Assembly (NCBI GenBank): GCA_963827655.1 | Contig: CAWHCF010000023.1 | Location: forward strand, 256,001-320,000 | DNA: 64,000 bases | Source: an uncultured Acidobacteriota bacterium | GTDB taxonomy: Bacteria > Acidobacteriota > UBA6911 | Direction: 5' to 3' | Shown here: piece by piece, positions 1 through 64,000 of the stretch | Numbering within the stretch: position 1 is the first letter of the stretch | How the letters are laid out: every line of letters begins with the position of its first letter | Translations under genes and position numbers: made by a program | Notes under the pieces: model-generated | The model's input: the letters and a program-made list of their open reading frames with translations, nothing else | Databases searched by the model: none | Told to the model about the DNA's origin: nothing

Positions 1-765
1 GCAGGGGGCCTGGCTGCCAAATACGCCGCCCGGGGCCATCGAGTGCGTTTCGTGTCGGTCACCAACGGTGACGCGGGGCATCAGACCGAAGGAGGCGGAG
101 CGCTAGCGAATCGCCGGCGAGCCGAGGCGCAGGAAGCCGGAAAACGCATCGGGATTGAGTACATCGTCCTGGACAATCATGACGGCGAACTCCTGCCTAC
201 CCTGCAAGTCAGGGAACAGATCATCCGGCAGATGCGCCAGGTGAATGCCGACCTCGTTCTTGCTCCTCGACCTAACGACTACCATCCCGATCATCGCTAT
301 ACCGGAATCCTGGTGCAGGACGCGGCCTACATGGTCACCGTGCCTAATATCTGCCCCGACACACCTTCCCTGCGGAAGAACCCGGTGTTCCTGTATTTTC
401 AGGATGGCTTCCAAAAACCGAATCCCTTCTCCCCCGACATTGCCGTCGCCATCGATGATGTGATTGACAAAAAATGGTCCATGCTGGACGCGCATGTATC
501 TCAGTTTTACGAATGGCTGGCCTGGCACGACGGCAAACTCGACCAGGTTCCCAAAGATCCCAAGGCGCGCCTGGACTGGCTTCGCAAAGCGCGCAATTAC
601 GAGCCCGGACCCGCGATACGGACCGCGCTAGCTAAATGGTATGGTCCCGAAACGTCCAAAGGCATCCGGTTTGCGGAAGCTTTCGAAATCTGCGAGTATG
701 GCCGCCGGCCCTCGGAAGCAGATGTCCGATCGCTGATTCCCTTTTTTCCGGGCCAGCCCAAATAG
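1..765 (+). CDS. PIG-L/LmbE family deacetylase (5' partial)
   Basis: Frame is open from base 1 (AGGLAAKYAARGHRVRFVSVTNGDAG). Motifs TNGDAG, RRAEA, DGEL and DYHPDH are typical of the LmbE family. Confidence 0.85.
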   Translation, partial: AGGLAAKYAARGHRVRFVSVTNGDAGHQTEGGGALANRRRAEAQEAGKRIGIEYIVLDNHDGELLPTLQVREQIIRQMRQVNADLVLAPRPNDYHPDHRYTGILVQDAAYMVTVPNICPDTPSLRKNPVFLYFQDGFQKPNPFSPDIAVAIDDVIDKKWSMLDAHVSQFYEWLAWHDGKLDQVPKDPKARLDWLRKARNYEPGPAIRTALAKWYGPETSKGIRFAEAFEICEYGRRPSEADVRSLIPFFPGQPK

Positions 766-822
766 CCGGTAGAAAAGTGTTTCTTTGTGTCTTCGCGTCC
801 TGGGTGGTGAGTATCCCTGGCT

Positions 823-1245
823 ATGCTCGACTGGCTGCGCGCTAAGGAACCGCTCGCATGGTGGTTGATTGGTCTGTCTATCACGACCTTCGTGGGCAGC
901 TTGATTGCCGTTACCGTGCTGATCGTGCGCATGCCTGCCGACTACTTCACTCACATGAAAGAACCCGCCGATAGCTGGCGAAGCCGCCACCCCTTGATCC
1001 GTGGCGCCATTCTGGTTCTCAAAAACCTTCTGGGTTTCGTGCTGGTGCTGGCCGGCTTGATCATGTCGATTCCACCGATCCCCGGGCAGGGTGTTCTGAC
1101 TATCTTGATTGGTTTATCGCTCCTGAATTTTCCAGGAAAAAAGAACCTGGAACTGCGTATTGCAAGAGCCGCGCCGGTGAGAAACGCGATTGACTGGATT
1201 CGAGCAAAGTACCATCGTCCGCCGCTGCAAATTCCGGAGTCGTAG
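823..1245 (+). CDS. Small membrane protein, PGPGW-like family
   Basis: Hydrophobic helices and an IPGQGVLTILIGLSLLNFPGK motif. Confidence 0.7.
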   Translation: MLDWLRAKEPLAWWLIGLSITTFVGSLIAVTVLIVRMPADYFTHMKEPADSWRSRHPLIRGAILVLKNLLGFVLVLAGLIMSIPPIPGQGVLTILIGLSLLNFPGKKNLELRIARAAPVRNAIDWIRAKYHRPPLQIPES

Positions 1246-1248
1246 AAC

Positions 1249-1722
1249 ATGCGCAGCGTTTTTCAGGCTTTGGCACCCGCATTGGTGGCGTCTTTCATTT
1301 GGGCCGCTTGCTCCCGCCCTCAGCCCGCGGGTCCGACCGCCGCTGAACCCCCGTCCGCCCCGTCTCCCAAAGCGGAATCGGCGCCTGTTCCTCCTTTTCA
1401 TCGAAATATCAACCCCGGACAGCCCCTGCCTCAAGTGCTTTCGGCCGATGTTTTCCGTGATACGCCGGCCATAGCCGAGGTGTATCGCGCGGCGCGGCGT
1501 ATACCGGTGGTGCTGGCTCAGCAGCCTTGTTACTGCCATTGCGACCGTATGGGTCACGGCAGCCTGCTCGACTGCTTCGCAACGGATCATGGCGCCGGCT
1601 GAGATATCTGCATCAAGGAGGTCCTCCTTGCCGATCGCATGACGAAAGAGGGAGCCAATCCGACGCAAGTCCGCGAAGCCATTGTTCGTGGAGACTGGAG
1701 AGCCGAACCGCTACCGCGCTAG
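1249..1722 (+). CDS. PCYCGC/CYCXC-family lipoprotein, probable selenoprotein (TGA 1600-1602 read as Sec)
   Basis: Lipobox-like WAAC and PCYCHC-x-GH-x-SLLDCF-x3-HG motif. After TGA the frame continues D-I-C...REAIVRGDW to TAG at 1720-1722, giving UxxC where the family has CxxC. Confidence 0.8.
1609..1636 (+). promoter_or_regulatory. Putative bacterial SECIS hairpin
   Basis: CAAGGAG (1614-1620) - GTC loop - CTCCTTG (1624-1630) is a perfect 7-bp stem. The G-starting loop lies 18 nt after the TGA. Confidence 0.65.
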
Positions 1723-1797
1723 ACCTGCGCTTCGGCCCAGCGCCTGATGCCTGATCGTCAGCAGACCGGACGAGTCATGCGACGAAGGAGTTGACCG

Positions 1798-2334
1798 ATG
1801 GGAACGTCAGCAGTTCGGAAAGCCGCGGCCACTCGGAAGCGTCGAGCGGCGGGCAGAAAGGCAGCGACCACGCGCAAAAGCCGACCTTCCCGCAGGAAGC
1901 CGGCTCCGGCGAGCGGCACACCATCCGTCGTCCCGATGATCTCCTATGAGGATGGGATCGCGGCATTGAAATGGCTTCGCAGCGCGTTTGGGTTTCGCGA
2001 GACGGCGCGTCTCACAACGCCGGACGGGAGGCTCTCACACGGCGAGATGGAGGCCGGTGACGGATTGATCATGCTTGCGTCTCCGACACCCGATTACCGC
2101 AGTCCGAAACATCATCGTGAGGTCTGTGAACAGGCACGCAAGTGGTCCAGGGTGCCCTGGATTATCGACGGCGTGCTTGTCTACGTGGACGATCTCGATC
2201 GACACTTCACACGAGCAAAAGCAGCAGGTGCAACAATCCTCTCTGAGATCGAAGAGGGCCCTCCCGGGCGACGATATCGGGCGGAAGATTTCGAGGGCCA
2301 TCGCTGGTTCTTTTGCGAGAAGGACAAAGAATGA
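1798..2334 (+). CDS. VOC/glyoxalase-bleomycin resistance family protein with a basic N-terminal extension
   Basis: AALKWLRSAFGF, HGEM, VYVDDLD..F.RAKAAGA and AEDFEGHRW motifs. AAGGAG RBS upstream. Confidence 0.85.
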   Translation: MGTSAVRKAAATRKRRAAGRKAATTRKSRPSRRKPAPASGTPSVVPMISYEDGIAALKWLRSAFGFRETARLTTPDGRLSHGEMEAGDGLIMLASPTPDYRSPKHHREVCEQARKWSRVPWIIDGVLVYVDDLDRHFTRAKAAGATILSEIEEGPPGRRYRAEDFEGHRWFFCEKDKE

Positions 2335-2518
2335 CGCCCAAGGCTGGCTGACCAGTGACCGCAGCCGGCGAGTTGCGCGAAGCGCCGATCGGCCAGTTTC
2401 GCCCAATCGAAGTCCTCTTCAAGACCGGGCCGTCGAGCGAGGGGCGAGATCTCAAATCGCCGGCTGCAAAATCGTTTTTGTTTCAGTAGCCCCAATTCCA
2501 GAGTTATATTCTCGAATC

Positions 2519-3775
2519 ATGCTCAATTCAAACCGCGAGAAAAGCCGGCGACGTTTCCTCGGCGCTTTAGGCGCGTCGGCAGCTTGGTCCGGCTTGCCGG
2601 CCGGTTCGGCCGCCCAAAGCCGCTCACCCGAACCGCTCCCTTCAGATGACCGTAAGCTGAAGATCACTTCCGTAAAGGCCTATCCGGTTGCGATCGGCGG
2701 CTCTTTCCGAGGTGCGACGGCGAAGTTTTCGTCCGATTTTGATCCGGCGCGCTGGCGCTACCGCGGACCGTTCGCCCAGCTGGTCGGCGCCATCATCGTG
2801 GAAATAGGAACGGATCAGGGCATTATCGGCTATGGAATGGGAGGGGGCGGCGCGGCCGCTGTCGCAGTTGTTGAACGATACCTGAGCCACCTCCTGGTCG
2901 GAGCCAACCCGCTGAACGTGGAACTCCTCTGGGATCAGATGTACAGCTCAAGTTCTTATTGCGGCCGACGCGGCATTGTCGTGATGGCGCTCAGCGGCGT
3001 CGATCTGGCGCTATGGGACATCGCGGGCAAACACGCCGGGCGCCCGGTTTACCAGCTGATCGGCGGAACCACCAAGGACAAGGTTCCAGCCTACTACACC
3101 GGCTTCGAGGTGGAAAAGGCGAAGGCGATGGGCTTCAACGCTTTCAAGATTCCCTTGCGCGAAGGCGTCGTGGAAGGACGAGATGGGATGAAGCGAATCG
3201 AGGCGCAACTGGCGGAGGTGCGCAAGGCGATTGGGCCCGAGGCGCAGCTTCTGATCGAGTGCGGCTCGCTCTGGGACGTCCCGTACACCCTGGAGATGGA
3301 CAAGCGCCTCGCCGAGCTGCGTCCCGAGTTTTTCGAAGAGCCGCTGCTGCCCGACGATATCGAAGGGTACGAAACACTCTGCCGCGAAGTCCGTAATACC
3401 AGAATCGCAAGCGGCGAGCACGAATATACCCGCTTCGGGTTTCACGAGTTGATCCGTCACAAAGCCGTGCACGTGCTTCAGCCGGATATCACCTGGTCTG
3501 GAGGGCTGACCGAGCTGCGCCGAATCGCGGCCCTGGCCGCGGCGCATTCACTGCCTGTCCTCCTGCATCGGGGCGGAAGCTCCTATGGCTTGAACCTGAT
3601 TCTGGCGACTCCAAACTGTCGCGTCGCCGAAAGCTTCGGGATTCTCGAAAACACCAACGAAATCATGACGGCCATGATGCCGAGATTCGAAAACGGGTAC
3701 TACTATCCTTCGCAAAAGCCCGGCTTCGGAGTCGACCTGAACGAAGCCCTGATCCGCAAACACTTGAGGGAATGA
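2519..3775 (+). CDS. Mandelate racemase/enolase-superfamily sugar-acid dehydratase with Tat signal
   Basis: SRRRFLG Tat motif; SGVDLALWD..GK, EEPL, GEHE and QPD motifs. Start moved to ATG 2519. Confidence 0.85.
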   Translation: MLNSNREKSRRRFLGALGASAAWSGLPAGSAAQSRSPEPLPSDDRKLKITSVKAYPVAIGGSFRGATAKFSSDFDPARWRYRGPFAQLVGAIIVEIGTDQGIIGYGMGGGGAAAVAVVERYLSHLLVGANPLNVELLWDQMYSSSSYCGRRGIVVMALSGVDLALWDIAGKHAGRPVYQLIGGTTKDKVPAYYTGFEVEKAKAMGFNAFKIPLREGVVEGRDGMKRIEAQLAEVRKAIGPEAQLLIECGSLWDVPYTLEMDKRLAELRPEFFEEPLLPDDIEGYETLCREVRNTRIASGEHEYTRFGFHELIRHKAVHVLQPDITWSGGLTELRRIAALAAAHSLPVLLHRGGSSYGLNLILATPNCRVAESFGILENTNEIMTAMMPRFENGYYYPSQKPGFGVDLNEALIRKHLRE

Positions 3776-4791
3776 GCCCGGGAGGGAAACCGACGATGAT
3801 GGTTCCAACTGCCGTGACCAGGCGCGGGTTTCTGAAAGCTGCGGCCGCAAGCTCGTTCGGGCTTGCGTTCTCCGGCTTGAATACCTTCGGAGCGGATGGG
3901 AAGAAAAAACTCGCGGGCATCTTCCCGATAATGCAGACCCCTTTCACCGATTCCGATGGTCTCGACCTGGAGGCTCTAGCCCGCCAGGTGAAGTTTCTCG
4001 ACCGCGTGGGCGTGCACGGCATGGTCTGGCCCCAACTGGCGAGCGAGTATTTCGACCTGACCGTCGAGGAGCGCTTTAAAGGCGCGGAAGCCGTGATGGA
4101 AGCCGCAAAGGGAACACGACCGGCCATCGTTATCGGCGTGCAGGGTCCGGACACCGAAGCAGCCGTGCGTTACGCGCGCCACGCGGATAAGCTCGGTCCA
4201 GACGCGGTCATTGCTCTGCCACCGCGCGGAGTCACCGAACTCGAGCGCGTTCTCGCGTACTATCGCGCCGTGGGCGGCGCGTGCAGCCGGCCTCTTTTCG
4301 TCCAGAGCATCGGTGACATGAGCGTCGATTTCGTCCTGCGTATGGCCAGGGAGATTCCCACACTGCGCTTCGTGAAGGATGAGGCAGGTCAGACGCTGCC
4401 AAGAATTACTGAATACCGTGCGAAGGGCGCCGATCTCATCCACGGCGTCTTCACCGGGGCGCATGGGCGGACGCTGCTCGACGAGCTCGCGCGGGGTTCG
4501 TCGGGTACGATGCCGGCCTCCCCATTCGCCGACCTTTACGTCCAGACCTGGGATCTGTGGCACGCCGGAAAGCGCAGCGACGCTATCGACCGATTCTCGA
4601 AGGTCATGCTCATGGTATCGCAGGTACAGGCTTACGGGATGCCCTCGCTTAAATACCTGCTCGAGTTACGTGGGGTCTTCAAGAATCATCGTTGCCGCTC
4701 GGAGGGAGCCAAGGTTGTATTCGACGACCAGGCACGCCGCTCGCTGCGCGAGACCTACGAGTTCATCCGTCCTCTGCTGAAAGCCCGGTAA
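3772..4791 (+). CDS. DHDPS/NAL-family aldolase with Tat signal
   Basis: TRRGFLK Tat motif; GIFPIMQTPF; Schiff-base KDE. ATGA overlap with the upstream gene. Confidence 0.8.
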   Translation: MSPGGKPTMMVPTAVTRRGFLKAAAASSFGLAFSGLNTFGADGKKKLAGIFPIMQTPFTDSDGLDLEALARQVKFLDRVGVHGMVWPQLASEYFDLTVEERFKGAEAVMEAAKGTRPAIVIGVQGPDTEAAVRYARHADKLGPDAVIALPPRGVTELERVLAYYRAVGGACSRPLFVQSIGDMSVDFVLRMAREIPTLRFVKDEAGQTLPRITEYRAKGADLIHGVFTGAHGRTLLDELARGSSGTMPASPFADLYVQTWDLWHAGKRSDAIDRFSKVMLMVSQVQAYGMPSLKYLLELRGVFKNHRCRSEGAKVVFDDQARRSLRETYEFIRPLLKAR

Positions 4792-4842
4792 AAAGTGGAA
4801 AGTGCTGAGTAAAAAGTGGAAAGTACTCAGCACTTTCTACTC
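4792..4842. repeat. Palindromic short-unit repeat
   Basis: AAAGTGCTGAGTA (4799-4811) / TACTCAGCACTTT (4824-4836), with AAAAGTGGAAAGT present twice. Confidence 0.7.
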
Positions 4843-4860
4843 TTAACCATACTCTCTAAC

Positions 4861-5716
4861 CAGCGACTGATACTCGGCCTGACAGCATTTGGACTCTCTG
4901 TGTGCGACGGCGGCGGCGCATCCCGGCGTCGGAATCGTCATGGATAGTCGCGGCAATGTTTTTTACACTGACCTGTCTCATGTATGGAAAATCGCGCCGG
5001 GCGGCGCGAAATCCATTGCCGTGCGGGGCGTCCACACTCATGAACTGTACATCGACCGTGAAGACAACCTCTACGGCGAACATCTATGGTACGAAGGCGA
5101 CCGTACCAAAAAATGGGGCCATCGGGTATGGAAATTAGCCGCAGATGGCAAGCTGAGCGACGTCATTCCCGCCCGAGAAGGATTTTTGCAAGAACTACAG
5201 CTTCGTGCGCGACGGCCGCGGGAACATGTACTGGGCGGAACGAGGCGCGCAGACGATGCTTCGAAAACGCACGCCATCAGGACAAATCGAAACCGTGGGA
5301 CCAGTCGACATTTTTCGAGACATCCGCTGGATGACCTGTACGACCGAGGGCACGATATACCTGATCGACGGTCAAGACCTGCGCCGCGTCGGCTCAGACG
5401 GGACGGTCCACACCGTCGCGCGCGACCTCGGGGAGCGAAAGCTCTTACAATTCCTGGTCGGCGACCGTCATATTCTGATGGGACTATGGACCGACACGGT
5501 CGGCGGAATGTCTTCGTGGCCGTTTACGGGGCGCGCCTGGTCAAGAAGATCGACCGCGACGGAAAGGTTACCATTGCGGCCCGCTCCCAGGCTCCCTGGT
5601 CGCCTACCGGAGGACTGGCCGTGCCCAACGGCGATCTGTGGCTCCTGGAATACTCCATAACCAATGCCGCCCGGGCGCGGCACATTCAACGAGACGGCAA
5701 GGAAAACATATATTAG
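4861..5716 (+). CDS. Secreted NHL/beta-propeller-like protein (frameshifts near 4900, 5190 and 5500; start uncertain)
   Basis: Repeats GIVMDSRGNVFY, DGRGNMYWAE and GGLAVPNGDLWLLE are spread over two frames that join into one protein. Confidence 0.6.
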
Positions 5717-5791
5717 CGAAGCAATCCTCTCGCTTCATTCGCCGCTCGTTTACCGCAACGACTCAAAGACGCGTGGTCATGGGAAACTGAA

Positions 5792-7336
5792 TTGATAAAT
5801 CGCCTTGCGTTTCCGGTTTGTCTCTCCGCTCTCTTCGTGATCGGCCTGGAGAGATTGCCCCAGGACGGTCGCCGGCAACCAGCCTCGTCCGCTATCACAG
5901 GAATGCAGGAGGACGCGGCCCAGCGCATCTCGGCCGACTCGCTGCGCGGCCACCTTTCTTTTCTGGCTTCCGACGCGCTGGGTGGACGCGACACTCCCTC
6001 GCCGGGTCTGGACGTGGCCGCCGAGTACATAGCCGCGCAGTTCCGTCGAGCGGCCCTCGAACCTGCAGCCGGAAACGACTATTTTCAGACGGCTCCCGGT
6101 GTCGTCACCGTTGCCAACCAGGAAAACTTCCGGTTCACACTGAACGTGGCGGGAAAGAGCCTCGATATTCCGGCGGCACGCTTCAGCATGTCGACCATTG
6201 CGCCGTTGAAACTGGCTGACGTACCGGTCGTGAAAATCCCGTTCGACGGGCAGCTTCCGTCTACCCTGGAGGGGAGAGTAGCAATTGCCGAGCTACCGAG
6301 TGATCGGGATTCACGGACCGCATCGGACCATATCTTCACTCGACTGGCCCCGCTCAAGCCCACTGCCGTTATCACGGTCGATCGACGCGAACGAGAGAGC
6401 TCCTACTTCACGCGCCGGGTTCTGAGGGAACCGCCGCCGCTAGGAACAACCTGGGACGCAGTCGGCTCATTGAATCGGGCGCCAGGCGTCCCTTTGATCA
6501 CGATCTACGGAGCGCTTCCGGCTGGGGTCCTCGAGGGAATGGGCCCGAGCGATACTCGCGTCTCACTCGAACTGGCGCCGCCGCTCGATACCAGGGTTGT
6601 TCTTCGAAATGTGGCCGGGCTGCTGCGCGGTTCGGATCCGACTTTGAACCAGAGCTACATCCTGGTTACTGCGCACTACGACGGCACCGGTCCACGTCCC
6701 GGCGCTACAGGGGACACGATCTGGAATGCCGCCAACGATGACGGGAGCGGCACGGTGGCTGTGGTCGAGCTCGCATCGGCCCTGGCGGCGCTAAAGGACC
6801 GGCCGCGGCGATCCATCGTTTTCATGACTTATTTTGGCGAGGAAAAAGGTCTGCGCGGATCGGCGTACTACGCTCGTTATCCCCTTTTCCCGCTCGACAA
6901 GACCATCGCCAACATCAACATCGAACATGTCGGCCGGACCGACAGCACCCAAGCCGGTGACCGGCGCGGGACCGCGAGCCTCACCGGCTTCGACTACTCC
7001 GATCTGGGCGAGTTGTTTGCCGAAGCGGGGAGGCTTTCGGGCATCAAGGTCTACAAGCACGAAACGAAATCCGATCCTTTCTTCAACGGCAGCGACAACC
7101 TGTCCCTGGCTGAAGCTGGTGTGGTCGCCCACACGATCTGCGTCATCTTCGATGACTTTTCCGACTATCATGGTCCGGGCGACCACTGGGAAAAGATTGA
7201 CTACCCGAACCTGGAGAAGACGGTCGAGATGATCGCGACCGCGGCGCTCCTGCTCGCCCAGCGTGAAGCCCCGCCGCAGTGGAATGCCGCCAACCCGCGC
7301 ACTGAGCGGTTTCGCAAGGCCCGCGAAGCGCGTTAA
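5792..7336 (+). CDS. M28 family metallopeptidase
   Basis: TAHYD, ANDDGSG, GEEKGL.GS, SDN and DYH..GD motifs. Confidence 0.9.
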   Translation: MINRLAFPVCLSALFVIGLERLPQDGRRQPASSAITGMQEDAAQRISADSLRGHLSFLASDALGGRDTPSPGLDVAAEYIAAQFRRAALEPAAGNDYFQTAPGVVTVANQENFRFTLNVAGKSLDIPAARFSMSTIAPLKLADVPVVKIPFDGQLPSTLEGRVAIAELPSDRDSRTASDHIFTRLAPLKPTAVITVDRRERESSYFTRRVLREPPPLGTTWDAVGSLNRAPGVPLITIYGALPAGVLEGMGPSDTRVSLELAPPLDTRVVLRNVAGLLRGSDPTLNQSYILVTAHYDGTGPRPGATGDTIWNAANDDGSGTVAVVELASALAALKDRPRRSIVFMTYFGEEKGLRGSAYYARYPLFPLDKTIANINIEHVGRTDSTQAGDRRGTASLTGFDYSDLGELFAEAGRLSGIKVYKHETKSDPFFNGSDNLSLAEAGVVAHTICVIFDDFSDYHGPGDHWEKIDYPNLEKTVEMIATAALLLAQREAPPQWNAANPRTERFRKAREAR

Positions 7337-7341
7337 CAAAT

Positions 7342-7423
7342 ACCACCAAGGCTCAAAGACACGCAAGAAACCACGAAGGCAATGTTTCTTGGCGTTCCTT
7401 CGCGTCTTTGCGTCTTTGTGGTT
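7342..7423. repeat. REP-like palindrome, ACCACnAAGnCnCnAAG family
   Basis: ACCACCAAGGCTCAAAGACACGCAAGAA...TTCTTGGCGTTCCTTCGCGTCTTTGCGTCTTTGTGGT between convergent genes. Related units lie near 781, 14129, 14645-14808, 22983-23048, 27080, 41078, 55388, 58688 and 59994. Confidence 0.75.
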
Positions 7424-7430
7424 AAAATCG

Positions 7431-9110
7431 CTAGGGTCGCCGGCGAGCCTCGACCCAAATCGGGCTCGACCAGGCGATCTGGCCGTTCGCCTCGACCACG
7501 CGAAGGTAGTACCAGGCCACCTGTTCCCCGCGATCCTGATCCGCCACGCTGTAGCTGGTCTGGTAGTTTTCGGCGAAAACCAGGCGATGGACCAGGGCGG
7601 ACTCTCTGGGAAAATCTCCAGTGAAAATCGTCTCTCCCGATTCGGCGAGTTCTTTGAAGCTCTGGGTGAGCGAGACCTTGGACGGAGATGCAAGCGTAAC
7701 TATCAGTTTCGTGTCCGGGCCGCCGCGAGCCTTGAGAACGACCGCCTTCGTGGGCACGTCCTCGAGCTGCTGACGGCGTGCGGTGAACGATTCCACCCTG
7801 ACACCCTGTTCGCTTCGGTCCAGGATCCGGTCCCGGCGCCCTTCTTCGAGCGGGCCGGACTGGAAACAGGGATGGACAGCCTCCAGGACGCCGCCCTCGA
7901 GACGGATTCGAATATCCCAGTCCGCGACCTGAACCATTCCCAGGGCGGCCCACGGACCCCAGCCATACTCGACCCGGATCAAGACCGGCCGGCGCCAGCT
8001 CTCCGAACCGGGTAGCCGGTCTGACGGAAAATCGCGGTGAATGACCCGGTTGTTCTTGAGCAGCTCGACACGGTCGATCTGGTCCCATCCGGATACGGAG
8101 ATTTTCAACTGGCGCTCGGGGACATACGGGATCTCTCGCCCCATGACCTGGCCTGCCAGCGAAAAATCCAGCTCGATGCGGTCCCCGGTCACGGCATAGG
8201 TACGGCGGTTCCGCAGCGCTTCGAATAACGCCGGGCGCGTGAGTTCGGTGGCCTTGACGGCGGCCAGTCCCTCGCGATAGGCGCCCGGGTAACCCAGATG
8301 ATCGTCGCTGCTGGCGATCACGCCCACGCGGTGTCCCTCGGCCAGCAGGTACTGCAGAGTATTACGGGTCCAGCGTCCTCCATGGCTATGGCGGATGTAG
8401 GGATAGGGCCCACGGTCGTGTTCGGCGTTGCCCCATTCGGAGAATATCTCGAGCAGCGGCGACACCGCAGGGTCGCGCATCGCAAAGTTGGCTCCCCGAT
8501 GTCCTCGACGGTTGGCCGGGTGGTGTGGAATCAGCAGGCAGCCGCGCGTCTTGGCGAATTTCTGAAACTCCCGGAGATCGTCCATGGGAGCGTACTCGGC
8601 ATCGAGATCAGGGAAAATAATGTGGTAGTCGCCCAACGATGTGGAATGCCACTCGTACCCGACCAGCGGGACGAACTTCCCGGGGGCGTCGAACTTCCGC
8701 GCCATCTCGATCACTTCACGCCAGCGCGCGCGCGTAACGGCGAAACCTTTGATCCACCTTTCTTCGATCTTGTTCTCGTAGTGCCCGATGTCGTGCCAGT
8801 GGCCGTGCGGAGTAAAGGCGAAAAAGTCCAGATGGTTACGCGCGATCTCGAAGGTACGCTCGAGCGATCCTTGTGCATAACCGACCGCATTGTGGTTGTG
8901 CAGGTCGCCGAAATAGGTCTTGTAGTCGCCGGCCCGAGGCTGCGCCCGGTTTTGCAGCGCCGGGTTCAATGCGGCGGCCGCGACGGCCAGCGAGGAACGC
9001 CGGATCCAGTCGCGTCGCGAAAGCCGCGTGACGATGGCGGATTGCAGATTGCGGATCGGGGATTTCGGATTGTCGGAACGGTGCTTATGGCTGGCCAGGA
9101 GTTTCAACAT
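7431..9110 (-). CDS. PHP-like metallohydrolase (DUF3604/CehA-McbA-like) with Tat signal
   Basis: SRRDWI; FGDLHNH, LDFFAFTPH, GYEW, IPHH, ASSDDH..YPG and YYLRV...WSSPIWV motifs. Confidence 0.8.
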   Translation of the reverse strand: MLKLLASHKHRSDNPKSPIRNLQSAIVTRLSRRDWIRRSSLAVAAAALNPALQNRAQPRAGDYKTYFGDLHNHNAVGYAQGSLERTFEIARNHLDFFAFTPHGHWHDIGHYENKIEERWIKGFAVTRARWREVIEMARKFDAPGKFVPLVGYEWHSTSLGDYHIIFPDLDAEYAPMDDLREFQKFAKTRGCLLIPHHPANRRGHRGANFAMRDPAVSPLLEIFSEWGNAEHDRGPYPYIRHSHGGRWTRNTLQYLLAEGHRVGVIASSDDHLGYPGAYREGLAAVKATELTRPALFEALRNRRTYAVTGDRIELDFSLAGQVMGREIPYVPERQLKISVSGWDQIDRVELLKNNRVIHRDFPSDRLPGSESWRRPVLIRVEYGWGPWAALGMVQVADWDIRIRLEGGVLEAVHPCFQSGPLEEGRRDRILDRSEQGVRVESFTARRQQLEDVPTKAVVLKARGGPDTKLIVTLASPSKVSLTQSFKELAESGETIFTGDFPRESALVHRLVFAENYQTSYSVADQDRGEQVAWYYLRVVEANGQIAWSSPIWVEARRRP

Positions 9111-9143
9111 CGAAATCCGAAATCTGCAATCCGCACCATCGTC
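9030..9143. repeat. Inverted heptamer array (GATTGCA/GATTGCG vs AATCCGA/AATCTGC)
   Basis: GACGATGGCGGATTGCAGATTGCGGAT ... AAATCCGAAATCTGCAATCCGCACCATCGTC. Confidence 0.75.
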
Positions 9144-10683
9144 AGAGAATGTCGTGAATCACTCGGCCCGCAACATCGGTCAAGCGCATTTCGCGGCCGC
9201 TGAAGTGATAGGTCAGCCTGGTGTGGTCCAGGCCTAACAAGTGAAGAATCGTGGCGTGCAGGTCGTGGACGTGCACCTTATTCTCGATGGCAAAATAGCC
9301 GTATTCGTCGGTTGCGCCATAGATCGTTCCTCCCTTGACGCCTCCGCCGGCCAGCCACATGGTAAAACCGAAGGGGTTATGATCCCGGCCAACCTCCTTT
9401 ACGTAGCCCTCGTCCGGCAGCTGCGCGGTCGGCGTCCTCCCGAACTCCCCTCCCCAAAGCACCAGTGTCTCACCCAGCAGACCGCGAGTCTTCAGGTCCT
9501 TCAGGAGCGCGGCAATCGGCTTGTCGACCGCCTGCGCGTTGACTCGATGACCTGTCTCCAGGCTGCCGTGTTGATCCCACCGGTCGATGCCCTTCCTCGA
9601 GGGGGGAAGCAGTTCGACAAATCGCACCCCTCGCTCAACCATGCGGCGCGCCAGCAGGCACTGCCGGCCGAATTCTTCCGTATCCGGCTCGTCCAGCCCG
9701 TAGAGTTTCCGCGTGGCTTCCGATTCACTCTTCAGGTCCAACAATTCGGGGACTCCGGCCTGCATGCGGAACGCAAGCTCGTAGTTGGAAATCGTGGCTT
9801 CGAGCTCGCTTACCGCGCCCAGACGATCGAGCACACCCTGGTTGAGTTTGCCGAGGAGGCCGAGTTTGTTCGTCTGCAGCTCGGGGGCTTTCTCTCGCGC
9901 CTGGATATCCGCGATGGGATGCTCGCCGCGCCTGAACAAGGTTCCCTGGTATGATGCGGGGAGGAATCCGCTGCCGAACAGGTCGAGACCGCCCGGCGGA
10001 ATCAAGCCGCTCTCGAGCACGGCGAACCCGGGGAGGTTGTCACACTCACTCCCCAGGCCATAGTTAACCCAGGCGCCCATACTGGGCCGCCCCTGAAAGC
10101 CCGAACCGGAATGCATGAAGTAGTTCCCTGCCGTGTGCTCTGAATGATCCGCTACCATGGAGCGGATTATGACCATGTCATCGACGCACGTGGCGAGGTT
10201 GGGAAAAAGCTCGCTGACCTCCGCTCCGCACTGGCCATATTTCTTGAACTTGTACGGCGAGGGGAGAATCTTGTTGCTGATATTGAAAACCGTCGTTGGC
10301 GTCTCAAAAGGTATGGCCCGCCCGCTCTCCTTTTCGAGCCGCGGCTTTGGATCAAACGTGTCGATCTGAGAGGGTCCGCCGTCCATGAACAGGAAGATGA
10401 CCGATTTTGCTTTCGGCGCGTAATGAGGCGGTCGCGGAGCCAGAGGATTTCCGGCGCGAGCGGATGCTGCAGCGGCGAACTTGTCCGCCAGCAGATAAGC
10501 CAGCGCCAGCCCGCCAAAACCGTTGGCACACCGGCACAGCATTTCTCTGCGGCTCACTCCAGGCCTGGAAAGATCGACTCTATGGATTGACGATTTACGA
10601 TTGACGATTGACGATTGAATCCTACTTTCCTCAATCGTCAATCGTAAATCGTCAATCGTAAATCCCTTCGGATTACCGGACAT
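9142..10683 (-). CDS. DUF1501 domain protein (alkaline phosphatase/sulfatase-like)
   Basis: SRREML, AKSVIFLFMDGGPSQIDTFDPKP, WDQH, GEFGRTP and GRDH motifs. ATG 10683 overlaps the upstream stop region. Confidence 0.9.
   Translation of the reverse strand: MSGNPKGFTIDDLRLTIEESRIQSSIVNRKSSIHRVDLSRPGVSRREMLCRCANGFGGLALAYLLADKFAAAASARAGNPLAPRPPHYAPKAKSVIFLFMDGGPSQIDTFDPKPRLEKESGRAIPFETPTTVFNISNKILPSPYKFKKYGQCGAEVSELFPNLATCVDDMVIIRSMVADHSEHTAGNYFMHSGSGFQGRPSMGAWVNYGLGSECDNLPGFAVLESGLIPPGGLDLFGSGFLPASYQGTLFRRGEHPIADIQAREKAPELQTNKLGLLGKLNQGVLDRLGAVSELEATISNYELAFRMQAGVPELLDLKSESEATRKLYGLDEPDTEEFGRQCLLARRMVERGVRFVELLPPSRKGIDRWDQHGSLETGHRVNAQAVDKPIAALLKDLKTRGLLGETLVLWGGEFGRTPTAQLPDEGYVKEVGRDHNPFGFTMWLAGGGVKGGTIYGATDEYGYFAIENKVHVHDLHATILHLLGLDHTRLTYHFSGREMRLTDVAGRVIHDIL
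10585..10664. repeat. Palindromic heptamer array (GATTGAC)n-loop-(GTCAATC)n
   Basis: About 5 units per arm with a 12-nt loop. Single arms also occur at 54720-54753 and 58729-58750. Confidence 0.9.
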
Positions 10684-13600
10684 AGATGAACTCCGCCGAG
10701 TTGAGCAAAACATGGCACAGATCCGCCCACGCTTCACGGGACTCATCCCCGGTGCCGCCCGAACCGGAGAGATCCCGATACCTCGCGGCTTGCGATTCGA
10801 CGAACTGCAGGGCTTGCGCTATTTCCACGTTCTCCGGAGGCCGGCCAAAACCCGTCAGGTAAAGTCGTTCCACACGCTTCCGGTTGTCGTCTTCGGCGCC
10901 CATGATCCGGCGCGCCCATTCCCGCGCTTCAAGCGCAACCAATTCGTTGTTCATCATCAAGAGAGCCTGCGTCGGCACGGTTGAAACACTGCGGTTCCCG
11001 ATGGTCGAGATGGGAAGCGGGTAATCAAAAGCCAGGAACATGGGTGTAATGAAGTTTCGACGCACTTGAATGTAGACACTGCGTCTCCCGGCCCCGTCCA
11101 GCGGTCCCGATTCAGGCTTCCCTCGACCATCCTGATACTTGCTGATATGGGGCGGCACGCCCGGCCCGAACAGTTTCCCATCAAGCGTTCCCGCAACAGC
11201 GAGAATGGAATCGCGGATGACCTCGGCCTCCAGCCGCCGCACCGGCATGTGATGAAGGAGCTTGTTTTCGGGGTCGATCCCGGCAGCGGCTGTGTCGGCC
11301 TGGCTCGACATGCGATACGTGCTGCTCAGCAGGATCCTGCGCTGGATGGACTTCACCGACCATCCGCCTTCCCGGAATTGATGAGCAAGGTAGTCCAGCA
11401 ACTCCGGGTGGGTAGGACGATCTCCGGTTTTTCCGAAATTATCGGTCGAGCGAACAATTCCAGAGCCGAAGTGATGCTTCCAGACCCGATTGACCATGAC
11501 CCGCGCTGACAGTGAATTCGCCGGGTTTGAAACCCATTCGGCCAGCTGCAATCGTCCGCTCTGCTGAGCGACGGCGGGCTGATCGCGGCCCGCAATTACT
11601 TGCAGGAAACGCCGGGGGACTTCCTCTCCCAGGGTCTTGTGGTTTCCTCGAAGGTGAATCCGAATGTTGCGGGGATTCTCATCGCGCGCGACCATGGCAA
11701 ATGCAGATTCCGGCACCTCCCTCTCCAGCTCTGACCGGCGATTCTGAAGTTCGGCCAGCTTCGCCAGCTCCTGACCGGAAAGCAGGCAGGCAAGGTCTTC
11801 CAGTTTCCTCGTCGGACTGAACGCTGAGACCGTCCGGCGCGCGTCGTTATCCAACGTTCCGGTTCGCGCCCATGCGCTGCTGAATAGCTTCTGGTAGGCC
11901 TCCGCCAGCGCCTCCAGAGTCGTCACATCGGGCGTCCGGAGCAGCGACTCCACAAGCGCATTCGGGGGCGAAGTTTCGGACGGAGGTTGCTTCGAATCGG
12001 AGAGGACGATCTTGTCGACAGCGATATGACCCTCACGGCTGCGATCGACGATCTCAAAATAGCAGATCCGCCCGATCTCTTTCGTCAACCGCATCGTCTT
12101 CCACTGAAAATCGGGATTCCCGTCCGGCACGACGTGCAGGCTCTTGTGGCTATCGGCCACGATCGTAAGACGCAGCCTGGCCTTGTCTCCCCTCTGTGGT
12201 TCCTTGCTTCCCGCGATGCGCGCGTGAAGATAAAGCTTCGGCACCTTGAATTTCACGGAAGTCAGACTGCCAACGAGTTTGTCGGAGCCGCTGCCGAACG
12301 AACTTGCCGAACTTTCGCCGCGAAAGCCGCGCAGCTCCTGATTGGGAGGGACTTCGCGCGTCGGCCCTTCGCCGAAAGCCTGACCCGAGGCGCTCCACGC
12401 CTGATAGTCCGAGGCTTCGAAATCTTCGTAGAGAATCTCCTCCGAGGCCTTGCCATCGGCCGGCCTCACGCCGACTCGCTCGCTGAGACGTTTGCGGATA
12501 AGCGCCCAGTGCATCTGCGAAGGAAACGCCCTCCCTTGCCATATGCTCCACCGCCGCGGCGAACGGATAAAACAGGTGATCGGTTTCCTTTTGGGCCTGC
12601 TCAAGAGAACTTACCCAGGCTCGCAGCAACGCCTCATTCAGGCCGCCGGCCTTGGCCAATTGTTCCTCGCGCGACTTCTGTCCGTCTTTTTCTGAAGTGA
12701 GCACCCCGGCTGCCGCCACGAGGTAATCCTTCATCCGCTCCGCCAGCCTGGCCTGGGCCGGTTGAATCATCTCTCTGATCTGGTCGTTTGCATCTGAGAT
12801 CTTCCGGCGCAGCGAGGCAATCTGTCGAGAGCGCGCGGGCGCATCCACGACAGCCTCGGTGACGTCGGTGCTATGCATCATGCCGGCCAGGGCGTAATAG
12901 TCGGAGGTGGGGATGGGATCGAATTTGTGGTCGTGACAGCGGGCGCAGGCCACGGTCAAGCCCAAAAAGGCCTTGCTCAGAACATCGATCTGATTGTCCA
13001 CCTGGTCGGCGCGGGATTTCACCGAATCGGTCGCGCTGTTGAGCACCTCGCCAAACCAGTAGAAATTGGTGCCGAGGGGGGATTCCCAATAAGATCCGTC
13101 GGAACTGATCCGCTTTTCGGCTATGAGGTCTCCGGCGATGTGTTCCCTGACGAACTGATTGTAGGGAACATCATCGTTGAAAGCCCGAATGACGTAGTCC
13201 CGATAACGCCAGGCATCGAGCTTGTCATTGTCAAACTCGTGGCCGTTGGTTTCGGCAAAGCGCATCAGGTCGAGCCAGTGTCGTCCCCAGCGTTCGCCGT
13301 AATGAGGGGAAGCAAGGAGTCGATCCACTACCTTTTCGTATGCGCCGGCGGAATCATCCGACAAGAAGGTGTCGATCTCCTCGGGAGCCGGCGGCAAGCC
13401 GATCAAGTCAAAAGTGACACGACGGATCCAGGTACGCTTGTCGGCCGGCGGCGCAGGCTTCAGGCCTTTCTCCTCCAGTTTTGCGAGAATGAACCGATCG
13501 ATGGGAGAACTGGGCCAATCGCTCTGCTTGACAGTCGGTAGAGGCGGATTCTGAATCGGTTTGAAAGCCCAGAATTTCCGGCCCTCCTCCAGATCGATGC

Positions 13601-14042
13601 CCTTACGCTCCGCTTCCGTGGCCGGCACAGCTGCGGCAGTACGCGGGTCCGGAGCTCCCATCTTGATCCAGTCGATCAAGTCGGCGATCTGCTCGTCGGG
13701 CAGCTTGCCGTTGGGCGGCATCTTCAGATCGAGGTGCCTGTAGGAAATCGCCTGGATGAGAAGGCTTTTTTCCGGATCTCCGGGAACGATCGCCGGTCCT
13801 CGATCGCCTCCCTTCAGGAGACTGTCCCGAGCGTCCAACCGGAGGCCCCCCATCGGCGGTTTCGATGATGCGCTGTGGCAGAGATAGCACTTCTCAACCA
13901 GGACGGGGCGGATTTTCTTCTCGAAGAACTCCTCCTGCTGGGGATTTCCTGCGACTTCCACGTGCGAGTAAGGGAAAAGCAGGGCTGTGGCTAAAGCCAG
14001 TGCGGAAGCAAAGAATCCGAGTGCGGACCGAAGATTGCGCAT
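10673..14042 (-). CDS. Planctomycete cytochrome c + DUF1549 + DUF1553 (PSD1) protein, frameshift near 12506
   Basis: CYLCH heme motif, YGERWGRHWLD, CARCHDHKFDP, ARVMVNRVWKHHFG and THPELLDYLA. Two ORFs join at a CTGGGCGCT run. Confidence 0.85.
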
Positions 14043-14238
14043 GAGGCGATGTTTTTTTGTTACCAGCCGACTTCCGTTAGCGGTCAGTAGTATCCCACGA
14101 ATCAGCGTTCCAGGCGAGGCATAATAGGCCACCACCAAGCCGCGAAGACGCCAAGGAATACAAAGGCGACCCTAGCGCGGCCTGATGCCTTCGATCGCGA
14201 CAGACTGATGTATGATAGGGTAACCGAGAAGATTACAA

Positions 14239-14586
14239 GTGAACGATACGACTTCCACGATTAACGACAGAGCCCAGGAAATAATCGGCGAGATGGTTCG
14301 CCGCATCGTTGAGCGCTTCCACCCGGAGAAGATCATCCTCTTCGGCTCGTACGCTCGCGGGACTGCGGGACCGGATAGCGATGTGGACCTTCTGGTCGTG
14401 ATGCCGGTTTCGGGGTCGAGAAGGAAGCTCGCTGGCGAAATTCAAACGGCAATTTCCGGAATGGGTCTCCCGAAAGATGTGATCGTCGTTACTCCAGAAG
14501 AAGTCGAGCGCGATCGCAATCTTGTCGGCACAATCATTCATCCGGCCTTGCGCGAGGGGAAAGTGCTCCATGACCGTTCCGTCTGA
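14239..14586 (+). CDS. Minimal nucleotidyltransferase (MNT antitoxin-like)
   Basis: IILFGSYARG...DSDVDLLVV motif; 115 aa. Confidence 0.9.
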   Translation: MNDTTSTINDRAQEIIGEMVRRIVERFHPEKIILFGSYARGTAGPDSDVDLLVVMPVSGSRRKLAGEIQTAISGMGLPKDVIVVTPEEVERDRNLVGTIIHPALREGKVLHDRSV

Positions 14587-14620
14587 GCTTTTGGAAGCGG
14601 TCAGAACCTGGATCAAGAAC
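14570..14620 (+). pseudogene. Probable 5' remnant of a HEPN toxin gene
   Basis: An ATG overlapping the MNT 3' end gives MTVPSELLEAVRTWIK, resembling HEPN N-termini, then the frame runs into a repeat cluster. Confidence 0.45.
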
Positions 14621-14639
14621 ACACCGGGGCGTCCGTTAG

Positions 14640-14810
14640 GATGCTTCGCGTTTCTTGGTGTCTTCGAGTCTTCGTGGTTAGTGCGGCGGAACAAAACCAA
14701 CCACGAAGACACGAAGGCACGAAGAACCACTAAGAGCACTTTAGGTTACGCCTTCCGGGCCTCCTGCGTCGTAGCCGTAAGGTTGGTTTTGTTCTTGTCT
14801 TCGCGGTGAA
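14640..14810. repeat. Cluster of REP-like palindromes
   Basis: CTTCGCGTTTCTT..TGTCTTCG..TTAGTGCGGCGG.ACAAAACCAACCACGAAGAC is nearly identical to 22983-23048. Confidence 0.8.
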
Positions 14811-14821
14811 CGACTAACCGG

Positions 14822-15338
14822 TTAAATGATCGGTCTGGTTCCTATCCAGAAGATCAGGACATAGGCCACCCAGCCGATCAAGCACACGACGGCAGCGCGG
14901 GGGGTGCTCTGATAGTCCAGCGCCTGCCGCACGGCTATGATGTTGGCCACGAGCAACCAGACGGTGATCAGGAAAACCAGGAGCCACGCCGATAAGGGGG
15001 AGGATGCCTACAAACCGCAGTAATCCGGGGGCGCTGGCGAAACCGATCGTGCGCAGCATCTCCGGGATGTTCGATTTCGTCTGGGGCTCCGGCAGGAGCT
15101 TGGTGCCGATGAAATAAATCAGAACGGCCCAGATGGCCCACCCGATAAGCGACACGGCAGTCAGGCGCAACATCCCGGTGAAACCTCCAAGACCGTACGA
15201 GCCAAGGCCGGCAGCAAGGCTCGACAGTACGACGACCGCCATTGCCTGGCCGGTCGCCGCCGGGTCGCTCTCTACTTCTTCGAAGATTCGGACTTCCAGC
15301 TTTGCAGCCCCGATGACGCGTTCCCCGAAACTGGACAT
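14822..15338 (-). CDS. YIP1-family membrane protein (frameshift near 14985)
   Basis: FEEVE.D..AT.QA..VV and LRTIGFASAPG motifs. The shifted frame continues AVRQALDYQST.RA..VC.IGW to TAA 14822. Confidence 0.75.
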
Positions 15339-15380
15339 ACGCTTTCCTCCCTCTCTGTACTCTGATGGTAAGACGGTTTC

Positions 15381-18300
15381 TTAAGACGGCCTCAGCACAA
15401 GCACGGGAGTAATCCGCTCCAGGGTCGAAGGCCCGCCATGCGAGAAGGCTCTGCCGTCAAGCCCAAGGCGGAATCCATGATCTCCAAAAACGACGACCGG
15501 TTGGCCAGGGTCGAGCCGCGGGACTATTCTCCTGAGGCCGACCTCCAGCTCGGCGCGGGTAAGGCGCGCAAGACTGTCGAGATCGGATCTCCGATTATGA
15601 ATCAGAGTATCGATACCATCCAACTTCTCGAACGGTTTCTGCAAGCCCTCGTCGATAAGAGCGCGGTAGAACTCGTCGGTCGAGGTTTGACGCGAAACCA
15701 GACCGAATTCAATCGCCTCCATTTTCCAGCGCGCCAGGCAATCACGCAGGGTTTCACGCACAGTCGCGAGCAGCGGAAGACCGAGCGCGTCGATCACGAT
15801 CCATTGCGCATTGAGATGGCGCCGAAGCACGCTGGCAAGGAGGCAAGGGGAAGGCGACAGCTCGATCTCAGCCAGCTGGTTGAGCCGCGTCAGCCAGAGT
15901 TGCGGCCGCAACTCCAGGAACCGCTCGTTCTGCTGGTAAAGGCTCGAGACTTTTTCGGCCAGGATTTCCGGAGATGCCGGCTGTTGAGGAGCCAGGAGCT
16001 CTAACGCCGCCGCGACCGCACCCCGGGATGGCCGGGACTTCGGCGCAGGCACGAGCCCGTCCAGAACCATAGACAGGATACGCCGGACGGCCTCCTCGCC
16101 CAGCTCCATCTGCTCGAGCTTGAGGAGACTCTCTTCCGCCACCCACTTGGGTTCAATAAGACCGGCGATGATGGATTGCTCCGCAGGCGAAAGAACGGCG
16201 GGCAGCGGGGAGCCATGCCTGAGAGCTTGTTCCGCAGCCCAAGCCAGAAGGTCGGTTCCCCGGGCAGGCTCGCGTCTCCGAAAGGTGATGCGCGATCCCA
16301 GACTGCTCAAGAAGCGCTCCAGTTCTTCGAGCAGGGCCGATTTTTCCCACAGCCGTTCTCCCAGGAGATCCACAAGTGTTTCGGCGCAGACTGTTTGAAC
16401 CAATTCAACACCCGAGAGGTGCTGATCGAAGAGCGACAGGTTTTCAACATCGGGATAGCCGGCCTTTCCTTCCAGGTAAGAGAGGGCCTGGGTGTTCAGT
16501 TCGAGCTTCTGGTCCACCCATTCCTGAATCCGCATCTTTACCTTATCCTGCTGGAAAAAGAGCTCGAGCTCCTGCTCGAGCCGTTTCTCGGCCTTTTCAA
16601 AGCGGCTCAATGTTTCACCCAGCGGGCTTTCTCGTCCATCGAATCCGCAACGGCAGACAGGCTGGAAATCCAGGGGACTCATTCCGGCGCAGCGCTCGGC
16701 CTGGGCCTTGGCTTTCAGGCTCTGAAGCTCGCTCACCAGATCCTGGGCCGCGAGATGGCGGCTGCGCGCCATGCGTGGGATCTGGTAAGACCATACCGCA
16801 TGACGGCCCACCGACTCGCGCCACTCTTCGTGGCGCCGGCGGTACCAGTGCCGGTATTTTTCATACACGGCTTGAGCCTGCGTCAACCACGCTTCGAGCT
16901 TTTCCGGCTGGGCCAGCGCGGGAGCCGGGCCCAGTGTCTCGAAGCCGGCGCGAACGCCCGGATCTTCGCAACCCGACAGGGAGGGATAGCCGAACAGGTG
17001 GCGGAAGCGCTGCGCTTCACGAAGGAGCTTCTCGAAGCGCGGCGGCAACGTCATCATCTCGCGCGCCTCGTTAACGAAGCGCGGGGGCGATCCTATGGCA
17101 AAAAGGAAATGCTGCAAGCCTTGCAGTTCATGCTCGCCCTTTTCCAGCGCCAGCCACGCGGCGATCAGCTTCTCAACCCGGTCGCTCAGGTCGCCGGTCT
17201 CTTGCTCCCTCTGCAGCTGAGCCAGAAAATCACCGAGCCGGTCCCGCTGGCTGCCGCCGAATTTTCGCAGCTGTTCGATCGCGCGCTTCTGCGCCAGCAC
17301 GGTCCACTGTTTGGGAATCGAGACATCGAAACCTTCACACAAGACTTCGAGGTCGCGAAGCTGGTTGAGAGTCAGGGCGCGGCCGGGGACGATCTTGTCG
17401 TATTGCAGTGGCTTGATCAGCGTCTGGTAAATCTCCCGATAGGAACGCTGCCCCTTGAGGATATCGATTTCCCCCTGGATCAGGAGAGTCAATAACAGCA
17501 GATGGATCTGATCCGGCACCAGGCCATAAACCGGGCCGGCGAGATTCTGATAAATGCGAGCCGGCGAGGGATGGTGTTCGAGAATAGGAGCGATCAGCCG
17601 GACCAGCTCGTGGCCGTCGAGCCTGGGATTCATCGCGTAGTCGGCCCCGCGCCGCTGCATCAAGCGCATCGGAACCAGGTAGGCCTCGCGGATCAGTTTC
17701 ACGAATTCGGGCGCCTCTTCCGCGCCCAGGTCGTGCTCGGTCGAGTACTTCATGAATTGACGGTACGCTTCCTTGGGGAGCGGGCCGTGGCTGGGAGCGA
17801 ATCGCTCGAAGAGCGGATAGGTCTGTCTCAGCAACCATTCACCGTAGGCGTTGAGCCACGCGGTTTGTCCCCCTTGCATCGCATCGATCGGCGCGCCTGT
17901 CTGGGCGCCGGTCGGATCGAACACAGCCGCATCGTTGTAGGCGGCGCGCACCAGAGAGGAAAACCAGGAGCTTCGCCCGGCAATGCGTTCCCCAACCTGC
18001 TGGAGCACGCGACCAGCCAACGGGCGCTCCCGCAGTTGATACAGCGCCGCCAGCTCGAGCACCTCGGGGCCGAGTTCCAGCTTTCGTGGCACAATCCTGA
18101 AACACCCGGTTCCTTCGGCCGGTGGCCCCCAGGGAATGCCAATTTGAAGGGCCGGACCGGCGGCTTCCGGCGGAGTGCCGCCGCCTAGATAGAACTGCAC
18201 CTCACGGTCGTGGAAGTACCAGCGCAGGTTGCGAGCATGCCAGCGATCCCGCGGGAGCGTAAAAGGATTAAAATCCGATCGCGCCAGGCTCTCGAGCAGG

Positions 18301-19664
18301 GTCTCAAAGACCGCATCGCCGCGAGTCTTCAATTCCTCCACGCTGCGTGCAATCAATCGGTCCAGGGACTCGCGGCTTTCGCCTTCCAGGTCGAGCGCGT
18401 AGCGCGGCCCCTTGCGCTTGAGGAAAGCCCCTTGTTCCACCAGCGTATCGAGAATCCGCTTGCAGATCTCCCGGTTCCGGGCTGGATCGAGCTTCGACAC
18501 TTTCAACAAAAGCCACTGGGCCGCTTCCCCGGCATCGAGCTGCTCGCGGCGCGGGGAGAGGTGGACGAGGATCAACAGCTTCAGCAGGCGCCAGGCGAGC
18601 TCCTGCTCAGGCTTCCGGGCGAACAGCGACGGTATCTGCTTCCGGTAATACGGGAGCAGCTTTTGACCCAGGGGCAAGAACTCCGGCTGAATCTCGAACA
18701 GGTCGGCAAAATGGTCGGCGATACAGTCCGGCGTTATGAGCTGCCCCCAGGGTTCATCAAGAAACGGCTGTATACCCCGGGCTTCGTTGCCCAGCAACCG
18801 AGTCAAGGTAAAATCGATGATGCCGCGCGCCTGCGAAAAGCGATCGCGCACCTCTTCGAGCAGTTCCAGGGTGGTTGGATGAAGCGGATAGATTTCGCAA
18901 AACTCGGCGAAATTTACCGAGTCCTTCGGATAAACTTCCATCAGCTCCTTGGCGAGACGCGCTACGGCGGTCGAGTACGACGGCTTCTTGCGCAGAATGC
19001 GCTGCGCGATCAGGTCCTTGACATGGGCGGGAGTGAGCAGGAAGCGGATCGGGTACCGGTCTCTGATCTTGCGGTAAAGGTCATACTCCATTTCGCCGGC
19101 GTGCTCGATCTGCTCCTGAATCGCGCCCAGAACCCACAAGGAATGAGACTGGGCCCATTCGCCCAGGAACTGAAGGAACCTGAGATCTTCGTTGAAGCTC
19201 TGGGGAGAGGGCTTGGAGCGCAGAAACTCGGATAGTTCATCGAGAATCAAAACCAGACCCTGGGGGTATCGTTGCTGGATTCCTTTCCAGCTCACGCGCC
19301 GGTCTGATTGCTCGTGTGTGGCCCCGAGCGCCTCGTTCAGTATGGATTCGAGCGACTGCGAGGATCGATAGTGCAGCAGCGACAGCGCCAGCACCGCAGG
19401 GTTGCGGGAAACAAAAGCGCTGCCTTCGAGCTGCTGGGTCAGGTAAGCCAGGAAATGCGACTTTCCCGCGCCGTAGTGGCCGATCAGGAAAATGCCGCAA
19501 CCGGTTTCCTTGGCAAGCAGGAGTCTGAGCGACTGAAAATGCCGTTCGACTTCTTCGGTAATATAGTATCGATCGCTGATCCAGGAGGAATCGGCCTCCT
19601 TGAGTTGATCGAGGCGCACCACAGTGGGCTGCGCCAAAACGTCGACGTGGTCGCGAATCTTCAA
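15381..19664 (-). CDS. DUF6079/BrxC-PglY-like P-loop ATPase fused to a C-terminal PglZ-like (alkaline phosphatase superfamily) domain
   Basis: Walker A GHYGAGKS, Walker B LILDELSEFL, IQE, KIRDRY and YPLHP; Cys cluster C-x11-CxC; C-terminal IDALG, TST, DTLIH, GDHGF and SHGG..E...P. Confidence 0.75.
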   Translation of the reverse strand: MKIRDHVDVLAQPTVVRLDQLKEADSSWISDRYYITEEVERHFQSLRLLLAKETGCGIFLIGHYGAGKSHFLAYLTQQLEGSAFVSRNPAVLALSLLHYRSSQSLESILNEALGATHEQSDRRVSWKGIQQRYPQGLVLILDELSEFLRSKPSPQSFNEDLRFLQFLGEWAQSHSLWVLGAIQEQIEHAGEMEYDLYRKIRDRYPIRFLLTPAHVKDLIAQRILRKKPSYSTAVARLAKELMEVYPKDSVNFAEFCEIYPLHPTTLELLEEVRDRFSQARGIIDFTLTRLLGNEARGIQPFLDEPWGQLITPDCIADHFADLFEIQPEFLPLGQKLLPYYRKQIPSLFARKPEQELAWRLLKLLILVHLSPRREQLDAGEAAQWLLLKVSKLDPARNREICKRILDTLVEQGAFLKRKGPRYALDLEGESRESLDRLIARSVEELKTRGDAVFETLLESLARSDFNPFTLPRDRWHARNLRWYFHDREVQFYLGGGTPPEAAGPALQIGIPWGPPAEGTGCFRIVPRKLELGPEVLELAALYQLRERPLAGRVLQQVGERIAGRSSWFSSLVRAAYNDAAVFDPTGAQTGAPIDAMQGGQTAWLNAYGEWLLRQTYPLFERFAPSHGPLPKEAYRQFMKYSTEHDLGAEEAPEFVKLIREAYLVPMRLMQRRGADYAMNPRLDGHELVRLIAPILEHHPSPARIYQNLAGPVYGLVPDQIHLLLLTLLIQGEIDILKGQRSYREIYQTLIKPLQYDKIVPGRALTLNQLRDLEVLCEGFDVSIPKQWTVLAQKRAIEQLRKFGGSQRDRLGDFLAQLQREQETGDLSDRVEKLIAAWLALEKGEHELQGLQHFLFAIGSPPRFVNEAREMMTLPPRFEKLLREAQRFRHLFGYPSLSGCEDPGVRAGFETLGPAPALAQPEKLEAWLTQAQAVYEKYRHWYRRRHEEWRESVGRHAVWSYQIPRMARSRHLAAQDLVSELQSLKAKAQAERCAGMSPLDFQPVCRCGFDGRESPLGETLSRFEKAEKRLEQELELFFQQDKVKMRIQEWVDQKLELNTQALSYLEGKAGYPDVENLSLFDQHLSGVELVQTVCAETLVDLLGERLWEKSALLEELERFLSSLGSRITFRRREPARGTDLLAWAAEQALRHGSPLPAVLSPAEQSIIAGLIEPKWVAEESLLKLEQMELGEEAVRRILSMVLDGLVPAPKSRPSRGAVAAALELLAPQQPASPEILAEKVSSLYQQNERFLELRPQLWLTRLNQLAEIELSPSPCLLASVLRRHLNAQWIVIDALGLPLLATVRETLRDCLARWKMEAIEFGLVSRQTSTDEFYRALIDEGLQKPFEKLDGIDTLIHNRRSDLDSLARLTRAELEVGLRRIVPRLDPGQPVVVFGDHGFRLGLDGRAFSHGGPSTLERITPVLVLRPS

Positions 19665-19680
19665 TAGGGACCTGCTCTAA

Positions 19681-19912
19681 GGGTTCGCGCAGAAATAAGT
19701 TCGCATTCTGCTGCAGGCCCCCAGGCCCGCTGGCGAGGCGCGAGCGACGATGCGTACCCGGTGCGGTACGTGAGGAGCGAGCAACAAAGCCAGCGGGCCT
19801 GCGGGCCGCAGCCCGAAGGGGCGCGATCCTCAGCGTGCTTAGCGAACAGAAACCGGTTCATGATTGACACAGACTCTCGCGCCAGAATGTGAAGTGATTT
19901 ATGCGCGAGCCC
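19681..19912. mobile_element. MITE family A, copy 1
   Basis: About 30-bp imperfect TIRs GGGTTCGCGCAGAAATAAGTTCGCATTCTG / CAGAATGTGAAGTGATTTATGCGCGAGCCC, flanked by TAA on both sides. Second copy at 62709-62946. Confidence 0.85.
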
Positions 19913-19964
19913 TAAGTACCCTGTTTGCTTTCTGAATGTACCATAGACTCTTCGCGTCCCGGCG

Positions 19965-20991
19965 GTGGATTCCTTTTCAATCATTGACCGCGAAGTCCGG
20001 AAGACGCAAGGAAAGTCAGCGAAATTGTCCAAGCAGTTCCTTCAAGCTCTGCAGCGTAACCTGCGGCAAGCTTTGAACCAGAATCATGCCGACGAAGCCG
20101 CCGAGATCCTCGACCGCCTCAAGAAGGAGGACCCGCTGTCGCTGGAGACGCGCGGGTTCGAGCTCGAGTTCTACTTGAAATCAAACCGGCTGAGCGAAGC
20201 CGAATCCCTCGCCCGGCAGCTCTGTCACCTGTTCCCGCAGTCGGCCCGAATATTTCCTGTTGGCCGGAAAAGTGGCCTACCGGCAGAAGCGCTACCTGGA
20301 GGCAGAGGCTCGCTTTCGGGAAAGCCATCGGATATTTCCGCACTGGCGCACCGCGCACTGGCTCGGGAAGACCCTTACTCAGTCGGGGAAACTCGAGGAG
20401 GCCGAGCCGCTTCTGCTCGGCGTCGTCGAGCATTCCGGCAACGCGCGACTCGATCTGGCCTGGCTTTACGAGAGGCGAAACGATTTCGATGGTGCGCTCA
20501 AGCAGTACGATGCCTTTCTCGAGCACAACCCGGCTCACACGTTCGCAATCGAACAACAGAAGCGCCTGAAGGCGAAAATCCTCGATCCGGACGCTTTGAT
20601 CGAGGAGGTCGACGCACTCGCCGAGTGGGGAGAGCAGATTCCGGACGCGCTCGTTTCAGAGCTCGTGGAGAAGCTGTTTCAAACCGGCGACAGCCTGCGT
20701 GCCCGCGCCGAAATCACGGCGCGGCTGGGGAAATTCGATACCCGTTTGGGAGTTCGGGTCGCATGGGTTTGCCACAAGTATCAGGCCTATGATCTGGCCT
20801 TGAGCCTTTTCCAGGCATTTCTTCCAGCCAATCTGTCGAACTACAAATACCTGAGGGCGCTCGAGTCGGCTGCAGCCCGGTGTCATCGTGTGCCACAGGT
20901 CATCGAGGCTTATCGAGCGCTGGCAGGGCAGGCTCCGCATCTCCACGGCCGCATCAAGTCGCTGGCCCGGCGCAGTCCGCGTGAAGCATAA
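19965..20991 (+). CDS. Tetratricopeptide-repeat protein (about 341 aa; frameshift near 20255)
   Basis: The helical N-terminus (AEILDRLKKEDP..., LFPQSARIF) joins LLAGKVAYRQKRYLEAEARF, WLGKTLTQSGKLEEAE and DLAWLYERRNDFDGA if one T is removed at TATTTCC. Confidence 0.75.
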
Positions 20992-21055
20992 CAGCCGAAC
21001 TGGAGTGGCGACGCGCTTCGCCAAACCAGGGCGCGAAGCGAGCTCTTAACCTTAC

Positions 21056-21276
21056 GCGCGGGTCATCAAAGGCTTCTTGCAAAACCACCCGTCATGTCGG
21101 ACGGGCTATAGCCCGTCCGGCCTCCTAGCGGCACAAATGAAGTTCAAGGCTAAGCCCTCCCGATTTTCCTACTGGGCAACGGGCCAGATGGCCCGTTGCC
21201 ACAGAAGGCTCGGAAAGTGTCCAAGCCAATCGGCGGGTCGCAGCTGAGTTTTGCTACAGTCTCTGATGACCCGCGC
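21056..21276. mobile_element. MITE family B, copy 1
   Basis: Ends GCGCGGGTCATCA..TTGCAAAAC / GTTTTGCTACAGTCTCTGATGACCCGCGC. Internal hairpins GGACGGGC-TATA-GCCCGTCC and GCAACGGGCCA-GA-TGGCCCGTTGC. Confidence 0.8.
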
Positions 21277-21491
21277 CACACTAACGTATCGACTGCAAAA
21301 GACTATACAACGGCTTTGTGTTGAGAGTATTTTATCGTCGCGGCCTCCCTCCACGCTGGAGCCCGGCATCATCGTGCTAATCGTAGAACCGTTGGATTTC
21401 TCGCGCGCGCCTTGCCTGGCGCAGCCGCTGCTCAGCACGACGTCAAGCCGATAAGGCCGTTGTGCAATCGAACCCGAGAAAGGAGTCATGC

Positions 21492-22196
21492 ATGGCACTG
21501 AGTAATCGCTTGGCGGCCGAGTTCATCGGCACCTTCTGGCTGGTTCTGGGTGGCTGTGGCAGTGCTGTTCTGGCGGCAGCATTTCCAGATGTCGGAATTG
21601 GTTTGCTGGGGGTATCGTTCGCTTTCGGACTTACGGTGCTGACTATGGCCTATGCAATTGGCCACATCTCCGGCTGTCACCTGAATCCCGCGGTGTCGGT
21701 CGGCCTGAACGTCGGTGGTCGCTTCAAAACGTCGGACCTGCTTCCGTATATTGTTGCCCAGGTCCTTGGCGCAATTGTTGCCGCCGCGGTGCTGTATTTT
21801 ATCGCAAGTGGAAAAGCGGGCTTCGATGTCAGCGGTGGTCTTGCGTCCAATGGATACGGGGAACATTCTCCCGGTGGCTATTCGCTGGCCGCCGGGCTTG
21901 TCACCGAGGTCTTAATGACCTTCATGTTCCTCATAATCATCCTGGGCGCCACCGACGAGCGCGCACCCAAGGGATTGGCGCCGATCGCCATCGGGCTGGG
22001 TCTCACGCTGATTCACCTCATAAGCATCCCAGTTACCAATACCTCGGTTAACCCGGCGCGTAGCACCGGACCTGCCGTGATCGTTGGCAGCTGGGCACTC
22101 GGCCAGCTCTGGCTGTTTTGGATAGCGCCGATCATCGGAGCCGCGCTTGCGGGTGTCGTATATCGCTGGCTCGGTGGCGCCAAGAGCCAGGCGTGA
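21492..22196 (+). CDS. aqpZ: Aquaporin Z
   Basis: [28 protein letters not shown] and [10 protein letters not shown] (two NPA motifs); AAGGAG RBS. Confidence 0.95.
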
Positions 22197-22307
22197 CAAC
22201 GGCATTCAGCCGCCGTCGGTCAGGGTTCGCGTCTGGTTGTCCCCGGCCTCAGAAGTTGTGAAAAAATTCAGCGAATGGACCTCGATTGACCGGGAGTCCT
22301 TTGGCTT

Positions 22308-22402
22308 GTGTGGCGCGGGTCTGATGACCCTGTCGCAAAACTCGCCCGGTTCATGTGCGGACGGGCTATAAGCCCGTCCGGCTCCCTAGTGGCACAAATG
22401 AA
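22308..22402. mobile_element. MITE family B, left-end partial copy
   Basis: GTGGCGCGGGTC...GCAAAACTCGCCCGGTTCATGTGCGGACGGGCTATAAGCCCGTCCGG...GGCACAAATGAA matches the copies at 21056 and 63421. Confidence 0.8.
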
Positions 22403-22473
22403 CTCGCGGCTGGGATTAAATTTCCAGTTATGGTGAGCGCACAAGGCGCGGCCACATAAAAACGGAGGCCGAG

Positions 22474-22968
22474 GTGCAAGTGAAGACGCGCCTGGCAAAG
22501 TGGTCGTTGATTCTGCTCTGCTTTTCGATGGCCGGGGCGATCGGGGGAGGACTCTACGAGCACATCGTGTTGATTCCTCTTTGGAGCCCATCGCCACCTT
22601 CATCCTTCTCAGTGATTCAACCCGGCACCGGAGTGCCCCTTCAGCGCTTCTGGATCCCGGTTCACGCGGCCATTACCATCTTCCTTCTCCTGTCGCTGTT
22701 CGTGACCTGGAAGGAAGGCAAGATCCGGCGTTTACTTCTCATTGGTCTCGCTTCCTATCTCGTCATGCGGGTGTGGAGCGCCTTGTTCTTCATCCCCGAG
22801 ATGCTCGAGTTTCAGAAGGTGCCTCTTGATTCCCCTCCCTCGGCAGATCTTTCCGCCCGAGTCGCGAGCTGGATCTTCTGGACGTGGTTCAGGGAGCCTT
22901 TGGACATCGTCTCGTTTCTGTGCTTTCTGCTGGCTCTGTTCTGGTGTAACAGACCTTCCCAGGCCTGA
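22474..22968 (+). CDS. Four-TM membrane protein (DUF1772-like)
   Basis: GGGLYE....PLW...PP.S, FWIPVH and FFIPE motifs; GGAGG RBS. Confidence 0.6.
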   Translation: MQVKTRLAKWSLILLCFSMAGAIGGGLYEHIVLIPLWSPSPPSSFSVIQPGTGVPLQRFWIPVHAAITIFLLLSLFVTWKEGKIRRLLLIGLASYLVMRVWSALFFIPEMLEFQKVPLDSPPSADLSARVASWIFWTWFREPLDIVSFLCFLLALFWCNRPSQA

Positions 22969-23085
22969 CGGCTCCCGTCCACTTCGCGTTTCTTCGTGTC
23001 TTCGCGTGTTAGTGCGGCGGACAAAACCAACCACGAAGACTCGAAGAAACGTTATAATGCGCCGCATTCTTCCGGGGATCGACGA

Positions 23086-25624
23086 ATGAAGCCGTTGAGC
23101 GAACTTCGACAGTTTAACCTTTCTATGGATCGGTGTCTTACTCCTTACCCTGGCCGCCGCCCATCCTCAAGATCAAGTCGGCGACAGGGTCTTCGAGCAG
23201 GAGGTCCAGCCGATCCTGCAAGCCCGCTGCATGCCCTGTCACGACGCCAAGACGCGCTCGAGCGGCCTGTCGGTCCTGACCAAGGCAGATCTGCTCGCCG
23301 GCGGTGCGCGGCGCGGACCGGCCGTTGTGCCCGGCGATCCCGAGTCCAGCGCCCTGATCAAGATGCTCTACGGCCAGATCTCTCCGCAGATGCCCTTCGG
23401 GCAGGATCCCCTTCCCGCCGAGCGGATCAATCAGATCGCGGCCTGGGTCCGGGGTCTGAAACCTGAAGCCGTGTCGCAGGCGGTTAACGAGAAATGGTGG
23501 GCGTTCCAGCCCGTGAAGAGAACCGAGGCGCCCGCGGTAAAGAACTCTTCCTGGGCTCGCAACGACATCGACCGCTTCGTCCTCCAGAAACTCGAAGCGA
23601 AAGGTTTAGCGCCGTCACCCGAGTCTCCGAAGCAGATCCTGCTGCGACGGGCATTCTTCGATCTGGTCGGGATGCCGCCCACACCCGAAGAAGCGATGGC
23701 TTTTCTGAGCGACAATCTGCCCGATGCCTATGAGAGGCTGATCGAGCGTCTGCTGGCCGATCCCCGGTATGGCGAAAGGTGGGGACGGCACTGGCTTGAT
23801 CTTGCCCGATATGCCGATACCCAGGGTTTCGAGGCCGATCGCGAGAACTACCACATGTGGCGGTACCGCGACTACGTGATCCGGGCCTTCAACGATGACA
23901 AGCCTTACGACCGGTTCATCCAGGAACAAATTGCGGGGGACGAGCTGGCGCCCCAGCCGCCCGAGGCCCAAATCGCCCTGGGCTTCCTCCGTCTCGGCCC
24001 GCGCTTCCAGACCACCATTGTCAGAGAGGCGCGACAGCTGATGCTGGATGAGATCACCTCCACCATTGGATCGGTCTTCCTCGGCCTCACGATGAAGTGC
24101 GCCCAGTGTCACGACCACAAGTACGATCCTATCCCTCAGAAGGACTTTTATCGCCTGCAGGCTTTTTTGCTTCCCGTCGAGGTTGTGGATCGTCCGTTCC
24201 AGTTCACAGACCCGGAACTGCGCGCGAAGATGGAGCGGGCCCATGCCGAAACCAGCGCGCGCCTGAAGAGCGATGAGGCGAAATTCAAGACCTATCAGCA
24301 GGCGTTGATGGCCAGACTGAGTGATCCGGCAGACAAGGCCGCCGCTGATACCGACGATGATGAAGGCGCGCCCGGAAAGATCGACCCGAGGATCGCGAAC
24401 CTGGAAAGGCGGATCTACCGGGTTGACGCCAATGCGCTGACGCCCAATGCCGAGGATTCAACCTTTACCCTCGAGGAGAAAGAGAAATATCTCGATCTGC
24501 TGAGCTACGTCGACGGAACCCGGGGTGGACGCGACATGGGATTGACCCGGCGCCAGCTCACGCGATATGAGCCGAAAGCGCACACGGTCAAGAATGCCGA
24601 TAACTCCGCGCTCGGACCCGCTCTTCCCGTGGCGCACGTGCGCATCCGAGGTGAGTACAACCACCTGGGTGAAATCGTGGAGCCCGGGTTTCTCAGCGCG
24701 GTCATTGGTAAACCCGATCCTGCGGTTCTGCCGGCAGACCGATTCGGCAACGTCCGGGCCTGGCGGACGCCGCTGGCCAACTGGATTGCCAGCCCTGAAA
24801 ACCCATTGACGGCCCGCGTGATGGTGAATCGGATCTGGCAATACCATTTCGGCAACGGCATCGTGACCACTCCGAGCGACTTTGGCCGCAACGGATCACG
24901 CCCCACACATCCCGAGCTGCTCGATTGGCTCGCGCTGAAGTTCGTCGAGAGCAAGTGGAGTATCAAAGCGATCCATCGGCTCATGATGACCTCCAGCACC
25001 TATCGACAGACGTCGCTGGGGCCGGCCGAGAAAAAATGCGAAGAGGTCGACCCCGGAAATCTGCTGCTCTGGCGTATGAACCGACAACGCCTGGAAGGTG
25101 AGATTATCCGGGATAGCGTCCTGGCCGTCAGCGGACTGTTGAATCCCGACCGAGGGGGACCCGGTGTCTTTCCGCGCTTGCCCGCGGCGATGTCGGAGCG
25201 TCTGCGAATCAAGAACCTGCCCATCTGGGAACCGAGTGACGGCCCCGAAACGCGCAAGCGCTCCGTGTATATCTATCAGCGCCGCCAGCTGGAAGTCCCG
25301 TTCCTCTCTGTGATGGATGCGCCCGTTTTCCAAACGTCGTGTGAACGGCGCGGGGTCTCGACCACGGCCCTCCAGTCGCTCATGATGCTGAACGGAGATC
25401 TGGTCTCGCAGGAGGCGGTTCATTTCGCCGAGCGCGTGGCCCGCGAGGCCGGCCCGAAGCCCTCGGAGCAAATCCAGCGGGCGTTTCAACTCGCTCTGGC
25501 GCGGCCACCGACGGCCGAGGAGTTGAAGGAAGCACGCGATTTTCTTGCGGCGGCAGACAAAGAAGGACTCGTCGGCCTTTGCCGAATCCTCTTCAACACG
25601 AACGAGTTTGTCTATGTGGATTAA
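23086..25624 (+). CDS. Planctomycete cytochrome c + DUF1549 + DUF1553 protein (frameshift near 23096)
   Basis: The frame extends upstream of the listed ORF through LTFLWIGVLLLTLAAA...FEQEVQPILQARCMPCH. YGERWGRHWLD, CAQCHDHKYDP and THPELLDWLA are present. Confidence 0.9.
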
Positions 25625-27071
25625 TGATCGCGACGGCCTGCCCTTGTCACGCAGGGAGCTGCTCTTCCGTTGTTGGAACGGAATCGGTTCGGTGGCCTTG
25701 ACTTCGCTTTTATTGCGCGAGACGGCGTCAGCCGCCGAGAAGACCTTGCTCAACCCGTGGGCGCCGAAGCGGCCGCACTTCGCGCCCAAGGCCAAGAACT
25801 GCATCTATCTGTTCATGTCGGGCGGGGTCAGCCAGGTCGACACCTTTGACTACAAGCCGGAGCTGGAGAAGCTGGCCGGGAAACCGCTGCCGAAGATTGA
25901 AGGCGTTACCGGCGAGATCGAGGCCTTCTTGAAAGAGCCGCACCAGGCGATGCCGAACCGGTACCCGTTCGCTCGCGCCGGGAAATCGGGACGATACCTG
26001 TCGACACTCTTTGAACACCTGTCGGCCTGCATTGACGATCTTGCCTTCGTGCACGGAATCAAGGTGGACAGCAATAATCACTCCCCGGCGACCATGCACG
26101 TCAATACCGGCTCGGTTTTCCAGGGAAATCCTTCCGTCGGCGCCTGGGTAACTTACGGCCTCGGGAGTGAAAACCAGAATCTGCCGGGCTACATCGTGCT
26201 CCACGATCATCGGGGCGGGCCGGTCAACGGCTCGGCCGTGTGGCAGGGGGGGTATCTGCCGGCAACCTACCAGGGAACCTCGCTCCGTCCCACCGGAGAC
26301 CCGATACTTCATCTGACTTCGCCTCCAGGGATGACTCGAGAGCGCCTCCGGCGAGAGCTTGACCTTCTTCGCCGGATCAACGAGAAACATGCGGCCGCGC
26401 GCGCGGCCGCCGATGACCTCGAGGCTCGCATCGCCGCCTATGAACTCGCCTTTCGCATGCAAGCCGAGGCGCCCGAAGTAGTCGATGTTTCGCGCGAGCC
26501 CGAGCAGATCAAAAAGCTCTACGGGTTGGACAATCCCGTTACCGAGCCGTTCGGCAGGCAGTGCCTGCTGGCCCGGCGCCTGGTGGAAAAAGGAGTGCGC
26601 TTCGTCCTGCTGATTCATGGCTGGGAAAACGGGGCTTATAGCTGGGATCATCACCGGGAGCTGAAAGAACAGCTGCTCCCACGCGTGCGCGAGGTCGATA
26701 AGCCGGTTGCGGCCTTGCTCACGGATCTCAAGGCGCGAGGCCTCTTCGACGAAACCCTCGTGGTCTGGACGTCGGAGATGGGGCGCACGCCCTTCGCCGA
26801 AGGAATCAAAGAACGGCCCGGACGTAATCACAACCAGTATGGCCTGGTGAGCTGGTTCGCCGGCGGCGGCATCCGGGGCGGCGCCACGGCGGGCCGGACC
26901 GACGATTTCGGTCTCAAAGCCGCGGGAGAACCGATCCCGATCCGAGACCTCCACGCGACCGTACTTCATTTACTGGGTCTCGATCAGACGGCTCTCACGT
27001 ACCTCCACGAAGGGCGTTTCAAGAGATTGACCGACACAGGCGGCTCGGTTCTGAAAGAGATCCTGGCCTAG
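25614..27071 (+). CDS. DUF1501 domain protein
   Basis: SRRELL, AKNCIYLFMSGGVSQVDTFDYKP, WDHH and EMGRTP motifs. Confidence 0.9.
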   Translation: MWINDRDGLPLSRRELLFRCWNGIGSVALTSLLLRETASAAEKTLLNPWAPKRPHFAPKAKNCIYLFMSGGVSQVDTFDYKPELEKLAGKPLPKIEGVTGEIEAFLKEPHQAMPNRYPFARAGKSGRYLSTLFEHLSACIDDLAFVHGIKVDSNNHSPATMHVNTGSVFQGNPSVGAWVTYGLGSENQNLPGYIVLHDHRGGPVNGSAVWQGGYLPATYQGTSLRPTGDPILHLTSPPGMTRERLRRELDLLRRINEKHAAARAAADDLEARIAAYELAFRMQAEAPEVVDVSREPEQIKKLYGLDNPVTEPFGRQCLLARRLVEKGVRFVLLIHGWENGAYSWDHHRELKEQLLPRVREVDKPVAALLTDLKARGLFDETLVVWTSEMGRTPFAEGIKERPGRNHNQYGLVSWFAGGGIRGGATAGRTDDFGLKAAGEPIPIRDLHATVLHLLGLDQTALTYLHEGRFKRLTDTGGSVLKEILA

Positions 27072-27110
27072 AAATCGATCACACGAAGACGCGAGACAAC
27101 TCGCGAACCG

Positions 27111-28224
27111 ATGACAAACCTCCGCTCAATTCAGGACTGCGCAGCCGTGTTGATGGCGGCGCTCGTTGGCCCGGCCGGTGATACCAAGGCGATCTCCGAT
27201 GGTTCTGAACCGTGCCGTCAGCGAAAAACGCATCCCGGGTGCCGTGGTTCTCATCAAGCAGCGCGGAAAGATCGTCTTCGAAGAGGCTGCCGGTTACGCC
27301 GATCTTGAAAGCGGTCGCCGGATGCGAGGCGACGATATTTTCATGATCGCCTCGTCGACCAAGCCCTTTGCCGCCAGCACAATCATGGCTCTGGTCGACC
27401 AGGGCAAGATTCGTCTCGACGATCCCGTCGCGCATTACCTGCCCGCGTTCCAGGGAAAATCGACGATACGGCAGCTGCTGAGCCACACCTCCGGCATCTT
27501 CGGGAATGCCGCGAAGCCGGAACAACTCGAGTCCATCCGGAATTTCAACCGCAGCCTCAAAGAGGCTGTCGAGCTGATCGTGCGGCAACCGCTTGAATAC
27601 GCTCCCGGCGAAAAGTATTCCTACGGCGGCGCCTCTTTTTGCGTCGCCGGCCGGATTGTCGAGATGCTCACCGGCCTCGAATTCGATGGCTATATGCAAA
27701 AGGTGCTGCTGGAGCCGCTGGAGTTGCGCGAGACCTTCTACCGCGCAAATGAAAAAGAGAGTGCCGGGCGGTTTGCCATCGTTTACAGCAAGACCGGCGA
27801 TACCTTCCAGCGAACCAAGGCGATCACGGAACCCCCGGATCGCCCGGGCCCGCGGAGCAGCGGTTTCATTCTGGTTCCAGGCGGAATCTACTCGACCGCG
27901 CGCGACGCGGCGGCATTTCTCGAAATGCACCTCAACCAGGGGATGTACAAGGGGAAACGAATCCTGTCGGAATCCTCGACGCGGGAAATGCGCACGAAGC
28001 AAACCGGCGCGCTCGAGACCGCCTACGGGTTGGGCTGGCAACTATCCAGGCTGGGAGCCGGAGGGGTGGCTCTGTCGTTCGGGCATGGCGGCGCCTACGG
28101 AACCGACCTTTGGATCGACCTGGAAAAGAAGCTGGTCGGCGTGATCTTCACTCAAATGCCGATGGCGCAAGCACGCCCTTTCCTCACCGAGATCAAGGAA
28201 TGCATTGAAAAGACGATCCGCTAG
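27111..28224 (+). CDS. Serine hydrolase, beta-lactamase class C-like (N-terminal frameshift near 27200)
   Basis: SxxK (ASSTK), LLSHTSG, PGEKYSY and GHGG motifs. Confidence 0.85.
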
Positions 28225-28240
28225 ACCCGAAGATTTTCTG

Positions 28241-29673
28241 ATAAGAACGGTCAGGATCATCGCCGCGCTGCTGTTCCTGGGGCTGGGGGCGCAGGTCTCG
28301 AGCCGGCCGGCGCAGAAGATGTCTGGCCCCCAGATCCAGGCGGACGCCACATCATTCCACACGGCTTCGTAGTACTGACGGGAGATCTCGCAAGCGAGTA
28401 CAACTACACGCCGGCTGATTACCAGCGCATGGTCTCCCTGGGCGCAAACTTTCAGGTCATTCGAATCTTCGGCGGCGAGATGGGCGCCTGGCCCGGCTAC
28501 AGCCTGAAGCAAGGCTACCTCGACAAGCTCCAGCGCATGGTTCAGCTGGGGAAGAAGGCGGGCCTCCAGACCTCCTTCAAGATGACCATCTACGACATCA
28601 AGGGCTCGGGCAGGTCCGACACCAACGCCTACACGTTCTCCGAGGATGACTGGACCGATTTCTGGCTCAACAAGGCCGGCCGGCAAGAGATCATGATCGA
28701 GGCCTGGCGCCGGCTTTTCGAACACTTCAAGAATGAGCCTGCCGTGGTCGGTTACGATCTGCTCAACGAATCCAACAAGGGAAAACTCGAAATCGACTAC
28801 GCCAGGTACGCTTCGGACTACCTGGTTCCCTATTACCGCAAGGTCATCGACGTCCTGCACAAGGTCAGTCCCGGACAGTGGGCCATCTACCAGCCTCCCA
28901 TCGGCGCCCAGCCAATGCCCGTTCCCTTGGATCGGCCGAGGATTGTTTACGCGCCCCATCTCTATCCCGATTTCAGAGACTACCTGGCCAGCGGAGGAAC
29001 TCCCGATCCGTCAAAATATGCCCCGCTGCTGGATCGCGTCGAGCGCGAGGCCGCGCTTTCCAAGGCGCCGCTGTGCATCATGGAATACGGCAATCCGGCC
29101 CTCCTCGCCAACGATACAGTCCTGGAAAAACAGATCCTGCATGCCAAGGGGGAAAGGGCCGCGGTCGCCGAATTCGACCGGCGCGCCCTCGGCTCGGTGC
29201 GGCCCTGGTTCTGCGGGACCCGGCGGGTCAGCACGAGAGGAAACTTCAAGCTGACCTGGGGCATGTTCCTGGGCGATTCGGACGCTGGCGGTCCGGAACG
29301 CAAGTATATCCTGGACGTTTTTGCGCGCCCGATACCGCTGGTTACGGCTGGAAGAGTCGAGACCTTCGGGTTTGATTTCGCCACCCGGCATTTTGAAATG
29401 AAGTTCACGCCCGATTCAGCCAAGGGGGAATCGGAGATTTTCGTACCTCGCGAGCGGCACTTTCCGGACGGTTTTCGCGTGATCCACGGGAAAGGGCTCA
29501 CCCTGGTGTACGATCCATCGGCGCCGTCGGGCTTTCGAGTTATCACAAATCCAAACCAGCTTGACGCCACGGTCTACCGATGGGATGCCTCTCGAAGCCG
29601 GATCGTGGTCAAGCGGTGGGATACGACATCTGAACCGTTGACCTTGAAGATCGTACCCGGAACCAGGGATTAG
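28241..29673 (+). CDS. GH5-like glycoside hydrolase with endoglycoceramidase-like C-terminal domain (5' region frameshifted, start uncertain)
   Basis: GYDLLNE acid/base, YAPHLY, MEYG nucleophile and RP.P..TAG...F.FD. A signal-peptide-like segment lies upstream at 28241-28300. Confidence 0.75.
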
Positions 29674-29680
29674 CACCAAC

Positions 29681-29796
29681 CAAGGGGCTTCGCCCCTTGA
29701 AATCCCCGCGCGTCCCCTGAGTCCGGTCCAAACTCCGGGAATCATCCCGCGCGCGGGGATTTGAGAAGTCAGAAGCCAGGAGTCAGAAGTCAGAAT
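29681..29796. repeat. Adjacent hairpins plus AGAAGTC heptamer tract
   Basis: CAAGGGG-CTTCG-CCCCTTG; AAATCCCCGCGCG...CGCGCGGGGATTT; AGAAGTC AGAAGCC AGGAGTC AGAAGTC AGAAT. Confidence 0.65.
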
Positions 29797-29847
29797 CCGA
29801 TTGAGTCGATACTAAGGCCTGAACTGTTTTGACGATAAGGAAGGACT

Positions 29848-32800
29848 ATGGCAATCCAACGAGTTTGTCTGATTCTCCTTCTCCTGGGCGGAATGCCGGC
29901 GGCGTTGCCGGGACAGATCGTCTCCGGGAGCATAGTGGGCTCGGTCACGGACCCGTCGGGCGGCACCATCCCCGGGGTGAAGGTCGTGGTAACGAGCCAG
30001 GAGACCAACCTTACACGGTCAACGCTCACCAATGACACGGGCGACTATTCGTTTCCCAGCCTCCCGCCCGGCCGTTATAACCTGTCGGCGTCGCAGCCTG
30101 GATTCAAGGAGGCGCTCGTCTCGGGCTTCGAGCTATTGATCGATCAGACGGCCCGCGTCGACCTGAGGCTCGAGGTCGGAAACCTCTCGGAACAGGTTAC
30201 GGTCGACGCCTCCGCCGTTCAGCTTCAGACGGAAAACCCGACTCTCGGCCAGGTGATCGAAGAGAAACCGATCGTCGACCTGCCGCTTAACGGCCGCAAC
30301 TTCGTGCAGCTGGCCAATCTCACGGCTGGAGTGGTTCCGGCGACCGCGACCAGCAACCCATCCGGCCGGCTCGGGCGCACCCAGATTGCCACGCATGTCG
30401 GCGGCGCGCGAGGGAGCTTCAATAGCTTCTTGATCGATGGCATGGAGAATCGCGGCGCGCGCTTCGGGGAGATTCCCATCCTTCCTTCGATCGACGCCGT
30501 CAAAGAGTTCAAGATTCAGCGCAACTACTACTCGGCCGAATACGGGCTGAATGCGAGCGTGATCAGTCTCACCATCAAGGGGGGAACCAACAGTCTTCAC
30601 GGCACCGTTTACGAATTCTTGCGCAATGACAATCTCGACGCCCGCCAGTTCTTCGACCGTGGCGATGCGCCTGAGTTCAAGCTGAACCAGTTCGGCTTTT
30701 CTCTCGGCGGGCCGATTGCGCAAGACCGTACCTTTATCTTCGGCGCCTACGAAGGCCGGCGGCAGCGGCGCGCGAACCAGGATTTCGCACTGCTGCCTGA
30801 TCCGCAATGGCTGCAGGGCGATTTCTCAAATCAGTCGATTCCGATCCGGGATCCCTTCGACGGGAACCGTCCGTTCCCCAACAACATCATTCCGCGGAGC
30901 CGGATTTCCCGGATCGCAGCCAACTTCAACCAGTTCATCCCCGCTCCCAATACCAACCTGCCTCAGGGAAATTACGAAGGCGCGCCATCGAGCAACGACG
31001 ATTTCGATCAGTACCACATCCGGATAGACCATCGTTTCTCAAGTTCCGACGCGATCTTCGGGCGCTACTCTTTCTCGAACTGGGACATTGCCAATCCCGG
31101 CCTGACGCCCTACAGGGGATCGTCGTTTCCGCTGGACGGCCAGAACGTGGTGATTCAGGAAACCCATATCTTCAGCGCAGCCACGGTCAACACGGTCAAG
31201 GCCGGTTACAGCCGTGGTGTTCTCGCCAGCGCTCTGGTCGCCGCCGATCGAGACCTGGCAAGCGAGGTCGTCGGCTTTCAGAATCTGGCGGTGACGCCCG
31301 CCGATTTCGGATTGCCGCAGATGAGTATGGCCGGATTCACCGCGTTGGGGCATGGCGATCAATACATTCCAGACATTGGACGAACACATATGCTCTGAGC
31401 GACACGCTCGCCATGTCGCGTGGCCGCCATAATCTCAGCATCGGCGGAGATGTGCGCCATGAGAGGATTCCGCAGATGACGACGAACGGAGCCAACGGGC
31501 GTCTTACTTTTACCAATCGATTTACGGGTTTCTCGGTCTCGGACTATGTAATCGGCGCCTTCACGAATGCTACCGCCCAGTCATTTACCTCGCCGGATGA
31601 CTTCCGTTTCACGCAGTACGCTTTGTTCGTACAGGACGATTTCAAGGCTAGTTCCAGGTTGACTCTCAACATCGGATTGCGGTGGGAGTACAACCAGCCC
31701 TGGAGGGAGAAGAGCGGAGGCGAGGGCTTCTTCGACCCGTCGATCCCGGGCATGCGGCTGGCGAACGATCCGAGCATCTACGGGTTCAACATCAAGGCGC
31801 CCTGGATTGTCGTCGGCGGTGTGAGACCCGGGGTGGTTCGTCCCGATTTTGCCGATTTCGCGCCCCGCTTCGGGATCGCGTATCGGGTTGCAGAAAACAC
31901 CGTCATTCGGAGCGGATACGGGATTTTCTATGCGATGAACATGGGCAACGACTCGGGCTCAGTCGCCATCAATCCGGGCAAATCGGTGAGCACGTCCGTG
32001 GTCAATTCGCCGGGGCTGCCGCCGCGCTCGATGGATACATTGTTTGACAATGCCTTCGAGACCGTCACAGGAACGGCGACTGCATTCAGCACATTGGAAC
32101 CCGAGAAGCGCACGCCTTACTTGCAGCAGTGGAACCTCAATATCCAGCACAAACTGCCGGGCGACACGGCGCTGGAAATCGGTTATGTCGGGAGCAAGGG
32201 GACGGAACTGATGGGCCGGCTGGATTTGAACCAGGCGCGGCTGAACAGTCCGGGTGAGAATCTTCCCGTGCAGGCGCGCCGTCCCTTCGGGCAGTTTCAG
32301 AGCATCCTGCAATTCGAGGGGGGCGAGGTGTCCAACTACCACGCCATGACCGCCAGCCTGGAACGGCGTTTCTCCAGAGGGTTCTCATTCCTGACCAACT
32401 ATACCTGGTCGAAATCGATCGACACCTCGTCCGCCTCCATCGACGACGCCCTGCTTCACCACATCACCGAAAACCGACGCTTCGATCGGGGTCTTTCAAC
32501 CTTCGACATCAGACATCGCTTCGTGGCGACCGCAATCTGGGACCTTCCGTTCGGCAGCGGCAGGCGTTTCCTGACCGGCGCCGGCTGGATCGCCAGCGGA
32601 TGGCAGATGAATTCGATCCTTCAATTGCAGACCGGCAATCCGTTTTCCATCACGGTGGCCGGCGACCAATCCAATACCGGCGTAAACGGCACCCAGAGGC
32701 CAAACCGCACCGGCCATGGCATCCTGAGCAACGCGGAAAAGAAACCGGAACGATGGTTCGATACCGGCGCGTATGCGCTCAACCCGGTGAACACTTTCGG

Positions 32801-33041
32801 TAACGCGGGGCGCAATACGGTATTCCAGGATGGTACGAAACTGGTCGACTTATCGATTTTCAAGAACAACTATTTCGGCGACGGGAAATACAACCTGCAG
32901 TTCCGGGCGGAGTTTTTCAACCTGTTCAATACGGTGAATTTTGAACGTCCCGCCAGCACTGTCAACGGCGCCAACTTCGGCGTCGTCACCAGCGCCCGCG
33001 CCGCGCGGGAGATTCAGTTTGCGCTCAAGTTTGTTTTTTGA
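29848..33041 (+). CDS. Oar-like TonB-dependent receptor with carboxypeptidase regulatory-like domain (frameshift at 31350-31375)
   Basis: G.VTDPSG, LPLNGRNF, HGTVYEFLRN, NQFGFSLGGPI and the C-terminal REIQFALKFVF. The paralog shows GFATNTFRHW across the break. Confidence 0.9.
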
Positions 33042-33082
33042 AAAAGGATGGCGCCCCGTTACGGAACAGCAGCTTGTAACGC

Positions 33083-33186
33083 CGGAGTTGCGACAGCTTG
33101 CTGCCGCGCAGTGCGAGACCCGCAGTGGCGAAGCAAGCTTCGCCAAATCGAGGCGGGCAGGCAATCGAGCTAGCCGCACTCCAAGG
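33083..33186. repeat. GGAGTGCG...CGCACTCC-type REP-like element (degenerate)
   Basis: GGAGTTGCGACAGCTTGCTGCCGC...GCTAGCCGCACTCCAA. Related sequence lies at 50497-50565 and 21001-21045. Confidence 0.5.
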
Positions 33187-33426
33187 AGTCTGGACGTTCG
33201 GACCATTTGGGCGGCTTTAGATCGAGCTCCGAGCACTGCGCATTCAGGCCAGCGTAGCTCGGTCCTCGAGCAAGGCGACGCCGCAGCGCGGATCCTGCAG
33301 AACCAGGTCAGCGTCGACGTTGCGTGCACGGCTTGAGACGCGAACGGCTTTAATCACGGCCCGGCGCGTTAGGTTATGCCGGTACCGGACCGAGGGCGTA
33401 AGATGTCTTCTAGCGAGGGATCGACA

Positions 33427-34875
33427 ATGAGAAGAATGCGTGGAGTTCTCTGGATCGGGCTGTACGCAGTCGCACAGTTCGTCATCAACCCGCTGGACGT
33501 GAGCGCGCAGGAGTCCCGCCGGCGGCCGCCCAACATCGTCTTCATCCTGGCGGACGATCTCGGCTGGACCGACCTCGGCTGCTTTGGCAGCCGGTACTAC
33601 GAAACTCCCAATATCGATCGGCTTTGCCAGCAGGGGATGAAGTTCACACAGGCCTACACCAACGGCCCGAACTGCGCTCCCACGCGAGCGAGCCTCATGT
33701 CGGGCCAGTATACTCCGCGGCACGGGATCTATACCGTCGCCACCGGCGCGAGGGGCCTGGAGAAATTTCGCAAAATGATTCCCGCAGAGAACCAGCAGAA
33801 TCTCCCTCTGGAAGAAGTGACAATTGCCGCCGCCTTGAAGAATTCAGGATACGCCACGGCCATGTTCGGCAAGTGGCATCTGGGCGAAACCGCTGACTAT
33901 CACCCATCCCGGCGCGGCTTCGATCAGGCGATCGTTTCGATGGGCCGTCATTTCAATTTCCGCACCAACCCCCAGGTCAACGTGGACGGGGACACATACC
34001 TGGCCGATTTCCTGACCGACCAGGCTGTGCGCTTTATCGACCAGAATAAAGCCCGACCCTTCTTTCTCTACCTGCCGCACTTTGCGGTCCATGTGCCGCA
34101 CGAGGCCAAGAAGGAGCTGATCTCGAAATACGAGAAGAAACAACCCGCGGGCGGTCACCATAGTCCGGTCTATGCCGCAATGATCGAAAGTCTCGATCAG
34201 AGCGTCGGCAGGATTCTCGACAAACTGGATGAACTGCAGCTCGCCGGCAACACCATCGTGATCTTCTTTTCCGATAACGGCGGCGTCGGCGGCTATGAAG
34301 CCGCCGGAGTGCCCGCAAAAGGGATCACTGCCAACGCGCCGTTGCGGGGAGGCAAAGGGATGCTGTACGACGGAGGAATCCGCGTGCCGCTCATCGTTCG
34401 CTGGTCCGGGAACGTGAAGCCTGGGAGCGTATGCGACGAGCCGGTCATCGGCCTGGACTTCTACCCTACATTCCTCGAGCTCGCAGGCGCCAGTGCGCCT
34501 CCTGGCCACACGCTCGACGGCAGGAGCTTGTCGCCGTTGCTTCAATCGGCCGGAAAAGCCCGGCTCAATCGCGAGGCCATGTTCTGGCACTTTCCCGGCT
34601 ACCTCGAGGCCGGCGCCGACACGGGCAACTGGCGGACGACACCCGCGGGAGCAGTCAGGAGCGGGAACTACAAGCTGGTGGAGTTCTTCGAGGATGGCCA
34701 TGTCGAGCTGTACAATCTCAAGGAAGACGTCGGCGAGACTCGAGACCTCGCGCGGAAGATGCCGGAAAAGGCGAGCGAGCTTCACGGCAAGCTGAAAGCG
34801 TGGCGGCAGGCCATCCGGGCGCCCATGCCCTCGCCCAACCCCGCGTATCAACCTGTTTCGGCACAAAACCGGTAA
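33427..34875 (+). CDS. Formylglycine-dependent sulfatase (arylsulfatase A-like)
   Basis: PNIVFILADDLG, CAPTRASLMSG, GKWHLG, SDNGG and RGGKG motifs. Confidence 0.95.
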   Translation: MRRMRGVLWIGLYAVAQFVINPLDVSAQESRRRPPNIVFILADDLGWTDLGCFGSRYYETPNIDRLCQQGMKFTQAYTNGPNCAPTRASLMSGQYTPRHGIYTVATGARGLEKFRKMIPAENQQNLPLEEVTIAAALKNSGYATAMFGKWHLGETADYHPSRRGFDQAIVSMGRHFNFRTNPQVNVDGDTYLADFLTDQAVRFIDQNKARPFFLYLPHFAVHVPHEAKKELISKYEKKQPAGGHHSPVYAAMIESLDQSVGRILDKLDELQLAGNTIVIFFSDNGGVGGYEAAGVPAKGITANAPLRGGKGMLYDGGIRVPLIVRWSGNVKPGSVCDEPVIGLDFYPTFLELAGASAPPGHTLDGRSLSPLLQSAGKARLNREAMFWHFPGYLEAGADTGNWRTTPAGAVRSGNYKLVEFFEDGHVELYNLKEDVGETRDLARKMPEKASELHGKLKAWRQAIRAPMPSPNPAYQPVSAQNR

Positions 34876-34906
34876 CCACTTACACGAGCCTTATAGAGGG
34901 ATCACC

Positions 34907-37900
34907 ATGCTATTCGCCAGGTTCTATTGGACAGCCGCTCGCTGCGCTGTCGCCGTTCTCATGCTCGCAATGCAGGCAGGAGTTTCCTCCGGACAGATCG
35001 TCTCGGGAAGCATCGTGGGCACGGTCGCCGACGCTTCGGGCGGGACCATTCCCGGGGTGAAGGTGACGGCCACCAACGAAGAAACCAATTTGACTCGCGA
35101 GACGCTGAGCAACGACGCCGGTTACTTCGCGATTCCCAGTCTCCCGCCCGGACGTTATCGCGTCGCCGCCTCTCAGCCGGGTTTCAAATCGGCGCAAGTT
35201 GCCGGAATCGAGCTGTTGATCGATCAGACCGTGCGCATCGATTTGAAGCTCGAAGTGGGGAACATCACGGACCAGATCACCGTCAGCGCGGCTACGGTAC
35301 AGCTTCAGACTGAAACGCCGACGCTCGGCCAGGTCATCGAAGAAAAGCCGATCACGGATCTGCCCTTGAATGGCCGGAACTTTATCCAGCTCGCCAATCT
35401 CTCCGCCGGTGTGATTCCCGCAACCAGCCGGAGCGCCGAATCGTCGAGACTCGGCCGCGTCAATGTCACGGCCCACGTCGCCGGCGCCCGGGCTAGCTTC
35501 AACAGTTTTCTCGTTGACGGCATGGAAAACCGGGGCTCCCGGTTCGGCGAGGTTCCGATCCTTCCGTCGCCCGATGCGATCAAGGAATTCAAGATCCAGC
35601 GGAATTACTACTCCGCCGAGTACGGTCAGAACGCCGGCATCGTCAGTATTTCGATCAAGTCGGGAACCAATGGCTTGCATGGCAGCGCTTACGAGTTTAT
35701 TCGCAACGACAACCTCGACGCGCGCCAGTTCTTCGACCGCGGCGAACCGCCCGAGTTCAAGCTGAACCAGTACGGCTTTGCTATCGGCGGCCCCATCATC
35801 CGCGACCGTACTTTTTTCTTCGGCGCCTACGAAGGCCGGCGGCAGCGGCGCGCCAATCAGCAATTCGCCACGCTTCCCGATCCCCAGTGGTTGCTGGGCG
35901 ATTTCTCCAATCGCGCGACGCCGATCCGCGACCCCTTTAACAACAACCAGCCCTTCCCCAACAACATCATCCCGCAGAGCCGGATCTCCAGCATCGCGCG
36001 GAACTACAACCAGTATATCCCGGCGCCGAACACCAGCCTCCCGCAGGGGAACTTCGCCGGCGCACCGGCGTCCACCGACGATTTCGATCAGTTCCACGTC
36101 CGGGTCGATCACCAGTTTTCCAGCAGCGACACTATCTTCGGACGCTATTCCTGGTCGGATTGGAGCATAGATCGGCCGGGACTGCTTCCTTTCAGGGGAC
36201 TGGCCTTCCCCCTGGATGGACAGAATGTGGTGATCCAGGAAACCCACATCTTCGGCACTGCCACCGTTAATAATCTGAAGCTGGGCTACTCGCGCGGCTT
36301 TCTCTCCAGCGCCATCATCCCGGAAGATCGGCCGATCGGTCCCGAGATCGGGCTTAAGAACCTCTCGATCCAGCCCTCCGACTACAGTTCTCCCAGCTTC
36401 GGCATGGCGGGTTTCAGCGCCCTGGGATTCGCCACCAACACCTTCCGGCACTGGACCAACACGTACGCGGTCAGTGACACGCTGGCTCTTACACGAGGCC
36501 GCCACAATTTCTCGCTGGGCGGCGATGTCCGCCACCATCGGACTCCACAGATCACGACCAACGGTGCCAATGGAAGTCTCAGCTTTACCGATCGGTTCAG
36601 CGGGTTCTCGGTCTCAGACTACGTTCTCGGAACCTACACCACGGCCAACGCGCTGTCGTTCACGACGCCGCGGGACTTCCGCTTCAACCAGTACGCGCTT
36701 TTCCTCCAGGATGACTACAAGGTGCTTTCCAATCTGACTCTCAACATGGGTTTACGCTGGGAGTACAGCCAACCGCAGAGAGAGAAGGGGGGAACCGAAG
36801 GGGTTTTCGATCCTTCGATTCCAGGAATGCGCCTGGCTAACGACCCGAGCAAATTCGGATTCAACATCCAGGCCCCCTGGATCGTGGTTGGAGGAGTGCG
36901 CGAGGGGGTTATTCGCCCCGATTTTGCCGATTTCGCGCCCCGTTTTGGTCTGGCCTACCAGATCGGTCAACGAACCGTGATCCGGGCCGGCTACGGGATC
37001 TTCTACGCCATGAACCAGGGGAACGACATTGGATCGACGTCTCAGAATCCTGGCGCCAGCGTCTCTACCAGCACGACCAATTCGCCCGGCGTCGTGCCGC
37101 GCCTGATGGACACTCTGTTCGACAGCGCCTTCGAGACCGTGACGGGAGCCGGAACGGCTCTCTCGACGAGCGAGCCCGAGCGGAGGACTCCGTACCTGCA
37201 GCAATGGAACCTCAATATTCAGCAAGAACTGCCCGGTGGATTAGTTCTCGAGCTCGGTTACACAGGCTCCAAGGGAACAGAACTGATGGGACGGCAGGAT
37301 TTGAACCAGGCCCGTCTGAATCTCCCGGGAGAAAATCTGCCGGTCCAGCAGCGCAGGCCTTATCCGCAGTTTCAGAACATTCTTCAGTTTGAAGGAGGCG
37401 AAGTTTCCAATTATCACGGAATGGCCTTCCGGCTCGAGCGGCGTTTCACCGGCGGATTCCACCTTCTGACCAACTACACCTGGTCGAAATCGATCGATAC
37501 GGAGTCTCGTTCGATCGATGACGGCGCCTCCCCGCACCACGAGAGCACCAACCGGGCGAGGGACAGGGGTCTATCATCCTTCGATGTGAGGCAGCGCTTC
37601 GTCACCAGCGCGATCTGGGAGCTTCCGGTGGGACCCGGGAAGCGCTTCCTCAGCTCGGCCGGCGGTTGGGAGACCTGGCTGGTTCGCGGCTGGCAGGCAA
37701 ACACAATCGTGCAGCTCCAGAGCGGCAATCCCTTCTCCATCAACCTTGCCGGCGATCAATCCAACACGGGCGTCCAGGCGACCCAGCGGCCGCACCGGAT
37801 CGGCCACGGCATTCTGCCAAACTCGGAGAAGCGACCGGAACGCTGGTTCGACACCGGCGCTTACGTGCTCAATCCGTTGAACACGTTCGGCAATGCCGGG

Positions 37901-38131
37901 CGCGACACGCTGTATGAAGACGGCGTCCAGACGATCGATCTGTCGTTCTTCAAAAACAGCTATTTCGGAGAAGGAAGATACAACCTGCAATTCCGGGCGG
38001 AGTTTTTCAATCTCTTCAACACCGTGAACTTTGGTCGTCCCGGTCAGGTAGTCAACGGGGCCAATTATGGAGTCCTGGCCGAGGTCGGACCGGCGCGCGA
38101 GATCCAGTTCGCTCTGAAGTTCATTTTCTAA
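34907..38131 (+). CDS. Oar-like TonB-dependent receptor, paralog of 29848-33041
   Basis: Same architecture; intact 1074 aa ending REIQFALKFIF. Confidence 0.92.
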   Translation: MLFARFYWTAARCAVAVLMLAMQAGVSSGQIVSGSIVGTVADASGGTIPGVKVTATNEETNLTRETLSNDAGYFAIPSLPPGRYRVAASQPGFKSAQVAGIELLIDQTVRIDLKLEVGNITDQITVSAATVQLQTETPTLGQVIEEKPITDLPLNGRNFIQLANLSAGVIPATSRSAESSRLGRVNVTAHVAGARASFNSFLVDGMENRGSRFGEVPILPSPDAIKEFKIQRNYYSAEYGQNAGIVSISIKSGTNGLHGSAYEFIRNDNLDARQFFDRGEPPEFKLNQYGFAIGGPIIRDRTFFFGAYEGRRQRRANQQFATLPDPQWLLGDFSNRATPIRDPFNNNQPFPNNIIPQSRISSIARNYNQYIPAPNTSLPQGNFAGAPASTDDFDQFHVRVDHQFSSSDTIFGRYSWSDWSIDRPGLLPFRGLAFPLDGQNVVIQETHIFGTATVNNLKLGYSRGFLSSAIIPEDRPIGPEIGLKNLSIQPSDYSSPSFGMAGFSALGFATNTFRHWTNTYAVSDTLALTRGRHNFSLGGDVRHHRTPQITTNGANGSLSFTDRFSGFSVSDYVLGTYTTANALSFTTPRDFRFNQYALFLQDDYKVLSNLTLNMGLRWEYSQPQREKGGTEGVFDPSIPGMRLANDPSKFGFNIQAPWIVVGGVREGVIRPDFADFAPRFGLAYQIGQRTVIRAGYGIFYAMNQGNDIGSTSQNPGASVSTSTTNSPGVVPRLMDTLFDSAFETVTGAGTALSTSEPERRTPYLQQWNLNIQQELPGGLVLELGYTGSKGTELMGRQDLNQARLNLPGENLPVQQRRPYPQFQNILQFEGGEVSNYHGMAFRLERRFTGGFHLLTNYTWSKSIDTESRSIDDGASPHHESTNRARDRGLSSFDVRQRFVTSAIWELPVGPGKRFLSSAGGWETWLVRGWQANTIVQLQSGNPFSINLAGDQSNTGVQATQRPHRIGHGILPNSEKRPERWFDTGAYVLNPLNTFGNAGRDTLYEDGVQTIDLSFFKNSYFGEGRYNLQFRAEFFNLFNTVNFGRPGQVVNGANYGVLAEVGPAREIQFALKFIF

Positions 38132-38224
38132 CCTCGAAGAAACATCGGGTCGAATTTAGAGTGAAGTCCGGTGCAGTCGCGCGGAGGGTAAGGTTTATCG
38201 ATTCACCGCCCTGCTCCATCCGCA

Positions 38225-38971
38225 CTATCGTCCGAGTGCCTCCAGGTACCGCTTGTCCCTCTTGCGTGACGCGATTTCGCGCACCGTGCGGCCTTCCTTG
38301 CCGGGCGCGTCGGGATTGGCGCCGTACTGCATCAGCAGCTTGAAAATCTCGACGTCATAGCCTTTCTTGAGAGCGGTATGTAGCGGCGTGTCGCCCTGGA
38401 CCTCCCCGATGTTGGGGTTCGCACCCAGCCTCAGCAGTTCCTTCAGGGTTTTCAGCCGCCGGCGCGCCCGCTCCGGCTTGCCTTCGATGCCGCGGTCGAG
38501 CACCGCGACCGCCATGTGCAGCGGCGTGGCTCCGACGACTACGTTGATGTCTGCACCGTGACGGACCAGGTCCTCGAGAATCTCCCAGTTTCCCCACCAG
38601 GCGGCGGCAAAATACCCTTCTGCCTTCACACCCTGATCCAGGAAGAACCTGGCCAGCCGATTGTTCTGCGCCCTGGCCACGGCAAAAAAGACGAGCGACA
38701 GCGTTGCCGGGTCCTCCTCGCCGTCTTCGCCAGGCTTTGTGGTGTGCGTCACATGCGGATCAAAGCCGTTGCTCACCAGCCATTTTGCCATCCGCACCTG
38801 CCGGTCGGCTGCGGCTGGGTCCTGGACACTCGAACGCGCGCAACACAACTGCAGCAGATTGAACCCCTTTTCCGACTGAAAATCTTTCAGCGCGGGCTTC
38901 CTGGTGAGGATCGCTCGCACGTTCTCGAGATCGAACTGCTTGACAGCGTCGATGAGGGCGGTCTTGCTCAT
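38225..38971 (-). CDS. Ankyrin-repeat protein
   Basis: GADIN..GATPLHMA, GANPN...GDTPLHTA and GANPDAP repeats. Confidence 0.85.
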   Translation of the reverse strand: MSKTALIDAVKQFDLENVRAILTRKPALKDFQSEKGFNLLQLCCARSSVQDPAAADRQVRMAKWLVSNGFDPHVTHTTKPGEDGEEDPATLSLVFFAVARAQNNRLARFFLDQGVKAEGYFAAAWWGNWEILEDLVRHGADINVVVGATPLHMAVAVLDRGIEGKPERARRRLKTLKELLRLGANPNIGEVQGDTPLHTALKKGYDVEIFKLLMQYGANPDAPGKEGRTVREIASRKRDKRYLEALGR

Positions 38972-39048
38972 GGTAGCTCGCGTGCCAGGCTTGAATCTCC
39001 GCGCTCAGCGGCAGCTCCATCTCATGGTTTACGGTGATTTCAGATCAA

Positions 39049-39816
39049 TCAAGCAGGCCTGTAAGGCTGGAATTCGGCCTTGAATCGGACCAGCGACTCG
39101 CGGATGGTATCCAGATCGCCGATCTTCTTCCGCTCGGTGACCAGCGCAAGAGGCGCCGACATTCCAAGGACCGGGCAGAAGCCGCGCTTGCTGATCTGCT
39201 CCTGGAAGCCCGGACCGGTCTTCACGTTTACCCCGCCTGTGGGCATGATCATCCTGCCGTTGTGACGATCGCGCTGGTAAGGCGCGAGCAGCCCACCGAC
39301 TCCGCTCGGACCGTACACACTGGAGTTGAAGATCTTGATCCCGTCGGGCTCCAGGCCATCCTCCCGCTCCAGGAAATAGGAGAACTCGGACGGCGAGAAG
39401 GCACCAGGCACTCCGAAACACTTCGCGCTCCGGACCATCTTGACGAACTCGATACGCTCGCGCGACCCGCCCATCCCCGAGTCGGGCGCCACGATCATGT
39501 CGAACCCCATCTCGATAGCCGCTTCCAGTTCGCGAGGGTTGATGACGCTGCCCACCCCCAGCAACATGGGATCGCCGGGGCGAGCCTTCGCGCACTCGCT
39601 TCGCCGTTTCCGGAGCTCGGTCATAGCCTCTTTCAGAATACCCTCGGGAATGCGGAAGGTGACCTCCGCAATGAGGCCGGCTTCATAAATCCCGTCGACG
39701 GTGTTGATCACGTCCTGCGGCGTCTTTGCGTGTTCGCGACCCATGACCACCACCACGCCCTTCTCGCGCAGCAGCGTGTCGACCCGCCTGGGGTCTCTCG
39801 TATAGACATCGGTCAT
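39049..39816 (-). CDS. eda: KDPG/KHG aldolase family protein
   Basis: EVTFR, LGVGSV, PGAFSPSE, KIF and MPTGGV motifs; directly downstream of a KDG kinase-like gene. Confidence 0.75.
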   Translation of the reverse strand: MTDVYTRDPRRVDTLLREKGVVVVMGREHAKTPQDVINTVDGIYEAGLIAEVTFRIPEGILKEAMTELRKRRSECAKARPGDPMLLGVGSVINPRELEAAIEMGFDMIVAPDSGMGGSRERIEFVKMVRSAKCFGVPGAFSPSEFSYFLEREDGLEPDGIKIFNSSVYGPSGVGGLLAPYQRDRHNGRMIMPTGGVNVKTGPGFQEQISKRGFCPVLGMSAPLALVTERKKIGDLDTIRESLVRFKAEFQPYRPA

Positions 39817-39876
39817 AGGCCCCTCCTTCAAGGAAACTGAATCAAACAAGATGTGAGCGCGGCGCCCACCGAGCCC

Positions 39877-41007
39877 CTATCGCATCGCGACCACTCCGCC
39901 GCCCTTCCTGCCCCGCTTCACCTCCGCCTCGACCATCGACTGAGTCACCATCGTGGTATCGCCGGGGGTTTCCTGAACCAGTATGCCGTGGGCGGCGCCC
40001 CACTCTACGGCTTCGTCCAGCGGCTTACCCTTGAGCAGCGCGGAAATGATACCTGAGGCGAACGAATCGCCACCGCCTGTGCGATCCGCGATCTCGATGT
40101 TGCGGCGAATGGCCGCCTGGTACAGCTTATCGTCGGCCACGTCATAGAGGACTGCCCCCCAGTCAATGCGATCGGCAGAATGGGCTCCACGGAGTTGTGT
40201 TCCGATCAGCTTCAGGTTCGGAAAGTCCTTGGCCACCGTGCGTAGCAGGGTGACGTAATATTCCAGAAACTGTTCCATGGTCGCGTTGCCGGATACATCC
40301 ACGGTATAGCCCAGCGCATCGTCGAAGTCGCTCTGGTTTCCCACCAGGAACTCCACATGCGGAACGATCTTTCGGTTGATCTCGCGAGCGCGATCCTTGT
40401 TGGGCTCGACGTTCGCGCGGTAATTCAGGTCCGTGGAGCGCAATGTGCCGTAATGCCCCGCCTTCTTCAAGTACTCGATCGCGGTCTCCGCCGTCCTGGG
40501 GGAGAGCAGGCTGTAGATGCCGCCCGTGTGCGCCCAGCGCACGCCTTCAGTGCCAAACAGATTGTCGAAGTCGTAGTCTTCGGCTCCCGTCTCCCGAACG
40601 GGCGTGTGGGCCCGATAATACTCTGTCTTGGACGGCACCACTCCCTTCCCGCGGAAGGTGGCGTTGATGCCGTTCATGAGACTCCCCTTCTTGTCTGTGG
40701 CGTACCTGCCCTTGCCACTGGTACTGAACCAGACGATGTGGCTGCTATCCACACCGGCTTCTTTGAACTGCGACTCGATGTTGCGGCCGAAGCCGTCGTC
40801 CACCAGTGCCGTGAGAACGGTGCTGCGCAGGCGGAAGCAGTAGGCCATTCCTTCCGCCACGTTCACCTCGCCGCCGCCGTGCCACAGCCGGCACGAGCGG
40901 GCGCGTTCGAACGGTACATCGACCGGATCCAGGCGGATCATGACCTCGCCCAAAGCCACCCCATCCCACTTGCATTGCTCTGCGGGCTTGATGTTGAGCG
41001 TTGCCAT
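39877..41007 (-). CDS. kdgK: PfkB-family sugar kinase (2-keto-3-deoxygluconate kinase-like)
   Basis: LGEVMIRLDP, GGGEVNVA, DLNYR and DRTGGGDSFASG motifs. Confidence 0.8.
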   Translation of the reverse strand: MATLNIKPAEQCKWDGVALGEVMIRLDPVDVPFERARSCRLWHGGGEVNVAEGMAYCFRLRSTVLTALVDDGFGRNIESQFKEAGVDSSHIVWFSTSGKGRYATDKKGSLMNGINATFRGKGVVPSKTEYYRAHTPVRETGAEDYDFDNLFGTEGVRWAHTGGIYSLLSPRTAETAIEYLKKAGHYGTLRSTDLNYRANVEPNKDRAREINRKIVPHVEFLVGNQSDFDDALGYTVDVSGNATMEQFLEYYVTLLRTVAKDFPNLKLIGTQLRGAHSADRIDWGAVLYDVADDKLYQAAIRRNIEIADRTGGGDSFASGIISALLKGKPLDEAVEWGAAHGILVQETPGDTTMVTQSMVEAEVKRGRKGGGVVAMR

Positions 41008-41127
41008 GATGCGTCGATCCTCCCTTCGAATGTGCGGGCACAATGCGTGCAAAAGGCGCTGCCGGATTCAACAAAATACCACTAAGACGCGAAGACGCAA
41101 AGAAACACGCATGACACGAAAACAAAT

Positions 41128-42384
41128 CTAGTCGATCGGGCCGGCCAGCGCGATTGCGAGGAGCAGCGCACGCTGCGTTCCCTGCCAGGAATTGGTCGTG
41201 TCGAACGATTCGCCAGGTGAATGTGCCCCCTTCCCTGTTCCGCCGCCGCCGATCGTGAGAGCCGGGATGCCGAGACCCATGGGAACGTTCGAGTCCGTGG
41301 AGCCTTCGCGCAGCGCGACGGGGAATCCGAGCGCCTTCTGAACCGAGAGCGCCGCCCGTACTATGGGCGAATTCTCCGGAGTGCTTCCGGGCGGTCTGTA
41401 TCCGACCAGGTCTTTTGCGGCCACAAGCCGGCCCTGGTTCCCCCAGCGCTCGTTCTCCTCTCTGAGCGAACGATCGACCGCCTGATGAAATCTCTCGTCG
41501 ATCGAGCGCAGCGAGGCTGTATCGGCAGAGCGCATGTCCATCTCCATCCACGACTCGAACGGGATCGAGTTGACCGACGTTCCGCCGCCAATGCGCCCGA
41601 CGTTGAACGTGGTCCTGGGCTCGTCGGAAACCTGGAACTCAGAGATGAGCGCGATCGCGCGGCCCAGAGCATGGATCGGATTGGCTAGCCCGAAGGCGCC
41701 GTAGCTGTGACCGCCGGGACCCTTGAAGGTGACCCGGTAACGATAACTCCCCACACCGACGTTGGTAATGCCGAGGCCCGTGCCGTCGACGGAAATGAAC
41801 CGATCGATCTTACCTTTGAGGCTCTCGTTGAAGAGATGCTTCACGCCGCGCAGATCCCCGAGTCCTTCCTCGCCCACGGTGCCCACGAATGTGATCGATC
41901 CTTCGGTCTGGATGCGGTGGCGGTTCAACGCGCCGATGACGCCGATGACCACGGCAAGCCCGCGGCAGTCATCGCCGATTCCCGGCCCTTTGATGAGAGC
42001 GCCGTCGCGCGAGGTTCTCACCACGGTCCCCTCGGGAAAGACGGTATCCAGATGGGCGCTGAAGACCAGGTGCGGACGAGCCGACCGGCCGGCTCTCTCA
42101 CCGAGAACGTTGCCAACCTTGTCGATCCGCACATTCCGCAATCCGAGTTCCTCGAATCGGCGTTTGTAGGCTTCGGCGCGCTGACCCTCCTTAAAAGGAG
42201 GCGCGGGTATTTCGCAAAGACGGATCTGCTCTTCCAGCAGCTCTGCTTCGCTCTGCTTCACCGCGTCGAGGGCCGCGCGCACCGCCGGGTCTCGGACCAG
42301 GCGCGGCCCGATCCCTGCCTCCTGGACTGATCCAGGCCGCACGGATCCGAACAGGATGGCGATGATCATAAGACACTGTCTCAT
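41128..42384 (-). CDS. M20/M25/M40 family metallopeptidase, secreted
   Basis: SAHLDTVF, GIGDD, GEEGLGDLRG, GGTSVN, STDSN and AHS motifs. Confidence 0.9.
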   Translation of the reverse strand: MRQCLMIIAILFGSVRPGSVQEAGIGPRLVRDPAVRAALDAVKQSEAELLEEQIRLCEIPAPPFKEGQRAEAYKRRFEELGLRNVRIDKVGNVLGERAGRSARPHLVFSAHLDTVFPEGTVVRTSRDGALIKGPGIGDDCRGLAVVIGVIGALNRHRIQTEGSITFVGTVGEEGLGDLRGVKHLFNESLKGKIDRFISVDGTGLGITNVGVGSYRYRVTFKGPGGHSYGAFGLANPIHALGRAIALISEFQVSDEPRTTFNVGRIGGGTSVNSIPFESWMEMDMRSADTASLRSIDERFHQAVDRSLREENERWGNQGRLVAAKDLVGYRPPGSTPENSPIVRAALSVQKALGFPVALREGSTDSNVPMGLGIPALTIGGGGTGKGAHSPGESFDTTNSWQGTQRALLLAIALAGPID

Positions 42385-42509
42385 TCTGGCCTCCTTGAAG
42401 TGTCAGGGCCTTGGAATTCATTTTTGTTGACGCCGCCAGGAGGTCTGGGAGATCGTCAGAAAAATGAATTTTTAAGGCCTGACACAAATTTTGGTGATAA
42501 GGATCCGAT

Positions 42510-44069
42510 ATGCGATTAATTCTGGCAATTCTTGTGCTCGCCCTCAGCGTTGCAGCTCTGGGCCAGCCGGTCCGGCCGCGCATCGCCGTCGCCGGAATCT
42601 CTCACGAGTCAAACTCGTTCAATCCTGCCAAGACCGGTCCTGCTGAATTCAGGCGGGTCAGCTTCCCCCCGGGCGAAAAAGCCTTGAAAGAGCTCGCCCA
42701 GAGAAACGACATGCTGGCCGGATACGCCGAAGGAGCGCTGCGCCATGGACTCGATCTCTATCCGACCGTGATTGCAAGCGCCACTCCCAAGGGACCGGTA
42801 ACCGACCAGGCGTTCAACGCCCTGATGGCCGAGATACTCGAACAGCTCAAGAAGGCTCCGAAGCTCGATGGCCTCTTGCTCGAGAATCACGGAGCCATGG
42901 TAGTCGAAAGTTATCCGCAGGGCGACGCCGAGATGGTGCGACGCCTCCGCGAGGCTCTCGGCCCTGCCTTCCCCATCGTCGTCACCCACGATTTCCATGC
43001 CAACGTTTCGCCCGAGATTGTGCGGGACTCGACGGTGCTGATCACCTACAAGGAAAACCCGCACATCGACACCAAAGAGCGCGGGATCCAGGCGGCGCGA
43101 ATCATGGCTGGAATCGTCAGTGGCAAGGTCAAGCCGGTGCAGGTGGTCGCCAGGCCCGAGATGCTCTACAACATCGTTTATCAATACACCAGGCGCGAGC
43201 CGCTTCTTCCAATCGTCCAGGAGAGCAGGCGGCTTGAGCAGGACCCCAAGATCCTCGCCGTGAGCGTTTCCGCAGGCTATCAGTATGCCGACTCGCCGGC
43301 AATGGGGGCGAGCGTGACGGTTGTCACCGACAACGACCAGGCTCTGGCTCGGCGCGAGGCCGACCGCCTGGCGCAGATGTTGTGGAACACGCGCGACAAG
43401 CTGGCGCTCAACCTGCCCGATCCGGCCGAGGCGGTTCGGCAGGCGATGGGCGCGGAGAAGTTTCCGGTTGCCCTGATGGACATGGGAGACAACATCGGTG
43501 GGGGTTCCGCAGGCGACAGCACCTTCATCCTGGGCGAATTATTGCGGCAGAAGGCTCAAGGGTGGGTCGTGGCCATCGCCGACCGGGAAGCCGTCCAGGC
43601 GGCCATGCGAAGCGGGATCGGCGGAGTGTTTGAACAGGCGGTCGGCGGAAAAACCGACCGCCTTCACGGGGAGCCGGTGCGCGTCCGGGGACGAGTCAAG
43701 TCGCTGCACGACGGCAAATTCATCGAAACCGAGGTGCGCCACGGCGGCGGACGCTACCACGACCAGGGATTCACAGCCGTGATCGAAGTCGAAGGCTCGA
43801 CGCCCGATCTCGCCAACCTTCTGATGCTGACAAGTGAGCGCGGCAGCCCCAACAGCCTTCACCAGCTGATCAGTTGCGGGATCTATCCCGAGAGGCAGAG
43901 AATCCTGGTGGCGAAGGGCGCCATCGCTCCGCGCGCCGCCTACGAACCGATCGCGGCGCGAATCATCGAGGTTGATTCGCCCGGGTCAACCGCCGTTAAT
44001 CCTGCGCGCTTCACTTACACCCGCGTGCGCCGCCCCTTGTTCGGCCTCGATCCCTCCCCGAAACGGTGA
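42510..44069 (+). CDS. MlrC-like M81 metallopeptidase
   Basis: HESNSF, HGAM, DFHANVS, PHID and DNIGGG motifs; signal peptide. Confidence 0.9.
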   Translation: MRLILAILVLALSVAALGQPVRPRIAVAGISHESNSFNPAKTGPAEFRRVSFPPGEKALKELAQRNDMLAGYAEGALRHGLDLYPTVIASATPKGPVTDQAFNALMAEILEQLKKAPKLDGLLLENHGAMVVESYPQGDAEMVRRLREALGPAFPIVVTHDFHANVSPEIVRDSTVLITYKENPHIDTKERGIQAARIMAGIVSGKVKPVQVVARPEMLYNIVYQYTRREPLLPIVQESRRLEQDPKILAVSVSAGYQYADSPAMGASVTVVTDNDQALARREADRLAQMLWNTRDKLALNLPDPAEAVRQAMGAEKFPVALMDMGDNIGGGSAGDSTFILGELLRQKAQGWVVAIADREAVQAAMRSGIGGVFEQAVGGKTDRLHGEPVRVRGRVKSLHDGKFIETEVRHGGGRYHDQGFTAVIEVEGSTPDLANLLMLTSERGSPNSLHQLISCGIYPERQRILVAKGAIAPRAAYEPIAARIIEVDSPGSTAVNPARFTYTRVRRPLFGLDPSPKR

Positions 44070-44246
44070 GGACTCTGAAAAACCTCCAGGATCGCTAAGG
44101 GCGACGATAGTCTTCGATGCGCCGACAGAGACCAGCCCGGCCGTACGGCGCCGTCGCACAGGGTACCTAACAGATTCTGAGCCAGGACTACCAGAGACTC
44201 TGAGTTCTGATACTGCTCAATGCGCTAGCGTATTTAGAACCGCCGA

Positions 44247-45524
44247 CTAAGTTCCTGCACTCGACTGAACCATTGAACTTGACGATTCAGCGGCTGGAGC
44301 GAAAGACCCCGTCAGCCGGTTCAGAGCACCGAGGACGCGGTCATGAGCGCCCTTCACATCCACGAACGGCCCATACAGCGAAACATTGGCCGTTGTCAGC
44401 CCCACGATGATTTGCATTTCCTGCCGCGGTGAAAGCGACAATAGTTCCTGCGCCGCCGCCTGTCCGGAAGGGCTCAGGCCAACGGCATTCAGGTCGGTAC
44501 GCCGGTCTGCAAAGAAACTCGTATATTTGCGTCCGTGTTTGTAGTTGCTGAGCGTCCAGGATATCCCGTCAGGACTGCCCGTCAGCCGCAGGTCGCTGCC
44601 TCGCCAAGATCCTGTGATCGTGGCCCCAGCGGCCGAAGAGATGAGCTTGCCGCCCTCGATGGCTTGCGTCAGCTCTGAAAGGCTCTGCGCCAGTTGCGGA
44701 GGCAGCCGACGCCGGCGTTGCTGGAAGTTCTCCAGTATCGCGCGGCACGCATCCCTTACGAAGACGCCGATGTTCGAACCATTGACGAAGTTACCACTGA
44801 TCGAAAGTGTTGGATCAAGCGAGGTAACCTGGTGGAGCCAGCCACTGGGCATGAAGACCAGCTCGCCCGGGTAAAGTACAAACTCAATGGGTGACGCGTC
44901 CTTGAACCGGGGAAAGTTCTCCAGATCCGGATCCACAATGTTCACGAATGACGGAGCGCCCGGCTCGCAGTTCTTGTTGTACAAGAGCGAATACTGGTCG
45001 GGTGGAAAGATCGTCCACCTCTTTCGCCCCGCGATCTGAGCCAGCCAGGCATGTGTGCGATGCCTGTCCCTATGGACATAAGTGGTCGCTCCGGCCGGGC
45101 CCACCAAAACAACGATGTCATGATAGGGGACGCTGGGACGGAACGTCTTCTTGAAGGGCCGCTCCCAATTGTCAAACCACTCGGGCACTTCGATATCCCG
45201 GTTGAGTTCGGGATGAAGATCCAGCGCCACCCAGTCCTGTATGTAGGGTGTTGCGCCCGAGTACTTGTAGGTGTCTCCCAGGTCCATTCGGAGAATCAAG
45301 TCGATACAATGCGCCAGCGGCAACTGTGCCAGCGCCCGGAAGCGACCGTCGCTCAGCGTGACAACGTCAGAACCGTAGCGTTCCTTAAGGAAATCGAACG
45401 ACCACAGGGTCGACGCCTTCCAGGACTTCATCATGTCGGTGGCGATCATCGGTGTGCTCTTGCGGATGCACTCTTTGATGTCCTGGCTGGAAAGATTCTT
45501 GATTCGAGCAACAGTGGTAGCCAT
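44247..45524 (-). CDS. JmjC/cupin-like 2OG-Fe(II) oxygenase with an unknown C-terminal domain
   Basis: WSFDFLK, HRD, AQIAGRKRW and PGELVFMPSGWLHQV motifs. Confidence 0.85.
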   Translation of the reverse strand: MATTVARIKNLSSQDIKECIRKSTPMIATDMMKSWKASTLWSFDFLKERYGSDVVTLSDGRFRALAQLPLAHCIDLILRMDLGDTYKYSGATPYIQDWVALDLHPELNRDIEVPEWFDNWERPFKKTFRPSVPYHDIVVLVGPAGATTYVHRDRHRTHAWLAQIAGRKRWTIFPPDQYSLLYNKNCEPGAPSFVNIVDPDLENFPRFKDASPIEFVLYPGELVFMPSGWLHQVTSLDPTLSISGNFVNGSNIGVFVRDACRAILENFQQRRRRLPPQLAQSLSELTQAIEGGKLISSAAGATITGSWRGSDLRLTGSPDGISWTLSNYKHGRKYTSFFADRRTDLNAVGLSPSGQAAAQELLSLSPRQEMQIIVGLTTANVSLYGPFVDVKGAHDRVLGALNRLTGSFAPAAESSSSMVQSSAGT

Positions 45525-45954
45525 AGATCGTTCCTCTCACCTCACGGGCGTCCCGGGCGTGTGGGTAAGTTGAGGGTGGCCTTCGAGAGAGCCGAGTTCG
45601 CCAAGAGGGAGAACCGCGCGAACACGAATCCAATCCCGGACCGATCGTCGATCGCCTGTCCGGTAAAACGTGTCGTGCATCTAAACACCAGGGCGCCTCC
45701 GGCCGGGATCAGCATCCCATAGCACACGAGCAGGCCTTACTTTCGATGCGTGGAGGATGGGCGAAAACGCCCGCGCACTAGTGTTTCTATCGCGGGTGGC
45801 ATCGCGGGAGCAAGCGAAATTCTGCAGCAGCTGGTTGCGTGGGGCGATCTCGGGACGCGAAGAGCCTGACGTCTGAATCAAGATGACGCAGCCGGGCGCC
45901 GGCATCCTTTCTCCGGCTTCACAGATCGACAACGCCGTCGCTGGTGACGGAATT

Positions 45955-47476
45955 CTACAGGGCGAGGGACGGCCGCCGGGTTTTCGCAATCCGGGTCGCC
46001 TGCTCGAACGCGTGCGCCAGCTTGAGGACGTCCAGGTCGCGATGGTGGCGGCCGACGATCTGCAGGCCAATGGGGAGTCCGCTGGGAGTGAAACCGCAAG
46101 GCACCGAGATAGCAGGCAAGCCGGTCAGCGTGATGACGTAGCACGTGGCCATCCAGTCGATATAGGTAGCTCATCTTCACGCCGTTGATGTCCTTGACCC
46201 ACTCCACGTCCACCGGGAACGGCGCCACCTGGGACACGGGCAACACGAGAAACTCGTAGCGCTCGAGGAACTGGCGGACGCGATGGTACAGCGCCGCGCG
46301 CCTTTCCTCCGCCCGCGCGACGTCGGCGCCCGACAGCTTCATTCCAAGCTCGATGTTCCAGATGACGGTGTCCTTGATCAGATCGCGATGCCGCCGGTAG
46401 TCCGCGCCCCGTTCGTGCGCGAACGACCAGGCCCGCAGAGTCTGGAACGCCTCGTCCGCATCGCGGACGTCCGGTTCTGCATCTTCCACGATGCAGCCAA
46501 GGTCCGAAAACACAGGGCGTGCCTGGTCGCACACCTCGTTGACAACCGGCTGGACTGGGTACCGTCCGAGATTTCGGCTCCACGCGATGCGCGCGCCCTT
46601 GAAATCGCGCCCGAGCAAACCACGAAATAGCGAGCCGGGCTCATCGATCGCGTTCGGCGTTCGTGGATCCGGGCCGGCTAAAACTGAGAGCAGCAGCGCC
46701 ACGTCGCGGACCGAGCGCGCAATTGGACCGTCGACCGACATCGAACTCCAGGGCTGCGACCGCGGCCAAGTCGGCACCCGGCCGATCGAAGGACGAAGTC
46801 CGACCACGCCGCAGAAGCTCGGTGGATTTCTGAGGGATCCGCCGAGATCGCTGCCGTCGGCCAGCGGCGTCATCCCGCAGGCGACTGACACGGCCGCGCC
46901 GCCGCTGCTGCCGCCGCATGTCTTGGTGGAATCGTATGGATTCCTCGTCGGTCCAAATACCGGATTGAAGGTCTGAGATCCGGCGCCGAACTCGGGCGTA
47001 TTCGTCTTGCCAATGATGATGGCGCCGGCAGCCTTGAGCCGCTCCACCAGCAACGAGTCTTCGGCAGGGATGTTGTCCTTGTAGATGGGCGAGCCGTAAG
47101 TGGTCCGAATCCCGGCCGTCGGCACCAGGTCCTTCACCGCATGCGGGAAGCCATGAAGCGGCCCGATGGCGCCTTTTTTTGCGAGTCTCTCGTCGGCGCC
47201 CCGCGCCTGGTCCAGCAGTTGGTCTTCGTCAAGCAGCGTGCAGATGGCATTGACTTTCGGATTGATCCGTTTCACCTGCGAGAGACACGCCGTCATAACC
47301 TCCACAGCCGACAGCGTCCGCGATCGGATCAGTCGAGCCAGTTCCACGGCGTCGATGAAACCGATCTCGTCCCGCGGCGGGCGACGTGTCGGCCCGCGGG
47401 TTCGTTTCAATGGACTCTGGGCGCTGGTAACCATAGTTGTCGAAACTGCGAACGAAAGAAACTCACGTCGGTTCAT
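45955..47476 (-). CDS. Amidase-signature family enzyme with Tat signal (frameshift near 46168)
   Basis: NRREFL; GPLHG.P.AVKD, GKTNTPEFG, GGSSGG and GSDLGGSLR. The C-terminal GLPIGLQIVG is in a second frame. Confidence 0.9.
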
Positions 47477-47595
47477 CCATGAGACCCGTGGGTGTTTTTA
47501 TCGCGAAGGCGCCACCGGAACAAGCGCTTTCACGAAGTGCAGGTCAGCTCGATATGTTCGCACCCCCAAACCAAAGGCCGCGTCCAGCCAAACGT

Positions 47596-48219
47596 TCAAG
47601 GCTTGACACGAAAGAGCCCTGCGCGATTCACGTAGAGCATTCCGGCCTTGTAGGAACGCCGGTCGACCGGGGATAAGGACGCGGCCGTTCGGCGTGTGAT
47701 AACGCGAAATTTTCGCTGTCGATCGAGCCGGAGCGCAATCAGGTCCATGGGTTCGTCCCGGACCATCCAGTTCAGGCGATCAAAGGCCGCCAGATTGAGC
47801 GGCAGGGTATAGGCGCGCAGCGTCTTCTCCCTCAAGACATTATGGTACTGTTCGAAGTAAGACATCACGAGCTCGCGCAGCGTGCGGTACACGGGTTCGC
47901 GGAATCGCAGCCCGACATAATTCGATTTCGCGACGGCGCCCCAACATCCGTTCCGGCGGAAGAGAGCAAGGATGTGGTCATCGTCGCGCTCGTTCGGCAA
48001 CATGTCGAGCACCAGAGGCGGGTATCCGACGCGGCGCAGTGCCGCTGCCGCAAAAATAGCCCCGTCGAAACAATGAGCCATCCGATCACGCATTACACTT
48101 CTGGGAGAACGGTAACGTTCCTCGGGACTGTACAGCAATCGATCCAGATAATCCTGGATCTTGGAGGGCGTCTCGAGCCGCGACAGGATCCGGAGTTCTC
48201 TTCGGGTAAGTGTTTCCAT
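47596..48219 (-). CDS. Conserved hypothetical protein, transglutaminase-like Cys/His motifs
   Basis: AHCFDGA.FAAA, DDDHILALF and WGAVAKSN motifs. Confidence 0.65.
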   Translation of the reverse strand: METLTRRELRILSRLETPSKIQDYLDRLLYSPEERYRSPRSVMRDRMAHCFDGAIFAAAALRRVGYPPLVLDMLPNERDDDHILALFRRNGCWGAVAKSNYVGLRFREPVYRTLRELVMSYFEQYHNVLREKTLRAYTLPLNLAAFDRLNWMVRDEPMDLIALRLDRQRKFRVITRRTAASLSPVDRRSYKAGMLYVNRAGLFRVKP

Positions 48220-48428
48220 GAGGCGCCATTGAAACACACCGCGGCTCGTGGCCGCAACCAAACGCGGCCACCCGGCCGCGGTGCTATCAGCCGTCAGCTT
48301 CTGAACAAGAGAGGCGCTGTTCCCAAAGTTCGGAGAACAGCGACGAATCGCGCGAGTTTCAACCAACTGGGCTGATTTCCGTTTGCATTCATTCCTGCCG
48401 AACTTTAGGATCCATTATGGATCGACCA

Positions 48429-49352
48429 ATGCGTCAAAATCGAAGGACGTTTCTCACGCATGCCGGAACGGGCCTGGGCGTGGCCGCAGCGGCTTCCGTC
48501 CCCCATCCTTACTCGGCTGCCGCGCAGCGGGGCGCAGTAGCCGGCAAGGGCCTTCCGAAGAACTGGCGCACGATGCGCAAGATCGACGTCCATAATCACG
48601 TGTGGGGCGCCGTGCACCGGCCCGACGCCAGTTGGGCGCAAGTCGAAGATCTCATAGAAGCGGCTGCGAACCTCGGCATCAACCAGATCCTTTGCTCGTC
48701 TCCGATCACCGGGGGCGCCATGGCAAGTATCGAAGCCGTCCGCGAAGTGAACGATGCGGTGCTGGCCGCCATGAAACGCTACCCCGACACCATCATGGGC
48801 TACTGTTTTGTGCAACCGGGAAACGGGCAGGCCGCTTTGGACGAAATCGAACGATGCCTGGCCGCTGGCATGATTGGCGTCAAACTCTACAACCAGTTCA
48901 AATACTCGGACCCGGCGGTCTTTCCGATAGCTGAAAGATGCATTCACCACCGGATTCTCTTTCTCGGCCATTCCGCCCATCTCACGGACCCGAAGTCGCT
49001 GGCCCTGCAGCCAAAAACCTCCGATTCGCTCGATTTTTGCGTACTCTCCAGGCGCTATCCCGAACTATTGCTGATCCTCGGCCACATCAACGGCGGCGGA
49101 GATTGGGAATGGGCCGTCAAGGGGCTAAGCGACTGCCCCGGTGTCTATCTAGACATCAGCGGTAGCGGGCTCGACGACCGCACAATCGAAACCTGCGTGA
49201 AGGAGCTTGGTCATAAGCGGGTGCTGTTTGGCACCGATTCGACCATGGAGGGCTCAGTCGGCAAGGTTCTATCGGCCAGTCTCACTACGGAACAGCGCGC
49301 GGACATTTTTTGGCGCAATACCCAGAGTCTTCTGGCCCGGAGGAAGCAGTGA
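48429..49352 (+). CDS. Amidohydrolase_2 family protein with Tat signal
   Basis: NRRTFL; IDVHNH, LGH, YLDISG and LFGTD motifs. Confidence 0.85.
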   Translation: MRQNRRTFLTHAGTGLGVAAAASVPHPYSAAAQRGAVAGKGLPKNWRTMRKIDVHNHVWGAVHRPDASWAQVEDLIEAAANLGINQILCSSPITGGAMASIEAVREVNDAVLAAMKRYPDTIMGYCFVQPGNGQAALDEIERCLAAGMIGVKLYNQFKYSDPAVFPIAERCIHHRILFLGHSAHLTDPKSLALQPKTSDSLDFCVLSRRYPELLLILGHINGGGDWEWAVKGLSDCPGVYLDISGSGLDDRTIETCVKELGHKRVLFGTDSTMEGSVGKVLSASLTTEQRADIFWRNTQSLLARRKQ

Positions 49353-50173
49353 TTATCGATGTCAATGCCTACCTCGGCCACTATCCATTCATGCAACTCC
49401 GTCATAATACCGCGGAGAAAATGATTGCGTTGATGGACCGCAACGGTGTCGATCTGGCGGTAGTTTCTTCGCTTCACTCCGTCTTCTATCGCGACGTCCA
49501 CCGGGGAAATGAAGAGTTAAAGGAAGAGATCAAAAACCACCGCGCCCGTTTCCTGCCCATTGCCACCGTCAATCCCAAGTATGTCGGGTGGCAGCGCGAT
49601 CTGGAAGAAGCCGTAGAAAAATGGAAGATGAAGGCTGTGACACTCGTGCCCGAGCATCATGGTTACAGCCTGATTGACGAACATGGCCGTGCCGCGCTGA
49701 AGAAAATCGCCGGTTACGGGCTGCCGCTGGTCTTGACGCAGCGGTTCGAGGACCGCCGGCAGCGCCACGAGTGGGACCGCGCCGAGGACCTGAATTTTGC
49801 CACGGTGGCGGAAGTTGCCCGGACCCATCCGGACTTGAAGGTGCTTTTTGTCAATTGGATTGGTTTGGACGGGAAGCAACTTGTCGACGCTGGATTGAAA
49901 GGGCGGTGCCTGATCGATTTTGCCCGGCTCGACGTCGTCCTGGGTAAAGCCGTGCCGAAGCTGATCGAAACCATTGGCCTGGAAGCGATCGCTTTCGGCT
50001 CGCACATGCCGTTTAACTACGTCAGCCCTTCCCTGGTGAAGCTCGCCAACCTGGAAACGTCCGGCGCCGACCACGAACAAATCGCCTGGCGAAACGCGGC
50101 GCGTTTTCTTAAAATCGAGCGCGATCCCGGGGCAAAGTCAGTGGCATTACTCACCACAACTCAGCGCAACTGA
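49349..50173 (+). CDS. Amidohydrolase_2-like protein
   Basis: GTGA overlap start; IIDVNAYLG..P, FGSH.P and NAARFL motifs. Confidence 0.8.
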   Translation: MIIDVNAYLGHYPFMQLRHNTAEKMIALMDRNGVDLAVVSSLHSVFYRDVHRGNEELKEEIKNHRARFLPIATVNPKYVGWQRDLEEAVEKWKMKAVTLVPEHHGYSLIDEHGRAALKKIAGYGLPLVLTQRFEDRRQRHEWDRAEDLNFATVAEVARTHPDLKVLFVNWIGLDGKQLVDAGLKGRCLIDFARLDVVLGKAVPKLIETIGLEAIAFGSHMPFNYVSPSLVKLANLETSGADHEQIAWRNAARFLKIERDPGAKSVALLTTTQRN

Positions 50174-50590
50174 GACGAACCAACATACGTGACACCCACG
50201 CCAGTCATGGGATCTCGCAGTTGGTGTTGGGGACTTCCTTCTGACAGAATTGCTCGTTATCGATTTAGAGCCTGAGGTTGGCGCAGGAAAACTTGTGTGA
50301 ATCGAAAGATGACACCCTTCAGGAATCCGCTTCGCTAATAATCGCCTGTCTTCATTTTTTCCAAGCTTAGTGATATCAACCGTCCACTCGCTAAAGCTCC
50401 GGTCGGGCCGATGGCCCGGCAGTGAATAGCCCCGCCCGTGTGTCGATTCTCGCGACCTTTACGACCGGGGCCTGGAGATTGGCCATTTCGTGGGCAGGAA
50501 AGCAAGCTTGAGCACTCCAAAACGCGTCCGTGGAGTGCGGTAAGTTTGGCGAGCTTGCTCCGCCCAGTCCCCGCGAATTGGGCTCTCGCC

Positions 50591-52342
50591 TCAAATCGAA
50601 AGATATGCTTCTGTACGATCGACCTGCGGGCTGGCCTCTACGATGCGGAATCGATCCGGAGCTCCGGCCCGCGTGTACGTCTGCTGCGTCCACTCATACG
50701 CCGCGCGCGCCACGGCCGGCTCGACCGGCCGTTTCATGGCATCGACCGGAGCCATCAAGACCAGGGGGCGATCCGATACAGCGGCGGCCACCTGCGGCAG
50801 GTCGAAATGCTTGAGCACGTCGCGAATAAAGATGTTGGCTCCGTGGAGGTAACGGTCTGCCTGGGTGAGAGCGCGGTAGGACACGAGGCCGTTCTCGCAC
50901 ACCACGCCTCGAATGCGAGGATCCAGGGCGGCTGCGTACAGCACCCAGAGCGCGCCCATGCCCTTGCCGATGACCCGAACGCCGGCAGAGCCGGTATCCC
51001 GCCGGCTCAAGACGTAATCGACGCTGCGTAATACGTCCTGCTTCCGACAATCTCAAGGTCGATCGGCAAGCCCTCCCAGCCGTTGAGATGCAGCATAGTA
51101 TCGGAACCAAAAGCTTCCAATGCCGATCGATCACGACGCGTCCGCCGTTGGACCGCCCAGGCAATTTCGGCACAGCTTATAGGTGAATAGCAGATCTCAG
51201 ACTCCGCGTTTTCGAGGATAGATTTCGCTTGTTTTGAAAGTCGCACGCGGCGCTGAAATGGCCTTTCTTCCGGATTATAGAAAAGATCGTTTCTCCCTGT
51301 CCGCAATACCGGAGGGACCCGTTCGGCGTGCAGTACAAGTTCTCCGGGGGCTCGGCCTCGAACTCGGGTTCGCGCTCCGGTCCACGCCGGCCATAGAACC
51401 AGCGGCAATAATAGTCGGTGGTGGCAAGGAGCAGCTTCACTGTCCAGGCGTGAGGATCCGTCGCCTCTTCGGTAGCGAACTTCTCGGATGCGCCCAGCTG
51501 TTGGTAGCGCGTGCGGATGTGTTCGCGGCCAAGTTGAACTGCGGCGAGTAGTCTTCGATCAGAGCCAGGAGCGGCCGTGGCGCGATAGCCACGTGCAGGT
51601 CGCAAAGATCGATCCCGTGAATGGCCGCCGGGAAGAGATTCTGTTCCACGTCGGCTGGACCAACACGGCTTTCCGCGGAGCTTGAGCGGCCAGCGATGAC
51701 TTGTTCCTCCCTGGTTGACGACGGCGCAGCCGACGCGCTCATCCAAGGCGCTGATGAACAGGGTTCGGTGTGGCCGGTCTCGGGGTTCCAGTAGTGCCGC
51801 CGCTCACCTTGACCTATCGGATCGAACGCCAGCACCACGAAGCCGCTTTTGACCAGACCCAGGTATGCGAACTGATAGTCCGGCTGCATGCGTGCCAGGG
51901 GATAGTGCCCGCAGGGAGAAATGATCCCTGGGAAGGGTCCCTTGCCGGAAGTGGGAACATAAAGATTTCCGGTCACCCAGAAGTTGGGCCGGCTCTGAAA
52001 CATGACGTTTTCTACTCGGTAGCCGTCCCGTTCCAGGACCTTTACGATTCTGGGGTCGAGCGGATTCTTCTCGGGATACTCGTGAATCATGGCGCGCACT
52101 CTTTGCCGGACAAAGCGATTGCGCGCCTCGAGATCAGCGGTCGTTCTGATCCTGGCGCGCTCCTGATCCCACTTCTCGAACCAGGAATTCAAACCCTGGG
52201 CAAGGTGCGCCAGCAGCATATCCTGCAGGTCTTGCGCGTACGAGAGCCCGCGGTCTGCAGCCGCTGCGAGTGGAACCAGGTTCCACCCGAGACCCAGCGC
52301 GCCGGTGCGCGCCACAAATTCACGCCGGTTCAGTTTTCTCAT
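50591..52342 (-). pseudogene. Tat-exported acetylxylan-esterase-like alpha/beta hydrolase, internally deleted and interrupted
   Basis: NRREFV; FQSRP..VTGNLYVP, PCGH, DPIGQGER; ALDERV; IAPRPLL; C-terminal LYAAALDPRI. The GxSGG segment is missing near 51760 and foreign sequence occupies 51041-51243. Confidence 0.7.
51041..51243 (-). pseudogene. Internal fragment of a VapC/PIN-domain toxin
   Basis: RLSKQAKSILENAESEICYSPISCAEIAW, then GRVVIDRHWK.WFRYY..LNGWEGLPIDLEI across small frameshifts. Confidence 0.6.
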
Positions 52343-52383
52343 AGTCTCACCTATGCGTCCAGATACCTTGCGGCGTCCTTTTT

Positions 52384-53190
52384 TCAAGCGCCGAGCTTCG
52401 CAGCCAGCTCCTCGAAGCCGGCCGCCGTAATGTCAAAGGACGGATCCGCTGCTATATCGACAGCTCGTCCTTTTCCGAACTCGAGCGGTCTCTGAACGAA
52501 AGCCGTTCGCATGCCGATCTTCTGGGAGGCGCGCAGGTCTCCCTTGTGGGCCGCAACCATCATCACCTGTTCCGGCCGCAGCCCGAGCAGATCGCAGGCC
52601 ATCTGATATACCTCCAGATCGGGCTTGTAGCGCTTGATGAGCTCGGCCGAAAGAATGCAGTCCCAGGGGAGGCGCGCGTGCTTCGCCATATTGACCAGCA
52701 GGGCGACGTTGCCGTTCGAAAGGGTCGCGATGATGAATTTCCCGCGCAGGCGCGACAATCCTCTGACAGTGTCAGGCCACGGCTCGAGACGATGCCAGGC
52801 GCGGTTCAGATTCTGTTTCTCGGCCTCACTCAGTCCATCGATTTTGAACTCTACCAGCAGGCGGTCGAGAATCATCCGGTGCAGGGTGTCGATGTTGGTC
52901 CACGGAAGCTCTCCGCGGCGAACACGATCCATGGCGGGTCCGTAACCGGAACGCCACGCGTCGGCGAATCGCTCCCAGTCGCCTTCGATCCGCTTCGCCC
53001 GGCCCAGCGCCGAAGCTTCACGGATGATCGAGCCGCGCCAGTCGACGACCGTGCCGAACACGTCAAAGGTGAGCGCCTTGATCGAAGCCGGATCGAATCG
53101 GGTATCGGTCGCTTTCATTCCACGAGCCAGCATGGCCGCCGTGAGGCCCCGAAGAACATCGCGACGCCTGAGGCGAAGATAGCCGGACAT
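52384..53190 (-). CDS. Haloacid dehalogenase type II with Tat-like leader
   Basis: FDVFGTVVDW, LSNGN, YKP and VAAH..DL motifs; RRRDVLR leader. Confidence 0.9.
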   Translation of the reverse strand: MSGYLRLRRRDVLRGLTAAMLARGMKATDTRFDPASIKALTFDVFGTVVDWRGSIIREASALGRAKRIEGDWERFADAWRSGYGPAMDRVRRGELPWTNIDTLHRMILDRLLVEFKIDGLSEAEKQNLNRAWHRLEPWPDTVRGLSRLRGKFIIATLSNGNVALLVNMAKHARLPWDCILSAELIKRYKPDLEVYQMACDLLGLRPEQVMMVAAHKGDLRASQKIGMRTAFVQRPLEFGKGRAVDIAADPSFDITAAGFEELAAKLGA

Positions 53191-53304
53191 GCCACGATCC
53201 TAGCACTCCTGAGTTTCGGAACCAATCCTTAGGGCTCGCGCAGTCAGCAGCAATAACCGCTATTTTCACCCTGCTCCGCCCTCGCTCGCCGTCAGAATCG
53301 CGAG

Positions 53305-54174
53305 TTATTTCGGACCCCAGATCGAACGAGCGGTCTTCCCCAGTATCCAGGCGCGGTCCTCCGGCGACAGAAAGGGCAACCCTTTCGCCACGGCTGAGAG
53401 ACGCTCGGCGTAAGCGGGCTTGGGTAAGTGCATCGGGAAGTTGCTTCCCCACATCAAGCGACTGGCGCCGAAGGCAGCCAGGAGTTTCTGTTGAAAAGGA
53501 TGCAGATCAGGCCAGGGATACGAATCTCGCGACAGCCGGTAGTGCAACGAGACCTTGACATAGATCGTGGGATGCTTTGCCAGTCCGAGCAAACTTTCCC
53601 AGGCTCCGGAGTGCGATTTCGGATTCGGATCAACATGGCCCAGGTGGTCAATTACGAGGGTTAGGTTGGGGTGCTGCCGGGCCAGACGTCCGATGAGGCC
53701 GTGCAGATTCTGGTCACGATAAAGCAGCTGGACCGGCACTCGCAATTCCGTCGCGGCTCGCAGGAGGGGCGCGGCGCCCCCAGCCGCCACGCCTTCGACA
53801 ATTTGAGGCTGCAACAGATGAAGTCTCACACCCCGCAGCCCTTCCTCGTCGAATTGCTTTCTCAGCGCATACGGAGCCCTCGGTGCCAGTGGATCAGGCA
53901 AGTATCCAAGCCCGGCGAATCGATCCCCGTGCATTTGTATCGAGTGAATCAGGTAATTGTTGTTCTCGCCATACCAGGGAGTCTGAACCAGGAGGGCCCG
54001 GCCGACACCGTTGGCATCCATCAAGCGAAGCAAGTGCTCCACGGAGCCATCGAAATCGGGAAGCGGACTACCAGGCAAATCGATGGGTGGATCCGATACG
54101 CGGTCTCCGGGCCAGACATGGACATGCGCGTCAAAGATTTCATCGCGTTTCACGGTCCCTTGCCCGAGTGTCAT
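53305..54174 (-). CDS. Amidohydrolase_2 family protein
   Basis: DAHVHVW, GVRL, IDHLG and RLMWGSNFP motifs. Confidence 0.85.
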
Positions 54175-54716
54175 TTCAGTCCCGCGAGAGTCGGACGTGA
54201 TCGCCGGTAAAGATCGAGGGCGGAATGGATGATCCTGTGCGCTTCAGGGCGTCCACGCGGCGTTTCGACTCTGACTCGTTTGTTCTCGAGAATCTTGTAG
54301 TCGAGGAAGAAGCGCTCGAGTTCTCGCAGCTTATGCTGGGGCAACTCAGAGATATCCGTGTAGTGATTGAACTCCGGATCGTCGGATTGAACCGCAATTA
54401 TTTTGTCGTCCTCCCCTTTCTCGTCCACCATCATCATGACGCCGATGGCTCGGCAACGCACAATGCAGAGGGGATGGACCGGCTCTTGCGCAAGCGCGAG
54501 CACGTCGAGGGGATCACCGTCTTCACAGAAAGTCCGGGGTATGAACCCGTAGTTGGCCGGATAGTGGACCGCGCTGTAGAGGACTCGATCCAGGATCAGC
54601 ATTCCGGTTTTCTTGTCCATCTCATACTTGTTCTTCGAACCCTTCGGAATCTCGATCACGGCGAGGAATCCCTGCTCGATGTTCAATCCGGGATCCAGAT
54701 CATGCCAAGGATTCAT
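54171..54716 (-). CDS. ppa: Inorganic pyrophosphatase (family I)
   Basis: [25 protein letters not shown] and DDKI motifs. Confidence 0.95.
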
Positions 54717-54942
54717 CTTGATTTACGATTGACGATTGACGATTGACGATTGAACACGTTTACTCCCCAATAACATGATGGAGCTTACCACACTCGCTTC
54801 GAGCTTGCCGCCGATTGGACTGGCGGAGGCGGGTTAACCGCCGACAGAAGAAGACGCCAAGCGAACGGTCCCGATATCATATCGATATTCGCCTGCCGAA
54901 TATTCAACCTCTGCCCCCCGCAAAATGAGGTAGACTGAACCC

Positions 54943-55386
54943 GTGAAAATCGCATTGGGCAGCGATCACGCCGGGTACGATCTCAAGGAGAAGGTCAAAG
55001 GATTCCTGAGCGGAATGGGAATCGAGGTCCACGACGCCGGCACAGTATCCACCGATAGCGTCGACTACCCCGACTTTGCGAAGCAGGTGGCCGTACAGGT
55101 TCGCGATGGCAAGGTCGATCGGGGCATTCTCATGTGTGGAACCGGAGTGGGTGTATGCATCGCGGCCAACAAGTTCCGAGGGATCCGAGCGGCCCTCGCC
55201 TCCGATCCCGAGATCGCGCGCCTGAGCCGGCAGCACAATGATGCCAATATCTTGTGCCTGGCGAGTCGGTTTACTGACGCAAAGAAGGCGCAGGAGCTGG
55301 TGAAAATCTGGCTGGAGACCGACTTCGAGGGAGGCCGGCATCAGCGTCGCCTGGAAAAGATTCAGAAGCTGGAGCAGGAGCGCTGA
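54943..55386 (+). CDS. rpiB: Ribose-5-phosphate isomerase B
   Basis: GSDHAG, DYPD, CGTGVG, HNDAN and GGRH..R motifs. Confidence 0.95.
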   Translation: MKIALGSDHAGYDLKEKVKGFLSGMGIEVHDAGTVSTDSVDYPDFAKQVAVQVRDGKVDRGILMCGTGVGVCIAANKFRGIRAALASDPEIARLSRQHNDANILCLASRFTDAKKAQELVKIWLETDFEGGRHQRRLEKIQKLEQER

Positions 55387-55434
55387 CCATCAAGACGCGA
55401 AGAGCGCCCAGAACACTTCGCCAGGAAACAACTT

Positions 55435-56698
55435 ATGAATGATTCCATTTTCGAAGTCGATCCTGAAGTAGCATCCGCCATCGCCATGGAGACACGGCGG
55501 CAGAATGAAAACCTGGAGCTTATCGCTTCGGAGAATTTCGTGAGCGAAGCTGTGCTGGAAGCCACCGGCTCGGTCTTCACCAACAAATATGCCGAGGGTT
55601 ATCCAGGCAAGCGTTATTACGCCGGATGCGAGTTTGTTGACAAGGTCGAGACCCTGGTCCAGACGCGGGCCAAGAAACTATTCGGCGCTGAACATGTGAA
55701 CGCGCAGCCGCATTCCGGAACCCAGGCCAACGTGGCGGTCTACATGACCGTGTGCAAACCGGGCGACACGATTCTGGGGATGAACCTGGCTCATGGCGGG
55801 CATCTGACTCACGGCCATCCTTTGAACTTCTCGGGCAAGATGTATCGCGTCCAGGCCTACGGCGTGACGGCCGAAACCGAACAGATCGACTACGACGAGC
55901 TGGCGCGCCTGGCTCAGGAGCACAAGCCTCGCCTCATCGTGTGCGGCGCGAGCGCGTATCCCAGGATTATCGATTTCGCGCGCATCGGAGAGATCGCCCG
56001 GTCTGTCGGAGCACGCTCGATGGCGGACATCGCGCATATCGCCGGCATGGTGGCCACCGGGCTTCATCCCAGTCCTATCCAGCACATGGATTTCGTGACC
56101 ACCACGACGCACAAGACGCTGAGGGGACCGCGCGGCGGACTGATCATGTGCAAGGAAGAATTCGCCAAAGACGTGGACAAGGTGGTTTTTCCGGGAACCC
56201 AAGGAGGTCCGCTGGTCCACGTCATCGCCGCCAAAGCAGTCTGTCTGAACGAAGCTCTCAAGCCCGACTTCGCCGAGTACCAGCGACAAATAGTCGCCAA
56301 CGCCAAAGCGCTTGCAAATACGCTCATGGCGGGAGGGTTTTCGGCTGGTTTCAGGCGGAACGGACAATCACCTGATGCTGGTGGATGTGTTCAGCCGGGG
56401 CATCACCGGCAAGGACGCCGAGCAATCCCTGGAAAAAGCCAACATCACGGTAAACAAGAATGCGATTCCGTTCGACAAGAATCCGCCCATGGTGGCGAGC
56501 GGTATCCGCATAGGGACTCCCGCGGTAACGACTCGCGGGATGCGGGAAAAGGAAATGGAAACCATCGGACGACTGATCGCCCGGGTGCTGCGCGCGCCGG
56601 CCGATCAAGAAGGCCGGCGCCAGGTCCGTCAGATGGTCCTTGACCTTTGCGATAAATTCCCGCTTTATTCGAAACGAATGGCGGTCATCGCGAAGTAA
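55435..56698 (+). CDS. glyA: Serine hydroxymethyltransferase (frameshift near 56335)
   Basis: [33 protein letters not shown] and SGIRIGT are in the second frame. Confidence 0.95.
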
Positions 56699-56729
56699 AT
56701 CTGCGAGGTATTTCCTTCTAGCTGTCTTC

Positions 56730-58686
56730 ATGGGAAGAATGATTTCCGGGGCCAAGCTGAAAGAGTTCCTGGGGCCGAATGGAGTCATCGCCCGGGATCA
56801 TCCCAATTATGAGTTTCGTCCGGCGCAGGTTCGAATGGCGCAGGCTATCCTGCACGCCATCGAACAACGCCATCATCTTTGCGTCGAGGCGGGCACAGGG
56901 ACAGGTAAGACTCTGGCCTATCTGCTTCCCAGCATTTTCAGCGGCAAGCGGATAGTCATCTCCACCGGCACCAAAAACCTGCAGGAACAGCTTTTTTTCA
57001 AGGACGTCCCGTTTCTGGAGAAGGCGCTGGGTCGCAAGCTGTCGGTCTGTTACATGAAAGGCCGCAGTAACTACCTCTGTCTGAAAAAGCTGGCCGAGAT
57101 CGATGGAGAGGGATACCTCTTTTCGCGGCATGATCCCGAGTATCTGGCCCAGATCAGGGATTGGGCGGGAAAGACCGAAACCGGAGATCGCGCGGAGCTG
57201 AAGGAGCTTCCGGACGAGCTGCTGTTGTGGCGCCACCTGGATGCGCGCCGGGAAACCTGCACGGGTCAAAAGTGCGCGGACTTCGATAGTTGTTTTGTGA
57301 CGCGGGTCCGAAAGCGAGCCCTGGAATCCGACATCATCATTGTGAATCACCATCTCTTCTTTGCGGATCTTGCGCTCAAGCAGGGAGACTTCGGGTCGGT
57401 GCTACCGAGTTATTCCGTTGTGGTCTTCGACGAGGCGCACGAGCTGGAGGATGTAGCGACGGACTACTTCGGCGTCATGGTCAGTAATTACCGGCTGGAG
57501 GAGCTCGTGCGCGATACCGAGAAAGCTCTCACGGACGCAGGCTCTCCTTCGACATTCGTAGAGAAGCAGCTCTCGAGGCTTTCCGTTTCTACGACAGAGT
57601 TTTTTGGCTGTTTCCGAGGGAAAGACGGACGTTACCCGTCTCGCAGAGCTGGGCGAAGGACTCGAAACGCGGCGGGGTCCCCAAGGCGTGGGAGACGCTT
57701 ATCGAGCGCTGATCGCCCAATTGGCCGTCATCGAAAGCGGCCTGGCGAATCTCGCGGTTCAAAACGATGCCATCGAGTCCTTGGCCCGGCGGGCATCCGA
57801 GCTGCAGGACGAGCTCACCACCGTATTGGAATCGAGCTCCAGAGAACATGTTTACTGGTACGAATTGCGGGGGCGCGGCGTTTTTCTCTGGGCGTCCCCC
57901 ATTCGTGTCGCCACGGTTTTGAAAGAGCGCCTGTTCGCCAAAACCGACACCGTGATCCTCACGTCCGCGACCCTCGCCACCGGGAATAACTTCGAATTCA
58001 TACGATCGCGCCTCGGGCTGGAAACCTCGGAGGAGCTGATCCTGGGATCTCATTTTGATTTCACACGGCAGGCAATTTTCTATGTTCCACGAGATATACC
58101 GGAACCGCGCGAACAGGACTGGGTGAAGCAAGCCTGTCTGCAACTGGAAAAAATTCTCGATGCGAGCCGGGGGCGCGCCTTCGTGCTTTTCACCAGTTAC
58201 GCTCAGATGCAGCTGGTCTATCGCTCTCTCAAGGGCAGGCTGAGCTTTCCCATGCTGCTCCAGGGAGAAAAAAGCAAGAGCGGGCTACTGGAGGAATTTC
58301 GTGAGACACCGAACTCAGTCCTTTTTGCCACCAGCAGTTTCTGGCAGGGCGTGGATGTTCAGGGTGAGAAGCTGAGCTGTGTGGTCATCGACAAACTGCC
58401 GTTCGCGGTGCCAAGCGACCCGGTGGTAGCAGCGCGCATCCGGTACTTGAACGAGACCGGCGGCAACGCTTTCTACGACTACCAGATTCCAGAAGCAATC
58501 ATTCTCCTCAAGCAAGGCCTTGGGCGTCTGATCCGCAGCCGAACGGACCGCGGGATCCTGGCGCTGCTCGACAAGCGAATCCTCACGAAGAGCTACGGCT
58601 GGACCTTTCTGCACAGCCTGCCTCCGGCCCCGCTGACTCACGACGCCCAGGACCTTCACGACTTCATAGGGTCGTCGGCTTCGTGA
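56730..58686 (+). CDS. DinG/YoaA-family ATP-dependent DNA helicase (frameshift near 57640)
   Basis: EAGTGTGKT, KGRSNYLC, DEAH, TSATL, FWQGVD and QGLGRLIR motifs. Confidence 0.9.
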
Positions 58687-58870
58687 TTTCTTGGGTCTTC
58701 GCCGGCCTTCGGGTCGACCGTCCCGAACGATTGACGATTGACGATTGCAGATCTGACCAATATGAAGGTCCGTTTCTGCTTGTCAGCGTGAGAGCATTCT
58801 GTGGAGAAGCTTCACCAGGAGCACGCGTTTCGCTCAATCACAATCGATCGCTTCGGTAGTCTGCAGAACG

Positions 58871-58899
58871 TTGACACAAAGGCAAAGCGGGTTCAAAAT
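58871..58899 (+). promoter_or_regulatory. Putative sigma70 promoter
   Basis: TTGACA - 17 bp - CAAAAT, 55 bp upstream of ATG 58955, which has a GGAGG RBS. Confidence 0.5.
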
Positions 58900-58954
58900 A
58901 CAAGCCAAGTTTCCGAATCAGTGCCTTTTCATCGGGGGTCTGCAAGGAGGATAC

Positions 58955-59989
58955 ATGCATAAGCACTTTCGAAGGTTCGCCGGATGCGTGACCTTATCGG
59001 CTGTGCTGGTTCTGATGGTGACTGTTCCGGCCGCGAGCCAGAACCGGATCATAAAAGGGAAAGTTACGAACGAGAAGGGGGAGCCGGTCGTGGGCGCCGC
59101 CGTAGTGATCCAGGGGACGGACGTCAAACGAGATTACCCGGTAAAGACCGATAAGAAGGGTGAGTACTTCTACATGGGAATCCCCTTCGGTGAGTACCGG
59201 GTCATCGTTCGCGCGCAGGGGTACAACCCGGATTTCGCCTCGGGCATCAAGCCGACCATGGCACAGGAATCCGAAGTTAACTTCACGCTCAAGCCCGGCA
59301 GGCCGGACAGCAAGCTGCCTTTCGAACTCACGCCGCAAGAGCTGGAAAAAATGAAGCAGGAACGGGCCGACGCCGAGAAGCAGAAGCAGGCGACCGGTGA
59401 AGTGAAGACACTCTTCGAAGGGGGACTGGCGCTGGCCCAGCAGGGCAAGTACGCGGAAGCGGCCGAGGAATACAAGAAGGCGATCGAGAAAGATCCTCAG
59501 CAGCCTTACGTTTTCGCCAATCTGGCGGATGCCCTGTCCAGGAACAACCAGCTGCCCGAGGCCCTGGACGCCTACCAGAAGGCTATTGCGCTGAAGCCGG
59601 ATGACGCGGCTATGTACACCAACATGGGAGTGCTGCTGGGGAAAATGGGAAAGACGGCCGAGTCACAGGAAGCCTTCAAGAAGGCGGCCTCGATCAATCC
59701 TGGCGCAGCGGCTCAGAACTTCTTCAATCTTGGAGCGACCCTGGTAAACAGCGGCAAATCCGCCGACGCGGCCGAGGCGTTCAAACAGGCCATTGCTGCC
59801 GATCCGAACTTCGCGGAGGCCTACTACCAGCTTGGGATCTGCCTGTCGGGGAATCCGGCGACAATTTCGGAGTCCATTAAAGCGCTACAGAAGTACATCG
59901 AAATCGGAAAGAACGCGGAGCAGGTCGAAGTGGCCAAGCAGCTTATCGCTGCGCTGGCCCCACAGGAAAAAGGAAAGAAGAAACCGTAA
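58955..59989 (+). CDS. Secreted carboxypeptidase-regulatory-like domain + TPR protein
   Basis: Signal peptide, IKGKVT..KGEPV.GA, then multiple TPR repeats. Confidence 0.85.
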   Translation: MHKHFRRFAGCVTLSAVLVLMVTVPAASQNRIIKGKVTNEKGEPVVGAAVVIQGTDVKRDYPVKTDKKGEYFYMGIPFGEYRVIVRAQGYNPDFASGIKPTMAQESEVNFTLKPGRPDSKLPFELTPQELEKMKQERADAEKQKQATGEVKTLFEGGLALAQQGKYAEAAEEYKKAIEKDPQQPYVFANLADALSRNNQLPEALDAYQKAIALKPDDAAMYTNMGVLLGKMGKTAESQEAFKKAASINPGAAAQNFFNLGATLVNSGKSADAAEAFKQAIAADPNFAEAYYQLGICLSGNPATISESIKALQKYIEIGKNAEQVEVAKQLIAALAPQEKGKKKP

Positions 59990-60052
59990 CGGCTTCTTGG
60001 TGTTTCCTCGTGTCCTGGCGGTATTCGTTTCACCGCCCAGTCGCGCCGATTT

Positions 60053-60769
60053 CTATTTCCTGGCTTTAGACGAGAAAAGGTTTTCCGCCCGGCGGCATCC
60101 TACATCCGCAAGGCTTTGAAGGGCGGCGAGCGCCGATTCTGCCACTATAGGGGTGCGGTCGTCCATGAGCTCCTGGATGCGCTTGAGAGTCGAGTCGGCA
60201 ATCTCATTCGGACGATGCCAGTAGGCGACTGCAAGCTCCGAAAGCGTCAGCGCGCGAGTATCCGGGTCCTTATGGTGGGTCAGTTCCAGCAGAGCCTGTA
60301 ACGAACGCTCTCCCCCCTGCTGGGCAATGGTGCCAAGTGATTCAACGATCCACTTGCGAAGCTTCCCGCTCCCTTTCTTCCCTTCCGGCCGACTGTTGAG
60401 AATCGGCAAGAAAAAGTCCACGGCCGCATCATCTCCAATCGCGCCCACGGCTTCGATGACCGCCTGCAGACACTCGTCTCCGCCGAATTCCCGCGCCTGT
60501 TCTGCCTCGGTAAAGGCCTTTTTCAAAGGTTCCAGGAACTCCTGGCTGCCTATGGCTCCCATGGCGTACGCGGCGAATTCGCGTCGCTTGGCGTCATCAT
60601 GACGCAGCAGCGCGAGGAGGTGCTCGTTGAACCGGGGATCGCGAATAACCCCGAGACGCGGAACGATCTCAAAGAGCGAATCGGGATCCCCTGATTCCAG
60701 GACCCTCAGACAATCCCGAATGATTTCTTCGGAGAAACGCGGTTTTCTTTTCGGAAGAGGTTCTTTCAA
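60053..60769 (-). CDS. HEAT-repeat protein
   Basis: RREFAAYAMGAIG, VIEAVGAIG and IVESLGTI repeats. Confidence 0.75.
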   Translation of the reverse strand: MKEPLPKRKPRFSEEIIRDCLRVLESGDPDSLFEIVPRLGVIRDPRFNEHLLALLRHDDAKRREFAAYAMGAIGSQEFLEPLKKAFTEAEQAREFGGDECLQAVIEAVGAIGDDAAVDFFLPILNSRPEGKKGSGKLRKWIVESLGTIAQQGGERSLQALLELTHHKDPDTRALTLSELAVAYWHRPNEIADSTLKRIQELMDDRTPIVAESALAALQSLADVGCRRAENLFSSKARK

Positions 60770-60825
60770 TTCGTCAAGCCCGAGCCGCCACGCGGTTTGG
60801 GAAGAACTCGCAAAAAACGATTAAC

Positions 60826-60834
60826 ATTATATCA
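60826..60834 (-). promoter_or_regulatory. Putative extended -10 promoter
   Basis: TGATATAAT on the minus strand, 56 bp upstream of the HEAT gene start. Confidence 0.45.
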
Positions 60835-60863
60835 TCACTGGTCATTTCATACCGGAAAGTAGG

Positions 60864-61181
60864 TCATTTGGCCGATACTCCGCGTCCCGGAGTTTCCTGG
60901 GCGCCGTTCTCAGCTCGCGGCCGAAGACCCTCCAGAGCAAACTTCTGCTTGCAGGCATCGGAGCAGAAGAAGAAGACCCCGTTCTTGTGGTCCATCCTGA
61001 CGGCGACCCTGGGATCCAGATACATCCCGCATACAGGATCTTTAACGGTCGTCGAACGAACTCCTTTGGGCTGCGCCGGAGGAACGTGAAGCCGGCGCGC
61101 ATCGAACAATCGACGCAACAGCCGAACTACAATCAGGAGCGTCATGACTACGACAAATACTCGCATTGCCAGCGTAAACAT
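60864..61181 (-). CDS. YHS/TRASH domain membrane-anchored protein
   Basis: KDPVCGM...FFFCS..C after an N-terminal TM helix. Confidence 0.85.
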   Translation of the reverse strand: MFTLAMRVFVVVMTLLIVVRLLRRLFDARRLHVPPAQPKGVRSTTVKDPVCGMYLDPRVAVRMDHKNGVFFFCSDACKQKFALEGLRPRAENGAQETPGRGVSAK

Positions 61182-61194
61182 GGTCTCTCTCTGC

Positions 61195-61794
61195 TTATCT
61201 GCCACCCGACTTGAGCTGGTTGATTCTTTGCTCCAAGGCGGCTCGCTGAGGCAGATTGGGATTCGATCGAAGGAGTTCTTCCCAAACGGCTATGGCTCCG
61301 TTCGCGTCTTTTTTGCCCGCGTGGAGCACGACACCCTTGTTGAACAATGCCTGGGCAAAAGAAGGACTGTATTGCAGGACACGGTCCAGAATTTCGATTG
61401 CCTTGTCGTGCTGTCCCAGATAATGCAGGCACGCAGCGAGGTCCGTTTCGACCCGCGCATCCCGCGGTTTTAACGCCAGGCTTTGCTGGTAGGCTTCGGC
61501 TGCTTTCTCGTACTGTCCGACGTCATAATAGATGTTGCCGATCTTGGTCTTGTACTCTGCATTTCCCGGGTTGGCGCGGCTCATCTGCTCAAGCGCCATA
61601 AGGTCTTTCGCGTAATCGATAGGCGGGTGATTCTCCGGAAGCGGTGGATGGTCCGGAGGCAGGTTGCTGGCCGCGGGAGGTTGAATGACCGGGGTCTGCC
61701 CCTGACCAGAACCAAGATAGTAAATCGTCCAGCCACCCAATGCCGCCACCACGCACGCAAAGATAAGATTCACGCGCTTTCGGTCACTGTTCAT
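61195..61794 (-). CDS. Membrane-anchored TPR protein with LPxxHP motifs
   Basis: TM helix, LPPDHPPLPENHPP, then TPR repeats. Confidence 0.8.
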   Translation of the reverse strand: MNSDRKRVNLIFACVVAALGGWTIYYLGSGQGQTPVIQPPAASNLPPDHPPLPENHPPIDYAKDLMALEQMSRANPGNAEYKTKIGNIYYDVGQYEKAAEAYQQSLALKPRDARVETDLAACLHYLGQHDKAIEILDRVLQYSPSFAQALFNKGVVLHAGKKDANGAIAVWEELLRSNPNLPQRAALEQRINQLKSGGR

Positions 61795-61901
61795 AATGTA
61801 GCTTAATGTTACGGAACAGGCTCAAGTCATGCCAGAGAAATAACGGTTCGTCGCATTGGGACAAGATGCATGGCCGGCCATGACAATAAGAATAACAGAA
61901 T

Positions 61902-62594
61902 TCAGAAGTGGAGTTGGAGTTCCGAAAAGCTCCGGAGTTGCAGTAGCCGGGGATGTTTTATCGGCTCTTCGTGTTCCAGAACCCAGGTGTGCGGGTGAGG
62001 AATGAAGACGGCGCTGAGACCTGCGCCCAGGGCCGGATTGATGTCTGAGCGGGGGCTGTTGCCGATCATCCAGGTAGAAGAAGATTCCCAGGCGTGCGCT
62101 TCCAGCAGATTCAGGTAAGTATCGATGCTCTTCTCCGAAACAATCTCGACCCCCTGAAAATATCTACCCAGGCCCGAGGATTCAATTTTGCGCGACTGCT
62201 CTTCGCGGTGTCCTTTGGTAACCAGGCATAGAGAATGCCTGGATGAAAGATAAGCGAGCGTCTCCGCGACTCCATCGATGATCTCAAGAGGCTGCTTCAT
62301 GATCTGGAGCGCAAGTTCCTCCACCTCGATCCTGAGCTTGTTGCCTGGGTCCGGCACAAGATACCGTTCGCACGCCTTCACCAGGCAGCGGCTGAAATTC
62401 AGAGTGCCGTAGCCGTGAATCGGAATGTGCCGGCGCTCCACTTCATTCAGGTATTCCCTGAACGCTTCGGGCGCAACCCTGAACGGCTGCAGGAGCGCCT
62501 GAACGGAAGCGATCACTCTTTCGAAGTAGATGTTGTTTTCCCAGAGCGTATCGTCTGCGTCGATGAGCAGGTTTTGCCGCTGTGCGATTTCCAA
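61902..62594 (-). CDS. HAD family hydrolase
   Basis: DADDTLWEN, TKG, EK and MIGNS.RSDI motifs; TTG start with AAGGA RBS. Confidence 0.9.
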   Translation of the reverse strand: MEIAQRQNLLIDADDTLWENNIYFERVIASVQALLQPFRVAPEAFREYLNEVERRHIPIHGYGTLNFSRCLVKACERYLVPDPGNKLRIEVEELALQIMKQPLEIIDGVAETLAYLSSRHSLCLVTKGHREEQSRKIESSGLGRYFQGVEIVSEKSIDTYLNLLEAHAWESSSTWMIGNSPRSDINPALGAGLSAVFIPHPHTWVLEHEEPIKHPRLLQLRSFSELQLHF

Positions 62595-62708
62595 GATCGA
62601 TCCTTGCGAAAAAGATGGAGAATACAACAAGGCCTTCGCATCGACAACAGGAAGGAACACTCAGCTGGAGATGCCAGACCTTTGCCTTCCTCGGAGACTT
62701 TGCCCTTA

Positions 62709-62946
62709 GGGTGCGCGCAGAAATGAGTTCGCATTCTGCTGCAGGCCCCCAGGTACGCTGGCGAGGCGCGCGCGACGATGCGTACCCCAGGGGCAGTACG
62801 TGAGGAGCGAGCAACAAAGCCTGCGGGCTGCAGCCCGAAGGGGCGCGATCCTGAGAATGCCAGGCTTCGCGGCAAACGGAAACCCGGTTCAAAAAAATGG
62901 CCACCGACTCTCGCGCCAGAATGTGAAGTTATTTCTGCGCGAGCTC
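62709..62946. mobile_element. MITE family A, copy 2
   Basis: Colinear with 19681-19912, including both TIRs and the internal CGTAC...GTACG hairpin. Confidence 0.85.
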
Positions 62947-62975
62947 CTGGCTGCCGTTCCGCCTGGAGCGCGCAG

Positions 62976-63398
62976 TCAGGAGGTCTGTTTGGCAACGAGT
63001 TCGGCGATTAATGTTTTGGGCGCCGTCAGGCGATAGGCGTCCACCAGGATGGTTTCGACTTCTATCCAGTCAACCTGAGTCGTATCGAGCCACAAGCCGA
63101 TCCAGCCAAGGTGACCAACATGCTTTGGGATGTGAAATCGGCCTGGGACCTGTCTCGCCAACTGTTGGGCAACACCGCGTGGAGCTTTGCAGTGAAGCGC
63201 GAGCCGTCCATCACCGTGATGGTCATCCAGATACCAGCCAAAGCGCTTTCGACGGACTTCAAGGCTCAAGTGATTGCCAGCGGGTACCGTGCACGCCTCA
63301 GGAAGTCTTTCAACAATGGCGACGACACGAACTCGCCGTTCGTCGCCGACTTTCCCCCTCAGCTTGAATGACCTCTGTTGGTCGGTACTTTCATCCAT
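62976..63398 (-). CDS. MmcQ/YjbR family protein
   Basis: LPEA, DHHGDG, FHIP.HVG..GWIG and DAYRLTAPK motifs. Confidence 0.85.
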   Translation of the reverse strand: MDESTDQQRSFKLRGKVGDERRVRVVAIVERLPEACTVPAGNHLSLEVRRKRFGWYLDDHHGDGRLALHCKAPRGVAQQLARQVPGRFHIPKHVGHLGWIGLWLDTTQVDWIEVETILVDAYRLTAPKTLIAELVAKQTS

Positions 63399-63420
63399 TG
63401 CACGCAGCTTGGCGAAGCCC

Positions 63421-63656
63421 TGTGGCGACGGTCTCATCCGAGACTGTTGCAAAACTCGCCCGGTTCATGTGCGGACGGGCTATCAAGCCCGTCCGGCCTG
63501 TCGAGAGGAAAATGACCTTGTTAGAAATAAGTCCTTTAATCGCGTTTACTTGCGACGGGCCAATGGCCCGTCGCCACAGGATGCCCGGAAAGCGTCTAAG
63601 ACACTCGGCGGGGTCGCAGCTGAGTTTCGCCACGGCCTCTGATGACCTGCGCCACA
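63421..63656. mobile_element. MITE family B, copy 3
   Basis: TGTGGCG...GAGACTGTTGCAAAACTC / GAGTTTCGCCACGGCCTCTGATGACCTGCGCCACA, with the same two internal hairpins as copy 1. Confidence 0.8.
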
Positions 63657-63696
63657 GACCCAAGATCCAGGCGTTGACTGCGGTCGACCCCGGACA

Positions 63697-64000
63697 TTAT
63701 TCGCGTCCCGCTTTTGAATCATCCACATCGTGTACGAATTCCCAGCCGAAGCGCCCTTTGATGCACAGGTGGCCCCGCGTGACATCCGCATCCAGAGGAG
63801 AAGTGACCTTGACGATTCGGTTGTCCTGGACGTGCAAAGTCAGCGTGCAACCCACTCCACAGTAAGGACAAATGGTATCGGTTTGCGTCTGTTTCGATTC
63901 GTTCCAGGTTCCGGCGCGACGCATTTCAAATTCACTCATGAACATGAGCGCGCCGGTCGGACAGACCCCTATGCAGTTTCCGCAATAGACGCACGCCGAA
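63697..64000 (-). CDS. Fe-S protein resembling the N-terminal module of formate dehydrogenase alpha/NuoG (5' partial)
   Basis: CVYCGNCIGVCPTGAL followed by TICPYCGVGC...LCIKGRFG; the ORF ends after this domain. Confidence 0.85.
   Translation of the reverse strand, partial: SACVYCGNCIGVCPTGALMFMSEFEMRRAGTWNESKQTQTDTICPYCGVGCTLTLHVQDNRIVKVTSPLDADVTRGHLCIKGRFGWEFVHDVDDSKAGRE

Follow-up and report, generated by a model that had tools for sequence, protein, structure and literature searches.

A CYCXC-family gene with an in-frame TGA in an uncultured Acidobacteriota bacterium is probably a selenoprotein gene

The window analysed here, 64,000 nt of a contig from an uncultured Acidobacteriota bacterium, contains an open reading frame on the forward strand (1249-1602) that gene callers end at a TGA. 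Is this TGA a stop, or is it a selenocysteine (Sec) codon within a longer gene? An earlier note on this DNA, made from the letters alone, had argued for a hidden selenoprotein whose frame stays open for 39 more codons, and translation confirms that layout: the gene starts with the ATG at 1249-1251, the in-frame TGA at 1600-1602 is codon 118, and exactly 39 open codons (DICIKEV...EPLPR) follow in the same frame before the TAG at 1720-1722. The features of the locus, as we read it, are listed below.

1236..1239, forward strand: possible Shine-Dalgarno sequence GGAG, 9 nt 5' of the ATG, judged from reading the sequence
1249..1722, forward strand: probable full coding sequence of a CYCXC-family selenoprotein, 157 residues plus TAG with UGA-118 as Sec (translation, NF041379, PF13798 and full-length alignments)
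1249..1311, forward strand: putative signal sequence with a lipobox-like I-W-A-A-C end (Cys21), read from the translation
1525..1542, forward strand: P-C-Y-C-H-C motif (P93-C98), the family signature; P93, C94, Y95, C96 and C98 are invariant (n = 115)
1600..1602, forward strand: in-frame TGA, the putative Sec codon for U118 (first residue of U-D-I-C), opposite an invariant Cys of 114 other sequences
1603..1719, forward strand: the 39 codons after the putative Sec codon, with C121 and conserved helices (E124, R142, W150), conserved in full-length homologs
1614..1630, forward strand: candidate SECIS hairpin CAAGGAG / GUC / CUCCUUG, its stem 11 nt and its loop 18 nt after the UGA

The read-through protein scores over the cut-offs of two family models, which supports the PCYCxC identity proposed from the letters: 100.8 bits against a cut-off of 90 for NF041379 (NCBIfam "CYCXC family (seleno)protein", an equivalog), and 34.3 bits against 25 for PF13798 (Pfam, PCYCGC). 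A six-frame search of the genome with the family model gives a match of 96.8 bits with one TGA inside it, and 1690 homologs of the read-through protein were found at E<=0.001 in a database search. In a first alignment (A1, 24 sequences), all 19 full-length homologs have a Cys at position 118, within C-x-x-C, and their similarity extends past the TGA to the C-terminus, as the earlier note had expected of homologs. A larger alignment (A2) holds 115 out of 121 proteins (P0003, P0006, P0007, P0008, P0020 and P0048 were omitted as truncated or short): each of the 114 other sequences has a Cys opposite the TGA, where the window protein has U at 118, so that the TGA does sit at the first Cys of HG..CxxC. 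The invariant positions of A2 are P93, C94, Y95, C96, C98, H103, C109, H114, C118 (the Sec position), C121, E124, R142 and W150, and both motifs, P-C-Y-C-x-C and the downstream H-x(2,3)-[U/C]-x-x-C, are present in the window protein. This is the pattern sought in a bacterial selenoprotein gene: a UGA aligned with Cys in homologs, and conservation on both sides of it.

If the TGA were an ordinary stop, the gene would be naturally truncated or nonsense-mutated, and the downstream frame and the hairpin would be leftovers. That is how gene callers treat it, stopping at 1602, and there are close relatives with 117-aa entries in the database; four of these relatives (78-97% identity) terminate at residue 117 exactly in A1, as they should if they share the TGA and gene callers cut them there. 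But the TGA falls exactly at an invariant Cys, the invariant C121, E124, R142 and W150 are not expected of a leftover, and 28 other TGA-bearing genes of the clade keep both the sequence and the length of the 39-codon downstream part, with many synonymous changes among them. We consider an ordinary stop very improbable.

Cys homologs are the majority of the family, and Sec forms recur in it. Among 41 genomes (that of the window, G000, and 40 relatives), G000 and G002 are the only carriers, each with one in-frame TGA in a six-frame search. A survey of the phylum gave a family match in 92 out of 401 genomes (a tally that takes in the unpublished genome G063), 42 of them over the cut-off; four of the 42 (G000, G282, G260 and G055) have one TGA. 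The single in-frame TGA of G002, G282, G260 and G055 is at the same place as that of the window gene. 14 weaker PCYCGC-type matches, or more distant paralogs, also have one TGA each, with U at the homologous position of H-G-x-x-U-x-x-C. A metagenome scan added 61 loci, 59 of which could be scored (24 Sec forms and 35 Cys forms; the other two are too short or lack the motif). One of these contigs, L087, differs from the window by three synonymous and no amino-acid-changing differences in the next 35 codons after the TGA.

The same recurrence bears on whether a true TGC or TGT was turned into TGA by base calling or assembly. The assembly demonstrably has errors (see below), but the errors seen are indels and not substitutions, and the same TGA is found in G002, in L087 and 23 other metagenome loci, and, as it appears, in the four truncated database proteins of 78-97% identity, which end at the same residue. 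These are independent assemblies, and they speak for a genuine TGA, as the earlier note had assumed. Contigs from short-read runs (X1-X4) show no difference at the TGA (14601-14603 in the numbering of locus L037, which spans this part of the contig) among the differences listed; the bins that span 13690-14703 have zero depth in X4, and the contig comparison neither proves nor disproves the codon. An error at this codon is, in our view, scarcely credible.

Among the paralogs, G289 has four TGA-containing genes of PCYCGC type, an unusual local expansion of a selenoprotein gene: three (L077, L078 and L081) lie within 9 kb (G289:C1:2545756-2554631) and the fourth (L072) is at G289:C1:4395413-4395673.

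The candidate SECIS element has arms CAAGGAG (5', 1614-1620) and CTCCTTG (3', 1624-1630), with seven perfect pairs closing the loop GTC (1621-1623). The earlier note was right about the 7-bp stem and the loop starting with G, and its distance of 18 nt is that from the TGA to the loop; the stem itself starts at 11 nt. According to the legend of Fig. 2 in PMC13188914, bacterial SECIS elements have a loop of 3-9 nt, a stem of 4-16 bp, a G in the first two loop positions, a UGA-to-loop distance of 16-37 nt and an MFE <= -7.5 kcal/mol. The window hairpin agrees with the constraints quoted there (a loop of 3 nt starting with G and then U, a stem of 7 bp, 18 nt from UGA to loop), as the earlier note had claimed of a bacterial SECIS model; its energy in isolation, -7.5 kcal/mol, lies right at the limit of <= -7.5 kcal/mol.

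On its own, the window hairpin is statistically unremarkable. The 74-nt stretch around it (1597-1670) folds with z = +1.22, 182 out of 200 shuffles fold at least as well, and the MFE structure of this stretch does not use the hairpin. An Rfam scan of 1200-1800 gave no SECIS family match; it gave one microRNA match on the opposite strand, which we attribute to chance (E = 7.2, 15.8 bits against 55). The weakness of the hairpin when taken alone is a point in favour of an ordinary stop.

It is the comparison across TGA and Cys genes that lifts the hairpin above chance. In the genome loci, an equivalent hairpin is found in 19 out of 19 TGA genes (in each a perfect 6-7 bp hairpin starting 11-15 nt after the UGA) and in one out of 27 Cys genes; in the metagenome loci it is found in all 24 TGA genes (with a gap of 10-11 nt) and in two out of 35 Cys genes. 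Pooled, these are 43/43 TGA-bearing genes and 3/62 Cys genes, counts that, like the rank test, overstate independence because the genes are interrelated and are not independent trials. The three Cys genes with a hairpin are L054 (at a different offset), L097 and L117.

The stem codons are also conserved beyond what they encode. The Glu is GAG in 29/29 Sec genes of the CYCXC clade (27 distinct segments), with CTC for the first Leu in 28/29 and CTT for the second Leu in 28/29, while the downstream peptides of these genes differ at many positions; Cys genes use GAG for the same Glu in 25 out of 61 cases. The sole exception with CTG, in L060, is matched by a change of AAG to CAG on the other arm, a compensatory replacement of A-U by C-G, and in the hairpin of the other subfamily L074 has a G-C to C-G swap. 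The Cys gene L126 encodes the identical peptide K-E-V-L-L with other codons and without the hairpin, and L085 and L086, which are the nearest Cys forms, no longer have it. The stems of the two subfamilies are unrelated in sequence and occupy the same place (CAAGGAG/GNN/CUCCUUG versus GUCGCG/CGUGA/CGCGAU), and within the CYCXC clade the element is nearly invariant (CARGGAG-GNN-CUCCUUG). Covariation, conservation at synonymous sites and absence from Cys forms together point to selection on the hairpin as RNA, and such fixed synonymous sites are not expected if the hairpin is left over behind an ordinary stop.

Two side observations concern the hairpin. First, within 1615-1629, AAGGAGG in the 5' arm is a perfect Shine-Dalgarno-like sequence and CUCCUU in the 3' arm is anti-Shine-Dalgarno-like; the next in-frame ATG (1639) is 17 nt away, too distant for an obvious internal start, and the likeness may be a simple consequence of the K-E-V-L-L codons. 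Second, the metagenome gene L097 (family gene at about 1501-1944) is a UGC form whose SECIS hairpin is still complete and whose local peptide is that of the Sec gene in L096, and it looks like a very recent Sec/Cys switch.

The earlier note had also proposed a search for the sel genes. TGA is the commonest stop of long open frames in this genome, where it ends 1540 out of 2861, and the genetic code is therefore standard. The genome has selB (380.1 bits) and selD (384.3 bits), each as one open frame, and a tRNA-Sec (74.1 bits) with anticodon tca (ARAGORN). A second TGA-containing gene is that of a formate dehydrogenase, and selA lies near the window:

L082 = G000:C26:166295-169291: fdhA, formate dehydrogenase alpha subunit, full length, 1381 bits, one in-frame TGA (...RLUHGP...)
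L037 632-1997 = G000:C23:243631-244996: selA, about 11 kb upstream of the window, 398.5 bits over its main part

The fdhA hairpin, of 8 bp with the loop GUC, begins 11 nt past the UGA and has an energy of -13.4 kcal/mol. Its gap and loop equal those of the CYCXC hairpin, which fits one SelB reading both messages.

Of the four components, selA is the one that is frame-broken in the assembly: it is present, as the only copy over the cut-off in the genome, but is read in at least three frames, and it is one open frame in 19 out of 20 relatives. This raises a further explanation, that the gene in the window is a true Sec gene by descent in an organism whose selA has become a pseudogene; Sec synthesis would then be lost, UGA-118 would terminate, and the product would have 117 residues without C121 and the last helices. 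The essential genes rpoB (G000:C8:77700-81924) and rpoC (G000:C8:82147-86155) are, however, also split in the same assembly, into two frames each, which argues that indel errors are general in it. We compared the locus with contigs (not raw reads) of the four short-read runs, which come from four studies. The exact sites of two of the selA frame changes are L037:770 and L037:900: the base at 770 is missing in four out of four runs and that at 900 in two out of four (contigs of X1 and X4 keep it, a point for selA loss), and in silico removal of both bases turns selA into one open frame of 396 codons. Over L037 1379-2006, across the third junction, the assembly exceeds one X3 contig by a net 2 nt, which is the needed amount, by length arithmetic only. 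Further points against loss are the intact selB, selD and tRNA-Sec, an fdhA that keeps its single TGA and has no other stop, and the selA pieces themselves, which still reach their 398.5 bits, the indels being their only sign of decay. Because rpoB and rpoC are split likewise, the short-read contigs lack the offending bases and the X3 contig has the fitting length, we do not take the frame breaks as decay: they are most likely assembly indels, and selA is most likely intact in the organism. Loss of selA is thus an improbable explanation, if the least improbable of those that would deny the gene a Sec-containing product.

Indel errors of 1 nt seem to be scattered through the assembly, and any frameshift or pseudogene in this genome is doubtful until compared with reads. 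Some other irregularities were observed nearby. Two spots upstream of the window (L037 5182-5225 and 8011-8112) have a summed contig depth of up to ~300 and ~5000, compared with ~10 elsewhere, in all four soil runs and with many loose ends and joints, which suggests short repeated or widely shared elements; a tRNA scan found no tRNA genes in L037. RNA runs contained a fraction of only 0.05-0.11 of the sampled words. At the far end of the window, 63625-63909 on the reverse strand (G000:C23:319625-319909) has a weak match to formate dehydrogenase/molybdopterin oxidoreductase with one internal TAA, and just past the window end G000:C23:323798-325081 has a weak match of the same kind with one internal TGA; the two matches may reflect another Sec gene or additional breaks in the assembly.

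We return to the reading that we prefer: it is highly probable, as a statement on the identity of the gene and not on its function, that 1249-1722 is a genuine Sec-encoding gene of the CYCXC family, and the TGA at 1600-1602 almost certainly encodes Sec, which would give U118-x-x-C121. In the proposed mechanism, SelA would make Sec-tRNA(Sec) from Ser-tRNA(Sec) with selenophosphate supplied by SelD, the hairpin at 1614-1630 would act as a bacterial SECIS, and SelB carrying Sec-tRNA(Sec) would bind this hairpin, so that it brings Sec to the UGA at the A site of the ribosome.

The neighbours in the window encode a PIG-L protein, a PGPGW-like membrane protein, a glyoxalase-family protein, an MR/MLE enolase and a DHDPS-family protein. 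The ORF immediately upstream (823-1245, forward strand) encodes a membrane protein of 140 residues and ends 3 nt before the start codon of the CYCXC gene; its PGPGW match, with 22.3 bits, narrowly misses the cut-off of 23.3. The two genes may be co-transcribed, judging from their spacing, and the pairing is not seen in G002. No partner gene is common across lineages, either in the 64 flanking frames of 32 genome loci or in 82 out of 93 flanking frames of the metagenome loci (the 11 omitted are those of L113, L114, L119, L132, L134, L135 and L139). Metal-related neighbours (CopD, DUF4198, DUF305, a P-type ATPase and a DsbA-like protein) were considered as a functional lead and set aside: they are confined to one genome family, f41.

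The N-terminus of the protein starts with M-R-S..., is basic, and continues with a hydrophobic stretch and then I-W-A-A-C21-S; I-W-A-A-C21 resembles a lipobox. Close homologs keep the equivalent of Cys21, with A-C-S or G-C-S at the same place (A1). No twin-arginine motif is found in the protein sequence. From its N-terminus (MRSVFQALAPALVASFIWAAC) the protein looks like a lipoprotein: it would have a Sec-type signal peptide with a lipobox, be exported in an unfolded state and probably lipidated, and place a helical Cys/His-rich domain outside the cytoplasm.

An AlphaFold2 model built with the 115-sequence alignment is all helical over residues 60-157 (pLDDT 91-98), DSSP assigns helices and no strand, and U118 directly precedes a predicted helix (119-133). 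A thioredoxin-fold CxxC oxidoreductase was rejected, as the model has no central beta-sheet, although the local arrangement, with U118 before a helix, is alike. Searches with the model and with profiles gave no pointer to function: Foldseek gave no matches against the PDB at E<=0.001, and a profile search of PDB sequences gave no hits at E<=1. Matches from VIA-align wide (the best with Z 5.0, a designed zinc homodimer, the rest below 4) were rated as noise for helical models.

Redox-active CxxC centres usually have the nucleophile at the N-terminus of a helix, followed by x-x-C, and Sec usually replaces a catalytic rather than a structural Cys. Because U118 would stand at a helix N-terminus with x-x-C behind it, and because of this usual catalytic use of Sec, we tentatively favour a redox-active selenosulfide/dithiol centre as the most likely function, a reading drawn from the motif and the helix position alone. 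In this picture the other invariant residues C94, C96, C98, C109, H103 and H114 would be engaged in disulfides or make up a site for a structural or transported metal. A role in metal handling (e.g. of copper) is the second option, and a rather doubtful one. Unlikely as it is when taken as a whole, a joint reading can also be formulated: the Sec forms would be exported, all-helical, Cys/His-rich selenoproteins of a fold without a solved relative; their U-x-x-C, at a helix N-terminus, would serve selenol redox or copper/metal reactions in the envelope of soil bacteria; two subfamilies would have acquired or retained Sec, each having a SECIS of its own; and the CYCXC SECIS, with its Shine-Dalgarno-like and anti-Shine-Dalgarno-like arms, might also pace the ribosome.

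The main value of this gene is for annotation, with a clear comparative picture of the SECIS of the family as a by-product. Gene callers truncate the gene at codon 117, as they do in at least four database relatives, and so lose the second Cys of UxxC and two conserved helices. The CYCXC family is widespread, yet its members are still called 'hypothetical protein' and have no solved structure; the presence of Sec in the motif singles out U/C118 as the residue that does the chemistry, and thereby as the first target for biochemistry.

Several known systems resemble the window gene to different degrees. The periplasmic domain of CcmH (PDB 2hl7) is a small, helical, exported CXXC thiol-disulfide domain, and a helical, exported domain is predicted for the window protein too; the structural match to 2hl7_A (Z 3.6, rmsd 4.2 over 66 residues) is within the noise range of the tool for helical models, a profile search of PDB sequences shows no sequence relation, and we see a possible functional analogy only. 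The PCYCGC lipoproteins of Firmicutes (PF13798) share with the window protein the Pfam family and a lipobox Cys (putative in the window protein) followed by several conserved Cys, but they are Cys forms with the PCYCGC motif, unlike the Sec form of the window. One of them, AOT13_14730 of Parageobacillus thermoglucosidasius, is given there as a PCYCGC lipoprotein of unknown function whose gene adjoins that of an Fe3+ binding protein (PMC13068155); the window gene has no such neighbour. The PCYCGC-type Sec genes examined in the same phylum (L068-L081) differ from the window gene in their hairpin (GUCGCG/CGUGA/CGCGAU, 14-15 nt after the UGA).

In its layout, the element is like the SECIS of formate dehydrogenases: a stem-loop that follows closely on the UGA inside the coding region and has a small loop starting with G-U. 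Compared with fdhA of the same genome, the 11-nt gap and the GUC loop are identical, whereas the CYCXC stem is the shorter and less stable of the two (7 bp, -7.5 kcal/mol, versus 8 bp, -13.4 kcal/mol) and the two stem sequences are unrelated. The minimal upper stem-loop of E. coli fdhF reportedly has the same spacing of 11 nt.

The closest system is the family of NF041379 (OS_HP4_CYCXC) itself. The earlier note had allowed that Sec-containing members might already be catalogued, and so they are: besides NF041379, the tables of two reviews list a "hypothetical protein OS_HP4 / CYCXC family protein" with UxxC and one Sec, and these tables, in the parts available, give no function, SECIS description or localisation for it. 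OS_HP stands for 'Olavius symbiont's hypothetical protein', and the main text of the 2007 paper on the Olavius symbionts (PMC1976440) names OS_HP1-3 only. Both motifs of the family (P-C-Y-C-x-C and H-G-x-x-U/C-x-x-C) recur in the window gene, together with one Sec and mostly Cys homologs; there is no difference of substance, the window member coming from a soil or rhizosphere bacterium. CYCXC is thus an already catalogued selenoprotein family of which the window gene is one more ordinary member, and it leaves existing knowledge of selenocysteine decoding as it stands.

Follow-up and report, generated by a model that had tools for sequence, protein, structure and literature searches.

We analysed a window of 64,000 nucleotides from an uncultured Acidobacteriota bacterium, in which a gene on the reverse strand (15381-19664) is open for 1427 amino acids from a TTG start, as had been claimed from the sequence alone. 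The TTG start is plausible because alignments of homologues to the protein begin at residue 1-3. The order along the chain is a predicted BrxC/DUF6079-type AAA+ ATPase, a conserved middle, a helical region with a cysteine cluster and a putative C-terminal mini-PglZ domain. The features of the locus are as follows.

15381-19664, minus strand: BrxC–PglZ fusion gene (ORF and translation)
15384-15812, minus strand: putative mini-PglZ (alkaline-phosphatase-superfamily) domain, residues ~1285-1427, ~140 aa (motifs and profiles)
16647-16691, minus strand: Cys cluster C992-x11-C1004-x-C1006, inside the long helical region (alignment)
19236-19250, minus strand: Walker B LILDE, residues 139-143, D142 and E143 invariant
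19458-19481, minus strand: Walker A GHYGAGKS, residues 62-69, K68 and S69 invariant
19677-19916, no strand assigned: MITE-like repeat, ~240 bp with ~34-nt terminal inverted repeats (depth, loose ends, genome copies)
20025-20991, plus strand: divergent TPR-repeat partner gene, ~320 aa (tblastn of intact homologues; Pfam TPR families on homologues)

The Walker B motif was present as first read, and the Walker A motif and Cys cluster, originally put at about 19461-19482 and 16640-16695, were located within a few bases of those positions.

Domains of the 1427-residue protein

Pfam DUF6079 matches the N-terminus at 83.5 bits (cut-off 23), and the PADLOC BrxC-PglY model does so at E 8e-21, in agreement with the BrxC-like assignment of the sequence-only reading. 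The NCBIfam BrxC model scored 55.8 bits on the 1427-residue protein, below its cut-off of 400, and the best PDB match of the full-length profile was a BrxC-BrxB chain (9zn5_A, E 5e-6). Weaker PADLOC matches to SspC (E 5e-11) and DndF (E 0.007) fell in the same N-terminal ATPase region. The invariance of the Walker A and B residues holds across 24 full-length homologues. Judged by these matches, the N-terminus is a BrxC-type (ORC/Cdc6-like) AAA+ ATPase, and the N-terminal 450 residues are a predicted DNA-binding module. C992, C1004 and C1006 are invariant in the fusion family (24 full-length homologues aligned) and the C...CxC cluster likewise in five of five aligned sister-clade proteins; it is possibly a metal-binding apex of the helical region. 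Conservation is even along the whole protein, at 0.44-0.81 per 40-residue window, and no hypervariable sensor region was seen in this full-length profile.

The C-terminus carries all of the catalytic motifs that had been proposed, in the proposed order: IDALG (D1292), QTST (T1329), DTLIH (D1352, H1356), GDHGF (D1395, H1396) and SHGG (H1409). These seven residues make up the full PglZ/alkaline-phosphatase metal-ligand set, in the local arrangement T1327-x-T1329, D1352-x3-H1356 and D1395-H1396-G1397, and are accompanied by an HGGx4Ex3P signature (H1409-G-G-x4-E1416-x3-P1420). Order and local spacing are those of PorX and BREX PglZ in the available part of PMC9757075. The motifs are invariant in the 24 full-length homologues, at 44-64% identity, and in two sets of C-terminal pieces (n = 49 and n = 46), while the seven ligand residues are invariant in 46/46 family members and 47/47 sister-clade proteins (93/93). 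Because of this invariance across homologues, the motif matches are more than chance.

When the C-terminal profile was compared with the PDB, the top match, though weak, was a PglZ chain (9nv3_C, E 0.026, three collinear stretches). Alignment by hhalign to seven genuine PglZ domains gave three collinear segments with scores of 41.1, 40.7 and 19.5 and probabilities of 58-72% per segment; when the columns were shuffled 60 times, the top score averaged 14 and reached 23.1, and the second score reached 15.5, so that each of two independent segments comes to roughly double the best shuffled score. A small PglZ HMM built from seven sequences matched 25 of the 46 family C-termini at E ≤ 1e-3 and 20 of the 47 sister-clade proteins (best E 7.5e-10); for the window's own C-terminus the value was 0.0024. 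Pfam PglZ (PF08665) missed the domain: neither the isolated C-terminus nor, in a genome scan, this gene gave a match at E ≤ 10. The same model gave sub-threshold matches in three of seven longer fusions, one of them overlapping residues matched by the mini-PglZ profile, and, as a lead only, it occurs in 15% of the 67 members of an Atlas cluster near homologue P0085. Short segments stand in the mini-PglZ where BREX PglZ has long inserts. The weak PDB match, the collinear profile segments, the small-HMM matches and the transitive link through the longer fusions argue for homology with PglZ. The minimal PglZ-type domain of the earlier reading is thus supported as far as sequence signature and profiles go, although Pfam's own model stays silent, and it is a putative two-metal phosphodiesterase/nuclease.

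The TPR partner, the family and its genomic context

The fusion gene is not a system by itself: a conserved TPR-repeat partner gene, missed on first reading, adjoins it in 64 of the 71 assessable loci of this clade. The partner is absent within the available sequence at 6/71 loci, and locus L078 has a weak TPR-like match only. A sister clade of longer proteins (1550-1890 aa) has a homologous TPR gene immediately upstream on the same strand, as an operon, in 58 of 76 loci, 59 of which have 1.5 kb or more of sequence upstream. Given this nearly constant pairing, the fusion and TPR genes form a predicted two-gene module, composed of a ~320-aa TPR-repeat protein and the 1427-aa chain. In this assembly the TPR gene is split by one extra base near 20252-20257 into frames 20025-~20270 and 20254-20991; four of four related metagenome runs are one base shorter at 20252-20257. 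The MITE lies as an insertion between the two divergent genes, upstream of the ATPase gene and 12 bp from its start codon. Read depth there is in the thousands, with loose ends at 19676-19680 and 19916, and the genome holds at least 40 near-full-length matches at 95-100% identity, this copy included (40 of 191 candidates scored). With a TPR frameshift in the assembly and a MITE separating the genes, this window's copy of the module may be impaired.

A total of 314 homologues were found, and nearly all of those listed (117 of 120) have a length of 1411-1480 aa. Full-length homologues number more than 100 in at least seven phyla, and there are 107 relatives among GTDB species genomes. All five matches in 301 genomes of the phylum sit in open frames of 1426-1468 aa, short matches to the fusion number only 12 and lie mostly on short contigs, and the mini-PglZ is at or near the C-terminal end wherever the last part was matched (150 listed of 275 proteins). 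The fusion is genuine and conserved, and is not the assembly artefact that had been considered. Searches of viral contigs, phage records and plasmids found no homologue.

Among 20 ORFs of the window (7431-29673) scanned with Pfam, none is pglX, brxA, brxF, brxL or a BREX helicase, and none of the ten that were also scanned with PADLOC gave a match, which upholds what had been noted on first reading. These ORFs belong to PSCyt/PSD1/DUF1501, Yip1, aquaporin, beta-lactamase-family protein and GH5 families or to no family, and none of the flanking ORFs is found again next to the other 80 loci. Elsewhere in the genome (8.18 Mb, 90% complete) there is a single marginal PF08665 match of 25.2 bits. 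We also scanned 124 neighbour proteins from 31 homologue loci with Pfam and PADLOC. Housekeeping families (response regulators, transporters, H+-PPase, AcrB, FlgK) were the most frequent in Pfam and scored best, specific PADLOC matches were a handful (Hhe, MkoA/C, PDC-S37, TIR), and PADLOC matched no BREX accessory gene among them; the homologues lie outside BREX operons. The neighbourhoods are mostly housekeeping rather than defence islands, and the defence context is weak. Beside sister-clade modules an SNF2 helicase recurs at nine loci, with no fixed side or orientation, and subsets have a RecD2-type helicase directly downstream (7 loci) or an RNase D-like 3'-5' exonuclease with HRDC upstream (6 loci). 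Independent RecD2 and RNase D cases are few because these loci are sets of closely related contigs.

Relation to BREX and other known systems

The two protein modules of the fusion are those of the BREX core of types 1-6, BrxC/PglY and PglZ (with BrxB), the N-terminus being linked to it by Pfam DUF6079, PADLOC BrxC and the PDB BrxC-BrxB chain and the C-terminus by the PglZ signature. BrxC and PglZ of BREX are physically associated proteins (PMC13326643, available part), whereas here they are one polypeptide; the gene would be, in effect, the BREX core (BrxC and PglZ) made covalent. The PglZ part measures ~140 aa, compared with a ~290-aa core within a ~830-890-aa BREX protein, and the inactive-helicase, HTH and beta-sandwich domains at the N-terminus of the latter are missing from it. 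Unlike BREX, the window and scanned loci have no linked PglX, PAPS reductase, BrxA, BrxB, BrxL or BrxH gene, and the module is without a methyltransferase or phosphorothioation genes. Its TPR partner also sets it apart from BREX, which has no TPR protein: the preprint of a BREX survey never uses 'TPR', nor does its published version use 'tetratricopeptide'.

PorX (PDB 7PVK) shares with the mini-PglZ the D, T, D..H, DH, H ligand set and HGG..E...P (PMC9757075, available part), and phosphodiesterase chemistry would therefore be expected in the latter. PorX differs in having a CheY receiver domain, a role in type IX secretion signalling, no fused ATPase and a PglZ domain of ~300 aa with a cap subdomain, as against ~140 aa here. 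The BREX-related systems of Rakesh and Krishnan, a Type-3 BR with standalone PglZ and a HerA/FtsK-centred system with PglZ and DUF6079, likewise place PglZ and a BrxC-like/DUF6079 ATPase outside canonical BREX, sparsely across phyla. They differ in having four to seven components, among them PglZ as a protein of its own, and add a methyltransferase, helicase, STAND, HerA, GNAT or TGT; the main text mentions no fusion and no TPR partner, and the supplementary tables might list such architectures. The phosphorothioate ATPases SspC and DndF are the weaker PADLOC matches to the N-terminal region, and no Ssp/Dnd partner genes lie near the fusion gene among the window ORFs and scanned loci. To our knowledge, SspC/DndF-type proteins have no PglZ tail. 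Rad50-Mre11/SbcCD combines a long helical ATPase, a Cys-containing apex and a metallo-phosphoesterase nuclease. Its ATPase is ABC rather than AAA+ ORC-like and its nuclease has another fold, so that we draw an analogy only and claim no homology.

Possible roles of the module

A methylation-independent, BREX-derived two-gene system acting against invading DNA is, in our judgement, the most likely role, with about an even chance of being correct; a DNA-maintenance or oligonucleotide-signalling role is possible. The former would make the module a chromosomal maintenance or repair machine rather than immunity, a functional analogue of Rad50-Mre11/SbcCD in which an ORC-like AAA+ ATPase, with long coiled coils and a Cys cluster at their apex, is combined with PglZ as its fused metallo-phosphoesterase nuclease, and the TPR protein is an assembly factor. 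We consider this unlikely, though it would suit the housekeeping character of the best-scoring and commonest neighbours, the even conservation with no fast-evolving region, the failure to find the gene in plasmid, phage and viral collections, and the Cys cluster invariant in both clades. The RecD2-type helicase (7 loci) and RNase D-like/HRDC exonuclease (6 loci) of the sister clade fit DNA repair equally well, but they come from closely related contigs and their independent count is small. For such a machine the gene is very patchy (5/301 genomes of the phylum, 2/6 others of the same family), its genomic context is different at every locus, and the characterised relatives of both domains are all in BREX defence or PorX signalling.

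It is quite improbable, in our estimate, that the mini-PglZ degrades cyclic or linear oligonucleotide messengers like PorX, with the ATPase and TPR protein as sensor and regulator; nucleotide signalling had been the alternative offered by the sequence-only reading. The PglZ domains of PorX and BREX PglZ do cleave cyclic and linear oligoadenylates (PMC9757075 and PMC12205998, available parts), and the domain is pared to its catalytic core, with short segments replacing the long inserts. Against this, the N-terminal 450 residues resemble the BrxC-type DNA-binding AAA+ module, the additional genes that recur nearby encode DNA helicases and an exonuclease, and the loci scanned have no cyclase, CARF/SAVED or other messenger-system gene as a conserved neighbour. 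We find it very improbable that the C-terminal domain is not of the PglZ/alkaline-phosphatase type at all, in which case its motifs would have arisen by convergence or coincidence in the family-specific tail of an unusual BrxC-family ATPase. The silence of Pfam PglZ, hhalign probabilities below 75% and a length about half that of the ~290-residue BREX core would allow it, but 7/7 ligand positions and the signature E and P recur in the same order and local spacing in 93/93 proteins, two independent segments are well above the shuffles, HMM links to genuine PglZ are significant both directly and transitively, and the top PDB match is a PglZ chain.

The mechanism that we propose draws on published work. 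BrxB, BrxC and PglZ form a core complex in which ATP regulates BrxC self-association and DNA binding (PMC13326643, available part), and PglZ is a metal-dependent nuclease/phosphodiesterase inhibited by ATP (PMC12205998, available part). By binding and hydrolysing ATP, the AAA+ module would govern oligomerisation and DNA binding, as BrxC does in the published work, and its action would position or gate the PglZ active site at the C-terminus. There T1329 would serve as nucleophile and D1292, D1352, H1356, D1395, H1396 and H1409 as metal ligands; this site would cut phosphodiester bonds of DNA or oligonucleotides, and the TPR protein would be a stoichiometric partner, either a sensor/adaptor or an inhibitor.

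The BrxC–PglZ fusion with its TPR protein appears to be a BREX-derived variant for which we found no description in the searchable literature, in line with its first proposal as an undescribed system. Its patchy occurrence (5/301 genomes of the phylum), the lack of flanking ORFs shared between the window and the other 80 loci, the SNF2 helicase that recurs beside sister-clade modules and the 13 changes of phylum label required on its tree, against a minimum of 6, are consistent with an accessory, conflict-type role.

Architecture of the fusion protein

A sequence-only reading had described this locus as encoding, in a single chain, a BrxC-like ATPase and a minimal PglZ-like phosphoesterase, and every motif it had listed is present in the 1427-aa open frame, at or near the place it had been assigned. 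The features of the gene, with motifs taken from the translation, are as follows.

15381-19664, minus strand: fusion-protein gene, a single intact open frame of 1427 codons with a TTG start
19458-19481, minus strand: Walker A motif GHYGAGKS, residues 62-69
Residues 139-143, minus strand: Walker B motif LILDE
16647-16691, minus strand: Cys cluster C992/C1004/C1006
Last 140 residues: IDALG (D1292), QTST (T1329), DTLIH (D1352, H1356), GDHGF (D1395, H1396) and SHGG (H1409)

Residues K68/S69, D142/E143, the three cysteines and the C-terminal motif residues are invariant in an alignment of 24 full-length homologues (44-64% identity to the query), which argues that the motif strings are beyond chance. 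Two further alignments of C-terminal pieces, with 49 and 46 sequences, likewise show no variation at the C-terminal motif residues.

The N-terminal part of the protein is linked to BrxC by several profiles. Pfam DUF6079, given as the profile best matching BrxC in a recent survey of BREX (bioRxiv 10.1101/2025.10.09.681413), scores 83.5 bits against a cut-off of 23, with generic AAA matches below threshold, and the PADLOC BrxC-PglY models match residues 134-447 (best E 8e-21), with weaker matches to SspC and DndF. The best PDB match of the full-length family profile is the BrxC-BrxB chain 9zn5_A (E 5e-6, residues 32-84 only). Because of the DUF6079, PADLOC BrxC and 9zn5_A matches, residues 1 to ~450 are predicted to form a BrxC-type ORC/Cdc6-like AAA+ module; BrxC models can be aligned to these first ~450 residues only, and the remainder of the chain appears family-specific. 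Scores fall below the cut-offs of the BrxC equivalog model NF033441 of NCBIfam (55.8 against 400 bits) and of the PglY model NF047891 (10.2 against 1700 bits), and the protein is, as judged by its sequence, not a BrxC equivalog. The survey attributes to BrxC a wHTH / alpha+beta / wHTH triad as well as a coiled coil that lies at the C-terminus and bears an apical subdomain (bioRxiv 10.1101/2025.10.09.681413); the only sequence-level hints of such elements here are a long conserved middle region and the invariant Cys cluster. Conservation is even along the chain (0.44-0.81 per 40-residue window), and no hypervariable stretch was found at that window size.

The C-terminal domain, which we call mini-PglZ (residues about 1285-1427), lies beyond the reach of the standard model. 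[quoted passage not shown] Pfam PglZ (PF08665, gathering score 25 bits) gave no match at E<=10 on residues 1200-1427, and a genome-wide scan at the same threshold gave four weak matches, none of them in the big gene. Among the PDB matches of the C-terminal profile, 9nv3_C, annotated as a 'PglZ domain-containing protein', ranks first (E 0.026), and its three aligned stretches are collinear and take in the DHGF and HGG motifs; the remaining 12 matches listed have E above 0.2 and are noise-like. As a reference, eight genuine PglZ genes were taken from 151 genomes of the same phylum and seven of their domains were aligned. Comparison by hhalign with these seven domains returned three collinear segments, IDALG...T / DALRYE...T (score 19.5), ADHGF / ADHGF (40.7) and HGG..E..VP / HGG..E..VP (41.1), at a probability of only 58-72% (58% for the HGG segment in one run). 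Shuffling the columns 60 times gave a mean top score of 14 and a maximum of 23.1, with a second segment of at most 15.5, and a reversed alignment scored 21.1 and 16.6. Run without filters, an HMM of the seven PglZ domains matches 25 of 46 family C-termini at E<=1e-3 (best 1.5e-6) and the window protein's own C-terminus at E 0.0024.

Searched against 1.84 billion representatives, the C-terminal profile found 275 proteins, and among the 150 listed the domain sits at or close to the C-terminal end wherever its last part matched. The matches listed include a second tier of proteins of 1493-1783 aa. Seven of these were scanned: five carry an N-terminal DUF6079, three have sub-threshold Pfam PglZ matches (19.7-23.1 bits), in one case overlapping the residues matched by the C-terminal profile, and one has a weak match to the NPP-type Phosphodiest family. 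A sister clade of longer DUF6079 and mini-PglZ fusions on metagenome contigs (L090-L165) has ORFs of 1532-1893 aa. It comprises 76 metagenome loci recovered by a scan with an alignment as query; a single protein (P0260) as query recovered none. In complete sister-clade ORFs from metagenomes the C-terminal HMM matches 47 of 47 and the PglZ HMM 20 of 47 (best E 7.5e-10).

A residue-by-residue comparison was made with PorX, in which the PglZ metal ligands are D239, T272, D361, H365, D415, H416 and H500, and further core residues are T270, G417, G501, G502, E507 and P511 (PMC9757075). Their counterparts in the fusion protein are D1292, T1329, D1352, H1356, D1395, H1396 and H1409 for the ligands and T1327, G1397, G1410, G1411, E1416 (H+7) and P1420 (E+4) for the core, with identical local spacing in T-x-T, D-x3-H, DHG and HGG-x4-E-x3-P. 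The seven ligand positions are invariant in 46/46 family and 47/47 sister-clade sequences (93/93). In one sister-clade subgroup, with proteins of about 1650 aa, HGG is replaced by SHG(K/R)GG. A length of about 290 aa is given for the PglZ core of BREX (bioRxiv 10.1101/2025.10.09.681413); mini-PglZ is about half the size of PglZ domains in such published descriptions, and the segments between motifs, long in BREX PglZ, shrink in it to 10-25 residues. We conclude that the C-terminal ~140 aa form a predicted PglZ-type domain, genuine but strongly shortened. Its homology to PglZ rests on motifs together with weak-to-moderate profile scores, and mini-PglZ is a putative divergent member of the PglZ family by signature and profile links, not by Pfam threshold.

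Distribution and genomic neighbourhood

The fusion is found well beyond the genome in which it was first seen. A protein search returned 314 relatives; of the 120 listed, 117 have lengths of 1411-1480 aa and align over at least 99% of the query. A search of genomes sampled one per species gave 107 stretches coding for a relative; 80 loci were retained. The carriers belong to Acidobacteriota, Planctomycetota, Gammaproteobacteria (many of them Methylococcales), Myxococcota, Gemmatimonadota, Binatia and Schekmanbacteria, and include two cultured isolates (L011 and L047). Within the window's phylum, five of 301 sampled genomes carry the gene, the window's own included; the carriers make up two of six others in the same family and two of three in one other family, and all copies in this sample are open frames of 1426-1468 aa. 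The sequence-only reading had allowed that the fusion might be an assembly artefact; we reject this, as more than 100 independent records share the 1.4-kaa architecture.

In a tree of 51 full-length sequences the window protein lies within a starred clade of ten Acidobacteriota rows. Phylum labels change 13 times on this tree, against a minimum of 6 and a shuffle average of 26.4, which suggests mostly vertical descent of the fusion gene with some transfer. Six rows were left out of the tree (L005, L028, L035, L061, L065 and L066); in these loci the matched span of the big gene, once translated, is interrupted by 1-31 stops, perhaps through frameshifts, decay of the copy or gaps in what tblastn matched.

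A standalone or split C-terminal domain was sought among shorter proteins, with 12 matches in 2311 candidates, mostly on 1-4 kb contigs. These shorter proteins are essentially contig fragments, and no convincing standalone form was found among them. The protein P0126, on a contig of 566,799 bp, was considered as such a form and rejected, as tblastn shows a full-length gene there; at this locus (L050) the public annotation calls the C-terminus as a protein of its own, of 248 aa, despite the full-length tblastn match. Relatives of the fusion protein were sought on IMG/VR viral contigs (none in 62 pattern matches) and in PLSDB plasmids and phage records, where none was found.

Within about 10 kb on each side, the window encodes Yip1-domain, PSCyt/PSD1, DUF1501, aquaporin, beta-lactamase-family and GH5 proteins. 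No methyltransferase, PAPS reductase, helicase or BREX accessory gene was found over the same distance, in agreement with the earlier view that BREX genes are absent nearby. Two PSCyt/PSD1 and DUF1501 pairs flank the module in opposite orientations (9142-14138, minus strand, and 23231-27071, plus strand); such pairs are probably multi-copy in these genomes. The window's ORFs flanking the module do not recur beside it in the other 80 loci. We also surveyed 124 neighbouring proteins, two on each side, from 31 homologous loci. Together they hit 121 Pfam families; most of the 25 that were listed are housekeeping types (response regulators, sigma-54 activators, ABC transporters, H+-PPase, AcrB, peptidase M3 and FlgK). 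PADLOC (E<=1e-8) gave no more than scattered matches to models of the defence type, namely Hhe, MkoA/MkoC, PDC-S37, PDC-S66, a TIR model, subtilase, mad3 and mad8, and the RtcR-type matches are sigma-54 activators. No BREX component was detected among these 124 neighbours at that threshold; the homologues in these 31 loci do not sit in BREX operons.

Subsets of the sister clade have neighbours of their own: an SNF2-family helicase adjoins the module in nine loci, with no fixed side or orientation, a RecD2-type helicase lies directly downstream in seven, an RNase D-like exonuclease with HRDC lies upstream in six, and an HD-domain protein is nearby in five, the independent counts being lower because several loci are near-identical.

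A canonical BREX system in the window's genome was considered and rejected, as only a marginal PF08665 match exists elsewhere. This match (L081; contig C9:62255-62896, minus strand) is the sole one above the cut-off in that genome, at 25.2 bits in a 402-aa frame with a DHG motif. A BREX system unites brxC and pglZ with a modification gene, either a PglX/BrxX methyltransferase or, in type 4, a PAPS reductase, and with accessories particular to its type. The module is likened to the BREX core in its presumed way of working and lies outside every BREX type, since a modification gene and accessories were tested for and not found. PADLOC v2 offers no model of the module apart from the BrxC matches.

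The TPR partner and the state of the locus

The region upstream of the big gene contains the following features.

20025-20991, plus strand: TPR gene, in two frames split by one extra base near 20252-20257
19677-19916: MITE-like element of ~240 bp, bounded by terminal inverted repeats of ~34 nt, in the gap that separates the starts of the TPR and ATPase genes
About 21056-21281: copy of a second and older MITE-like family, ~225 bp long, whose terminal inverted repeats have their arms at 21056-21074 and 21258-21276

The sequence-only reading had seen no partner for the fusion protein, and on this point it was incomplete. When the flanking ORFs of the 80 loci and the window were clustered, a single conserved neighbour emerged, a protein of ~320 aa whose gene lies directly upstream, on the other strand, and six intact copies of it match Pfam TPR_19, TPR_14, TPR_16 and related TPR families. 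The gene lies beside the big gene in 64 of 71 assessable loci, defined as those whose upstream sequence spans 1.5 kb or more (60 by clustering and four more by tblastn). It is absent from six of the 71 within the available sequence, and one more has only a weak TPR-like giant ORF. In three loci, L050 and L076 included, it is found downstream rather than upstream of the big gene; in L050 and L076, which are related Acidobacteriota loci, it is on the same strand as the big gene. The sister clade has a homologous TPR gene of ~334 aa directly upstream on the same strand, with a stop that abuts or overlaps the big-gene start. This upstream gene is present in 58 of the 76 sister-clade loci (59 of the 76 have at least 1.5 kb upstream), with TPR-HMM E-values from 2.5e-27 to about 1e-5 in the 40 matches listed. 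That the partner is retained in both clades and in both gene orders strongly supports a functional pairing of the TPR and fusion proteins, and we infer that they bind physically. The opposite-strand ORFs at 20119-20556 and 20656-21024 (both minus) were considered as conserved neighbours and rejected as shadows of the TPR gene across loci.

The split of the TPR gene was compared with four soil/rhizosphere metagenome runs from four studies, whose contigs match the TPR region closely (three of four bridging contigs are 97-99% identical). Contigs from all four runs are one letter shorter at 20252, 20256 or 20257. Since they lack the extra base, the frameshift is private to this assembly and arose either in assembly or by recent mutation. 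Elsewhere in the window, the ORFs at 12150-14138 (PSCyt1 and PSCyt2) and 10673-12604 (PSD1), both on the minus strand, overlap by ~450 nt in different frames, and a paralogue at 23231-25624 (plus strand) has all three domains in one protein. The overlap may be another frameshift of this assembly, which, if real, would favour the assembly-error reading of the TPR frameshift.

The MITE-like element at 19677-19916 begins 12 bp from the TTG of the big gene and has an internal 19-nt inverted repeat (19716-19734 / 19789-19807). It has at least 40 near-full-length matches in the genome at 95-100% identity, this copy included and with 40 of 191 candidates scored, and its read depth in the four metagenome runs is in the thousands. 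Because of this insertion the intergenic gap is about 360 bp in the window, against a median of about 110 bp from TPR ORF to ATPase start across loci. The insertion appears to be shared by related strains, since metagenome contigs enter the element from both sides; contigs of the four runs break inside it, which is expected of a repeat and says nothing about the junction. The second family lies just past the TPR stop, so that two different small repeats bracket the TPR gene, and it has at least 39 further matches in the genome at 72-85% identity. Rfam gave no match at E<=0.1 on 19500-21600. A 123-aa ORF at 19661-20032 (minus strand), which overlaps the big-gene start codon, was treated as spurious because it belongs to no family, lies almost wholly inside the MITE and has no homologous ORF at the other 80 loci. 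In six metatranscriptome runs, 0.07-0.10 of sampled words were present, a figure with no bearing on expression.

Proposed mechanism, role and significance

In BREX, ATP regulates the self-association and DNA binding of BrxC, and BrxB, BrxC and PglZ are described as a core complex (PMC13326643). BREX PglZ is reported to be a Zn/Mn-dependent phosphodiesterase and DNA endonuclease that is inhibited by ATP, and mutations of T538 and H741 abolish or reduce its activity (PMC12205998). For the fusion protein, we propose that the AAA+ module would bind DNA and oligomerise under ATP control, that this would position or unmask the C-terminal mini-PglZ site, and that the site would cut nucleic acid. Within the helical region, a metal may be bound by the Cys cluster at the apex of a coiled coil, like the apical subdomain of BrxC. 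The TPR protein could act as a stoichiometric sensor, adaptor or inhibitor. As there is no methyltransferase, discrimination between self and non-self cannot be epigenetic, and it might come instead from the trigger, for example a signal sensed by the TPR protein.

The comparisons establish the domain content of the module, its conserved catalytic residues, its conserved partner and its want of modification genes. Defence against invading DNA is the role that we would favour, at about an even chance. That the module serves DNA maintenance or repair seems unlikely, and oligonucleotide signalling is more improbable still; some other or unknown role accounts for what is left. Within the defence reading, our specific proposal is a two-gene immune system derived from the BREX core, in which the TPR protein would sense an invader or stress and free an ATP-gated BrxC-type motor, whose attached mini-PglZ nuclease would then cut DNA with no epigenetic marking of self. 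We offer this proposal tentatively, rating it somewhat short of an even chance. If this is true, the BREX lineage would include, for the first time, a system that uses neither methylation nor phosphorothioation, and it would occur in three or more size classes (about 1430, 1650 and 1750 aa) among bacteria of soil and sediment.

No description of a single-chain BrxC-PglZ protein or of its TPR partner was found in the literature searched. The main text of the BREX survey, as far as consulted, mentions neither (bioRxiv 10.1101/2025.10.09.681413; published as PMC12839542), and its supplements (PMC12839542) may list DUF6079 architectures. Standard PglZ profiles miss this whole branch, and surveys based on Pfam PglZ will therefore have overlooked it; the branch also indicates that a PglZ catalytic set can fit in about 140 residues. 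As a 'Rosetta stone', the fusion backs a functional link between BrxC and PglZ independently of biochemistry. How BREX stops phage and how its ATPase is coupled to its nuclease are unresolved in recent papers, and a natural single-chain BrxC-PglZ represents a stripped-down core which, with one small partner, should lend itself to expression, mutation and imaging more readily than six-gene BREX. The main value of the module is as a minimal natural model of ATPase-nuclease coupling in the BREX lineage. Should it prove to be a repair machine, it would represent a new kind of ATPase-nuclease pairing, and should it act in defence, the BREX lineage would gain a methylation-independent branch.
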